64,000 bases of DNA from Octopus sinensis (Eukaryota), in the NCBI RefSeq assembly GCF_006345805.1, contig NC_043000.1:20646001-20710000 (forward strand), given 5' to 3'. The notes below the pieces were generated by a model. It made no database searches. It saw only the letters and a list, made by a program, of their open reading frames with translations, and was not told the DNA's origin. Both the position numbers and the translations under genes were made by a program. Below, in pieces: positions 1-64,000 of this stretch. Each line of letters opens with the position of its first letter. Positions within the stretch are counted from its first letter, which is position 1.

Positions 1-73
1 ATTTGAGCTTTGTAAAGGACTTGAACGATGGAGGCTAACTAGTTCATGACTACACAGGTGGGCAAGTATACAT

Positions 74-479
74 ACTCTTTTGCTTGTTTCAGTCATTTGA
101 CTGCGGCCATGCTGGAGAACCGCCTTTAGTCGAGCAAATCGACCCCGGACTTATTCTTTGTAAGCCCAGTACTTATTCTATCGGTCTCTTTTGCCGAACC
201 GCTAAGTAACGGGGACGTAAACACACCAGCATCGGTTGTCAAGCAATGCTAGGGGGACAAACACAGACACACAAATATATACACACACATATATATATAT
301 ATATATACATATATACGACAGGCTTCTTTCAGTTTCCGTCTACCAAATCCACTCACAAGGCATTGGTCGGCCCGGGGCTATAGCAGAAGACACTTGCCCA
401 AGATGCCACGCAGTGGGACTGAACCCGGAACCATGTGGTTGGTTAGTAAGCTACTTACCACACAGCCACTCCTGCGCCT
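74..479 (-). mobile_element. tRNA-derived SINE, family B (about 400 bp, internal CA/TA microsatellite, (AAGAGTA)n tail)
   Basis: Head AGGCGCAGGAGTGGCTGTGTGGTAAG...GGTTCAGTCCC. About 20 approximate copies: 3968-4371(-), 8087-8490(+), 12421-12826(-), 13090-13508(-), 18390-18801(+), 22330-22510(-), 23205-23590(-), 24040-24760(-), 25155-25545(+), 25567-26170(+), 27070-27803(-), 29800-30455(+), 32555-32860(+), 35175-36000(+), 39983-40383(-), 50092-50455(-), 52993-53405(+), 58715-59240, 59860-60230. These produce the recurring MLGGQTQTH/MSSNARGT pseudo-ORFs. Confidence 0.9.
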
Positions 480-976
480 GTGTACGTATGTGTGCATGCG
501 CGCCCACGTGAGCGTGCGTGTGTATGTGTGTGTGTGTGTGTATTAATTTGCTTAACCATGAGTTAGACCAGTGGTTCTCAGCTTTTTCCCGACCATCACC
601 CACTAAAACCTGTTTTTAACGTAAGCTACGTATTGGTAATATTACACCAAAAAATCATAACAAGTATTCTTTTCTACTCTAGGCACAAAGCCCGAAATTT
701 TGAGGGAGGGGGCCAGTCGATTAGATCGACCCCAGTACGCAACTGATACTTAATTTATCCACCCCGAAAAGATGAAAAGCAAAGTCGACCATAAATATTA
801 TGTAATTAGGAATAATCAACACTAAAAATATGTCCTTTCGGTATTATGTGATTTGAGGAATTTGGTTACTATTTCTGCCAGATCGAATGATTACACAGAG
901 GTTATCTCGACTTGTATGAGTGAATATATGAGTACCTGTACATATTTCATACATACAGCTAACTCCAGATTATAAC

Positions 977-1149
977 CAGTAGCGTAGCTGGGGTAGGACG
1001 AGAGGGTAGTACACTCCGTGTTACGATTTTACAGGAGCGACTGTCTTGGGTCTGTTGTATAAGCCAGCATAGGATTGTAGGGGCTCGAGTGAGTGGAACA
1101 ACAAACTCAAGCACTGCACCGGGCGGCACACACTCTAGCTAAGCTACTG
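977..1149. mobile_element. hAT-like MITE
   Basis: TIR CAGTAGCGTAGCT / AGCTAAGCTACTG, degenerate 8-bp TSD attataac/gctataac. Related copies near 31170-31445 and 45330-45545. Confidence 0.6.
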
Positions 1150-1269
1150 GCTATAACAACCTATATAATAAATAATAATAATAATAATGAAATTATTGTA
1201 TACAGTGCTCAGGTGCACCACATCTTGTCAAAAGTGCGCATAAAGCATATGCAGTAATGTACAAATGTA

Positions 1270-1690
1270 TGGGAAGTGAACAGTGTATGAGTCAGATACA
1301 TGCTTGTGTGTGTATGGAGGGAAGAAAATCAGGTGTAGTGTTGGCGAATCTCAGGAAGCATGGAAGTTTTGAAGGATGCAGTGCTCCGACAACTAACAAC
1401 TGATGCCAGCAGTTGTTCCATGCTTCAGCAACTCTCAGCGTGAAAATATGTTTCCGAAAGTCATGGGAGCTGTGCTGTTTTCTGACTTTGTAAATATGTC
1501 CATGGGCGTTAGACAAGTGGAGTTTGAAAAGGTGCTCAGAGTTATTGTTAGTAAGATGATTAATAATTTTATAGGTGTCTGCCAAGTCAGCTGCCAGACG
1601 TCGGAGTTTCAATGTATCCATGCCCCATAGAAAGCCACGAAGAAACCTATACATGGTTAGCATCTACCTAAAATCTTACCCAACCATCCT
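1270..1690 (-). mobile_element. CR1-clade LINE 3' fragment (end of RT ORF)
   Basis: LKLRRLAADLADTYKII...HGHIYKVRKQ...FRKHIFTLRVAEAWN resembles the CR1 ORF2 C-terminal motif (RRLRGDLI..YKI...RGH..KL...RV...WN). Confidence 0.7.
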
Positions 1691-2369
1691 GGAAAAGAAA
1701 ACGACGAATCGGTGTAATGTACTTTTGCTTGTTTCTAAAAAGATGAGAGTTATCGTCATAGATTTTCTTCGTCGGAAATGACTTGGGCCTGCCTATAACG
1801 AAGATGGTTAATAAGGGAAATGTGGAAATGGATATATAACTTGAGATGAAATGAACTGGTAAGCGACTATTTATTCTCCGTCATAAAATACAATGATTGC
1901 TATACATGAAATAAAATAACATTAACAGGTTACAAGGATGCAAGAGCGGCTTCGTAGTTAGGCTGGACTGATCTTGTAAACAAAGTTGACGCACTGTCTG
2001 GCGTGTAGAGGCAGCCGTTGGTCTGTTGGTCATGCAGTGATGCAATGATTTAGACGGGTGTCTGGTGAAAATGAAAACGGAGACAGACGGGTGGCAGAAC
2101 ATCGTTGCCGAAGACGAGTTGCTTGTGGTTAATGGCGCGTGCCAAAGACCTAGAACAGTCGCGAACTGCCGTTCTTATAGGGAATAGTAGGCTCCCAGAA
2201 GTTAGAGATTAATTTCCCGCGTAAGGAAAAGTAAACTGTTGCGCCAACACAATTGGACAGCTAGAATCCGACTAATACAAACAAAAGGTTTGTTTAATCA
2301 CTAGGTCATGTGACCGCTGGACCGAAAAGGCCTTGTGGAGTCGATATTGGGGTATTTAAGCCTAGATGA

Positions 2370-2658
2370 GTGGAGGCACATGGCCTAGTGGTTAGAGCAG
2401 CGGACTGGCGGTCGAGGGATCGCGGGTTCGAATCTCAGACCGGGAGATGTGTGTGTTTATGAGCGGAACACCTAAGCTTCACGCGGCTCCGGCAGAAGGT
2501 AATGGCGAACTTCTGCTGACTCTTTTGCCACAACTTTCTCTCACTCTTTCCTCCAGCATCTTGCAGCTCACCTGCGACGGACCGGCGTCCCGTCCAGGTG
2601 GGGAACCTATACACCAAGGAAACCGGGAAACCATCCCTTATGAGAAGGAACAAACAAC
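2370..2658 (+). mobile_element. tRNA-derived SINE, family A2
   Basis: A box TGGCCTAGTGG, B box GGTTCGAATC, 12-bp TSD AAGCCTAGATGA. Confidence 0.9.
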
Positions 2659-3385
2659 AAGCCTAGATGAATCAAAACGAAAACACCTCATACAATGACA
2701 GTGTAAATCACTTCTGCTACAGGCCTCAAAAATAAAAACTATTACAATTCATGAACCAATTTAATAATTAAACCAAATTTTAGTCATAATTCCGTCTATG
2801 TCATATGGGATTTATATACACCAGCACTTTATTTTCTAACCCGTCACTGAGAGAAAAGCTAGGTTGCCCACTGTGAGATTTGAACTCAGAACGTAAAGGA
2901 TTCAACAAGTTTGTCCAATATCCTCATGATACCGTTAATTCGTCACTTAGCTTTGATCGTTCTTTCTGTTTTCCTTTTCCCCAAGTTTTAACTATTTTCT
3001 GGTGATATCGTATGATTTTAGATTGTGTTCTTCCAGTCACATTCGATCGTTACTCTCAGTATATTTTATTGCTGTGGGAATGTCATTCAGAAATATTCCG
3101 TAATGAAAAATATAAAAACGCGTTCCTTTTTTGATTTGGTTCAGATCTTTGAGGATTTAGTGATAACTGGAAGTCATGTAGACAATAGATTATTTTATTC
3201 AAACGGAAATAAAGATATTCGAATGGAGCTCACGCATAAACATCTGCTATAGAACTTATCACAAACCATTGTGTGAGTTTATCTATGGTCGTTGACCTGC
3301 TGAAATAGCAGGTCTTGCTATCGTTTCCTACAAAACACATCCTAACGTCTTAAAAATTGAAGGACACATTAAATAGTGTAGTTCT

Positions 3386-3777
3386 GTGGAGGCGCAATGG
3401 CCCAGTGGTTAGGGCAGCGGACTCGCGGTCGTAGGATCGCGGTTTCGATTCCCAGACCGGGCGTTGTGAGTGTTTATTGAGCGAAAACACCTAAAGCTCC
3501 ACGACGCTCCGGCAGGGGATGGTGGTGATCCCTGCTGTACTCTTTCACCACAACTTTCTCTCACTCTTACTTCCTGTTTCTGTTGTACCTGCATTTCAAA
3601 GGGCTGGCCTTGTCACTCTCTGTGTCACGCTGAATATCCCCGAGAACTAAGTTAAGGGTACACGTGTCTGTGGAGTGCTCAGCCACTTACACGTTAATTT
3701 CACGAGCAGGCTGTTCCGTTGATTCGGATCAACCGGAACCCCCGTCGTCGTAACCGACGGAGTGCTTCCATCCATCC
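3386..3777 (+). mobile_element. tRNA-derived SINE, family A
   Basis: A box TGGCCCAGTGG, B box GGTTTCGATTCC, 11-bp TSD AGTGTAGTTCT. Confidence 0.9.
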
Positions 3778-4425
3778 AGTGTAGTTCTAGATCAACAAAA
3801 ATACGAGTGTAATGCTTTTAATCGTAGATCTGAGCTGACCTGGGGTTAAACAACAGCGACAAACGAAAGTCGTTTAAACTATTGCAAATAAAAGAAATTT
3901 ACTTTGATATTTATTTGAGGTTGGTCATTTTAATTCATGAATTCCAATATTTTTTTATTATTATTTATACTCTTTTTCTCTCTTTTACTCTTTTACTTGT
4001 TTCAGTCATTTGACTGCGGCCATACTGGAGCACCGTCTTTAGTCGAGCAACTCAACCCCGGGACTTTTTCTTTTTGTAAGCCCAGTATCGGTCTCTTTTT
4101 GCCGAACCGCTAAGTGACGGGGACATAAACACATCAGCATCGGTTGTCAAGCAATGCTAGGGGAACAAACACAGACACACAAACACACACACATACATAT
4201 ATATATATATACATATATACGACAGGCTTCTTTCAGTTTCCGTCTACCAAGGCATTGGTCGGCCCGGGGCTATAGCAGAAGACACTTGCCCAAGATGCCA
4301 CGCAGTGGGACTGAACCCGGAACCATGTGGTTGGTTAGCAAGCTACTTATCACACAGCCACTCCTACGCCTTATAGTAAATAAATGTAATAAATGTGTTC
4401 TTTATTGAAAGCCAGTAATTGATTA

Positions 4426-5289
4426 GGATCTTTTCCTTTTGAACGGCACTTTGTAACATAATTTCTAGGTAACTAAAAAGTTTTAAACTTCGTATTCTGG
4501 TAGAATGTGTTTATAAAACATCATTTTTCTTGGCTTTATTGAGTAAATTCTATATGTTGTAAGATATTTCGTCTTTAATTTTGAGCATTTCGGCAATTTT
4601 AACCAATCGCTGACCTCCATTTAGGTAAATAACATTCTGTGCATAATGAATATGTCCCCCCTTTAAGAAACAGATTGGGTTTATTTACATTTGTGAAGAA
4701 AAAAAGATACCCTTCCCCTACCCCTAACCCTAACTAACCCTAACTCTAATCCTAAATCTAAAATAGATTGAAATGCAATACTAGGGTTATAATTATGTGT
4801 GACAATTTCATACGACACCGCTACGGAAATGGGATTTTTTTCTAGCGGTGTCAAATGAAAATGTCACCCATAATTATGGCCCTACTATCGATCTATTGCA
4901 TTTCAATCTATTTTAGATTTAGGGTCAGAGTTAGGGTTAGGGCTAGGGTTAGGGGTTGCATTTCAATCTCTTTTAGATTTAGGGTTAGGGGTGGGGGGAA
5001 GGGTATCTTTTTTTTCTTCACAAATGTAAATAAACCCAATCTGTTTCTTAAAGGAGGGACATATTCATTATGCACAGAATGTTATTTACCTAAATGGAGG
5101 TCAGCGATTGGTTAAAATTGCCGGAATGCTCGAAATTAAAGACGAAATATTTTACAACCTATAGAATTTTCTCAATAAAGCCAAGAGAAAATGATGTTTT
5201 ATAAACACATTCTACCAGTATACGAAGTTTAAAACTTTTTAATTACCTAGAAATTATGTTACAAAGTGCCGTTCAAAAGGAAAAGATCC
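4426..5289. mobile_element. Foldback MITE with 8-bp TSD (ATTGATTA) and internal (TTAGGG)-like tracts
   Basis: TIR GGATCTTTTCCTTTTGAACGGCAC at both ends. The whole element is palindromic around about 4835. TSD at 4418-4425 and 5290-5297. Confidence 0.85.
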
Positions 5290-5838
5290 ATTGATTATAC
5301 AAAAAATATTACTTTAGAAGCATTTGCAGTGGAACTGTTATTCTATTAACACTTCATGGTTTGATAAATTAGGTTTTAAAATACTTTTATTTCAGTAAAA
5401 AAAAAGTTGGGGTGGAAAACTTCCAAATGTTCAGTAAAATTGCGTTTTGCCTTCTGCTTGCGCAAAAACTGTATAACATTACTTAGGTGGTTTCAGTCTC
5501 CACTTATCTAGCCATCAGATAGCGAAAGGTCATAGTTTTATCACCACTAGTCGCCAAATACGACATTATTAAGAACCACGCTGTCGCGAGATTTGTTTGC
5601 TTTTCAAAGTCCTCTTTGAGGCCTCCTCCAATCTACTCGTGTCCAGCTGAGAAAAACAGTTGGGTGTTGAGATTCAGATAGTATATATAAATTAGTGGAA
5701 TTATATTTTTATAAAATGCCCTGTGTGAGTAGCTCTTGGTGCCTTAGGAATACAGACGAGATAAATGCGCTCCAAAACCTCGGTTCCGTATACCATCGAA
5801 TCACATGTGAATGTAACTACGGTGTTGTTGTCGATTAC

Positions 5839-6241
5839 CGATCTTTTCGGTTAGACAGGCAGTTTTTTTTAAATAATTTCCACGTAACTAAACACTTTTA
5901 AACTTCGTATACTGGTAGAATGTGTTTATAAAACATCTTTTTCTCTTGGCTTTATTGAGAAAATTCTATAGTTTGTAAGATATTTGTTGTTTTTTTCTTC
6001 AATTTCTGCAATTTCAACCAATCACTGACGTCTATTGAGTTAAAAAAAACATTCTGTGCCGTATGAATATGTCCCTCCTTTAAGAAACAGATTGGGTTTA
6101 TTTACATTTCTGAAGAAAAAAGTACCCTTCCCCCAGCCCTAACCCTAAAACAGATTGAAATGCAATAGATCGATACTAATTATGGGTGACAATTTCATAA
6201 GACAACGCTAGAAAAAACTGCCGTTCAAACCGAAAAGATCC
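5839..6241. mobile_element. Unit-length MITE of the same family as 4426
   Basis: TIRs GATCTTTTCGGTT... / ...AAACCGAAAAGATCC. Body matches the arms of 4426-5289. Confidence 0.8.
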
Positions 6242-6477
6242 CGCACCCCTAACTTAGTGATAAATTTTGCTACTAAATTTTTGCCTTCATAGTTTTAGTT
6301 TTACCCCGTGTTTAAGTCGCTCTCCAGTTCTCTCAGTTAAAACCAAGTATAAAATAGAGCGGCTTATACACGAGTAAATACGGTAGCTTTCTCACTTTGT
6401 GAGACCCACAGCAAGCTTCCGTTACGTGGTCGAGTTGTTGTAGTTCCCTTTACTACATCCATCTGGTCTTCATACAT

Positions 6478-6915
6478 TTAGCACGCCGGGCGAAATGTGT
6501 AGCTTTATTTCGTCTGCCGTTACGTTCTGAGTTCAAATTCCGCCGAGGTCGACTTTGCCTTTCATCCTTTCGGGGTCGATTAAATAAATACCTATTTCTT
6601 TATTACCCACAAGGGGCTAAACACAGAGCGGACAAACAAGGACAGACATAGGTATTAAGTCGATTACATCGACCCCAGTGCGTAACTGGTACTTAATTTA
6701 TCGACTCCGAAAGGATGAAAGGCAAAGTCGACCTCGGCGGAATTTGAACTCACAACGTAACGCAGACGAAATACCGCTAAGCATTTCGCCCGGCGTGCTA
6801 ACGTTTCTGCCAGCTCGCATACCAGTTATGCACTGTAATCGACTTAATCCGTCTGTCTGTCCTTGTTTGTACCCTCTGTGTTTAGCCCCTTGTGGGTAGT
6901 AAAGAAATAGGTATT
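6478..6915. mobile_element. SINE family C, one copy nested in another in opposite orientation
   Basis: Consensus GGCGGCGAGCTGGCAGAAACGTTAGC...GAGTTCAAATTCC...CCCCTTGTGGGTAGTAAAGAAATA. Other approximate copies: 672-795, 13820-14830, 21770-21980, 26572-26950, 31490-31700, 34625-34856(-), 36106-36340(+), 45602-45845(+), 48735-48963(-), 51988-52150(+), 59245-59755(-), 60472-60888(+). Confidence 0.85.
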
Positions 6916-7234
6916 GCTTCACAGAAGAATTCCTTCATTTGTGATTCTATTTCGTCTGATGACTTTGAGAAGCTTCCACTGTTAGTGAAATATATCCAGC
7001 TTATTGGCCTACTTTACTGCCATTTTTTTTCTATGTTCCATTTCCGCAAGGAACTATTTACAATAGTAAAACTATATTTCACGCACTTTGTGCCTTCTAC
7101 TTATACGATGATGTGCTAAACTACTGAGACCCAAATGTCTTTGTTATGGACTCAATGCTGCAGCATCGGTAACAAGATACAAACCAGCAACTCTTTACGA
7201 CCTAATCCACTCGGTTATTTATAGCATTTACTTC

Positions 7235-7650
7235 AGATCTTTTCGGTTTGAATGGCAGTTTTTAACATAATTTCTAGGTAACTAAAAAATTTTAAACTTC
7301 GTATACTGGTAGCATATGTTTATAAAACATCTTTTTCTCATGGCTTTATTGAGAAAATTCTATAGTTTGTAAGATATTTGCTGTTTTTTTTTCTTCAATT
7401 TCAGCAATTTCAACCAATCAGTGACGTCTATTGAGTTAAAATGCATTCTGTGCCGTATGAATATGTCCCTCGTTTAAGAAACAGATTGGGTCTATTTACA
7501 TTTGTGGAGAAAAAAGATACCCTTCCCCCACCCCTAACCCTAACACTAAAAGAGATTGAAATGCAATAGATCGATTCTAGGGTCATAATTATGGATGACA
7601 ATTTCATATGACACCGCTAGAAAAAACTGCCTTTCAAACCGAGAAGATCC
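7235..7650. mobile_element. Unit-length MITE of the same family as 4426
   Basis: TIRs AGATCTTTTCGGTTTGAATGGCAG / CTGCCTTTCAAACCGAGAAGATCC. Degenerate 8-bp TSD tttacttc/tttatttg. Confidence 0.8.
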
Positions 7651-8566
7651 TTTATTTGTTTGGCACATTAAAAGTTTAAATATGTTATACCCATTACTGC
7701 TCTCATGTGTTACTTTCCCTGCCTGAGGTTACCGTGGTCTTTTCCGTAGGCTTTTCTTTCCACGTCCACGCCTAATCTGTTTTACATTTTTACCCCGCTT
7801 TATTTTGCTGTTTACACGTCCCAAACGCTTTTGATCCCTTTCGATCGCATTTTTTTCCTTCTTTCTTTCTTTCGAAAAGAAAAGTTCTACATTGTATTGT
7901 CCCCTCTGTTTTCGGCCCTGCGTGGCTAAAAAAGAAAGATATATTCCTTTGTCAATAAGTTTAAACGACTCTCGCTATTTTTTCACCTCTAGGTTCCCTA
8001 CATTCGGTAATCTGGTATAATCTCCACGTAGCTTTCACAATCCTTTGTAAACTCGGGAATTTTTCGGCGCTGTCATGTTGCTATTCTACGCAGGAGTGAC
8101 TGTGTGGTAAGTAGCTTGCTTACCAACCACATCGCTCCAGGTTCCGTCCCACTGCGTGGCACCTTGGGCAAGTGTCTTCTACTATAGCCTCGGGTCGACC
8201 AAAGCCTTGTGAGTGGATTTGGTAGACGGAAACTGAAAGAAGCTCGTCGTATATATGTATATATATATATGTGTGTGTGTTTGTCCCCCCCCCCAACATC
8301 GCCTGAAAACCGATGCTGGTGTGTTTACGTCCCCGTAACTTAGTGGTTCGGCAAAAGATACCGATAGAATAAGTACCGGGCTTACAAAGAATAAGCCCTG
8401 GGGTCGATTTGCTCGACTAAAGGCGGTGCTCCTGCATGGTCGCAGTCAAATGACTGAAACAAGTAAAAGAGAGAAGAGATAAAAGAGAAATTTGTATTTC
8501 AAATCATTGCAACATGGAAAGAGTTTACTCATCAGTAAACAACGATCGATGTTACTGTCGGCCTCA

Positions 8567-8800
8567 TCTATTATATAAAATCCGTTCTGTCTCTGTGTGT
8601 GTGTCTTCTAGGATCTCGGGCATCCTCCATCCGATTGCGCTCAAATTTGATGTGTAGATACCGACGGTATCAGGACGTGTATAAGTCTTGAAAAAATTAC
8701 AAAAATCTGTTCCAGGTGAGAATGCGATCGATAAAGTGAATAAAATCGTTTTTCTTTGGAATAGAAAAAAAAGTCTATCTTTATTTCTTCTTTTGCTATA
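8567..8800 (+). mobile_element. Helitron-like 5' end fragment (right boundary approximate)
   Basis: A|TCTATTATATAAAATCCGTTCTGTCTCTGTGTGTG start resembles the 11688 5' end. Confidence 0.4.
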
Positions 8801-8838
8801 TATATATATTAGAAGGTTTGGAGATGAGGTACAGGTAT

Positions 8839-9095
8839 TATATATTAGAAGAAATAAGGTACTCAGAAATCTGGATGGTTTTATATTTACAGATATTTAT
8901 TAATATGTCACATGTTTTTATAAATCATATATCACCGCTTGCGTCCACTCTAGTGGAGTTTTCAGTTTCTGAAGACTCCACTAGAGTGGACGCAAGCGTT
9001 AATATATGATTTATAAAAACTTGTGACATATCAATAAATATCTGTACTTATAAAACCATTCAGATTTCTGAGTACCTTATTTCTTCTAATATATA
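8839..9095. repeat. Foldback palindrome (arms about 127 bp, 3-nt loop at 8966-8968)
   Basis: tatattagaagaaataaggtactcagaaat...gagttttcag | ttt | ctgaagactcc...atttctgagtaccttatttcttctaatata. Confidence 0.9.
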
Positions 9096-9677
9096 TATAT
9101 ATATATACACACACACGACGGGCTCCCGTTTTTTAACATTATTTTTGTTTACGCCAATTTGAAGAAACTGCTTCTAATGTTAGATATGAATATTGAACTC
9201 CTGAAACATGCTGTTCTGTTGGAATTTCTTCTTTTCCAACGAACGTCAGCGACAAGTATTTTGCTTTATAACTACAGTGAACGGACTAGCATTCAACTGA
9301 CTAGGATATCGTTATCTACTCGGAGCAATCTGAAATCCATCAAATATTATTACATAGATCTCGAATATTCATAAGAGATTCTCAGTATATCTGAGTCGGA
9401 GTATTATAAAGAAAAATTCAGATTTTTTTTTGAGCTGGGAGAAATAATGATAATTGGAGGAGGCTAATTGGGAAATCATTTGAATTCTAACAGGTTTGTA
9501 GTTTGAAGAGAGAAATAAGCAGGCGGTGAAGTTATAGATTTATGCTATTCTGAATAAGAAGAAATGCTCAAAGTATTTATAACACCCTAGAGTTGACGTT
9601 AAGGATGGGAATGACCTAAGAACATCAAACACGTTTAAGTAAAGGAGACAATCTATTGATACTACTGATCTATAGAT

Positions 9678-10050
9678 TTTTTTGGAAGCACTCTGTCGAT
9701 TACGACGATGAGGGTTCCTGTTGATCCGAATCAACGGAACAGCCTGCTCGTGAAATTAACATGTAAGTGGCTGAGCACTCCACAGACACGTGTACCCTTA
9801 ACGTAGTTCTCGGGGAGAAGTGACAAGGCCGGCCCTTTGAAATACAGGTACAACAGAAACAGGAAGTAAGAGTGAGAGAAAGTTGTGGTGAAAGAGTACA
9901 GCAGGGATCACCACCATCCCCTGCCGGAGCCTCGTGGAGCTTTAGGTGTTTTCGTTCAATAAACACTCACAACACCCGGTCTGGGAATCGAAACCGCGAT
10001 CCTATGACCGCGAGTCTGCTGCCCTAACCACTGGGCTATTGCGCCTCCAC
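9678..10050 (-). mobile_element. tRNA-derived SINE, family A
   Basis: Reverse copy of 3386, TSD GATCTATAGAT. Confidence 0.9.
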
Positions 10051-10512
10051 GATCTATAGATAGTGGCGTTTTAAGGCATGGATACAGTGGGAAGTTTCTC
10101 AGGGTCTTCACGGGCATAGGGAAACAATTCTGATCTATGTATGATGTGGCTTACAGTCAATGTACTCTTACAACAGTGCATTGGTTTTTTTCTCGGGTGG
10201 GGCTGCTCTAATGTTGCTAAGACGGTCCTGTCTATGGGCTAATATGCCCTAGAGAGTTCAGATAGCAAATTAGATAAGAATCTCAGTTGTAAGAGTTTTG
10301 TTGTATCACTAAAACCTTTGAGGGTAGAATATTTATATTAAAGCAAAAACGTTAAAGACGCAAAATATCTTCAAGTGACAAGCGAGAATCGCTCTCTTCA
10401 AACTTTTATGTTTCGTATATTATATGCAAATGTATGTAAATAATATGTATATTATATGCATACGTGTAAATGTGCGCTTGTGTGAGAGTGTATGTTTTAA
10501 TGCTGGGTGTGT

Positions 10513-10548
<36 letters not shown>

Positions 10549-10609
10549 TGGACATTTAGATATATGCTGCTGTAGATACATTCATGCACACATATAATAT
10601 ACATTCACA

Positions 10610-10764
10610 CTCGTATGTATGCATGTATGTATGTGTGTATGTATATACGTATGTATGTATACCTGTATGTATGAATGTATGTATGTATGTATGTATGTAT
10701 GTATGTATATATGTATGTATGCATGTATGTATGTATACATGTATATATGTGTGTATGTATTTAC

Positions 10765-10795
<31 letters not shown>

Positions 10796-11203
10796 TGTAT
10801 GTATGTATGTATGTATGTATGTTATGTATGTATGTATGTATTTACATATGTATGTATACCTGTATGTATGTATGTATGTATGTATGTATGTATGTATGTA
10901 TGTATGTATGTATGTATGCATGTATGTATGTGTGTATGTATTTACATATGTGTGTATGCCTGTATGTATGTATGTTATGTATGTATGTATGTATGTATGT
11001 ATGTATGTATGTTATGTATGTATGTAGTATGTATTTACATATGTATGTATACCTGTATGTATGTATGTATACCTGTATGTATGTATGCATGCATGCATGT
11101 ATGTATGTATGTATGTATGTATGTATGTATGCATGTATGTATGTGTGTATGTATTTACATATGTATGTATACCTGTATGTATGTATGTATGTATGTATGT
11201 ATG
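10610..11203. repeat. (TATG)n mosaic microsatellite
   Basis: Visible directly. Source of the MYVC/HTYI ORFs. Confidence 0.95.
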
Positions 11204-11687
11204 CAGAGAATAAATTAATAGATCTAAATGATAGAATTCTAGACACTTCAGCCTCTAATTTGCAGCTTTATAATTGTTTCTTCAAATATGGTTGAGACAG
11301 ACTTCGCTTATCATCTTAAACAGGATCAATTAAATAAATACGAATGAATTACTGAGGTTGTCATTTAGCCCCAGGTCAGCTGTAATCTGGCAGAACTATG
11401 ATGAAAGACGTTTCAGTCAAAACCACTTCGTTTTTTATTCAGATATTAATTAATCTAGGACAAAGTTGTATTTTCTTTTTCTTAACAGTAGAGTATGATT
11501 TAAAGCGAGACTGAGCTGATATTTCTAGCAGTCCGAGCGACCACGTAGAATCTTACTCGTTCGTTACTGAGGAGTCTGGGAGTATTTGCTAATCCTCAAA
11601 AGACACGAAGTCAAAACTTATCTCAGCTGCAAAGAATCTCAGTTGTAAGAGTTTTGTTGTATCACTAAAACATTTGGGGGTAGAATA

Positions 11688-12179
11688 TCTACATATATAA
11701 AACTCTAGTTGTGTGTGTGTCTGTCCCCTTCGATTTAGATTCCTAACTCCTCCCACATTTTGCGGTGCAGTTTAACCAAATTCGGGTATCTTATAGTCGT
11801 GATTCATATCGAGCCCGTCTGGCTATTAGCGCGCGTCAACGATGAGTCTACGATTTAAAAAATAATTTAACATCATTTTTTATTCCATTTTAATGCATAA
11901 TTTTTCGTGTGTCGATGGCGGCGGAGTTGGCGTCCATGGTCACACCTGCACCTGTTTGCTTCTCCCCCTTCTTCCCTCCCTCGTGAAGCTGTGGGGAAGG
12001 GAGTGTAAAGAAATCAACGTCGTAATGCGTTGTCAAGGAGACCAGCGTTCTTTTAGAACAACGACTTCATGGCTTGAAGACACCAAAACAGAAATGGCTA
12101 AGAAAGGGAAGTAACTCTCTAAAAATGCTTATATAGTTATTTCCCTTACAAACCCGAGCAACGCCGGCGATACTGCTAG
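11688..12179 (+). mobile_element. Non-autonomous Helitron
   Basis: 5' A|TCTACATATATAAAA, 3' GC hairpin cccgagcaacgccgg then CTAG|T, no TSD. Empty-site paralog at 10331/10332. Confidence 0.85.
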
Positions 12180-12923
12180 TTTATATTAAAGCAAAAATGT
12201 TAAAGAAAGATGCAAAAGATCTTCAAGTGACAAGCGAGAATCTCATTAAATTATTCTCTCTTTATTTACACACAGACAGGGTGGGTGCTGAAAAGTTCTT
12301 GACTTTAAGGGTGTCGCGAAAGGCCTGGCTGGAGACTCAACCTTCCGAGTTCTTTCATACGGCTTAGAAGAACTGAAGAATTGTCGCCATAAAAGTGTGA
12401 ATCTAAGAGGGGAATATACACTTTTACTCTTTTACTTGTTTCAGTCATTTGACTACAGCCATGCTGGAGCACCGCCTTTAGTCGAGCAAATCGACCCCAG
12501 GACTTATTCTTTGTAAGCCTACTACTTATTCTATCGGTCTCTTTTGCCGAACCGCTAAGTTACGAGGACGTAAACACACCAGCGTCGATTATCAAGCGAT
12601 GTTAGAGGGACAAACACAGATACACAAACATATACACACACACACACACATACATATATACAACGGGCTTCTTTCAGTTTCCGTCCACCAAATCCACTCA
12701 CAAGGCTTTGGTCGGCCCGAGGCTATAGTAGAAGACATTTGCCCAAGGTGTCACGCTGTGGGACTGAACCCGGAACCATGTGATTCGTAAGCAAGCTACT
12801 TACCACACAGCCACTCCTACGCCTATGTTGAATACAATCGTAAATGATTCTCCTGTATTTTCCTTTACCCAAAACCAGGAACTTTTCAGCAACCCCTCGT
12901 ACAATTATGTGCGTGTGTGTGTT

Positions 12924-12971
<48 letters not shown>

Positions 12972-13904
12972 TGGGGTTTATTTCCACACATAAAAGAATA
13001 AAAGAGAGTCAGTTTGTGGGGTTGAAAATGAACTTGAGTTTTAAAATGAATTGTAGTTTTTAAGTTTTTTGATAAATTTCTTAAAATACTACTCTTACTC
13101 TGTTACTCTTTTACTTGTTTCAGTCATTTGACTGCGGCCATGCTGGAGCACCGCCTTTAGTCGAGCAAATCGACCCCGGGACTTATTCTTTGTAAGCCCA
13201 GTACTTATTCTATCGGTCTCTTTTGCCGAACCGCTAAGTGACGGGGACGTAAACACACCAGCATCGGTTGTCAAGCAATGCTAGGGGGACAAACACAGAC
13301 ACACAAACATACATACACGCACACACATATATATATACATATATACGACAGGCTTCTTTCAGTTTCCGTCTACCAAATCCACTCACAAGGCATTGGTTGG
13401 CCCAGGGCTATAGCAGAAGACACTTGCCCAAGATGCTACGCAGTGGGACTGAACCCGGAACCATGTGGTTGGTTAGCAAGCTACTTACCACACAGCCACT
13501 CCTGCGCCACTCCACGCAGCCACTCCTGCGCCACTACACCGGTATTTCATTTTTCTTTTCTTTTCTTTTTTCTTTTTTCAATGGTAAATTAAAAAAACAT
13601 TGCAAAGAAGTTGGAGAGACAGGAGAAAATTCGATGAAACCTGCTTTAAAAAAAGCCAACAAATGTTCATACAATTTCAAGTATTCAATAATAGAATATA
13701 ATAAGAGTTCGAATGTTCGATAAACTTCATAACAATAATGCATGATTGAAAGTTCGTGGGTTTCGAAGCAATAACTTATATTAATTAGATACGATGAAAC
13801 TAGAAAAACATTACTTTTTCTTATTTCTTTATTGCCCACAAGGGGCTAGACATAGAGGGGGCAAACAGGACAGACAAAGGGACTAAGTCGATTACGTCGA
13901 CCCA

Positions 13905-14866
13905 GATATTTGTCGAGATAACTTTCAAAAGTGAATTGTTAATGGTTTCAAATTTTGCCAGAAGGGCAGACATTTTGGGGGATGGGATAAGTCGATTACT
14001 TCGACCCCAGTGTTTCACTGGTACTTAATTTATCGACCCCGAAAGGATGAAAGACAAAGTTGACCGCAGCGGAATTTGAACTCAGATTGTAGCGACAGAC
14101 GAAATACCTATTTCTATTATTTTACTACCCATAAGGGGCTAAACACAGAGAGGACAAACAAGGACAGACAAACGGATTAAGTCGATTATATCGACTCCAG
14201 TGCGTAACTGGTACTTATTTAATCGACCCCGAAAGGATGAAAGGCAAAGTCGACCTCGGCGGAATTTGAACTCAGAACGTAGCGGCAGACGAAATACCGC
14301 TAAGCGGTTCGCCCGGCGCGCTAACGTTTCTGCCAGCTTACCGCCTTATGCAACCAAGTATTTTAAGAGCATTATAAACCATTATTGTGCCCCGCCTATG
14401 TTAGCAGTATTATTAATTCGCTTTGGAATGTGGAGAGCTGGCAGAATCGTTAGAGCACTGGACGAAATGCTTAGCGGTATTTCATCTGTCTACGTTCTGA
14501 GTTCAAATTCCGCCGAGGTCGACTTTACCTTTCATCCTTTCGGGGTCGATTAAATAAGTACCAGTTACGCACTGGGTCGATATAATCGACTTAATCCGTT
14601 TGTCTGTCCTTGTTTGTCCTCTCTGTGTTTAGCCCCTTATGTGTAGTAAAGAAATAGAAATAGGTATTTCGTCTGTTGCTACATTCTGAGTTCAAATTCC
14701 GCCGAGATCAACCTTGCCTTTCATCCTTTCGGAGTCAATAAATTAAGTACCAGTGAAACACTGGGGTCGAAGTAACCAACTTATCCCATCCCCCAAAATG
14801 TCTGCCCTTATGGCAAAATTTGAAACCATTATCAATTCACTTTTGAAAGTTATCTCGACAAATATC
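13905..14866. repeat. About 960-bp inverted duplication of nested SINE-C copies plus unique flank
   Basis: Arms 13905-14338 and 14436-14866 share the same nested junctions and the non-SINE end gatatttgtcgagataactttcaaaagtgaattg. Confidence 0.85.
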
Positions 14867-15264
14867 CTGTAACGGTTTTTAAGATACAGGTCAAGTCCTG
14901 ACCAGTTATAAACTCAATGAAGTCAATTGTTTCCGCCCACCTGTGGATCAGAATTCTGGTTGGCCACTGTCTCAATACGTCATACGTTTCTGGGGATGTT
15001 CTAGTCACATAATCTAGTTTGGCAATGGTTCAGTGTTCTGGTTGGTTAACTTCTTGGTGATAACATTTGTTTATCAACTGTTTTGATCATTTGTTTTTGT
15101 CCACTAGTGGTCCGCTGTTCTGGTTAGTTGATCTTCTACTTACGTCATTTATTTTTCTTATGTCTCAGTCAGCTGAATGTTTATTTCTTATTTCTGGGAG
15201 TCCTGCTTAGACCATAAATAAAATCTAACTGGTTAATCCTAAGGTGACGCATAAGATGTAATTA

Positions 15265-16250
15265 CACAATGTAACACATGTTTTGTTTATCTGTATTTTT
15301 TAATGTTCATATATGCATTTTTTGCCACTAAATTCAAAAATCACATTCATTTTGACGTAACATCGATAGTTATTTATTTATTCCTAATTTCATATTTGCT
15401 CGTTATATTTGTAACTTTTCTCTACAGCACTTTGTATTGTAAGGATAATTACACAACATTTAGTACTTTTTCATATATTGAAAGGTATTTAGGAAGTATA
15501 ATATTAGTTAGAACAAAAAGAAACAATAAAACTCTGCACTGTAAATGCCTTGTTAACTTTTTTCTTAACATGAGAAGTGATTTGACGATCGAGATTTTCT
15601 GGAGTGTATACCTTCATCCTTTCTGACTAGAGACCATATATGGTCATCATAGCATCATAGCAGTATCCCATCGTCCTTGGTATCTTCTTTCCATAGTTGC
15701 AATGTCCTGATGAAATCTTTCACCATGATCCTCACTTCATGGCGTTTCCAGTACACAGATGTCTTGCAGTCTTCCCGCAGTAGATTCCATTCCTTCAACC
15801 TTGATGAAAGAAGTTCAGCTCCTGATTTAGTAAAACCCAGATCCCTGATTAAATCATCTAGCTCACTCTGATTTGGAAAGTGAAGCTCTGAAGTCGTTCT
15901 TGGTACGAAAGCTTCCTCCATTTCTTGGTTGGTGCTACTTGTTGACTCTTCAGATGAAATATTTTCTGGTAGTAGTGGTACTCGTAAACTGTCATCATGT
16001 GAGACAGGTGCTCTAGATGATGGTATGTCTGGATACTGAAGAGTTTGTCTTCTTTTCACTTTTCTGTACTTTGTCACATTGATCATACAAAAGTAACAGT
16101 CATCGTGATGGTTCTTTGGCTCTCTGCATACCCTTGGAATGGCAAAAGGCATTGACCTTCCTGTACCTCTTAACCATCCTTCTAGAGTAGACCGACAGTA
16201 AAGTGTTCCCAATACAATGATCTGAAGGGAAAACTTCAGGTGCCAATATG
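15265..16250 (-). mobile_element. Internally deleted DNA transposon, Chapaev3-like (CMC/Transib group)
   Basis: N-terminal PFAIPRVCREPKNHHDDCYFC...ELDDLIRDLGFTKSGAELLSSRLKEWNLL is fused in another frame to C-terminal SEDHGERFHQDIATMERRYQGRWD. The element ends ...ATTGTG (CAC terminus) next to TTA. Superfamily assignment is from memory. Confidence 0.65.
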
Positions 16251-16329
16251 TGTGTATGTATGTATGTATGTATGTATGTATGTATGTATGTATGTATGTA
16301 TGTCTCTTCTATTTTTTAATTATTATAAA

Positions 16330-16680
16330 TCTCCCACTGAGGAGGGAGCCGGTTTCCAACAAAGATACAAGGCTCCATATCTGGGATGTAGTTAACACTG
16401 ACAAATTCACATTTGGTACTTGAGAAAAGTCTTGCACATTTTTACTGTTCCACTCACAGATTGCACTTGTTATGTACGAATTAGCCTGTCGATAATCCCA
16501 GTTTATCCAGATTCTCCTCTAAGCATTTACTAACGAAAACTAGTGCTCCAATTATTATTGGTATGAATATGAATTCATAGTCTGGATATAGAAGCTGGAG
16601 GTTTCGAAGCAGTTGTCCATATATATCCTCTTTATCTTTGATTAACAAAGAGATATTTATATCTGCAGGGCAATGCATGT
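16330..16680 (-). mobile_element. 3' fragment of a restriction-like-endonuclease non-LTR retrotransposon (R4/NeSL-like)
   Basis: KEDIYGQLLRNLQLLYPDYEFIFIPIIIGALVFVSKCLEENLDKLG resembles the REL C-terminal PIVIGALG motif. The same tail occurs at 61800-62085. Confidence 0.55.
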
Positions 16681-16682
16681 AT

Positions 16683-16723
<41 letters not shown>

Positions 16724-17095
16724 GAAGGCGTGTGGCTTAGTGATTAGAGCATTCAACTCATGACTGTAGGATCTGAGTTCGATTCCCTACGGCGCATTCT
16801 GTCCGTGAGCAAGACACTTCATTTCCCGTTTCTCCAGTTCACTCAGCTGACAAAAATGAATTAAACTTATAAAATCCGTTTAGAAGCTCTCTAAGCTCTT
16901 CTTTATCCATTGCTCTGGTTTTCTGCCTCATCCTGCCTTCCACTTCCAGTTCTTGGCTAAGCTGTTACCATTCCTGGAAGAATGCCCAGCTGTAAAAACA
17001 CTAACTTCAAAAGTATGCAAATGTCGAAATTTTCAGACTCTGTCCACTCTGATACTCGAATGGAAAAGTAAATTTAAAATACGAAGATTGTGTTA

Positions 17096-17117
17096 CTCTT
17101 TGTGTGTGTGTGTGTGT

Positions 17118-17157
<40 letters not shown>

Positions 17158-17376
17158 TGTGTGTGCGCGCGCGTGTGTGTGTGAGTGTATGTGCGTGCGA
17201 GAGAGAGAGAGCATGTATGTATGTATGTATGTATGTATGTATGTATGTGTGTATGTGTGTATGTATGTATGTGTGTATGTATGTATGTATGTATGTATGC
17301 ATGTCCACACACGCGTATTTAAAAATTGTCGCTTCAAATCGGAGAATATATACTATGATATATTATTATACAGTGA

Positions 17377-17438
<62 letters not shown>
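17096..17438. repeat. (TG)n/(AG)n/(TATG)n compound microsatellite
   Basis: Visible directly. Confidence 0.9.
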
Positions 17439-17444
<6 letters not shown>

Positions 17445-17462
17445 TATAATTAGGGTGGAAAT

Positions 17463-17542
17463 CGCAGCCAAAACTTGACTCTAAAATCACATTATATATA
17501 CATGAACATTTAATGTGGTTTTAGAGTCAAGTTTTGGCTGCG
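17463..17542. repeat. Hairpin, 32-bp arms, 16-nt loop
   Basis: cgcagccaaaacttgactctaaaatcacatta / taatgtggttttagagtcaagttttggctgcg (one G:T). Confidence 0.85.
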
Positions 17543-17559
17543 TTCCAACGTAGGTGGTA

Positions 17560-17672
17560 TCTCTTAGATACCCTAAATTATAATTTTAATTATAATTATT
17601 ACTTTGAAGGTTTTTATTCCCATGTTAGCCACCTTTATAGATCAGTATTTAAATAAAGATCTTATCCTTACC

Positions 17673-17703
<31 letters not shown>

Positions 17704-18245
17704 ATATATATACTATATATTCAAAAAGCAATAAGATTCAAGTTAATTTAAATGAATTTACTTGAATATGGTACCTAACTTAGATGCACCAAAAAAAACT
17801 ATACTGTTTTAACAATACAGTAATGGGGGTGATTATAAGCGAGAAAGAAGCAACAAGAATGGATAGGTATTAGTACAATCGTTTCATACAAGGAAGGCTT
17901 TATTAAAAGTTGCAAAAATTACAGCATATAAACGTGTCCCGTACTCATCAGCTAAAATACATGTGAGTTCTCTAGACATCCTAGTGGTTGAGGCTATACT
18001 CATGAAGTAATGTAGATAATTAAGTAACATAAACAGATTTCCAAAGTTCATTAAAGTTCTTTAAAGATGATGTACAGTCTTATCACAGAATTTTAAAAAA
18101 GTTTCAATAGCATCACAGAGAAGGTGACCTAATCCATAGTGCACATATGAATTTCCAGAGATATGATGAGGGATTACATACTCACAGAAGACAAATTTAT
18201 CCATGTTAATCACAACGAGGTGGGTCTCAATTCCTGCTTATTAGC
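17560..18245 (-). mobile_element. Probable Penelope-like terminal (pLTR) fragment carrying the 17867 hammerhead
   Basis: Hammerhead core preceded by a weak endonuclease-end-like stretch (ELRPT). Boundaries approximate. Confidence 0.4.
17867..17960 (-). ncRNA. Type I hammerhead ribozyme motif (Penelope-associated type)
   Basis: Minus strand: GTATTTTAG-CTGATGA-GTACGGG...CCTTGTAT-GAAAC-GATT-GTA-CTAATAC. Core complete. Stem I CTAA/TTAG + TAC/GTA, 7-bp stem II with wobbles, 2-bp stem III, GUA triplet. Confidence 0.7.
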
Positions 18246-18560
18246 ATTATATATATATTATATATATATAATATATATATATATATATGTATGTGTGTGT
18301 TTGTGTGTAGGTATATATATGTATGTATGTAGGTATGTATGTATGTTTATATATTATATTATATAATAATATATATATATATATATTATATAGGCGCAGG
18401 AGTAGCTGTGTGGTAAGTAGCTTGCTTATCAACCACATGCTTCCAGATTCAGTCCCACTGCGTGGACACCTTGGGCAAGTGTCTTCTATTAAGCCTCGGG
18501 CCGACCAAAGCCTTGTGAGTGGATTTGGTAGACGGAACGGAAACTGGAAGAAAGCCGTCG

Positions 18561-18597
<37 letters not shown>

Positions 18598-18871
18598 TGT
18601 GTTTGTGTGGGTGTGTGTGTCTTTGTGTGTCTTTGTTTGTCCCCTCAACATCGCTTGACAACCGATGCTGGTGTTGTTGACGTCCCCGTAACTTAGCAGT
18701 TCAGCAAAAGAGACCGATAGAATGAGTACTGGGGTCGATTTGCTCGACTAAAGTCGGTGCTCCAACATGGCCGCAGTCAAATGACTGAAACAATTAAAAG
18801 AGTATATATATATAGATATCGTCACTTTATCTTTGAGTGCGCACTCGTAGTCATTTGCAACCTGTATATAA

Positions 18872-18913
<42 letters not shown>

Positions 18914-20480
18914 TCTGTATATATTCATTCATATAGATAATACAGTTGTTTGCAATGCATACATGCATCTGTACATTATATATATATATATATATAAGCA
19001 TTTGTCCATACACACATAAGTACATATATCATCAACATTAACGTCCGTTTTCCATTTGTGTGTTTATATAAACATATATACACACACGTGCATAAATGTA
19101 TGTATGTGAATACACTTGTTTTTCTTTTATTTACACATGAAGCTGTTTTCATTTCGCCGTTTCCGTATATAAAACACGCAGTTGATTTATGTGTGTGAAT
19201 TCAAATGTGTGTCTATGTATGTATGTATGTATGTATGTATGTGTGTGTAAATATGTGTATTCATGTGTATGTGTTTAAGAATATACTGTTGTGTGTGTGT
19301 GTTGTATGTTTCATTTAAGGATTTATCTTTATATTTTAATTTCCTCCTCATCACCACCATCACACACTATCACAATCGCCGCCACCATCGCCACAATCAC
19401 TACCACCCCAACCACCACCACCACCACCACCCCACCACCCCCCAACAGTCACCTATTGGTTCTGTCTGTATACTTTCGAAGAAATCTGATAACACATTTC
19501 ATGCTGGAATTTTGTGAAAGGCTGGACTATTTGTCAAAGGACTCCCTTCAGTTCTACCAAAATTTGATACTGTTTACGATTTAGTTACAAATTTGATTTG
19601 TCAGTTTTTGGCACACCTCAACATTCCAAAAAACATCCCTATATTTAGGCTGACTTGAAGAAGTCTGAAAACCAGTAATCTCTCCAAGAACTAACTGGAC
19701 AAGCCACACACTAAATTATTTATCAATATCATTTATTTTGTCCCATTTTTCAATTTAGCAGATAGCTTTTTTTTTTAATTCAATCATTTTCACAAATACA
19801 GTTTCTGAAAACTTATAATTTTCTGAAACTCTATTATATCTAAATAATTCCTTTTGAAAAAGAATACACCCACACACACACATACACACATACATACACA
19901 CACACAGACATACAGATACACATTTCAAAAGACACAGACAGGTGAAACATTTTAACAGAAATACAGATATTGGCAAGAAGAAATAACCAAAGACATTATC
20001 AAAATTACAACAAATTTAAAATATATGGAGAAATTTGAAAATTTAAAAACGGATATTTCAAAAATAAATTCATATTAACCAAAATATACGTAAGTAATTT
20101 TTTTATTTTTATTCAACTATTTATATATTCCCTGGGGTTGTTAAACAGTACTTTGGTTAATTTGCTATCTTTGGATTCTAATTTCAATTATTTGGACAGG
20201 GAGATATTTTATAAGAATTTCATTATTACTTTTTACGACTTCAATTTTTTACAGAAACGTAAATGTTGTTTTATCATTAGGTAGACATAGCCTATAGCTA
20301 CTGTGTGTTTTTTTAATTTTTATCTTGGTAGATGCAAAACATTTTTGTTTCTAATCAGATGCATTACTTGTGGATTATTATATTAAAAATAATGGATTGG
20401 TTTTGAACAACCAATTTATATAGTTTGAGTTCAATTCTAATGCCAGCATTTGATTACACTCATCGTTTAACATCCGCTTT

Positions 20481-20689
20481 CCATGCTAGCATGGGTTGGA
20501 CGATTTGACTGAGGTCTGATTTGACCATGCTGGCATGGGTTGGACGATTTGACTGAGGTCCGATTTGACCATGCTGGCATGGGTTGGACGATTTGACTGA
20601 GGTCTGATTTGGCCATGCTGGCATGGGTTGGACGATTTGACTGAGGTCTGATTTGACCATGCTGGCATGGGTTGGACGATTTGACTGAG
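20481..20689. repeat. 44-bp minisatellite, about 4.75 copies, inside a family D element
   Basis: Unit ccatgctggcatgggttggacgatttgactgaggtctgatttga starts at 20481, 20525, 20569, 20613 and 20657. Confidence 0.95.
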
Positions 20690-21453
20690 ACTCCAATCTG
20701 ATCTGGCAGAGTTTCTACAGCTGGATGCCCTTCCTAACGCCAACCACTCTGAGAGTATAGTGGGTGCTTTTACGTGCCACCGGCACGAGGGCCAGTTAGG
20801 TGGTACTGGCAACGACCACGCTCAAATGGTGCTTTTTATGTGCCACCTGCACAGGAGCCAGGTCAGTGGCACTGACAACGACCTCGCTCGAATCTTTTTT
20901 CACATGCCACCAGCACAAGTGCTACAAAATTTCTTTTTTTTTTTTTTGTCTTTGGTCTGTAAGTGTTATTGCCAATTTGCTTCTATCTAAAAATCAAAGG
21001 AAATGGCTATAATTCCTTTGAAACCTTGATTTTGTGACTTGGTCATCAACGTTGTGAAACTGACCTATTTTTCCATTACGTTTCAGACAGATTCAGCACT
21101 GAGTTGCTGAAGCAGAAATATCATTATAGAAAATATTCTGCTCAATACTACAGATTTGCTTGCCAGTTGCTTAACCCGTAACCACTTAAGCATGTCCATT
21201 AGTGGCTGACAATATGTGCATCTCTGATCATGAGCAAGAGTAGTGGGGGAGCATCGTAGCCATATGTTTTGACAGGGATTGTCTGGGGCTTGAATAAATA
21301 TAAGAAAAACAATGTTTGAAGTAAATATTAGCCCTTTTTCATACATTCTAGGGGTAAGCAAATAAGATATAACAGTTGCTACCCAAGGACGAAAATCGTG
21401 TCACACAGTGTTACATGTTGATTGTGATTTATTTGGTTGTAAATCTAATTATG

Positions 21454-21690
21454 TGGAGGCGCGCGGCTTAGTGGTTAGGGTGTCAGCATCATGATCATAA
21501 GATTGTTGTTTCAATTCCAGGACTGGGCGACGCGCTGTGTTCTTGAGAAAAGCACTTCATTTCACATTTCTCCAGTCCACTCAGCTGGCAAAAATGAGTA
21601 ACGCTGCGATAGATTGGTGTCCCGTCCAGCTGGGGAACACATACACCATTGAAACCGGGAAACCGGGCCCATGAGCCTGGCTAGGCTTTA
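21454..21690 (+). mobile_element. tRNA-derived SINE, family A3 (others about 16721-16860, 30938-31070, 46324-46565, 52621-52945, and 52165-52490 on minus)
   Basis: GTGGAGGCGCGCGGCTTAGTGGTTAGG head and shared ...ccagtccactcagctggcaaaaatgag core. Confidence 0.75.
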
Positions 21691-22044
21691 AAAGGGCGCA
21701 TTTATTTTTTTTAAATCTAATTATATGTCTTACTTTACCTGGTTAAATCTAATTATATGTCTTACTTTACCAGGAAGAAAGCAAGCTGTCAGAATCGTTA
21801 GGGTGTTGGACAAAGTGCTTAATGACATTTCCTCTGACTCTTTACATTCGGGGTTCAAATTCCACTGAGATCAACTTTGTCTTTCATCCTTTGATAAACT
21901 GCCTATCAAATACTGGAGTTGATGCTACCAACTTGCACCTGCCCCTCAAATTGCTGGCTTTGTAGCAAAATTAGAAAGGATTATTTAAACCCAGTCACTC
22001 TTGAGCAAACTGGTTTTTGACTAAAGGTATTCCAGTCATGAACC

Positions 22045-22075
22045 TCCTGTCTTATATATATATATATATAATATA

Positions 22076-22107
<32 letters not shown>

Positions 22108-22199
22108 TCATATATATATATATATATTCATATATATATTATTCTATATATATTCATATTATATATATATAGATATATATATTCATATATATATATATA

Positions 22200-22237
<38 letters not shown>

Positions 22238-22348
22238 TATATATATATTCATATATATATATTATTATATATTATATATATATATATATATATAACATAT
22301 ATACATACATACATACATATATATGTATATATATATACATATATATAC
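22045..22348. repeat. (TA)n microsatellite
   Basis: Visible directly. Confidence 0.95.
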
Positions 22349-24246
22349 GATGGGCTTCTTACAGTTTCCATCTACCATATCCACTCACAAGGCTTTGGTT
22401 GGCCCGAGGCTATAGTAGAAGACACTTACCCAAGGTGCCATGCAGTGGGACTGACCCAGAACCATGTGGTTGGGAAGCAAGCTTCTTATCACACAGCCAC
22501 GCCTGCGCCTGTAGAATTCTAACTGCCAGCTCATCTCCTGTGACAACTTGATAAATTTGAAATAATTTTATTCAATACATTTTTCCTGAATACCTTTCGA
22601 TAATTTTGTTTTGACGTTCTTCATTATCACTTTTAATTATAATTTCGAGAATTTATAATTGTCATTTTCTTTTTTTATTATGATAAAAATTTATGTTAAA
22701 TATTTCAATATTTCATTTATCTTTTCTTTCCAACAAATTTAATCAATTTTCTTTATTATTTAATTACAATTCTAAATGGTTTCGTTTTATCTGGAAATAT
22801 ATTTGATTGTCCACAATTAACATTTTAATTAGTCTTTAAGCAGAATCATTTAGAATGACAGACAAAATGCCTTGCAGTGTTTAGTTACATACAACTACTT
22901 GATTCTGAGTTCAAATGCCACTAATGTTGACCTTGCGTTTCGTTTTTCCTCTGGTCTACGACATTCAGTCTTTTTAGCTTTCTTTCAATCAAAACCTTTC
23001 CATTCTTCGTAGTCCTTTATGCTACAGTGGCCTCAAGCCTTGTTTGGGACAGAATCGTATCAAAAATCGTTTGATACGATACAGAACCAGTCAAGTACTG
23101 GCTCTGATTTTAAGTGATTACACTTTGCTTCAAAATTAATGGCCTTGCGCTAATGTTAGAATTCAATACATTAATCTGTTTTTTATATTTGTTTTAACCA
23201 ATAGGCTGTGGCCATGCTGGGGGACTGCTTGAAGAATTTTTGTTTAATTGAATGAATTGACCCCATTATTTTTTGTTTATTAAGCCTGGTACTTATTCTA
23301 TCAGTTACTTTTGCTGAACCACTAAGTTGCGGGGGATGTAAACACACCAACACCGGTTGCTAAGCAGTGACGGGAGACAAACACACACACACACACACAC
23401 ACACCCTCACATATATATAGAGAGAGAATGGAGTTTTTTTCAGTTTCCATTTACCAAACCCACTCACAAGGCTTTAGCTGGCCTGAGGCTACAGTAGAAG
23501 GCAGCTTGTCCAAGGTGTCACACAGTGGGACCGAACTTGGAACCATGTGGTTGGGAAGCAAACTTCTTACCACACAGTCATGCCTGCACCCATTAATATG
23601 TATTTAAATCTGAAGTTGATTTGAAGTCTATCTGAATATGATATTCCATCATGGTGACATCACGGTGGCTAAAAGAAACTAAAGAACTATTAATGAATTA
23701 ATAATTTATCAAATTCCCTAAACCAGTGTGTAGGGGTCGGGTTTTTTTTTGGCTTCGCTCAATAGTTTATTAACACTTGGGAGACAACAGCGTTGGTCTA
23801 TCAGCCGAAAAGTCAAATGACAAAGAAGATTATATTAGTTCATTCAATTTCCTACAAGAATATATGTAGCTTTATATATGTAAAGTAATTACTTTGTTTT
23901 TTTACAATTTTTGTTTTGAAAAATGGGTGCGTACTTTTTGTAGTGCTTGTGAAAAGGGTTCTGCCTTCTTGGCACTGAAACTCCAAATGAGGCTCCAACT
24001 CCAAAGGGTTAAAATGGCTAAAATGTGATTTTAGATACTCTTTTAATTGTTTCTGTCATTTGACTGCAGCCATGCTGGAGCACTGCCTTTAGTCGAGCAA
24101 ATCGACCCCAGGACTTATTCTTTGTAAGCCTGGTACTTATTCTGCCAGTCACTTTTTGCTGAACCACTAAGTTACGGGGATGTAAATACACCAGCATTGC
24201 TTGTCAGGCGATGGTGGGCGGGACAAACACAGACATACAAACATAT

Positions 24247-24353
<107 letters not shown>

Positions 24354-24361
24354 TATTTTAT

Positions 24362-24492
24362 TTTATTTTATAGAAGGAGCTTCTACAGGACTAGAACTGT
24401 TTCATTCAAATGAAATCAACAGGAAGCCTTCCTGATGATTTCATTTGAATGAAACAGTTCTAGTCCTGTAGAAGCTCCTTCTATAAAATAAA
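24362..24492. repeat. Near-perfect palindrome (57-bp perfect arms plus an inner CAGGAA/TTCCTG stem)
   Basis: 24362-24418 is the exact reverse complement of 24436-24492. Confidence 0.95.
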
Positions 24493-25739
24493 TTAATTTA
24501 CTCTGCTATGTATTGAGTACCTTATTTACTGTGGTTAACCCCGACTCAACCCGAGACCTACATATATATATATATATATATATACATATATACATATATA
24601 CGCCGGGCTTCTTTCAGTTTCCATCTACTAAATCTACTCACAACGCTTTGGTCGGCCTGAGGCTATAGTGGAAGACACTTGCCCAAGGTGCCACACGGTG
24701 GGACTGAACCTGGAACCATGTGGTTGATAAGCTAGCTACTTACCACACAGCCACTTCTGTGCCTTTGCTTTGGCACAATGATAGAAACATGTATGGCTTT
24801 GATTGGTACAGGCATAGCCGTGAGTTTAAGAAGTTTGCTTCCCAACCACATAGCATCAGGTTCAATTCCACTGTATGGTAATTTGGATAAGTGTCTTCCA
24901 TTATAGCCCTGGGCCAACCAAAACCTTGTGAATGGATTTGGTATATGAACACTGTGTATTTCAGTTAAATATATTATCCTAGTAGTTCTCAGCCATTTTT
25001 TGCCTATGAACCACTCAGACTCTTATTTTACTCTATTGGACCTTCATAGCCATTCAATGTTCTTATTATATTTTTATAATTAAATATTATTAGGAATTAT
25101 ATAAAAAAAATTGTTAGAATATTTCGTGAATTGTAGAAGTATAACCAATTTATTGCCGGCATGGCTGTGTGGTAAGAAGCTTGCTTTTCAACCACTTGGT
25201 TCTGGGTTCAGTTCCACTGCATGTCACCTTGGGCAATTGTCTTCTACTATAGCCTCAGGTCGACCAAAGCCTTGTGAGTGGATTTGGTAGACGGAAATTG
25301 AATGAAGTCCATCGTACATGTGTGTGTGTGTGTGTGTTTGTGTTTGTGCGTCTGAGTTTGTCCCCACCAGCATCGCTTAAAAACCGATGTTGGTGTGTTT
25401 CATCCCTGTAACCTAGTGGTTCGGTAAAAGAGACTGATAGAATAAGTACCCAGCTTACAAAGAATAAGTCCTAGAGTCGATTTGTTCGACTAAAGGCAGT
25501 GCTCCAGCATGGCTGCAGTCAAATAATGGAAACAAATAAAAGAAAAAAAAGAAAAGAAATTTTAAGGGGTAGGAGTGGCTGTGTGGTAAGTAGCCTGCTT
25601 ACGAACCACATGGTTCAGTCCTACTGCGTGGCAATTTGGGTAAGCGTCTTTTACTATAGCCTCGGGCTGATCAAAGCCTGGTGAGTGGATTTGGTAGACA
25701 GAAACTGAAAGAAGCCTGTCGTATATATGTATATATGTG

Positions 25740-25920
25740 TCGGTGGCACATAAAATCACCCACTACACTCTCGGAGTGGTTGGCGTTAGGAAGGGCATCC
25801 AGCTGTAGAAACACTGCCAGATCTGACTGGCCTGGTGCAGCCTTCGGGCTTGCCAGACCCCAGTTGAACTGTCCAACCCATGCTAGCATGGAAAGCGGAC
25901 GTTAAATGATGATGATGATG
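25740..25920 (+). mobile_element. RTE-like 3' tail element (family D) with (GAT)n tail
   Basis: GGTTGGCGTTAGGAAGGGCATCCAGC...CCATGCTAGCATGGAAAGCGGACGTTAAA(TGA)n. Other approximate copies: 20460-20925(-), 27270-27620(+), 30000-30222(+), 32400-32550(-), 34920-35160(-), 35990-36475(+), 41840-42150(+). RTE affiliation is inferred. Confidence 0.7.
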
Positions 25921-25952
<32 letters not shown>

Positions 25953-28885
25953 ATATGTTTGTGTGTCTGTGTTTGTACCCCCAATATTGCTTGGCAACTG
26001 ATGCTGGTGTGTTTATGTCTCCGTAAACTAGTGGTTCAGCAAAAGAGACCGATAGAATAAGTACTAGGCTTACAAAGAATAAGATTTGGGGTTAATTTTC
26101 TCGACTAAAGGCGGTGCTCCAGCATGACCACAGTCAAATGACTGAAACAAGTAAAACAGTAAAAGAGTAACAAAATCTTTAAAGCCTTCCCATCCTTCAG
26201 AGTCTTGTAGATCCCATTTAAGAATTACTCTGGTATCCAAATTTGCACAATCGTGTAAAAACAGTATTCCATCTACTTTATTATTTCTCAATATAATGGA
26301 CGTATTCCCCTAAGCATTGAAGATTAAAATACATGATCCTAGTCTCTAAGAATATAGAGATTGTCTAAGGAAGATTTGGCTCTGTATTAACAACTAAAAT
26401 ACTATAAGCATTGATGGAATTACATCATTTAAATATTTGGCGATATAAAACTCTCTGCTGGCTCTAATGCTGCCTGTAAAGTAGTTTTGGTCATGTCAGT
26501 GCATCAGAGAATGGAGTCTACAGCACGTCACTAAAAGTAAGGAAAAAATCTCGTTATTAATATAAAGATAATAGAAGGCGGCAAGCTGGAAGGATTGTTA
26601 GCACACCAGACAAAATGCTTGGCACCATTTTGTCTGTTTTTACATTCTGAGTTCAAATTCTACTGAAGGTGACATTGCCGTTCTTCCTCTCAGGGTTGAT
26701 GAGATAAGTACCTATTTCTTTACTACCCGCAAGGGGCCAAACACAGAGAGGACAAACAAGGACAGACAAATGGATTAAGTCGATTACATCGACCCCCAGT
26801 GCGTAACTGGTACTTATTTGATCGACCCCGAAAGGATGAAAGGTAAAGTCGACCTCAGTGAAAGTTGAGCACTGGGGTCAATGTAACTGACTTACTCAAC
26901 TCCCCCCCCCACCGAATTTTCTGACCTTGTGCCAAAATTTGAAACCAATATAAAACTAAGGATTCAAACTAAATGTTGATTAGAATATCGAATATTGAGT
27001 TATTAGAATATCTAAATATTAGAATACCTGATATTAAGATATATCAGAAAGAGTTTGATATTACATTTTTTTACCTGTTTCAGTCATTTGACTGTGACCA
27101 TGCTGGAGCACCGCCTTTAGTCGAATAAATCGAATCCAGGACTTATTCTTTATAAGCCTAGTATTTATTCTATCTCTCCCTTTTGCCGAACATTAGTAGT
27201 CAAGTGATGGTAGAGGGACAAACACAGACTCACAAACATATACACACATACATATACCAAAATTGAACCAACCCTATGACTGGCACCCGGCAGTTGCCAG
27301 TGCCACTGGACTGACTCCTGTGCAGGTGGCAAATAAAGAAACACCATTTCGACCCTGTGCTTGAGGAGACCTATTGAGTCAAGTACATCAACATCAAAAA
27401 TCAATGGAAATTGTAGTTGTGATCCCTGTGCCAATGGCACGTAAAAAGCACCCACTACACTCACAGAGTGGTTGGCATTAGGAAGGGCATCCAGCTGTAG
27501 AAACACTGCCAGATCAGACTGGAGCTTGGTGCAGCCTTCAGGCTTCCCAGACCCCGGTCGAACCGTCCAACCCATGCTAGCATGGAAAACAGATGTTAAA
27601 CGATGATGATGATGATGATATATATATATAATTAATATATACGATGGGCTTCTTTCAGTTTCCATCAATCAAATCTACTCACAAGGCTTTGGTCAGCCCG
27701 AGGCTATAGCAGAAGACACTTGCCCAAGGTGCCATGCAGTGGGACTGAACCCGGAACCGTATGGTCGGTAAGTAAGCTACTTACCACACAGCTATGCCTG
27801 CGTTTATGCTTATTTCTGTTTAGAAGTTAAATTAAGAGTTGGCATTGTCAGAAAATCCCAATCTGCAGTTAGAACCATTAAAAGGTAAAAGACTATTAAT
27901 TTATTTTTTTTTAACATAGGTCAGTCATGGCTGTATTGTCAAAATGTTTGCTTTGCAACCCTGTAGGTTCAGGTTCAGTTCCTCTGTATACCACTTTGGG
28001 CCAAATGTCTCCTACTATTGCCCTGGACTAACCAATGTCTTGCGAGTGAATTTGGTTGATAGGAACTGTGTGGGAATCCATCAGGACCTGAGAGACCTGC
28101 ATGGGGTTGATGTAGGTGTCTTCAAAATAAAGCTGGACCTCTTCCTGTTAGGTGTCCCAGATGAACCAACTTCGCGGCAGGAGATGCAGATGAGGGCAGT
28201 TGCATCAAACTCTCTCATGCACCAAATGTCAATTGCTAAAATGTATGCATGAAGTAAAATTATGTAGCAACACCAAATGGCAGTGCCCCAGCATGGCCAC
28301 AGCTCGTGAGCTGAAACTAGATGAAAAAAAATATTTTTTTTAATATATGTATGTATGTATGTACATATTGCTTGTGTGTGTGCATGTGCGTGCATATGCA
28401 TGTGTGTGTGTGTGTGTGTTTGTCCCCATCCCCAACATGACAATCATTGTTGGTTTGTTCATGTCTTCATAACCTAATTTTTTTTGGCAAAAGTGGCCAA
28501 TAGAACAAATACCAGTCTTCAAAAAATAATAAATAAATAAAGTACTGGGGTGGATTTGTTTGACTGAACCCTTCCAGGCATTGGCTCCATATGACCACAG
28601 TCCATTGATTGAAACAAATAAAAGAATAAAAAAAATGAAGGAATAAAAGAATAAAAGAATCAAAAGAATTCATTCATTGCAAATTACCAAACATTGCAAA
28701 ACTTTGTTGAGTTCTTTAGAATGTATGAAGAGAGAAATAGTTGATTCCAATCCTTTTATAACCAATGCTTAACCAAGGAGCATTTATAAATAAACATCTT
28801 TTTCCTGTTTTACTAAAGGTTTTTTACGTTTATATATTTGTTTTGCAAGATTCTTGATGTGAAATCATGTGTTGAAACAGATATT

Positions 28886-29204
28886 GTTGTATTTAGGGAT
28901 GGTCATGTTGCCAGTTTAGCCAATAAAAACACACACACTATATATTTGGTGTTCACTTGCTTCAGCTTTATTTATTTTTTACATTAATCTTAATCTTATT
29001 TCGGCCAGAGTTCTTTCGAGACACACAAATAAGAAAGAAGAAAGCAAAATACCACTGATGAGGTCACAGAAGTGTGACGAAACAGCTCTGGCCGAAATAA
29101 GATTAATGTAAAAAATAAATAAAACTGAAGCAAATTAACACCAAATATATAGTGCAAGTGTTTTTATTGGCTAAACTGGCAACATGACCATTCCTAAATA
29201 CAAC
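28886..29204. repeat. Inverted repeat (arms 28886-29010 and 29086-29204) of a Penelope-like terminal sequence
   Basis: Arms are reverse complements apart from a few mismatches and indels. The 75-nt spacer holds most of the hammerhead core. Confidence 0.85.
29052..29091 (+). ncRNA. Minimal type I hammerhead ribozyme motif in the loop of a foldback
   Basis: CCA-CTGATGA-G-GTCACA-GAAG-TGTGAC-GAAA-CAGC-TC-TGG. 3-bp stem I, perfect 6-bp stem II (one extra G), single A:U pair as stem III, UC cleavage site. Confidence 0.55.
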
Positions 29205-29263
29205 TAAATGTTTTATCGTAGTTTTAAACCTGAAGTATTCCCTGTTCTTTTGTATTTCCACAG

Positions 29264-29276
29264 GTGTCTGAAAACA
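29264..29276 (+). other. RELN: 13-nt 5' UTR portion of the first coding exon (implies an upstream non-coding exon)
   Basis: Polypyrimidine tract and CAG acceptor (cctgttcttttgtatttccacag|gtgtctgaaaaca ATG) directly upstream of the start codon. Confidence 0.6.
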
Positions 29277-29493
29277 ATGCATTCTAAGAAGAAAAGCAAC
29301 CTATACATCTCACTGCTAGTTCTGCTGTGTTCAGCCAGCTGCTCATTGGCTTTCCCTCACATTCAACCATTTTTCTTCCTATGTAACATAAACGGACTAA
29401 GTAAAGACGTGGGTATAGACAAAGGAGAGATTTCTTTGAGTGTATCAATCAAAGGAAACCCAGAATATTATGAACCGGGTCATATATATGAGA
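29277..29493 (+). CDS. RELN: Reelin ortholog, coding exon 1 (signal peptide + start of reeler domain)
   Basis: MHSKKKSNLYISLLVLLCSASCSLAFPHIQPFFFLC...GEISLSVSIKGNPEYYEPGHIYE matches remembered vertebrate reelin (PRFSPFFFLC...[23 protein letters not shown]). Acceptor ttccacag ends 29263, ATG at 29277, phase-1 donor A|GTAAGT at 29494. Confidence 0.95.
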
Positions 29494-30489
29494 GTAAGTA
29501 GAACATTTAACTTAACCCTTTTATTACTGTATTTATTTTGAGATGCTCTGTGTTTCTTTCAATTAATTTTAAATATAATAAAGAATTTAGTAAAATAACT
29601 TAGTTATCATTAACCCATTCATGCTGATCATCTGTTTAAAGTGACACTTAATTTATAAGGTTATTAATCGAATACATGATAGAAATTGTGATTTGTGTAT
29701 GATCTGTATCAAAGAATGAAATATGTTCTTAATGCATATGCAGTCTGTATCAAATGGATTTCAATGAAATATTTTTCAGTTGTTATTTAGGTGTTATTTA
29801 GGTGGCTGTGTGGTAGGAAGCTTGCTTTCTAACCACATGGTTCTGGGTTCAGTTCTGCTGCATGGTACCTTGAGCAAGTGTCTTCTACTATAGCTTTGGG
29901 CTGACCAAAGCCTTGTAAATAGATTTGGTAGGCAGTAACTGAGAGAAGGCCATCCTATGTGTGTGTGTATATATATATATATGAAACACCATCCGAGCGT
30001 GGCCGTCTGCCAGCTTCGTCTGGCACCTGTGTCGGTGGCACATAAAATCACCCACTACACTCTCGGAGTGGTTGGCGTTAGGAAGGGCATCCAGCTGTAG
30101 AAACACTGCCAGATCTGACTGGCCTGGTGCAGCCTTCGGGCTTGCCAGACCCCAGTTGAACCGTCCAACCCATGCTAGCATGGAAAGCGGACGTTAAACA
30201 ATGATGATGATGATGATGATGATATATATATATTTATGTGTGTGTGTCTATGTTTGTGTTTGTCCCCCCACCATCGCTTCACAACCGATGCTGGTGTGTT
30301 TACGTCCCCATAACTTAGCGGTTCAGCAGAAGGGACTGATAGAATAAGCACCAGGCTTACAAAGAATAAGTCCAGGGTTCGATTTCTTCGACTAAACGGT
30401 GGTGCTTCAGCATGGCCACTGTCAATTGACTGAAGCAAGTAAAAGAATAAAAGAACTGTATGATAGAAATATAACCAATTTATTGCAGA

Positions 30490-30869
30490 CTAGCAGTATC
30501 ACCCGGCGTTGCTCAGGTTTGTAAGGGAAATAACTATAAAGCATTTTTAGAGAGTTATAGCCAAAAAATAGCAAAAAAATGGAAAAAAATGATGGTAAAT
30601 TTTTTTTTAGTTAAAAAAGGTGGAGTTGCGTCCCCTAGACAGTTTGCGGTTTGTGTTTCTGATTCTCGACCCCATGTCGAATTTATCGATTGTTTTCAGA
30701 ACTGGGGGAACTTTTCAAAATTTTCGCTGCGTTAGTTTTGAATTATGACATTGGGCTATGTGTGTGTCAAGTTTCATCAGAATCGGTTGAAAGCCGTGGT
30801 CAGGGTGAGGGTACAAGCAAACAGACACACAGAAAACGCACAGACAAACTGCCGTTTATATAGAGAGAG
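30490..30869 (-). mobile_element. Non-autonomous Helitron, same 3' end as 11688
   Basis: ctagcagtatcacccggcgttgctcaggtttgtaagggaaataactata is the reverse complement of the 3' end of 11688-12179. TC-rich 5' end near 30869. Confidence 0.7.
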
Positions 30870-32931
30870 ATAAATTTTAACAACAAAATATTATGTGGAC
30901 CCTCAGGGGCCATATGGACTCTGGTTGAGAACCACTAGGTTTGAGTGTTAGACTCATGATTGTAAGATTGTGGTTTCAATTCCTGAACCAGGAGATGTCT
31001 AGTGTTCTCAAGCAAAACACTTCATTTCACATTGGTCTAGTCCACTCAGTGTGCAAAAGGGAGTAATATGATGAAAGTGGTGCCCAGCATGGCAAACCAG
31101 TGATGGATGATGGACTAAAAAAGAGAAACAAAAGGAAATGAACTTCTGAACTGAGGGACCATAGGCACTAACATAGCTGGGGTTGTGTGGAACAGTAGGG
31201 GCATTCCACCCTGGTAGGCACTTTTAAAGGGGCAGCACTTTTCATCCTCTTGTAGGCTATAAGCCAGAATAGATTGTATTGATCTAGTGCAGTATGCAAT
31301 AATTCCTGATATTATATAATAAAAAAAAATACTGGAAATGCACGACTTTTGGGTCTGCTGTAGGTAATATGTGTTTTTTGTAGAGTCTGGGGACAGCAAA
31401 CAGAAGGGCCGACCCAAGCAGCACACACTCTAGCTACACTAGTGGCCATAGGCCTACCCTAGTGTTGAGTATATCATTTCACTAAAGCAATGGGCTGGTA
31501 GAATCATTAGCATGACAGGACAAATATTTAGCAGTATCTCTTCCAGTTCTTTACATTCTGAGTTCAAATTCCATTGAGGCCAACTTTGCATTTCATCCTC
31601 TCAGGGTCAATAAGATAAATACCAGTTAGTTTCTGGGGTCGAGGTAACTAACTTGCATCCCCTTTTCAAAATTGCTGCGCTTGTGCAAAAATTAGAAGGA
31701 AGTATTTCATTTTAAGAAATAATATATTTCTAAATCTCTCAGAGAGATTTATGCAGTAGCAGCATGAAACTAGTCTCTGGGTGCTGGTTTTGCAGGGTGG
31801 AGGTGCTTGTCTCCACTTTGAAAACATAAGGACACAGGAAATGTGTCAAGTCCAACAGTGTTTCTAAGGGCTAAATAACAGTAGCATTCTTCCCTTTTAT
31901 GGGACTGTCACATTAAGTTGACAACATTCTATGACTATTTCATTTTTCTTTAATAATCCTGAATTTTAGAAAATGAAAATGAATTCAAAGTGAAATGCAT
32001 ATTTTTCTTGCTTCTCAATCGGGCAACAATGCATCTTTCTCAATAATTGAGATGCTGCTCAAATATCTTAACAATCATGATGAATACAGAGCCTTAGACA
32101 TGACCAGAGTGCCAGTGTGTTTAGTCTGCAGGAATAGCTATGGGGTTAAGAAGTTTGCTTTGCAATCATGTTGCAATCATGCAATAGTGTATGTGCAGAC
32201 ATGGCTGTGAGGTAAAGAAGCTCACTTTACGACCACAGGGTTTTGAGTTCAGTTCCACAACATGGCCCTTGAAGAAATGTCTTCTACCACTGCCCCGCCC
32301 TAAACAATGCCTTGTGAATTCAGGATAATTGCGGTTGTAGAAAAATGAAATACTTGTGAATTTGTTAGAAGTCTTTTGTGTGCACACACTCACACATATA
32401 CCATCATCACCATCACCATCGTTTAATGTCGCTTTCCATGCTAGCATGGGTTGGATGATTTGAGTGAGGACTGGTGAATCAGATGGCTGCACCAGGCTCC
32501 AATCTTGATCTGGCAGAGTTTCTACAGCTGGATGCCCTTCCTAACGCCAACCCTGGCAAGTGTCTTCTACTATAGCTTTGGGCCAACCAAAGCCTTATGA
32601 GTGGATTTGGGAGATGGAAACTGAAAGAAGCCCATCATATATATGTATATATGTGTGTGTGTGGGGGGGGGTTTGACAACCGATACTGGTGTGTTTACGT
32701 CCCCGTAACTTAGCGGTTCAGGGAAAAGAAACTGATAGAATAAGTACTAGGCTTACAAAGAATAAGTCCTGGGGTCAATTTGTTCGACTAAAGGTGGTGC
32801 TCCAGCATGGCCACAGTCAAATGACTGAAACAAGTAAAAGAGTTAAAAGAGAGAGAGAGAGAGTAATAAGTATTAAAATAAATCAAGAAGTATTTTACAT
32901 TTTCTTTTTAAATGAACTCTACTACAAAAAT

Positions 32932-33317
32932 TTGGAGGTGCAATGGTCCAGTGGTTAGGGCAGTGGACTCGCGGTCATAGGATCGCGGTTTCGATTCCCA
33001 GACCGGGCGTTGTGAGTGTTTATTGAGCAAAAACACCTAAAGCTCCACGAGGCTTCGGCAGGGGATGGTGGTGATCCCTATTGTACTCTTTCACCACAAC
33101 TTTCTCTCACTCTTACTTCCTGTTTCTGTTGTACCTGTATTTCAAGGGGCCGGCCTTGTCACTCTCTGTGTCACGTTGAATATCCCCGAGAACTACGTTA
33201 AGGGTACACGTGTCTGTGGAATGCTCAGCCACTTACACGTTAATTTCACGAGCAGGCTGTTCCGTTGATCGGATCAACCGGAACCCTCATCGTCGTAACC
33301 GACGGAGTGCTTCCACC
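32932..33317 (+). mobile_element. tRNA-derived SINE, family A
   Basis: Near-identical to 3386-3777. Confidence 0.9.
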
Positions 33318-33374
33318 ACACTACAAAAATGATTTGTAACTGAATATGAGCGACTGAATTTAGTAACTGGAAAA

Positions 33375-33647
33375 CCATCATTACTGCCATAGTCATCATC
33401 ATCATTATCATCATTGCTATTTTCATCATCATCATCAGCATCACTGACATCGTCATCATTATGATCATTGTTATCATCGTGTATCTTTAATTCTTTCCCT
33501 GTGTAATGACTAAAGTTAAGATGCTTGTTCATTTACAGCAAATCACTTTCATCTCTGTTTAGTCGTCCAATGAAATGCTTTAATGACAATCGGATAATGA
33601 TAATGATGTTGATGGTGATGGTGGTGATGATGATGATAATGATGATA

Positions 33648-33680
<33 letters not shown>

Positions 33681-34210
33681 GGAAGGCTGGTAGGGCAGAC
33701 AACAGCAGTAGTGATGGCTCCCATGACGACTTTAATGATGATGATGATGAGGAGGAGGGGGGGACGACGACGACGACAATGACAATGGTGATGATGATGA
33801 TGATGATAACAATGAGGATGGTGGTGGTGGTGATGGTGGTGATGATGATGATGATGGCGATGACGATGATAATGACAATGATGATGATGATAATGATGAT
33901 GATAACAATGATGGTGGTGGTGGTAGTGGTGGTGATGATGATGATGATGATGATAACAATGATGGTGGTGGTGGTAGTGGTGGTGATGATGATGATGATG
34001 ACGATGATAACGACAATGATTATGATGATGATGATAACAATGATGGTGATGGTGGTAGTGGTGGTGATGATGATGATGATGACGATGATAACGACAATGA
34101 TTATGATAATGATGATGGTGGTGGTAGTGGTGGTGAAGATGATGATGATGACGATGATAACGACAATGATGATGATGATGATGATGATGAATTTGACAAT
34201 GATGATCATA
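33375..34210. repeat. (CAT)n then (GAT/GGT)n trinucleotide mosaic
   Basis: Visible directly. Source of the poly-M/I/S ORFs. Confidence 0.95.
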
Positions 34211-35351
34211 ACAGAAAATTAGTAATTTTGCTTTAATTAATCCTGAACAATAAAGGTTCTCTAAGTTAATTGTATCAACAAGGCATGAAATGAATTAGGA
34301 ATGAGAATCTACCCAGAATGCTTCAACAACTGCAATTGTTTTGTTGTTATTGCTGTTGCCATTGTTGCTGTAGCTTGGCCTCAGGTCAAGCCTGGCATCC
34401 AGCAGACCTATGAATAATAATATATTCTGACCTTGATCCGAACGCCATCTGTCTTTACATCTTTAAACGTATGACTACACAACTGAGTCTTATATAAGGT
34501 GGCAGGCTCTAATCTGAGGGAAATTTGGTTTCTATGTCTAGCAGGTAAATTAACCACATAGAGGCCCTTCCTGTCATCAAACCACAACTATACGATTTCC
34601 ATTCAAGGTTTTATATATATATATATTTCTTTACTACCCACAAGGGGCTACACACAGAAGGGACAAGCAAGGACAGACAAACGGAGTAAGTCCATTACAT
34701 CGACCCCAGTGCATAACTGGTACTTATTTAATCGACCCCGAAAGGATGAAAGGCAAAGTCGACCTCGGCGGAATTTGAACCCAGAACGTAGCGGCAGACG
34801 AAATACCGCAAAGCATTTCGCCCGGCGTGCTAACGTTTCTGCCAGCTCGCCGCCTTATATATATATATAAACTATCTTGGAAATGGATGCATGGTGGTCA
34901 ATCAAATAATATATAGATAATCATCATCATCATCATCATCATCATTTAACGTCCACTTTCCATGCTGGCATGGGTTGGACGGTTTGACTGTGGACTGGCG
35001 AGTTAGATAGCTGCACCAGGTTCCAATCTGATCTGGCAGAGTTTCTACAGCTGGATTCCTTTCCTAACACCAACCGAGAGTGTAGTGGGTGCTTTTACGT
35101 GCCACCGGCATGAGGGCCAGTCAGGTGGTACTGACGACGGCCACACTCAAATGGTGTTTTTTATGGTTTTACTATAGCCTCAGGCCAACAAAAACCTTAT
35201 GAGCAGATTTGGTAGACAGAAACTGAAAGAGGCCATCATATATTTCTGTATTTGTGTGAGTATGTGTCTGTATGCCCCCAATCATTGCTTGGCAACTGGT
35301 GTTTGCTTATTTTACATCCCTGTAACATAGCAGTCCAGCAAAAGACACTGA

Positions 35352-35923
35352 TACGAGGGTGAGTCAAAAAGTAATGTCATTTTGTTTCGGACAGGTATAA
35401 TTACCAACAAAAGAACATGTATCATACATCAAAATGAAGCTGGTCCTCTGTGGATCACATCCCTACTGCTCAACATAGTCACTGTTTCTCTCAATAGCAA
35501 TGTTCCACCTTCGAATGAGAGCATGTATCCCTGCCTCGTAAAATTCTGTTGACGGTTCTTTGAACCACTTCTTCACTACAGTTTTCACTTCCTAGTCACT
35601 GGAATAATTTAACACCTTCAGACTATCATCTCTTCAGCCCCATGAAAAATGGTCTGTGAGCCAAACATTATTCCAGTGACGCAGAATTGAAAACTGTAGT
35701 GAAGAAGTGACTCAAAGAACAGTCAACAGAATTTTACAGGGTAGGGATACATGCTCTCATTCGAAGGTGGAACATTGCTATTGAGAGAAATAGTGACCAT
35801 ATTGAGAAGTGGGGATGTGATCCACGGAGGTACAGCTTCATTTTGATGTATGATACATATTCCTTTGTTGGAAATTATACCTGTCCTAAACAAAATGGCA
35901 GTACTTTTTGACTCACCCTCGTA
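35352..35923. mobile_element. Palindromic mariner derivative with TA TSD, inserted in a SINE-B copy
   Basis: TA-CGAGGGTGAGTCAAAAAGT...ACTTTTTGACTCACCCTCG-TA. Both arms carry the transposase C-terminus (FYRVGIHALIRRWNIAIERN). Confidence 0.85.
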
Positions 35924-36624
35924 GAATAAGAACCAAGCTTAAAAACATAAGCACTCTAGTCAAGTTGTCTAACAAAATTCTTCAAAGTGGTGCCCTAGCA
36001 TGGCTACAATACTGGTGCCATAGGAAAAGCACCTATTACAACCTGTAAAGTGGGTAGCATTAGGAAGAGCATCCAGCCATAAAAACCATGCTAAAACATG
36101 CTATAAGGCAGCGGGCTGGCAGAAACGTTAGCATGCCAGGCGAAATGCTTAACAGTATTTCATCTGCCGTTATGTTTTGAATTCAAATTCCACCGAGGTC
36201 GACTTTGCCTTTCATCCTTTCGGGGTCGATAAATTAAGTACCAGTTACGCACTGGGGTCGATGTAATCAGCTTAATCCCTCTGTCTGTCCTTGTTTGTCC
36301 CCTCTATGTTTAGCTCCTTGTGAGCAACAAAGAAATAAGAAACCATGCTAAAACAGACAATGGAACCTGGTGAAGCTTTTTGGCGGCCATCTCCTATCAA
36401 ACCATCCATCACATAATAGCATGGATGACAGGCATTAAATGATGATGATGATGATGATGATTATGATGAGGATGATATATATGTGTATGTATGTTTGGTT
36501 GAAATTTACAGGAATCAAAGGACGAAGACAGATGAAGGAACAACAAGCAGGTGTATTATTTTAGCACTCAGGAAGAATGGAAAAGTCTTTGATGTTTCAA
36601 GCCTATGCTTTTCAGCAATGTATA

Positions 36625-37146
36625 CAGACATACATACATTCATACACACACATACACACACACACATGTATGTATGTATGTGTGTGTATGTAGGTATGTG
36701 TGTGTATGTATGTATGTATGTATGTATGTATGTATGTGTGTGTATGTATGTATGTATGTATGTATGTATGTGTGTGTGCATGTATGTATTTATGTATGTA
36801 TGTATGTATGTATGTATGTATGTATGTGTATGTATGTATGTATGTATGTATGTATGTGTGTGTATGTATGTATGTGTGTGTGCATGTATGTATTTATGTA
36901 TGTATGTATGTATGTATGTATGTATGTACGTATGTATGTGTATGTATGTATGTATGTATGTATGTGTGTGTATGTATGTATGTATGTGTGTGTGCATGTA
37001 TGTATTTATGTATGTATGTATATATGTATGTACGTATGTATGTATGTATGTGTGTGTATGTATGTATGTATGTGTGTGTGTATGTACGTACGTATGTATG
37101 TATGTATGTATGTATGTGTGTGTATGCATGTATGTATGTATGTATG

Positions 37147-37178
<32 letters not shown>

Positions 37179-37405
37179 TGTATGTGTGTGTATGTATGTA
37201 TGTATGTGTGTGTGCATGTATGTATTTATGTATGTATGTATGTATGTATGTATGTACGTATGTATGTGTGTGTATGTATGTATGTGTGTGTGCATGTATG
37301 TATTTATGTTTGTATGTATGTATGTATGTGTGTGTCTATGTATGTATGTATGTGTGTGTATGTATGTATGTATGTGTGTGCATGTATGTATTTATGTATG
37401 TATGC
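36625..37405. repeat. (TATG)n/(TG)n mosaic microsatellite
   Basis: Visible directly. Confidence 0.95.
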
Positions 37406-38312
37406 CTTGATAGTTGGATACACATGTGTTTCTATTTCTCCATATTTCCTTCTCCGTTCTTTTCTCTCCTTGGCTATCTTATCTTTCAGAAGAAAAGTGA
37501 ATTCTTGAAATGCAGGAGACATTTTATTCTTTTTTACCTTTTCCCTGAATGTCAGTCTAATATCATCTGTTCTTTTTTTCTTTTACTTCATCTTTGTGTT
37601 GTATTTTCTTGTTGTTATGTGGACACCCCCAGACGATGAAGTAGGCTAGTCCAATACCTAGATATAGAGGGAGATGGAGAAGTCTAGAAGTCGAGTTGTT
37701 GAGTAGAGGTCATCCAAACATGCAACATAACAGTGGCAACGAGGATTTTGTAGCTCACACAGTCACTGTGTAGTATTGCAATATAACATCTGTACTATAT
37801 ACATGTGTGTGTGTGCATGTATGTATACCTTGAAAGTTGAAAGCCTTATAAAGGCTCCCTCTGTGTTAATCAGTTTGGAAAAATTAACATCTAGCATTGT
37901 GATTAGACCACAATTTGGTCAAATAGAGGTCTTCCTGTCACCCAAAAGAACCTGATGAGGGTTGCTGAACCAATAGTAAATCAGTCCAGATACTGTTTGA
38001 GCTTGGTACCAATCATAATAATTCTCCCTTAGAGGTTATACTTGTAGCAATGAGCTCAGATGTCTCTACAAATTTGCCTAATCAGTGCTGTGGCTAGAAT
38101 ATGTGATACCTAGAATAGCCCTTAAGTTTGTCACTGCCTACACAGTTTTACAGCAAACCCAAAAGTACTGCCCCCAGAAAGTGTTACTCAGGGTAGACTG
38201 CCCTTATCACCTTCCACCTAGCTATGATAATTTCGTTATGTCTTTATTAATTAAATTTAATTTTCTAATGCATAATAATTTTTTCTTTTGTTTTCTTCTT
38301 TTCTTTTGCAAG

Positions 38313-38544
38313 TCACCATTCAATCCAGTAACACATTTGATAATTTTCTACTGACTGGCCTCTACTCATTATCGGAGGATGTACGTAAAAAGATTCTTTA
38401 TATGCCAGTAGCCCCTGGCTTACCTGTTCAAGGTGAAAGTTTCATGTGTTCCACAATTTATTCACATTCCAATAATACCCCAGAATACCAGTTGCAGTTT
38501 CAGTGGATTGCACCTCCATCTGGAACAGGATGCGTCAATTTTCG
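38313..38544 (+). CDS. RELN: Reelin ortholog, coding exon 2 (reeler domain core)
   Basis: Polypyrimidine tract + gcaag acceptor. Phase 1 in, giving (I)TIQSSNTFDNFLLTGLYS...FMCSTIYSH...LQFQWIAPPSGTGCVNF(R) versus reelin VTISTSTFFDGLLVTGLYT...FMCSVVASH...LSFIWIAPPAGTGCVNFM. Phase-2 donor CG|GTATGT. 232 nt. Confidence 0.95.
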
Positions 38545-39294
38545 GTATGTAGAGTTTTACTTTAACATCATGTTCGTCAATAAATCTATTCCTGCTAAAT
38601 TATAGAATTTGATAGTATATAAGACATGCTTTTTTTAACGAAAAGTCAGGCAAAAAAAATCACTCTGGGTTCTATATGCAAAGTCATCGTAAATATTGCA
38701 TGCTTTGATGCACTAAAATCTTTTCTTCCTGAATATGCAATGCTGAAGCTGGGATGCATCAAATATGCCCATGCACATCTTTCATGCTATCAAATATGGC
38801 ACAATGTTGAAGAAAGATAAAAATTTTTCTCAAATCCACATTTCTTCTGTAATAATTCAATTCACATCTGGCATGTATTATAGGAATCAATTCTAGTACT
38901 TGACAGTTTTCACTTTTACTTACATTACAAAAGCATTACACTCTTCCAAATCTTGCCATAATGTGTCATTCCATAAAAACCAATCCTTTTTTCCCAATGC
39001 TAAATGAAAATCAATGAATATGGAAGGCAACCAAAAACTATTTTTCACATTATGGAACTCCATGTTAATGCAACATTTTCATGAATGCAATGCTTCTGTA
39101 ATACAGTGGGTACCTGACCCCTAGTTTATCATCCTTGAAGGATAAAAACTAAACATGATCCTTGCAGACTTTGAACTCAGAATGTAAATTGCCTGTACCT
39201 AAATACCACAGGCATTTTGTCTGAAGTTCCAATAATTCTGATAATTTATCCACCTTAATCCTGATCATATATTAGGAATAACATATAGTGAAGT

Positions 39295-39604
39295 TTGCTG
39301 TTGTTTGTTCCTTCTCGAGCCATGCCCGGCTCATTAGGGCCAGTTTCCTGGTTTCCTTGGTATATAAGTTCCCCACCTGGATGGGATGCCGGTCCATTGC
39401 AGGTGAGCTGCAAGATGCAGGAGGAAAGAGTGAGAGAAAGTTGTGGCGAAAGAGTCAGCAGAAGTTCGCCATTACCTTCTGCTGGAGCTGCGTGGAGCTT
39501 AGGTGTTTCGTTCATAAACACACACATCGCCCAGTCTGAGATTCGAACCCACGATCTCTCGACCGCCAGTCCGCTGCTCTAACCACTAGGCCATGTGCCT
39601 CCAC
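39295..39604 (-). mobile_element. tRNA-derived SINE, family A2
   Basis: Reverse copy of 2370, TSD ATATAGTGAAGT. Confidence 0.9.
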
Positions 39605-40914
39605 ATATAGTGAAGTGATATGTCAGGACTGTTTTGTTGAGTACAACAGTAATTTTACTTCTACAAACAACATTGTGTCAAAGCCCAAAGAACTTGACAG
39701 GAAGATTTGCGTTAGCAACAGTAAACCAAAAAGAGATTTCAAGGAATGTCAGTAATTTTAATTGCTCTGACTGAACACGTTGGCATTATATGTGGTTTGT
39801 CAATCTGCTAGTAATAGTTGCTAAATCTTCCTCAAATCACACCTTACCATCTTAAACAGGAAGGAGGAATATTAGATATACTGTGTCTGAGAAAAGAAAG
39901 AAGACAGGATTGTCATAGCTGGAATTCCTTTGAGCAGAGGTTTCCTGAATCAAGGATAACTGTGGTATTAAACAATAGATTACTCTTTTACTTGTTTCAG
40001 TCATTTGACGGTGGCCATGCTGGAGCACCACCTTTAGTCAGGCAAATCGACCCCAGGACTTATTCTTTGTAAGCCTAGTACTTATTCTATCAGTCTCTTT
40101 TGCCGAACCGCTAAGTTACGGGGATGTAAACACACCAGCATCGGTTGTCAAGCGATGTTGGAGGGACAAATACAGACACACAAACACACACACACAAACA
40201 TATACACACACACATATATATACATATATACGATGGGCTTCTTTCAGTTTCCATCAACCAAATCCACACACAAGGCTTTGGTCAGCCTGAGGCTATAGCA
40301 GGAGACACTTGCCCAAGGTGCCACGCAGTAGGACTGAACCCAGAACCATGTGGTTCGTAAGCAAGCTACTTACCGCACAGCCTACAGATTAAAGATATTT
40401 CTTGCACAAAATTCTTTGATCCAAAGATTGCTGTAATTGCTGCATTAGTTCTATGCTGCTATTCATTTTGAAGTGACAGAATGGCTTCAGCACTAATTGA
40501 CTTAAGAATTGACCATGTTCTGAAGAGAATTTCACCCCAAGGATCATGCCTTGGGCATATTCGGTACAACATTTTGCAGTTTTTTGTTTTTGCTTTTTAG
40601 TTTGTTTTTTTTTTCTCAGAATGTGGTTCCAATATCAAAAATGCTGCTCTACTAAAACCTAAAGATATAACTAGATGCTACTTGTAGTAGATTACTAACC
40701 AATGGGGGAGAGCACTTCTGTACAGTAACTCAGTCTGCTAGAAGTAGCGGGAAATATTTCCTCAAATCATACCCTGTTGTTTTATGAAACGAAGGGTATA
40801 TAAGACTATATAGTGCCACATACTTATAAGGATGGGATGGGATGGGATGGTTGTGGCTGGTACCCCCTTTGATAGTAGGTCACCCAATCAACTATAGAAG
40901 CACTAAAACCAAGC

Positions 40915-40924
40915 CACTACTGTA

Positions 40925-40968
<44 letters not shown>

Positions 40969-41200
40969 CAACACCAACACCACCGTCACCATCACCATCA
41001 CCACTACTACTACTATATCCACCACTACTACCACCACCATCATCACCACCACCATCACCACCACCACCACCACCATCACCACCACCATCACCACCATCAT
41101 CACCACCACCATCATCACCATCACAACCATCACCACCACCACCACTACTACTTCTACTACCACCACCACCACCACCACCACCAAACTACTACAACTACTA
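40915..41200. repeat. (CTA/CCA/CAT)n trinucleotide mosaic
   Basis: Visible directly. Confidence 0.95.
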
Positions 41201-42292
41201 CTTGTGGAAGATAAACCAAAATAAGAATGTGAAAGAATAAACTTAGCTAATTTAAGGAGGCTGACTGAATATTCCATTTTCAGCTGAAATTTATGATTAA
41301 TGATGGTCCCTTTTTATGTGAATTCTTCTTCTATTTGTAAAATGTTCTGTTTGAAAATTCCTTCAAATTTCTCTTTCATTCTAAGTTTTCAAAGTTGGCT
41401 TCCATTAGTAATCTCTCAGGAGCTACACTCTACATACTCACAAAACTGTTTCTTTGTACAATCAGATAAAATACAATAAGTTTTTCCACATCAGCAACAT
41501 TCATTTAGTCAGTTCTGGTTTATGTAATCCATTAAATATATGATTGATATCTCCGACAATGACAGCTGTTTGAATAGAAAAGTACTGACTGACTTGAGAT
41601 CATTCCTGTTTCTAGTTTCAAAAGCTGTTTCATTGTCTGCTATAACAATAGCCATCTCGGAGATAAGAATAGCAAGACTTCTTATATATTGTGTTATAGT
41701 ACATGTAATAGCATACAATTGACAAATGTAACACCTTATGTTGCTGTATTCTTTAAATAAAAAATTCTGTTCCATGCAATATGTATTATGCTATGCAACA
41801 GCCTCTGTGTGGTTGCTAGAAATAGAAGTCAAATTTCCCTCCAGTGGCACGTAAAAGAACTATCTGAACATGGCCGTTGCCAGCACCGCCCCAACTGGCC
41901 TCCATGCCAGTGGCACGTAAAAAGCACCAACCGATCGTGGCTATTGCCAGCCTCACCTGGCACCTGTGCTGGTGGTACATAAAAAGCACCCACTACACAC
42001 ACGGAATGGTTGGCATTAGGAAGGGCATCCAGCTGTAGAAACACTGCCAGATCAGACTGGGCCTGGTACAGCCTCCTGGCTTCCCAGACTCCAGTCAAAC
42101 CGTCCAACCCATGCTAGCATGGAAAGCGGACGTTAAACGATGATGATGATGCACCTTATTTTTAAAATAAGGATACAGAATCTGCAAAATAGCCAGCAAA
42201 TAATAATGCTTGAGTTATTTTTACATTTTTAATGAACTGACTGAACGTAAACAGTAAATCTTCATTCCCTAATAAAATTGTTTTATACAGTT

Positions 42293-42520
42293 TTAACCCT
42301 TTAATGTTCACATTATTCTGCCAAAATTAATCCTTTTTATCCACATCGTTTTGAACTAATCATGCATTATCTTGTAGCTATGAGATTTTGATGAGGTAGC
42401 TGTTAAATTTTAAAATGATATTGTAGGGTTGGTGTGAGAGACCAGATCTGGCTAGTTTGAACATAAATCAGGCAGAATACTTTTGGCCAGATATGGCTGG
42501 TTTAAATGCTAAAGGGTTAA
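42293..42520. mobile_element. piggyBac-like MITE (TTAA ends)
   Basis: TTAA-CCCTTTA...TAAAGGG-TTAA. Reverse-orientation copy at 61052-61280. Confidence 0.7.
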
Positions 42521-43162
42521 TGAAATTTGATTAGACCTGGAAGAAAATTACGTAATGTGTCTTTCTCAACTGAATCCATTTTGACAATTCATTATAACAT
42601 TATATATCACTTAAAGGAATTTTATTGATTATCCCAGATGTTTGTGCATCATGGTTTGTAGAACCCCAATAACAGATGGTAGGATCAGTTTACATCAATA
42701 GTCTGTGGCTTTCCGAATTTGGTGATCAGTATCGAAATTTTTATGAGGGTGTAGAATCCCTCGTTTTCTTGTTTATTCACAGTGAAAACATACTTGACAA
42801 TATTGGTTGATTGCATAAGTGGTTTTGAAGTGCTCTAAAGTAAGAAGAATCTTTATTTGTCTTGGCAGTATGATTTTTTAAGCACTCTTCTGGTCTTGGA
42901 GATTTCACAGATTCATTGGAAAACTCACTTTGACAAATCAGCACATTGGTAAAAGTTTGTTTGTTGGTGACAGAATAAAACCATCCTTTACTTATTTGAT
43001 ACAGTACCACCAACATTTCTCTTCTTTGGTTCTGCAAGGGTTATACCAATAAAAAATATATAATACTATAGCTGTATTTATCATTATTTATTTTTCATAT
43101 TATTCTTTAAATATGACCACCCTATCACTGCACTTATTTCAGGTAACAGTTTTATGAATAAC

Positions 43163-43678
43163 TACCATAAATCTTCGAGTATAGTCTACCCTTGAGTATA
43201 ATACACTGGGGATTTTTAAGGGGCTGTACCTCTGAAAAACCTAAACCTTGTGTATAATACGCACTCCTTCTCTAACTTGAGTCGTGCATAATTAAGCCAG
43301 CAGCACCTAGTCGAACAAACACTTCTGCACATGCATAATACAATATTGGTGATGTTCTTAACTGTCATATGGGAATGTAAATATGTTTGCAAATTGTTTT
43401 TGTTACATGTTATTCTGTGTTCTGAATACTTTTATTTTAATAAATGTTGCTTACTGCAAGTTATGGATGATTATTTTATGACTTCATTGCTTTCAGGCTT
43501 AGCTTAAGGTATTTTCACACCCAACATCACAAAATGTGTCTGAATAAACATTGCCAGACAGCAAATAGACACTCGGACATTGCTAAGAAAATATTTTTCA
43601 TTTTTAACCTCGTATCTAGGGATTTTGACCTTTAAATTTTGGGGAAAAAATGCAGATTATACTCGAGGATTTACAGTA
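43163..43678. mobile_element. pogo/Tigger-like MITE
   Basis: TACCATAAATCTTCGAGTATA / TATACTCGAGGATTTACAGTA termini with TA ends. Confidence 0.7.
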
Positions 43679-46600
43679 CTAATTGCCCCTTCCCCTCATT
43701 CTTTATCTGCCAATGTCCCCTTATTACTGCCTTGTCTTCAAGTATCTTTCTTGGGTCTAGCAGCTCCTTTGCTCTACTTTGGGAATCCCTACACTCTAGA
43801 TATTACCTTTCATGAGAATCTCCTTGCAAAGTGGCATCTCATCCATGAATTCTGTTAACCACTCATCTCTCAAACAGGATGCCTTTTTTCCAGACTATTT
43901 CATAACAAAGTGCATCATCAGGGCATTCTCTCTCCCACATTTTATTAATTCTCACATAACTCAAAGTTCAATTATGTCATAGTACAATGTCTCCACTCCA
44001 GTTTCCCCACATCACACCCAAATAATTTATTCTCTGAACAGCAACATCTCTAGAACTTCCCTACTGGAATAAGCCAATAAAAATGTAAGTCCCCTCATCA
44101 ACTTCACCTGCCTGGCAGGACTAACTGGAGTATTAGCCACTGTTCACTGAGGAGTGAAGCTAAGATGTTTTTTTATGAAGTATTTCCTTTATGCATACAC
44201 TTGCAAGATATTTGTTTCTATTAGCAATATAATTCTCATTTCTGTAAGTTGAATTTAAATGGTTTCAAAGTTCACTTCAGTTATTAGAGTTCTCTCAGCA
44301 AAGTTTTCTTTTTCTTTTATTCATTTATTTATTTATTTTGGTTTTTGTTGTTTTCAGCAATCAAAAACATAATTAAATAAATAAAATAAAGAAGAAAGCA
44401 TTAAAAAATTCTCGCTATTTCTGGTTGCTTCAATTACTTTCTGGTTTTGATTGTTCTATATCTCTAGCTTTGTATATAAGCAATAATTTTGTTAAGTGTT
44501 TCCCTTTTTACTAAACATTAATAACTACACATCAGTTATTTTGTTGTTGCAAGTACAAGGAGCTTGTCTTCAGAAAACATATATTTCATATATTCTGTAC
44601 ATTTACCTTTATATGTAATAACCTAATTCTATTTATAGGTGTTTGTTCGTTTTGGTCAATATTGTATTTTATTATATATTAGCGGTGATGATTTGGAAGA
44701 ATCATTAGAGGGCTGAGAAAATGCTTCGCAGTATTTGTTCCAGGTCCCTTTCTTCTGAGTTCAAATCCTGTGGAGGCCAACCTTACCTTTTATCCTTTTA
44801 GGTACTTGATAAAATAAAGAATTATCAAGCATAGGGGGTGATATATTCAACAAACTCTTTCTCCTAAAGATTTGAGCCTTGTGCCTATGTTAAACACATG
44901 CACACACAAACACACACACATGCATGCATATACCATGTGCATGTGTGTAGGCATGGTTATATAGTTTAGGAAATTCATTTAGCATCTCTGTGGTTCCTGT
45001 TCAATTTCAACGGCCCCATTCTGGATAAATTTTTTCTGCTATAGCATGAAGTTGACCAATACTCTGCAAATGGAAATTGGTTGATAGAAAACTGTTTTCT
45101 GGAACATGCTTGTGTTTATTCAAATGGGAATTGGCCAATTTCTTTTGAGAAGTTACAATACGAATTCCAAGTGGGATGCTTAGAGATCCTCCGTAGCAGT
45201 TTTTCACTCAACACCTAAACCAATACAATTTCTTGGCTTTTCATTTCTCTTCTGCAGAACAATACAACCATTTGGGATTCCTATGTTGTCAATAATTAGT
45301 GCTTTATTGTCCTTTCCTCTCAGAAAATTCTAGTCATAGGATAGAATCAGGAGCATAGCAAAGTAGGGAGATGAGGGAGTGACCCACTCCGGGAGATGTT
45401 TTCATGAGGACAGCACTTTTGGATCTGTCTCTGTAAGCTTTGAGGGAGAGGGGCTGTATAAGTCTCAATAGGCTTATGAGGGTCCGAATGGACGGATGCA
45501 AACTCAAGGGCTGCCCTAGAGGTACACACTCTACCTGTGCCACTGGTTAAAGTTCCATAGTATTTTGGTATTGCCATTTTCTGAGACAGATGAGGATTCA
45601 TAAGGCGGCGAGCTGGCCAAAACATTAGCATGTCGGGCGAAATGCTTAGCAGTATTTCGTCTGTCGCTACGTTCTGAGTTCAAATTCCGCTGAGGTCGAC
45701 TTTGCCTTTCATCCTTTCGGGGTCGATTAAATAAGTACTAGTTATGCACTGGGGTCGATATAATCGACTTAATCCATTTGTCTGTCCTTGTTTGCCTTGT
45801 TTGTCCCTGCTGTATGTAGCCCCTTGTAGGCAGTAAAGAAATAAGAGTACCTCATAACCTTTTTCTAGATGGGATAGAAAATTTATCTTTAGGTTTACAT
45901 AAAGCAGCTTCGTTATGCTAGTGTGTCTTTTAGCATATTTTTTTGTAGGGGAGCTAGAATGGGACAACTTGTTACCACGTAATCCATTGTTTAAAAAAAT
46001 ACACCACACAGGAGGCCACATTTGTCATCTATAGAGCAAGTAGTGTAACTATTTCTGTCCATATACCTAAAGGTGATAACTTGCACATGTATCAATGAAA
46101 GCTGTTGATTCAGATACTCCATTCAGATGAATTTGCTCATCCAGACCAGACATACTATTTTGTTTATATATCTGGTATCCTGTTTGTGGAAGTATTGGTC
46201 ATCATTATTGATCAATATCTGTTTTCACTGCTGCTTTATGTTCACACTTCAACTGTTTTAAGATTAATCCAATTTCTTGCATTTTAATGCTGCAGATATA
46301 TTAGATCGGTAGCGGACAGTATTGTGGAGGCACGGGGCGTAGTGGTTAGGGTGTCAGCATCATGATCGTAAGATTGTGGTTTCGATTCCTGAACCGGGCG
46401 ACGCGTTGTGTTCTTGAGCAAAACACTTCATTTCATGTTGCTCCAGTCCACTCAGCTGGCAAAAATGAGTAACGCTGCGATGGACTGGCATCCCATCCAG
46501 CTGGGGAACACATACGGCATTGAAACCGGGAAACCAGGCCCATGAGCCTGGCTAGGCTTTAAAAAGGCAAAAGAGAGTGGACAGCATTAACTGCCTTCTT

Positions 46601-46724
46601 GTCTGTTAGTGTTCAAAAGTCCACTACCACCTTTAAGGCCACCTCAACTGCAATATAGACCCCCCCCCCACTCCCAGTGAGCAAAATAATGTCCATGGAG
46701 ACCTCTACAAACACAGTTACAGCA

Positions 46725-46907
46725 TACGAGCAGGTGCTGAAAAATTCCTGACTTTAATGATATCACGAAAGGCCAAAACCCTTTATGAAACTGAAGGACT
46801 TCTACAATAAGTGTGTGAATTTGAATATGTTGAATAAAATCATAATTAACTGATTCTTCTATATTTTCTTTTACCCAAAGTCAAGTATTTTTCAGCACCC
46901 CTTCATA
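46725..46907. mobile_element. Mariner-like MITE
   Basis: TACGAGCAGGTGCTGAAAA / TTTTTCAGCACCCCTTCATA. Partial relative at about 12278-12418. Confidence 0.65.
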
Positions 46908-47481
46908 CATAAGTTTGCACTGGATCCTGAGGCCTATGGGACTCCTGGGCAAATGTCCAGTGCCTTAAGATGGCATTAACCTCCTTTTCTCCTAGGAATG
47001 TACAGTAGTTGACTGATAGACTTATTGTGTAGTGTGTGGCACATTTTTAACAGATATCTCATACTGTGTTCCATGAAATCTTTGTTATATTTCAGTGCAA
47101 CACAACAGATCATGCTCTAACTGACATTATAAATGTTTTAATATGACAGTGTTAATTACTAAAGAAGTTAGTAATTAGCACTCTCAATGATTTTGTCAGA
47201 TCATTCATATTTCTCATTTACCCACCTTTCACACACATACACATCATTTTGTGCTTGCATTATTTGTCATTTAAATATTTTGTTGACTTTGTACTTTGCT
47301 ATATTTTTGTAAAAATGTACAATATCGAATACAAGCATTATGTAAAGGAACTGTTTACTATTACTGCTGTTATCTCTATCCAGTACGTTTTAAATCTGTT
47401 ATGTTATTATTTGTTGCTAACAACTTTTATCTTCTTAAAAAAATCTGATGATCTGATGATGTACTTTGTAGTAATGATTAT

Positions 47482-48042
47482 TATTGGGTTGTCTGGAAAG
47501 TTCGTGCTGATTTATAGTAGCTTATTTTAGAACATGGTTGAGTCCTTAAAATAGGATTTGACTACACCTCCATTTAGAGCACAATTTAAGCTATCTTTTC
47601 GTGGAAGAAAGTTTATGTTCCTATAACCTGTGTTAATTCTGTAATTCTTTAAAAAATGAAAGATAAGAAAGTTAATTTTCGGCACTTGATGCTTTGGGAA
47701 CCAAACAAAAATTGCTGCAGCTCGGCTGGGATGTGTTGCCCCACACTCCATATTCACCAGATATTGTTCCTTTGGATATCCACTTATTCAGGTCTCTGCA
47801 AAATAGTTTTAATGGTAAAAATTTCAATTCCTTGGATGATGTAAAAAAGATACCTTGATGAATTCTTTGCCATGAAACCACCTCAATTTTGGGGAAAGGG
47901 TATTTTAAAGTTAAAGGAAAGATGGAGACACATTGTGCAACAAAATGGTTCATATTTGGTTGATTAAAACTGTAATGGCAAGTATTTATTGACCTTTTTC
48001 TTTCCTTTAAAAATTGGCACAAACTTCCCGGACAACCCAATA
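47482..48042 (+). mobile_element. Mariner deletion derivative (3' transposase fragment) with TIRs and TA TSD
   Basis: TA-TTGGGTTGTCTGGAAAG / CTTCCCGGACAACCCAA-TA. LGWDVLPHTPYSPDIVPLDIHLFRSLQN...ERWRHIVQQNG with one frameshift. Confidence 0.85.
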
Positions 48043-49404
48043 TTATTTTTGTTAAATATCTGTTGACAGGAGAAATGTCCAATCCCAGAATTCCCTCCCC
48101 TACCTGGAGCAAAATCATTTGCTCAGCTGATCAATCTGTCACATTATTTTGTCACTTGTACATCTTTAGTGCAAAGAACATTTCAATATCCTTACAATAT
48201 TGTTTCATAATAATAAAGGAAATCCCAAACTGGAGACCATTTGCAGCTTTCAGTTCTATGTCATCCATGAAGAAATGGTGGATAAGTCTAGTGTTGGTAT
48301 TGTTCCTATGGCTGATAAATATTTGGCATGTGTGTATGTGTGGCAGGGAGGGGCTCTGATCTATTTTTATTCAGTGCAAAATGTATCTGATTTCTAGTAG
48401 AGATTCATTGAACACCTGCAAAATGTCAGCAATTTATAACAGTCTTGAAATAGCATCGGACAATGTTTAAATTCATTTCCTTTATACATTGAGTTTTTAG
48501 CATCTCGGTTGCTAGGTAATGTTCTCAGAGAGTTCTATGTCTGACGTATCTTGAGGAGACAAATGACTACTTGCTGCTATCTACATTACTGTTTTTGAAT
48601 GTGTGTGTTCTAATAAAGAAATGAATCCAAATCCATTAATACATTAAATATTAATCTGGATGATCATTTTGTATTTTAAAGTCAGAAGGATATTAAGCAA
48701 GAATTTCTAGATTTTTGACATGTGAGGATACATTTCTTTACTGCCTGCAAGGGGCTTAACATAGAGTGGACAAACAAGGACAGACAAAGGGATTAAGTTG
48801 ATTACATTGACCCCAGTGCGAAACTGGTACTTTATTTATCGACCCTGAAAGGATGAAAGGCAAAGTCGACCTTGGCGGAATTTGAACTCAGAACGTAATG
48901 ACAGACAAAATACAGCTATGCATTTCACCTGGCATGCTAACGTTTCTGCCAGCTCGCCACCTTTTGACATGTGAGGATGATCTAAAGTTGTAAAGTGGGT
49001 ACACAGTTGTATTTATGTTAGCATCTGTTCTTGTTATTTTATAGTTCTATGTAGTTAGTCATTATCTGTTTAACATATCTTTACTGTCATTGTTCATTAT
49101 GACCCTTTATCCAATATAGATTTTTGTTTTTGTTTTTTATGCTTTTTTCTGGGGGGTTTTTTATTGTACATTTCCTCTTTGTACTGTCTGCCAAAATCTA
49201 GGTTCATGTATGTGATAAAAGAATATCTAGTCAAAGTCAACTTTACCCTTCATCCTTTTGTGGTCGATAAATTAAGTACCAGTTGAGCACTGGGGTCAAT
49301 GTACCAAAACTGAAATCATCATTATTATTATTATTATTTTGTTTTTTTTTTCTTCTTTCAAATTTGCTTCCATTTCTTGCCGAGCGTCTTCCCGACTCCT
49401 AGGG

Positions 49405-49642
49405 CAAATTATTATTATTATGATTATTATTATTATCATTATTATTATTATTATCATCATCATCATTATTATCATTGATTATTATTATTATTATTATCAT
49501 TATTATTATTATTATCATCATCATCGTTATTATCATTGCCTTTGCACCAATTATTATAAGCTTGACCTTTACTGTTCACATGTTCCAAATTCTTCCTATT
49601 TGAAATTTTAGGCAATTGTATTTATTATTATTATTATTATTA

Positions 49643-49698
<56 letters not shown>

Positions 49699-49712
49699 AT
49701 TATTATTATTAT
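49405..49712. repeat. (ATT)n tracts just upstream of reelin exon 3
   Basis: Visible directly. Confidence 0.95.
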
Positions 49713-49764
49713 ATGATAGACAGATTCTCATTACATCAGTAAATCATCAATTTAATTTTTTCAG

Positions 49765-49835
49765 TGCCACAGCAGCCCTCAGCAATATTTTGCTATTCAA
49801 AGATACCACAGTTCTTCAGCTCTGTGAAAAAGGAG
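49765..49835 (+). CDS. RELN: Reelin ortholog, coding exon 3 (end of reeler domain)
   Basis: tttttcag acceptor. 71 nt, phase 2 in and phase 1 out (G|GTAAG). ATAALSNILLFKDTTVLQLCEKG aligns without gaps to reelin [23 protein letters not shown]. Confidence 0.93.
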
Positions 49836-51467
49836 GTAAGACATTCTTGAGCATTATTTCTATATTATTAACTACTTTGGTTCTCTTTTCAAATTCAAAT
49901 CCTAACAGTATTTAGGATGTATCTCAATGATAATACAGATTGGATACAAAATTGATTGTTGGAATGTGAAATATTATTAAAACAGCTTATTTCTGGATTG
50001 TCTCTTTTTTCCCTAGTTGGTCATTTAAATTATAAAATAGGGAATTTCCAGCTATTCGTGCTATTTTTTATATTTTTTTTTTTTTTATATTTTACTTGTT
50101 TCAGTCATTTGACTGCGGCCATGCTGGAGCACCGCCTTTAGTCGAGCAAATCGACCCCGGGACTTATTCTTTGTAAGCCCAGTACTTATTCTATCGGTCT
50201 CTTTTGCCGAACCGCTAAGTGATGGTTGTCAAGCTAGGGGGACAAACACAGACACACAAACACATACATATATATATATATACATATATACGACAGGCTT
50301 CTTTCAGTTTCCATCTACCAAATCCACTCACAAGGCATTGGTCGGCCCGGGGCTATAGCAGAAGACACTTGCCCAAGATGCCACGCAGTGGGACTGAACC
50401 CAGAACCATGTGGTTGGTTAGCAAGCTACTTACCACACAGCCACTCCTGCGCCTATTTTGTGATATTTTGTGAAAATTCTTTGTTTGGGATGGAGATTAA
50501 ACATAGCGTTTGGTGTAGCCAATAGTCCTGAGATTTGTGTATTAATAGGATTGTACAGCTAAGATTAAGTTCAAAAGATATTCTACTCCACAGAATTCGG
50601 CTTTTACCATTATGATGCACTATTCGTTTGCAAACTTTTGACAGCCGAACAATAGAGTCTATTCAAAGAGTTAACTCTGTAAACACCACAGCTTATACTA
50701 GTCTAAGTATAATTAATTTCTTAGATATAATTCTAGAATTAGGCGCTGGTAAATATTAATTTACAACAAATTTAACATGCAATTTCAGCATATTAATACA
50801 AATCCTAATTATCATATAAAACCTAAGTTAATAGCATTAACGAGCATGCAATCCAATTATTTTCTGAAGAGGAATCATTTTAGTATGCTACTCATTTATT
50901 AGAATGACGTGGTAAAAGACAGATATTTTAAAGATACAATATATTACATAAAGAACGATATCTATATTCATAAACACAAAAGATAGAAAACTAAACATAG
51001 TATAGTGCAATCCTCTCTAAAGTTTAAATGTTTGTTTTAATGTTGCCAGAATTTTTCCAAACCTTTCAATTATGCATTGCCCTATAGACTGTAGATATTA
51101 TATGATTTGTGATTTTTTTTTTAAAGCGTTATGGTTAGATAGCGCTTAGGAAATTCATTTCTATTTCCACGGAAATAAACAGAAAAAACATTTATGATAC
51201 GAACACGCAAAACTCTTTTCTAAGTAATTGCAATAATCTTTATATCCAGCCTTTAAACGATTATATCTTTCTAAAGCATTAAATTCGTGAAGGTAATTAT
51301 CGATGGCAATGGAATAAGCTATACAAAGCTGCCACAATCTGTCATATCTACAATGATGTTCATATTAAAAAATATATACATATTCATGACCACTAAAACG
51401 TTATTAAAAAAGAGTCGCATCCCATATAATTACTTGTGATTTTTATACATAGCAGACATGAAAACGT

Positions 51468-51499
51468 TGTGTGTGTGTATGTATGTGTGTGTGTGTGTG

Positions 51500-51543
<44 letters not shown>

Positions 51544-51705
51544 ATGGATGGATGGATGGATGGATGGATGGATGGATGGATGGATGGATGGATGGATGGA
51601 TGGATGGATGGATGGATGGATGGATGGATGGATGGATGGATGGATGGATGGATGGATGGATGGATGGATGGATGGATGGATGGATGGATGGATGGATGGA
51701 TGGAT
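51468..51705. repeat. (TG)n followed by a pure (TGGA)n array
   Basis: Visible directly. Confidence 0.95.
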
Positions 51706-52496
51706 ATACGAAAATATTGAGTATTCTTTAAATAGTAATGAGCAGATGAAGTAGGGATACATTTTTTCAAAGTTTTTATTTTCCGTCTCCAAATCAAATC
51801 ACGATTGACAAATGTTGCGATGTTTTTACGAATACTTTTGCTTATTGCTTACATAAGTTGTCACATTGCTTGCGTGCTTCAATCGCTTATATAAGGGAAA
51901 TCATAAAACTCAGAATTTCACTGTAAGAAGTCCTGCAAATGAAACATACACACTTTGTGCTTTTTCTGCAAACACAAAGGTTCAGCAATCCTGAGTTCAA
52001 ATTCCGCCGAGGTCGACTTTGCCTTTCATCCTTTCGGGGTCGATAAATTAAGTACCAGTTACGCACTGGGGTCAATGTAATCGACTTAATCCGTTTGTCT
52101 GTCCTTGTTTGTCCCCTCTATGTTTAGCCCCTTGTGGGCAATAAAGAAACATATATAAAGGTAAAGACACCCTTCGGTCATGAATGACCATGGGATTGCA
52201 CCTAGAAAGTTACCCTCCTAGATACAAGTCCGGGCAAGGTTGTTTATGGAAGACCAGCAGTCGCCCATGCATACCAGCCTCCCCTCTCCACGCCACCAGT
52301 GTTATCCAAGGGAAAGACAAAGGTCGATACAGCTTGGCACCAGTGACGTCGCAACTCACTTCTACAGCTGAGTGAACTGGAGCAACGTGAAATAAAGTGC
52401 TTTGCTCAAGAACACAACACGCAGCCCGGTCCGGGATTCGAGCTCACAACCTCACGATCGTAAGCTCGACGCTCTAACCACTGAGCCATATATATA

Positions 52497-52549
<53 letters not shown>

Positions 52550-53407
52550 GTGTGTGTATGTATGGATTATGCTTGTATGCATGCGCATACACACACACAT
52601 ACATAAGAAGCAAAATCATTCGTGAAGGCGCGTTACTTAGTGGTTAGGGGCATTCGGCTCATGATCGTAAAGTCGTGAGTTCAATTCCCGGCGGCACGTT
52701 GGGTCCTTGGGCAAGACACTTTATTTCGTGTTGCTCCAGCCCACTCAGCTGGCAAAAATGAGTAGTACCTGTATTTCAAAGGGTCAGATTGTCACAATCT
52801 GTGTCACGCTGAATCTCCCCGAGAACTACATTAAGGGTACACGTGTTTGTGGAGTGCTCAGCCACTTGCATGTTAATTTCACGAGCAAGCTGTTCCGTTG
52901 ATTGTATCAGCTGGGTCCCTCGTCGTTGCAACCGACGGAGTGCTCCTAGAAACAAAATCATTTATACAGTAGTACACATTTGAAAAAAGTCAATAGGAGT
53001 GGCTGTGTGGTAAGTAGCTTACTAACCAACCACATGGTTCCGGGTTCAGTCCCACTGCGTGGCATCTTGGGCAAGTGTCTTCTGCTATAGCCCCGGGCTG
53101 ACCAATGCCTTGTGAGTGGATTTGGTAGACGGAAACTGAAAGAAGCCTGTCGTATATATGTATATACATATATAAGTGTGTGTGTATATGTTTGTGTGTC
53201 TGTGTTTGTCCCCCTAGCATTGCTTGACAACCGATGCTGGTGTGTTTACGTCCCCGTCACTTAGCGGTTCGGCAAAAGAGACCGATAGAATAAGTACTGG
53301 GCTTACAAAGAATAAGTCCGGGGGTCGATTTGCTCGACTAAAGGCGGTGCTCCGGCATGGCCGCAGTCAAATGACTGAAACAAGTAAAATAGTAAATAGT
53401 AAAATAG

Positions 53408-53659
53408 TAAGAATGACTTGTCTGATAATTATTTTCCACTTTAACGATTCGATGTAAATAAATCGTATCGTGATTCTGTTTTTCTCAGTGATCACTGTTT
53501 TCTGGGGATTTTTTTCTTTTTCCTTTTGAAAAAGAGACTTTAAAAAAAAATCTCTCATCACTGAAAAAAACGGAGTCATAATATGATTTGTAAACATCTA
53601 ACGATTTCGAAACATTTAATCATTAACGTGGAAAATAATTATCAGAAAAGTCATTCTTA
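53408..53659. mobile_element. MITE with about 35-bp TIRs and TA ends
   Basis: taagaatgacttgtctgataattattttccac / gtggaaaataattatcagaaaagtcattctta. Confidence 0.6.
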
Positions 53660-53669
53660 TCCACTTTTC

Positions 53670-53716
<47 letters not shown>

Positions 53717-54599
53717 TGTCTGTCTGTGTGTGTGTGATAGTACCAGTCTGTGCACGTGACATGACCAGGCCATTGGTGGTCCGTAAGATATTATTCTCTC
53801 TATGAAATCATCTGATCGTAGATATCTGATGAACTAGGTGGTTAATCATATATATGGAACCTCAAGTAACGTAGGGCTGTATCAACCTGTTGATAAATAC
53901 TTTAGCTCTCTCTCTACATGTGTTCACTTCTATTTTCTGTTGTTTACAAGCCTGAGAAATTACTCAATGCATAATAAAATAAGTAAGTATATTCTATTAA
54001 ATGCTGAAGCTTCTTCACCTGTAACTTTGAACTTTATGGTTCGATTGTTCAAAAGACTGAAGAAGGGAAACAGTGTAAGAAAACTTAAGGAAAATTATTC
54101 CCAATCACACCGAAATATGATAGACCGGTTGTACATTGAGATTTGATTTGCTGCTACAAAATGTGTTAAAAACTGTGTCACACATTTATATGTGATATTG
54201 ATAACATTTATTTTCATCCATAGACGTTAGAAAACACGTAATATTTCACATATAAGCTGCTAATTATATCATTATAATACATATATAATATTACATAGAA
54301 GTGTTTCATCGATGATGCTTCATGATAATGGAGGACATTCAGATCCTAGGTCCCTGAGGTGTCAAACCAAATAGGATATGGAGGTAGAGTTTTTCTTGTG
54401 CTTTGACCTTGTAGTGACCCCATTTTGGAAATCAACAAAATGGCAGAAGAATCCGTTCTGTTCTATTAGCATATGGATGAAAACTGAATGCGGGAACTTC
54501 CGACAGGCCTCCCGAAAGAATATAACTTTGCGCATGCGTGCTGAAGATTTCCAAATGGCGTCATTACAACCTAAATAAATGTAGTTGCTGGTAGCAACT

Positions 54600-55230
54600 G
54601 CATTTGAAAATGTTCATTATGGGTCTTCTGTAATTCTTGTTGATACCACCCAGGGGTGTTGAGTTCCCTATTGTTCTTTTTGATATCATCCGACAGTATT
54701 ATAGATGTTTGATATATCACTAATTTAGAAAGACAGGATCTTCTGAGAGGAGGATAGAGACTTCGACTGTTATAAGCTTGCTGCTGCGGGTGAGGTTGTG
54801 TAGGTGTGGGTTTTCTGAAGTGTGGTTGGAGAAAATTTTATCCAAGCAGGAATAGGTGACTTTAAAGTAATGAGAGTTAAAGTGTTTGTTTTATTGTGTA
54901 TCGGTGGGAAGTGTTGTTTTACTTGAGTTCGTAAGTTTCTGGCAATGATTGCGTAACATCTAAGTTATATGGTAAATTAAACCAAATTACTCTTTGTTCT
55001 ACTCTGATGTGAGGGTGGCAGTGACGGTGGAGCGTTATCCATGTATGTTAGCTTCTTTCTGTAACCGCTTTTCGTTAGGACCTCCGAGCAGAACTGTTAA
55101 TCCATCTACAATGTCCCAAAGAAATCATATCAATAAGTAATCAGAATACTTCTAACAATAAAACTCGGAAAAAAATCTCATTAAACCACTTGGAATGGAT
55201 TTGACATTGGAGATTTAATACAAAACAATG
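54600..55230 (-). pseudogene. Penelope-like element relic (RT thumb, linker and GIY-YIG start)
   Basis: Minus-strand motifs KSGYRKKLTY, VIWFNLPYN, KQHFP, KVTYSCLD, SCLSKLVIYQ in the order typical of Penelope ORFs, with frameshifts. Confidence 0.7.
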
Positions 55231-57278
55231 TAGAAAACATTGAAAAATACTCGCGGAAAAGATATGTTCCTTTGTTCAAAGCATTTCCAAGCCATAGAGA
55301 ACAGCAATCTTTTCCAGTTGTCATTTTTAAACACAGAAATTACAACGTTGCTAATTCTGAGAGAGATTGGCCAGTATAGAGCATCAAGAAACAAACTATA
55401 CTTTATTTACAACGTCAACCCTTTAAAAAAAATTGAAGTTAATTCATCAGATTTGACAATAGAGAATGGATGTTAATTCATCAGTTTTGACAATAGAAAA
55501 TGGATGATAAATTACTGGAAATGGAGAGATTTATATGTCAGTATTGTTGAGCATGAACGTGGTAACTGATATAAATTGAATTCTGTATCATAGTGAGAGC
55601 TAAAATAAGGAATTTATTCGAACGGATGAAAGAAACATTTTTCAGTATAATTTCTAATTGACAAATTTATTTCGCACAAAGAAGAATTAGCATTCCGTAG
55701 TATCTCTCATTTGATTAGTGATGGTCACAATGGCAATTTTGGGGGCTGGTTGTGCTTAAAACCCACATCAATCAAGTCAAAGAAAGCTAAGGAAACAGGG
55801 AAAGATTTCAGGTAGATTATTTGTCACATGAGTCTGAAAACGAATTTATTTTTCTGTGCTCCGGTCTCGTTTTAAAATAAATCTTTCTAAAAGATCAAAG
55901 GCAAAATTTAATGATTGTTGATGTAACGTCTGATTTCATATATATAAAACAGACGACATTTATCATATATATTACTTTCAAAGAATAAACTGTGAGAGTC
56001 AAGAGTGATTTCTATCTTTTAAAATTTATCGAGAGAAAACAGATTTTTGATAAACCTGATAAAGGAAACATTGAGTAAATTTACTTCCTCTTAAAAAGTT
56101 GCTTCAATTAATGATATGAAAATTATGCAAATACGGTTATGTATTAGTGGGTGCGGAAGATATTTCTTAATTAAAATCCAGTCGCTATTTCCTCACCATA
56201 TGAATATCATTAATTGAATCTGTGCGACAGCTTCAAACTAAAGCAGACACATTTTTTTTATCAACGGAAATATCTTTCTCTCTTGTCCAAAATTTTATCC
56301 TAATCATTTTTCAAAGACCGAGATTTTCTGATGCACATAAGTTTGTCAGTCGTTGCATTTTATGTCGTCTAGTCAGTGATCAGCCAGAATCGGTAATGTG
56401 AAGTTATTTGCATCGAATTTCAGTGGAATCAAATTGGCCCTCTGGGATGTTCTGAAACAATCTGATGCCAAAGACTAGAAATAAAGTAACGAGAGCTTTT
56501 TACAGATGAATTCCCATGCCATCAACTTGGTTCGACATTCTTGTTCACAACATCTGCAACTGGTATTTCAGATATAGAAGTAATCAACTAAATGCTCTTC
56601 GAAAATCTACAGACACTACAAGATCAATTTGACAGAGCTAAAGCATATCACTAACGTTCTGCAAATTGAAATGAAATTACAAGCAAACGAGAAAAAGTGA
56701 AAGATATTTTTTGATAAGAATCAGACAAGTGATGATAGGCAGGAAAAACATTCCCACACGTATGCAGAATCATTATATTGGACATCTGCTTTTCTTTATA
56801 TCATTATCGATTCTGTCATTAGTGGTCTAACAAGAAAATTTAAAGCTCCAAAGAAAATTTTTTATGCATTTTTTTTTTCATTCCTCCAGTAATACCTGTC
56901 TATATTGAAAAATCTTTTGAACACAAAATGCGTGTCATTTACAGAAATCTCTTATGTTGATGTACTTTCAAAGAACTTTCAAGAGATTTAATAGACACGA
57001 AAACTATGATACATCGTGGTAACTTTAGAAAATAAATTATTTAAACCTGTGGATGCACCATGACGTACACAACCACAAGTCAGAAAATATCCTGAATATT
57101 TGTGTATCGTTTCGTATTTTCCTCACGCTGTCTACAACCTTCATACAGTTAACTTAAACGGACAAAGAACTATTTCTGAACAAACATGTCACAAGTTTGT
57201 CTGATAGCTTTAACTCGACGATAAAGAATCGAATTGAATTTCAGTTGAAACATTGATTGCAATCTTACATGTCTCTAT

Positions 57279-57654
57279 GTGGAGGCGCAATGGCCCAGTG
57301 GTTAGGGCAGCGGACTCGCGGTCATAGGATCGCGGTTTCGATTCCCAGACCGGGCGTTGTGAGTGTTTATTGAGCGAAAACACCTAAAGCTCCATGAGGC
57401 TCCGGCAGGGATGGTGGTGATCCCTGCTGTACTCTTTCATCACAACTTTCTCTTACTTCCTGTTTCTGTTGTACCTGTATTTCAAAGGGCCGGCCTTGTC
57501 ACTCTCTGTGTCACGCTGAATATCCCCGAGAACTACGTTAAGGGTACACGTGTCTGTGGAATGCTCAACCACTTACACGTTAATTTCACGAGCAGGTTGT
57601 TCCGTTGATTCGGATCAACCGGAACCCTCGTCGTCGTAACCGACGGAGTGCTTC
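57279..57654 (+). mobile_element. tRNA-derived SINE, family A
   Basis: Near-identical to 3386-3777, TSD TACATGTCTCTAT. Confidence 0.9.
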
Positions 57655-57969
57655 TACATGTCTCTATGCATACAAGGGGCCGTACAAAGTAATTTTGATA
57701 AAAAAAGAGAAAACTCATTTAGTCCATTCTATGATCTTTGGTAATAAATAATTAAAATTACTTTCTTTTTATCATTTATTTTCTTTTACGTGTTTCAGTT
57801 ATTGGACTGCGGTCATACTGGGGCACCACCTTGAAGGATTTTGTCGATTAAATTGACCTTCGGTGCCGGTAGTTATTCTGTCGGTTTTTTTTTTTGGGGG
57901 GGGGGGGTGCCGAGCAGGACGTAAACAAACCAATCAAGTTGTGAGGTGACAAACATATAGATACACAAA

Positions 57970-58310
<341 letters not shown>

Positions 58311-58410
58311 AGAGAGGGAGAGCGGGGGGGAACTAATTAATCATTCTCCAACTGTTCGATAGTTTTAAAGCTGAGCATTTAAATAATAAAAGATTCCATT
58401 CAAATTTCAG

Positions 58411-58513
58411 ATCCTAGCGATTCTATGAGACCCAAACTAATTTCCATACACACAAAGGATTTTATCTTAAGAGACAGCTTTGACGATTCTTTCTATTTTG
58501 ATACTTCACTCTG
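58411..58513 (+). CDS. RELN: Reelin ortholog, coding exon 4
   Basis: aatttcag acceptor. 103 nt, phase 1 in and phase 2 out (TG|GTAAG). (D)PSDSMRPKLISIHTKDFILRDSFDDSFYFDTSL(W) versus reelin [27 protein letters not shown]...NPNIW. Not in the ORF track. Confidence 0.9.
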
Positions 58514-58931
58514 GTAAGATTTCACTTATATTTCACTCCGTCGTCATCATCGTTGCAGTTGTCATCATCATCATCATCATCCTCATCATCATCACCACCA
58601 TCATAATCCTCACCATCATCATCATCATCATCATCAACAACACCGTGTTACCCTGTCACATGCAGAGCACCAAGCGACTGAAGAGGGATGAAGCGTATTT
58701 GATTGTATTCTTTTATTTGTTTATTTGTTTCAGGCCATTGACTGCGGCGGCCATGCTGGAGCACCGCCTTTCAGTCGAAGAAATCGAACCCGTGACTTTA
58801 TTCTTTGTAAGCCTGGTATTTCTTCGATCGGTCACTTTTACCGAACCGCTAAGTTACGGGGACGTAAACACACTAACATCGGTTGTCAAACGATGGTTGG
58901 GGTACAAACACAGACACAAAGATTCACACAC

Positions 58932-58982
<51 letters not shown>

Positions 58983-60044
58983 TAAGCGCAAGAGTGGCTG
59001 TGTGGTAAGTAGCTTGCTTACCAACCACATGGTTCCGCGTTCAGTCCCACTGCGTGGTACCTTGGGCAAGTGTCTTCTACTATAACCTCGGACCGGCCAG
59101 AGTTTTGTGAGTGGATTTGGTAGACAAAAACTTAAAGAAGCCTGTTGTATATGTGTGTGTGTTTGTCCCCACCATCATCTTTTGACAACCGATGTTGGAG
59201 TGTTTACATCCACATAACTTAGCGGTTCGGGAAAAGAGAACGTTAAGATAGACGAACTGCTGCTAAGCATTTCACCCGACGTGCTGACGTTTCTAGCAGC
59301 TCGCCGCCTAAGAAAATATATATATTCGTTTCTACTTTAGGCACAAGGGCCGAAATTTTGGGGGAGGGGCAAGTCGATTAGACCGACCCCAGTACGCAAC
59401 TTGTACTTAATTTATTGACCCCGAAAGGATGAAAGGCAAAGTCGATCTCGGCAGAATTTGAACTCGGAACGTTAAGACAGACGAAATACTGCTAAGCATT
59501 TCGCCCGGCGTGCTAACGTTTCTTATTTCTTTATTGCCCACAAGAGGCTAAACATAGAGGGGACAAACAAGGAGAGACAAAAGGATTAAGTCGATTACAT
59601 CGACCCCAGTGCGCAACTGGTACTTAATTCATCGACCCCGAAATGATGAAAGGCAAAGTCGACCTCGGCGGAATTTGAACTCAGAACGTAACAGCAGACG
59701 AAATGCCTATTCCTTTACTACCCACAAGGGTCTAAACATAGAGGGGACAAACAAGTTTTAACCTCAACTATAACACATAGGCTGGAATAGATCTCCAATT
59801 TGTAAGCCTGAATTGTCTGACACGCCGATAGGCGGGGAGAGGAGAGGACTATATAATTTATCTTTTTATCATTTGTTTCAGTCGGACGGCGGCCATGCTG
59901 GGGCACCGCCTTCTGGAATTTTAGTCGAACGAATCGACCCTTTTCTGTTTTGTTTAAAAACCTCGTACTTATTCTATTAGTCTTTGTTGGCGAGCCGTTT
60001 GGTTACTTGGATGTAAGCACCAACACCGGTGACAAACACACACG

Positions 60045-60079
<35 letters not shown>

Positions 60080-61051
60080 GACGGGCTTCTTTCAATTTCC
60101 GTCTACCAATTGAGTAAGTACGAGACTCTAAGAAAAAAAAACAGTCTCCGGGGTCGAATCGTTCGACTAAAACCGTTCAAGTTGGTGCCGCCCCAGCATG
60201 GCCGCAGTTTAATAACTGAAACAAATGAAAGATGAAGGAAAAGGGGAAAAGATGGCTGAATAAAATATACTACAGTTAAATTAAGCCAATTGGAAAATTC
60301 ATTATCTATTGATTTAACTTCCAGTCAAGACAGCACGGAGACGGATATTAAAAAGATAATAAAATTGATAAACTTCAAATGGTAACAAAACTGAAGAACG
60401 AACATCAGTTAAAAGTTTAAATAAATGTATTACTAGCTGACCCCGAGTCGTCCAAAATGACGGTTAATTGTAGGCGAAGAGCTGGTAGAAACGTTAGCAC
60501 GTCGGGCGAAATGCTTAGCGGTATTTCGTCTGCCGTTACGTTGTGAGTTCAAATTCCGCCGAGGTCGACTTTACCTTTCATCCTTCCGGGGTCGATAAAT
60601 TAAGTACCAGTTACGCACTGGGGTCGATGTAATCGACTTAATACCTATGTCTGTCCTTGTTTGTCCCCTCTGTGTTTAGCCCCTTGTGGGTAATAAAGAA
60701 ATAGGTATTTCGTCTGCCGTTACGTTGTGAGTTCAAATTCCGCCGAGGTCGACTTTATCTTCCATCCTTTCGGGGTCGATAAATTAAGTACCAGATGCGC
60801 ACTGGGTCGATATAATCGACTTAATACCTATGTCTGTCCTTGTTTGTCCCTTCTGTGTTTAGCCCCTTGTGGGTAATAAAGAAATAGGTTAATTGTAGTA
60901 TTTTATATATAAGTAAGGTGCAAACCAAGTTTTTAGTTTAATAATTATTTTATTACCAAATTTTTTGTGAAAAATCTATCTGCAATTAACATACCTTGAC
61001 TATTTGTTTCCTTCAAAAGAATTTTAAAGTTTTCCTTCCTTCTTGTACGAC

Positions 61052-61280
61052 TTAACCCTTTAGCATTTAAACTGGCCATATCCGGCCAAAAGTATTCTGT
61101 CTGTTTAATGTTCAAACTGGCCAGATCTGGTCTCTCACACCAACCCTACAACATCGTTTTAAAAATGAACAGCTACCTCATCAAAATCTCATAGCTACAA
61201 AATAATGCCTGATTAGTTCAAGGCAATGTGGATAAAAAAGAATTAATTTTGGCAGAATAATGCGAACACTAAAGGGTTAT
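61052..61280. mobile_element. piggyBac-like MITE, same family as 42293
   Basis: TTAA-CCCTTTAGC...CTAAAGGG-TTAT. Body is the reverse complement of 42293-42520. Confidence 0.7.
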
Positions 61281-61799
61281 GGCCACATAAAGCTGGCCGT
61301 GACAAAACATGGGGGCTGACAAGTAAATACCAACTTTTTTCAAAGCTCTTTCCTTGCGATTTGTTTATGGTCATGGGAAAAGCTGGTATCACAGTAATGT
61401 CAATGTTATCTAGTGGTTGTCTTTTGGAATGTGATGTCGATCATCGTTTTGTTACTGAAAGAACGCTGGTTCACACATACACACATTCACATACTTCCCA
61501 TCTACACGCACTCACATACACACATAGACTCACACAGAGTTGAAACGCTGTTTGGTTTTTCTTTTCAGCGTTAAATGTTCACCATCCCACTTCCATTGCA
61601 CACACACACACACTAACAAACAAACAAACAAACAAACAATCATTCACATACTTCCCTTTTACATACACACACACATACTCACACTGAGTTGAAATGCTGT
61701 TTGTTTTTCCCCGTAGAATTTCCATCATCCCACTTACCAGTTTACCATGACCTTTTCCTTCCTTATTCATCTATTACCCCTTCCTTTTTCATTTATATG

Positions 61800-62085
61800 T
61801 TGTGACGGAGAAAAGCACAAGAGTATTATTATAATAGATTATAAAGGCGGCAAAACCTCGCAAAGGATATCTATGCACAACTGCTTCGAAACCTCCAGCT
61901 TGTATATCCATTGCAGCTTTTATATCCATTACATTTATATCGTACATTACAAGTCCAATTTGTGAGTGGAACAGTAAAAATATGCAAAACTTTTCTGAAG
62001 TTCAATATGTGAATTTGTCTGTGTTAACTACATCCCAAAGATGGAGCTTTGTATCTGTTGGAAACCGGCTCCCTCCTCAGCATTC
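61800..62085 (+). mobile_element. Second 3' fragment of the same REL-type LINE
   Basis: caactgcttcgaaacctccagctt...gtgagtggaacagtaaaaat...ggaaaccggctccctcctcag matches 16330-16680 in reverse. Confidence 0.55.
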
Positions 62086-62255
62086 AAGATTCACTTTAAT
62101 CCAGGCTCATAACTTTCTTATCATTCTGGAGCTGGTGGCGTGACAAAATGCATCCAGCCCATGCTGTAATGGACATTTCCTTGATCTTCGTGTATACAAC
62201 TTCTCTTTGCAGCCCTTCTCAGTTGCTTAACGCTATTTATGTTTTGTTTTATTAG

Positions 62256-62349
62256 GTTAAAGAGTGAAGGTGCAGAAATAGATAAATCCTGTGGAGTTGT
62301 GCTACATGACAAATCGGCTGTCTTCTGTTCTCCTGGATTACGTAAATTA
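62256..62349 (+). CDS. RELN: Reelin ortholog, coding exon 5 (3' end uncertain: 62349, 62353 or 62358)
   Basis: gttttattag acceptor. Phase 2 in completes W, then LKSEGAEIDKSCGVVLHDKSAVFCSPGLRKL versus reelin [32 protein letters not shown]. Followed by overlapping donors GTAAGTAAGGT. Confidence 0.88.
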
Positions 62350-62559
62350 GTAAGTAAGGTTTATTTGTCATTAGTTAATATCGGTTGAAGATTAAACTCT
62401 TTATCTGTAGAATTACTTTCAGCATCAGAGAAGTCCAGAATGCTAACCTGTGTAGAGTAATGATTGAACGGTTGTTGAAATCAAAGATACTATATTTGAT
62501 CTGTAGATAGAAAAGAATACATATATTTTAAGCACGATATTATCTACATTGTGTGTGTG

Positions 62560-63720
62560 TGTGGTGGTGGTGGTGGAAATACTAAACGAAATGTTTTTTT
62601 GAAATTTGCATTTCCATTGCGTTTCCACCACCACCACCTCCAATGGCTGCTCTCAGTTCATCGACTGTTGCCGGTTTTGAACCGTAAACTTTATTATTTT
62701 AGTAGCCCAATAATAAAACCTCTAGTGGAGTAACGTCCGGAGAAAATTATTCTAAATCCTTCTGTTCAATCTACTTCATTGGCAAAAATCACATTAATGT
62801 AGACTCTTACATTACTATAGTTGTGTTGGGGTACTCCATCTTGCTGGAAATAAAATTCTACATCTTCAAAGTTCTCATGAATGTTTGGCACGGCAGGTTG
62901 TCACATCAAGTTCAAGTAAAAGTAGCAGTCAGAGTACTGTCGAAAGAGAATGATCCAATATAGTAACTCCTGATAAATTAACATCATGTTCTTCTGTAAT
63001 TTGTGGATTCTCAGATAACCAGCATGAGCGATTACGGCAGTTAATTGAGCCATTTAATTTAAATGTAGCCTGATCACTCCAAACGATCTTTGTTGGAGAG
63101 TGTGCATCTAGGATCTTTTCACTTTGACCGGCAGATTTTTAAAATAATTTCTTTGTAACTAAACACTTTTAAACTTCGTATACTGGTAGAATGTGTTACA
63201 TAAAACATCTTTTTCTCTTGGGTTTTTTGAGAAAATTCTAGTTTGTAAGCTATTTGTTGTTTAATTTCTTGCATTTCGGCAATTTCAACCAATCAATGAC
63301 GTCTATTGAGGTGGATACAATTTCTGCGGTTCTTTGTCAACAACATCTACAACACATCTTACCAAGTACCACACGCAAGACTCTACTCCTCGGTCAGGAT
63401 TATATTCATCAAGAGCGTACCACTTTTCCAATGATAGCGCTACAAATATAATGGACGCTTGATTTTGAAATTCCCATCTGACCACTCACTTATCGAACAG
63501 ATTTTCTTGAACTCTAGGAAAACGTTTCTAATACTCTTTCTTACTTCGTGGAGCTTATCAATGACCGCAGTATTCCGCAACATTTCTTGCGGACATTCAT
63601 AACCGTTCCATCAGCTTCAATCTTATCTCTTTAACTCCCTCTTAAACTCTCGTTGCACTTCGATTGCGCTTTCAAACCTCCAGTAGCGCCTTTGGGTAAA
63701 TGCTCTTGTTTAAATCTGTC
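62560..63720 (-). pseudogene. Degraded Tc1/mariner-superfamily (maT/DD37D-like) transposase
   Basis: Minus-strand fragments [46 protein letters not shown], with stops and frameshifts. Interrupted by the MITE at 63111. Confidence 0.65.
63111..63310. mobile_element. Truncated copy of the same MITE family, inside a transposase relic
   Basis: GGATCTTTTC...aaacacttttaaacttcgtatactggtagaatgtg matches 5839 and 7235. Confidence 0.75.
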
Positions 63721-64000
63721 TGTTACGCCTCATTATTTCTAATGGGTTTAAATCTAAAAACAAATAACAATTGTGTGTGTTATCAGCTATTAAAGTGTAT
63801 ATGCATTTTGGTGTATGTGTGTATTTTATTAATGTAAATTAATGTTTGTTTTTATATCCAGTTTTGTATAAAAGCAATTTAACATTTGACTGAAAGATTA
63901 CTCAATACTTTTTAATAGAACACGCATTTATTAACTTTTACACGGAAAAGTTTGTCGACCTTTTCCTGATAATATATGTGTGTGTGTATGTATGTATGTA

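What the first reader, a model, noticed from the sequence alone, without database searches (positions are those of the whole stretch)
28886..29204. Sense-strand hammerhead inside a long hairpin just before the first coding exon of reelin
Seen: CCA-CTGATGA-G-GTCACA-GAAG-TGTGAC-GAAA-CAGC-TC-TGG at 29052-29091, predicted to cut after C29088, about 175 nt before the 29263 acceptor. Its 3' part (CTCTGG, 29086-29091) is also the start of the right arm and can pair with the left arm (CCAGAG), so ribozyme fold and long hairpin are mutually exclusive. The left arm read on the minus strand ends in a sibling half-core (GAAA-GAAC-TC-TGG). The right arm stops at 29204, next to a branch-point-like ACTAAAT. 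Inference: this could tune reelin pre-mRNA splicing or cleavage, or be edited. Weak points: stem I is only 3 bp, stem III is a single pair with a non-palindromic loop, and there is an extra G after A9.
Basis: partly seen in the sequence, partly recalled or inferred. Interest (0 to 1): 0.7.

Follow-up and report, generated by a model that had tools for sequence, protein, structure and literature searches.

The report
Hammerhead-ribozyme relic inside retroelement hairpin
The 319-base hairpin just upstream of a reelin-like coding exon is most likely the scar of one jumping-gene insertion that carried its own small self-cutting RNA motif, now probably inactive, and not a device that regulates the gene.

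Summary
The inverted repeat has arms 28886-29024 and 29072-29204 and folds at -184 kcal/mol (z -25.6). The hammerhead-like string sits at 29052-29091.

A motif of this quality is expected fewer than 0.001 times per 64 kb by chance, and it lies exactly at the junction of the two arms.

A related genome (ENA contig, homologous exon) has a multicopy family with the same layout: a textbook minimal hammerhead at the centre of a hairpin made of one direct copy and one inverted, 5'-truncated copy. The junction differs from copy to copy, and five of six complexes are flanked by an 8-14-bp target-site duplication. That is the signature of one retroelement insertion per hairpin.

The window copy is defective:
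- Its helix III segment (ACAGCU) is not palindromic.
- No partner hammerhead lies within the 64 kb.
- No target-site duplication is recognisable.
- The ribozyme fold costs +22 kcal/mol against the hairpin.
- The mismatches between the arms look neutral.

I read it as a retroelement relic, probably catalytically silent. A role in reelin splicing is unsupported. No further copies of this family could be reached, so its origin is inferred by analogy.

The parts
28886..29024 (-). Copy B. This is the inverted, 5'-truncated copy of the element and forms the left arm. Read on the minus strand it starts inside the hammerhead (GTGTCTC-GAAA-GAAC-TC-TGG...) and runs to the element's 3' end at 28886.
   Evidence: Arm alignment of 139 vs 133 nt with 11 substitutions and a 6-nt indel at 28984-28989.
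29005..29024 (-). The 'sibling half-core'. It is copy B's version of the helix II 3' strand, GAAA, loop 3, UC and UGG. It differs from copy A at 4 of 20 positions.
29025..29051 (+). A/G-rich 27 nt upstream of the hammerhead (ACAAATAAGAAAGAAGAAAGCAAAATA). It is unique to the direct copy A and forms part of the unpaired centre.
   Evidence: Not part of the inverted repeat. Unpaired or weakly paired in the MFE structure.
29052..29091 (+). Minimal type I hammerhead-like motif.
- Helix I: 29052-54 / 29089-91.
- Core CUGAUGA: 29055-61.
- Unpaired G: 29062.
- Helix II: 29063-68 / 29073-78, with G10.1-C11.1.
- Loop 2 GAAG: 29069-72.
- GAAA: 29079-82.
- Loop 3 CAGC: 29083-86.
- U16.1 and C17: 29087-88.
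- Predicted cleavage after 29088.
   Evidence: Sequence. Descriptor hit, and the only clean one in the window. Chance expectation. Architecture matches the published PLE min-HHRs except for helix III.
29072..29204 (+). Right arm, which is the 3' part of the direct copy A. The inferred 3' end of the element at 29204 lies 116 nt after the predicted cleavage site.
   Evidence: Comparable 3' ends lie 74 or about 120 nt after the cleavage site in the related-genome family.
29262..29263 (+). AG of the predicted 3' splice site, preceded by a pyrimidine tract. It lies 58 nt downstream of the hairpin.
   Evidence: Sequence only. Not verified with transcripts.
29264..29493 (+). First coding exon of a reeler-domain (reelin-like) protein. 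The ATG is at 29277 and the donor GTAAGT at 29494.
   Evidence: Homologous exons in L001 and L002.

Best explanation
The hairpin is the footprint of one insertion of a short, hammerhead-bearing, non-autonomous retroelement of the Penelope-like-element / retrozyme kind.

Two cDNA copies of the element's 3'-terminal part were joined head to head. The direct copy A (+ strand, about 29025-29204) keeps 27 nt of upstream sequence plus the whole minimal hammerhead. The inverted copy B (minus strand, 29024 down to 28886) is 5'-truncated inside the hammerhead, at the start of the helix II 3' strand. The two outer ends, 28886 and 29204, are the elements' 3' ends, 116 nt beyond the cleavage site.

The hammerhead belonged to the element's own life cycle. 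It processed multimeric or tandem element transcripts, normally as a dimer through a palindromic helix III.

In its present place it is most likely silent, for five reasons:
- Helix III is one pair with a non-palindromic loop.
- Helix I is 3 bp.
- No second hammerhead is available.
- In a sense transcript the left arm, transcribed first, captures the cleavage site and the helix I 3' strand.
- The hairpin is 22 kcal/mol more stable than the ribozyme fold.

What remains for the host is a 130-bp intronic dsRNA 58 nt upstream of a splice acceptor. That is one of many such inverted repeats in this region.

Shown here: the repeat anatomy, the motif, the energetics, the neutral pattern of arm mismatches, and the same architecture with target-site duplications in a related genome.
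Inferred: that this copy arose the same way, and that it no longer cleaves.
For: 1. Motif features. All conserved core positions are present (C3-A9, G12-A14, A15.1/U16.1, C17). So are the G10.1-C11.1 pair, the unpaired nucleotide between A9 and G10.1, a 6-bp helix II and a short helix I. These are the features listed for PLE min-HHRs in PMC4209133.

2. Chance. Expected hits per 64 kb are 0.035 for the relaxed pattern, 0.006 with helix II >=6, and 0 in 1500 shuffles with G10.1-C11.1 added. The hit falls within about 50 nt of the junction of an inverted repeat.

3. Published precedent.
- PLE insertions often carry an inverted 5'-truncated copy, forming an inverted repeat (bioRxiv 2021.04.23.441226).
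- Dual min-HHRs on opposite strands 100-700 bp apart, and mostly single truncated motifs, are reported (PMC4209133).

4. Independent analogue.
- L001 minus strand 3349-3313 holds a textbook min-HHR at the centre of a 95-nt-arm hairpin. Its 5' half is in the unique centre and its 3' half starts the right arm.
- The family is multicopy, with 81 ORF hits.
- Junctions differ from copy to copy.
- Five of six complexes are flanked by 8-14-bp TSDs.
- Element 3' ends lie 74 or about 120 nt after the cleavage site, against 116 nt here.

5. Descriptor specificity. In 123.5 kb of that genome it hits only repeated hammerhead families, 8 motifs in 3 families, where about 0.07 hits are expected from the window-composition shuffle rate.

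6. Neutral decay. Only 2 of the 11 arm mismatches are G.U-compatible.

7. Energetics. Hairpin -181 kcal/mol against -158.8 with the hammerhead enforced.

8. Background. Cephalopod genomes are reported to hold Penelope elements and Rfam hammerhead hits (PMC6962438).
Against: - No other copy of this particular element could be found. The window has none, the 123 kb of related-genome loci have none, two metagenome scans found nothing, and the ORF-based protein searches found nothing. The family, its consensus and any covariation are therefore unknown.
- No target-site duplication is recognisable.
- The helix III segment is non-palindromic in both arms (ACAGCU and AGAACU). A parsimonious ancestor of the two is non-palindromic as well. 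All three hammerhead families in the related genome are palindromic there.
- No PLE-type RT or GIY-YIG ORF is seen in the window. The RTs near the analogue loci look LINE-like, with RVT_1 and zf-RVT.
- Rfam does not call a hammerhead here. The same is true of the textbook control, so this carries little weight.
- The window has many other long inverted repeats without hammerheads, so inverted duplication is not specific to hammerhead elements.
Confidence: 0.6

Rival explanations
1. The hammerhead-like string is a chance match. It sits inside a foldback element, MITE or local inverted duplication that has nothing to do with ribozyme-bearing retroelements.
For: - The window is rich in long inverted repeats of other origins, at least 13, including one made of mariner-like transposase fragments.
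- The element has no TSD and no detectable relatives.
- Helix III fails the palindrome criterion, and helix I is only 3 bp.
- Rfam scores it at 13.4 bits against a gathering score of 48.5.
- Genome-wide, a relaxed pattern with 0.035 hits per 64 kb would yield many chance matches.
Against: - A motif of this quality (helix II >=6 with G10.1-C11.1) occurred 0 times in 1500 shuffled windows.
- It carries the class-specific unpaired nucleotide after A9.
- It sits exactly at the junction, with the inverted copy truncated inside it, as in the confirmed family of the related genome.
- Rfam also misses the textbook control.
Confidence: 0.25
2. One reading: a functional sense-strand intronic ribozyme/hairpin switch that modulates cleavage or splicing of the reelin-like pre-mRNA, possibly controlled by A-to-I editing of the hairpin.
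For: - It is in sense orientation, 175 nt upstream of the acceptor of the first coding exon.
- The complete catalytic core is present.
- Helix II can form co-transcriptionally and persists even in the hairpin MFE.
- Conserved intronic hammerheads exist in amniotes, cited within PMC7229834.
Against: - The ribozyme fold is disfavoured by 22 kcal/mol once the hairpin can form.
- In isolation the core CUG pairs with CAG.
- Hammerheads with 1-bp helix III are poorly active as monomers and need a palindromic partner (PMC4209133, PMC7229834). No partner lies in the 64 kb.
- The arm mismatches look neutral.
- The homologous locus in the related genome has no alignable intron sequence and no hairpin at this position.
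Confidence: 0.07
3. Whatever its origin, the hairpin is used as a long-dsRNA substrate: for ADAR editing, as an endo-siRNA or miRNA-like precursor, or as a structural element that shortens the effective branch-point-to-acceptor distance.
For: - About 130 bp of nearly perfect duplex, z -25.6, lies 58 nt from a splice acceptor.
- Generic similarity to long plant miRNA hairpin models.
Against: - All the miRNA hits are far below gathering scores.
- Many equivalent hairpins occur nearby.
- No conservation data are available.
- The mismatches are not pairing-preserving.
Confidence: 0.08

Closest known systems
Minimal type I hammerheads of Penelope-like elements (min-HHRs; Cervera & de la Pena 2014, PMC4209133; Lunse, Weinberg & Breaker 2016/17, not readable here)
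   Same: - Complete core and G10.1-C11.1 pair.
- Unpaired nucleotide between A9 and G10.1.
- Long helix II (6 bp) and short helix I (3 bp; 2-5 bp reported).
- Helix III reduced to the A15.1-U16.1 pair.
- Mostly found as single, truncated copies, or as pairs on opposite strands.
   Different: - Positions 15.2-16.2 and loop 3 are not palindromic (ACAGCU), so the dimer that defines how this class cleaves cannot form.
- No family, no covariation and no PLE ORF could be shown for this copy.
Inverted-repeat insertion structure of PLEs (an inverted 5'-truncated copy next to the direct copy; Craig et al. 2021, bioRxiv 2021.04.23.441226 / PMC8557442)
   Same: Head-to-head direct and inverted copies that share the element's 3' end, with one copy 5'-truncated.
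   Different: Here both copies are very short (180 and 139 nt). There is no ORF, no pLTR tandem and no recognisable TSD or 'tail'.
Hammerhead-in-hairpin family of the related genome
   Same: - Same geometry: the 5' half of the hammerhead in the unique centre, the 3' half starting the right arm, and the inverted copy truncated in or near the hammerhead.
- 3' ends lie 74 or about 120 nt after the cleavage site.
- Short helix I and an unpaired base after A9.
   Different: - No sequence similarity outside the core.
- That family has a palindromic ACGU helix III, 8-14-bp TSDs and tandem 449-nt units, all of which are lacking or unseen for the window copy.
Metazoan retrozymes and amphibian satellite 2 hammerheads (Cervera & de la Pena 2020, PMC7229834)
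   Same: - A type I hammerhead in a short, AT-rich, non-coding repeat.
- Helix III of a single pair capped by a tetraloop, as in axolotl HHR_Amex1, which is weakly active as a monomer.
   Different: - Retrozymes are tandem repeats, each unit with a hammerhead that has loop 1/loop 2 tertiary contacts and a palindromic loop 3.
- Here there is one copy, no closed helix I loop, and a non-palindromic loop.
Conserved intronic hammerheads of amniotes (Rfam Hammerhead_HH9 RF02275 and HH10 RF02277)
   Same: Sense-strand hammerhead inside an intron of a protein-coding gene.
   Different: Those are stable canonical ribozymes that are ultraconserved across species. This one matches no Rfam hammerhead model, has minimal helices and shows no evidence of conservation.

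Membership tests
Hammerhead ribozyme (any type) | Conserved catalytic core: C3 U4 G5 A6 N7 G8 A9, G12 A13 A14, the A15.1-U16.1 pair, and H17 (not G) | tested here: met
   CUGAUGA at 29055-61, GAAA at 29079-82, U29087 and C29088. Descriptor hit.
Hammerhead ribozyme (any type) | Reaches the gathering score of an Rfam hammerhead covariance model | tested here: not met
   No hit at gathering. The best is Hammerhead_3 at 13.4 bits against 48.5, E = 9. Control: the textbook min-HHR in L003 is not found at all at E <= 10, so this test has no power for minimal variants.
Hammerhead ribozyme (any type) | Site-specific self-cleavage after H17 | not testable with these tools
   Needs in vitro transcription or RNA end mapping.
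PLE-type minimal hammerhead (min-HHR) | G10.1-C11.1 pair and an unpaired nucleotide between A9 and G10.1 | tested here: met
   G29062 is unpaired and G29063 pairs with C29078. The criterion is taken from PMC4209133.
PLE-type minimal hammerhead (min-HHR) | Enlarged helix II (6-8 bp) with a short helix I (2-5 bp) | tested here: met
   Helix II is 6 bp and helix I is 3 bp, not extendable.
PLE-type minimal hammerhead (min-HHR) | Palindromic positions 15.2-16.2 and loop 3, which allow an intermolecular helix III in a dimer | tested here: not met
   A15.1-CAGC-U16.1 is not self-complementary. Copy B has AGAACU. The three families in the related genome have ACGU, ACAGUCUGU and ACGUUAUAAUGU.
PLE-type minimal hammerhead (min-HHR) | A second hammerhead in tandem or within about 50 kb | tested here: not met
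   No other clean hit in 64 kb. Only the truncated sibling on the other strand and a weak long-loop candidate at 17951-17874.
PLE-type minimal hammerhead (min-HHR) | Belongs to a consensus family of many copies with covariation in the helices | not testable with these tools
   The source genome is not in any reachable collection.
Penelope-like element insertion | Inverted 5'-truncated copy adjoining a direct copy | tested here: met
   Arms 28886-29024 and 29072-29204 share the outer (3') ends. The left copy is truncated at 29024.
Penelope-like element insertion | Target-site duplication flanking the whole complex | tested here: not met
   No direct repeat of 7 nt or more at the two ends under my mismatch limits. 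Five of six analogue complexes have 8-14-bp TSDs.
Penelope-like element insertion | Association with a PLE ORF (RT plus GIY-YIG) or a pLTR tandem | tested here: not met
   No Pfam RT or GIY-YIG domain in the nine ORFs of 151-344 aa that I scanned, out of 29 ORFs of >=110 aa in the window. This is expected for a 5'-truncated or non-autonomous copy, so it is weakly informative.
MITE / foldback DNA transposon | Fixed-length TSD (TA, TTAA, 8 bp...) and multiple copies with the same termini | tested here: not met
   No TSD and only a single copy in the window. Genome-wide copy number is not testable.
microRNA precursor families (Rfam MIR4208, MIR837 and others) | Reaches the family's gathering score | tested here: not met
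   53.9 against 140 bits and 43.9 against 117 bits. This is the generic long AT-rich hairpin effect.

The most novel reading that the evidence does not exclude
The hammerhead is still weakly active, and the inverted partner acts as a built-in safety catch. In the nascent reelin-like pre-mRNA, the balance between the fast-forming local ribozyme fold and the slower, far more stable 130-bp hairpin would set how much transcript is severed upstream of the first coding exon. That balance might be shifted by ADAR editing or helicases. This would be a cephalopod counterpart of the amniote intronic hammerheads, built from a retroelement scar.
Probability: 0.05. Interest if true: 0.7.

Novelty: new member of a known kind. 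Interest (0 to 1): 0.3.

Why it matters
It matters in three ways.

**For the finding.** It turns an apparently odd, flawed ribozyme into a recognisable object: the extra base after A9, the tiny helix I and the near-absent helix III are the signature of retroelement minimal hammerheads. The long hairpin is explained as the mechanical by-product of the insertion (a direct copy plus an inverted truncated copy), not as an evolved switch.

**For annotation.** Rfam models miss this whole class, including textbook members. Cephalopod-like genomes may therefore hold many unannotated hammerheads, each embedded in a long dsRNA-forming hairpin. That is relevant to anyone mapping ADAR substrates or small-RNA sources in these heavily RNA-editing animals.

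**If the copy were still active.** A sense-strand self-cleaving RNA 175 nt before the first coding exon of a neurodevelopmental gene would be of real interest, but the evidence points the other way.

A side result: in one copy of the related family, the inverted cDNA starts at the exact nucleotide after the predicted cleavage site. This is genomic evidence that these minimal hammerheads do cut in vivo.

Tried and rejected
- **Rfam.** The scan of the window at gathering thresholds and the permissive scan of 28800-29300 gave no usable hammerhead call. The control shows Rfam is blind to this class, so I set the negative aside.
- **Exact look-ups of window ORFs.** The ORFs around the exon are not on record, so the source genome is not in the collection.
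- **Protein-level search with the arm's open frame.** The 41-aa alignment found no candidate.
- **Full HMMER scan with the 63-aa frame across the centre.** The only hit is an unrelated tandem-repeat protein.
- **Two metagenome DNA scans.** The arm 21-mer and the gapped hammerhead pattern both found nothing.
- **BLAST against loci of the related genome.** The element against 123 kb, and a global alignment of the post-cleavage tails, gave no similarity (z = 0.2).
- **Orthologous-intron comparison.** Only the two exons align between the window and L001, so presence or absence at the orthologous site cannot be judged.
- **TSD search.** Nothing found.
- **Alternative registers.** I checked a longer helix III (CAG/CUG) and an extended helix I by hand. 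Neither gives a U16.1 or a helix I.
- **Truncation in loop 2 as a rule.** I considered that the inverted copy is always truncated in loop 2 because of helix II. The other complexes are truncated at unit positions 84, 87, 105, 115, 121 and 164, and my sample is biased by the query, so I rejected it as a rule.
- **PLE ORF association.** The RTs near the analogue loci are RVT_1 with zf-RVT, which looks LINE-like, so the autonomous partner remains unknown.
- **tRNA-like stretches in the analogue unit.** ARAGORN finds no tRNA.
- **Identifying the organisms.** A literature search for ERZ21867824, GCA_052370215.1 and SRR31792455 found no paper.
Full report
**1. What is in the sequence**

An inverted repeat has a left arm at 28886-29024 and a right arm at 29072-29204, around a 47-nt unique centre at 29025-29071. 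The arms align over 139 vs 133 nt with 11 substitutions and one 6-nt indel (TTAATC, 28984-28989).

As RNA, the region folds into one long hairpin of -184.1 kcal/mol, against -59 +/- 4.9 for shuffles (z = -25.65). The element is single-copy within the window.

The string CCA-CUGAUGA-G-GUCACA-GAAG-UGUGAC-GAAA-CAGC-UC-UGG lies at 29052-29091.

The arm homology does not begin at CTCTGG. It begins at 29072, so the complete 3' half of the motif is part of the right arm, and only the 5' half is in the unique centre. The 'sibling half-core' on the minus strand of the left arm (GTGTCTC-GAAA-GAAC-TC-TGG) is simply the other arm's copy of that 3' half. It differs from copy A at 4 of 20 positions.

**2. 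The gene context**

Downstream there is a pyrimidine tract and an AG at 29262-29263. The ATG is at 29277 and a GTAAGT donor at 29494.

The conceptual product of this exon plus the next conserved exon (about 38.3 kb) matches the Pfam Reeler domain at 27.5 bits, against a cut-off of 21. The best solved relative is the reeler domain of F-spondin. The PFFFLC...GNPEYYEPG...GTGCVNF pattern fits reelin from my memory.

Homologous first exons exist in an ENA contig (L001, 73% identity over 86% of the query) and in a Logan contig (L002). Only the exons align; the introns do not. The organism could not be verified.

**3. Is the motif more than chance?**

No Rfam family reaches its gathering score anywhere in the 64 kb. 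A permissive scan gives only Hammerhead_3 at 13.4 bits against 48.5 (E = 9), plus generic plant-miRNA hairpin matches far below threshold.

I then wrote a descriptor: CUGANGA, 0-1 extra nt, helix II >=4 bp, GAAA, U16.1-H17 within 13 nt, helix I >=3 bp. The window gives one clean hit, this one. Dinucleotide shuffles of the window give these expectations per 64 kb on both strands:

| Descriptor | Expected hits per 64 kb |
|---|---|
| Relaxed | 0.035 |
| Helix II >=6 | 0.006 |
| Helix II >=6 and G10.1-C11.1 | 0 in 1500 shuffles |

The window holds at least 13 long inverted repeats. Among the nine I inspected, only this one has a hammerhead core plus a downstream GAAA at its centre. A coincidence of motif and junction is therefore improbable, though not impossible on a genome-wide scale.

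**4. The 'weak points' are mostly class hallmarks**

Cervera & de la Pena 2014 (PMC4209133) describe the minimal hammerheads of Penelope-like elements (PLEs) with these features:
- a long helix II (6-8 bp);
- a short helix I (4-5 bp, and 2 bp in D. virilis);
- a highly conserved G10.1-C11.1 pair;
- helix III reduced to the core pair, with palindromic 15.2-16.2 and loop 3.

They act poorly, and as dimers. They occur mostly as single truncated copies, or as pairs on opposite strands 100-700 bp apart. Craig et al. 2021 add that PLE insertions often have an inverted 5'-truncated copy next to the direct copy, which forms an inverted repeat.

The window motif meets every criterion except the palindrome. 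A15.1-CAGC-U16.1 cannot pair with itself, nor can copy B's AGAACU. The most parsimonious common ancestor of the two arms is not palindromic either.

**5. An independent analogue in a related genome**

The same descriptor, run on L001, found on the minus strand at 3349-3313 the string UCAC-CUGAAGA-A-GGCCAGA-GGUGAAA-UUUGGCC-GAAA-CG-UA-GUGA. This is a textbook min-HHR with a palindromic ACGU.

It too sits at the centre of a long hairpin: arms 3235-3329 and 3364-3458, 96% complementary, -142 kcal/mol, z -19. Its 5' half is in the unique centre and its 3' half starts the right arm, which is the window's layout.

A protein-level search with the open frame through that hairpin returned 81 ORFs. Nearly all come from the same ENA assembly, and two from an NCBI assembly. 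Their translations share the hammerhead and right arm (NHLKKARGEIWPKRSE...) but differ in what precedes them.

I fetched six genomic copies and mapped them onto a 449-nt unit defined by a tandem in L004. The hammerhead is at unit positions 81-125, and cleavage falls after position 121. Each locus consists of an inverted copy and a direct copy:
- The inverted copies are truncated at unit positions 84, 87, 105, 115, 121 or 164.
- The direct copies start at positions -4/1, 56, 56, 72, 93 or 190.
- 3' ends are at about 195 or about 240, which is 74 or about 120 nt after the cleavage site.
- Five of the six complexes are flanked by a TSD of 8, 9, 12, 13 or 14 bp. The sixth lies in a (TA)n tract.

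So each hairpin is made afresh by one insertion event.

In L004 the inverted copy begins with GTGAAAGAAG, the very first nucleotides after the predicted cleavage site. This is what a full-length cDNA of a self-cleaved RNA would look like.

The sample is biased, because my query contained the left arm.

The loci contain two more hammerhead families, each with a palindromic helix III: ACAGUCUGU (tandem, 324 nt apart, next to (TA)n in L005) and ACGUUAUAAUGU in L007. In 123.5 kb the descriptor hit only such repeated families, 8 motifs, where about 0.07 hits would be expected.

Rfam does not detect the textbook motif in L003 even at E <= 10. The Rfam negative for the window is therefore uninformative.

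**6. What the window copy most likely is and does**

By anatomy, it is a head-to-head pair of 5'-truncated copies of a hammerhead-bearing non-autonomous retroelement. Copy A (29025-29204) holds the whole motif. Copy B (29024 to 28886, minus strand) is truncated 17 nt upstream of the cleavage site. Both end 116 nt after it.

The arm mismatches look like neutral decay. Only 2 of 11 (28898/29192 and 29011/29085) would keep a G.U pair.

For the sense transcript, forcing the hammerhead pairs costs +22.2 kcal/mol (-158.8 against -181.0). The isolated 54-mer prefers to pair the core CUG with CAG.

The motif has a 1-bp helix III with a non-palindromic loop, a 3-bp helix I, and no partner hammerhead within 64 kb. 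I therefore expect no cleavage, or only trace cleavage. For comparison, the axolotl monomer with a 1-bp helix III and a palindromic tetraloop cleaves 6% in one hour (PMC7229834).

**7. What weakens this reading**

- I could not find a single further copy of this element, because the source genome is not in the reachable collections.
- There is no recognisable TSD.
- No PLE ORF is in the window. The reverse transcriptases near the analogue loci look LINE-like.
- The retroelement origin is therefore inferred from architecture and analogy, with confidence of about 0.6. The main rival, at about 0.25, is a chance motif in an inverted duplication of another kind.

**8. Verdict**

It is a new, probably decayed, example of a known kind, with modest interest. 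The useful by-products are:
- the recognition that these cephalopod-like genomes carry hammerhead-in-hairpin insertions that Rfam misses;
- one genomic trace of in vivo self-cleavage in the related family.

Noticed in passing
window 13905-14866, 35352-35923, 4524-5190, 8839-9095, 59371-60886, 24039-25738, 6587-6915, 22053-22307: The 64-kb window holds at least 13 long inverted repeats with arms of 80-290 nt, usually 84-99% complementary (one is 73%). They include a near-perfect palindrome with a 3-nt spacer at 8839-9095. Long dsRNA-forming hairpins are therefore common around this gene.
   Followed up: partly
window 35352-35923: This hairpin has 257-nt arms and a 58-nt spacer. Its centre translates to ...PSDYHLFSPMKNGL..., which I recognise from memory as the C-terminal region of a mariner-type transposase. 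It appears to be an inverted duplication of a DNA-transposon fragment, with no hammerhead.
   Followed up: no
window 17951-17874 (minus strand): A weaker hammerhead-like hit: UUAG-CUGAUGA-helix II of 7 bp (three of them G.U, and G.U at 10.1-11.1) with a 44-nt loop-GAAA-CGAUUG-UA-CUAA. Its helix III segment ACGAUUGU is quasi-palindromic. It lies in a roughly 530-nt block bounded by (TA)n tracts at 17668-17713 and 18248-18392, a setting like that of the hammerhead elements in L005.
   Followed up: partly
window 59182-59244 (+): A descriptor hit of the U3-A8 core variant with a long loop 2, next to direct and inverted repeats at 58829-59755. It is probably chance.
   Followed up: no
L004 10001-10738 (also L001 3235-3504, L005 9894-10358, L006 10023-10308, L007 10097-10412, L008 9973-10190, L003): A multicopy hammerhead-bearing element of a related genome, with at least 81 ORF hits. 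It has a 449-nt unit that occurs in partial tandem, with hammerheads 449 nt apart in L004. Each insertion carries an inverted 5'-truncated partner, and five of six are flanked by an 8-14-bp TSD. Rfam does not detect the hammerhead.
   Followed up: yes
L004 10073-10094: The inverted copy begins exactly at the first nucleotide after the predicted hammerhead cleavage site (GTGAAAGAAG...). This is what a full-length cDNA of a self-cleaved RNA would give. In five of six complexes the inverted copy's truncation point falls within the hammerhead (unit positions 81-125), but the sample is biased by my query.
   Followed up: partly
L005 9166-9265 and 9490-9589: A second hammerhead family: CCACA-CUGAAGA-GUUCU-GAU-AGAAC-GAAA-CAGUCUG-UC-UGUGG, with a palindromic helix III ACAG-U-CUGU. 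Two copies lie 324 nt apart and abut a long (TA)n microsatellite. The upstream copy has U16.1 changed to A.
   Followed up: partly
L007 2432-2469: A third hammerhead family: AAGUC-CUGAUGA-U-GGUUU-AUUA-AAACC-GAAA-CGUUAUAAUG-UC-GACUU. It has an unpaired U after A9 and a 12-nt palindromic helix III.
   Followed up: no
L004 10418-10515; L003 361-434: tRNA-like stretches (GGGCCCGTGGTGCAGCGGATAGAG...GGTTTCAAATCC and GACATTGGCCTAGCGGTTAGAG...GGGTTCAGTCCCAGG) lie inside or next to the 449-nt hammerhead unit. This hints at a SINE-like head. ARAGORN calls no tRNA there.
   Followed up: partly
window 29277-29493 and about 38310-38540: The N-terminal reeler domain matches F-spondin best among solved structures. 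No solved reelin N-terminal chain came up, so the gene name 'reelin' is not proven by the tools used here.
   Followed up: partly
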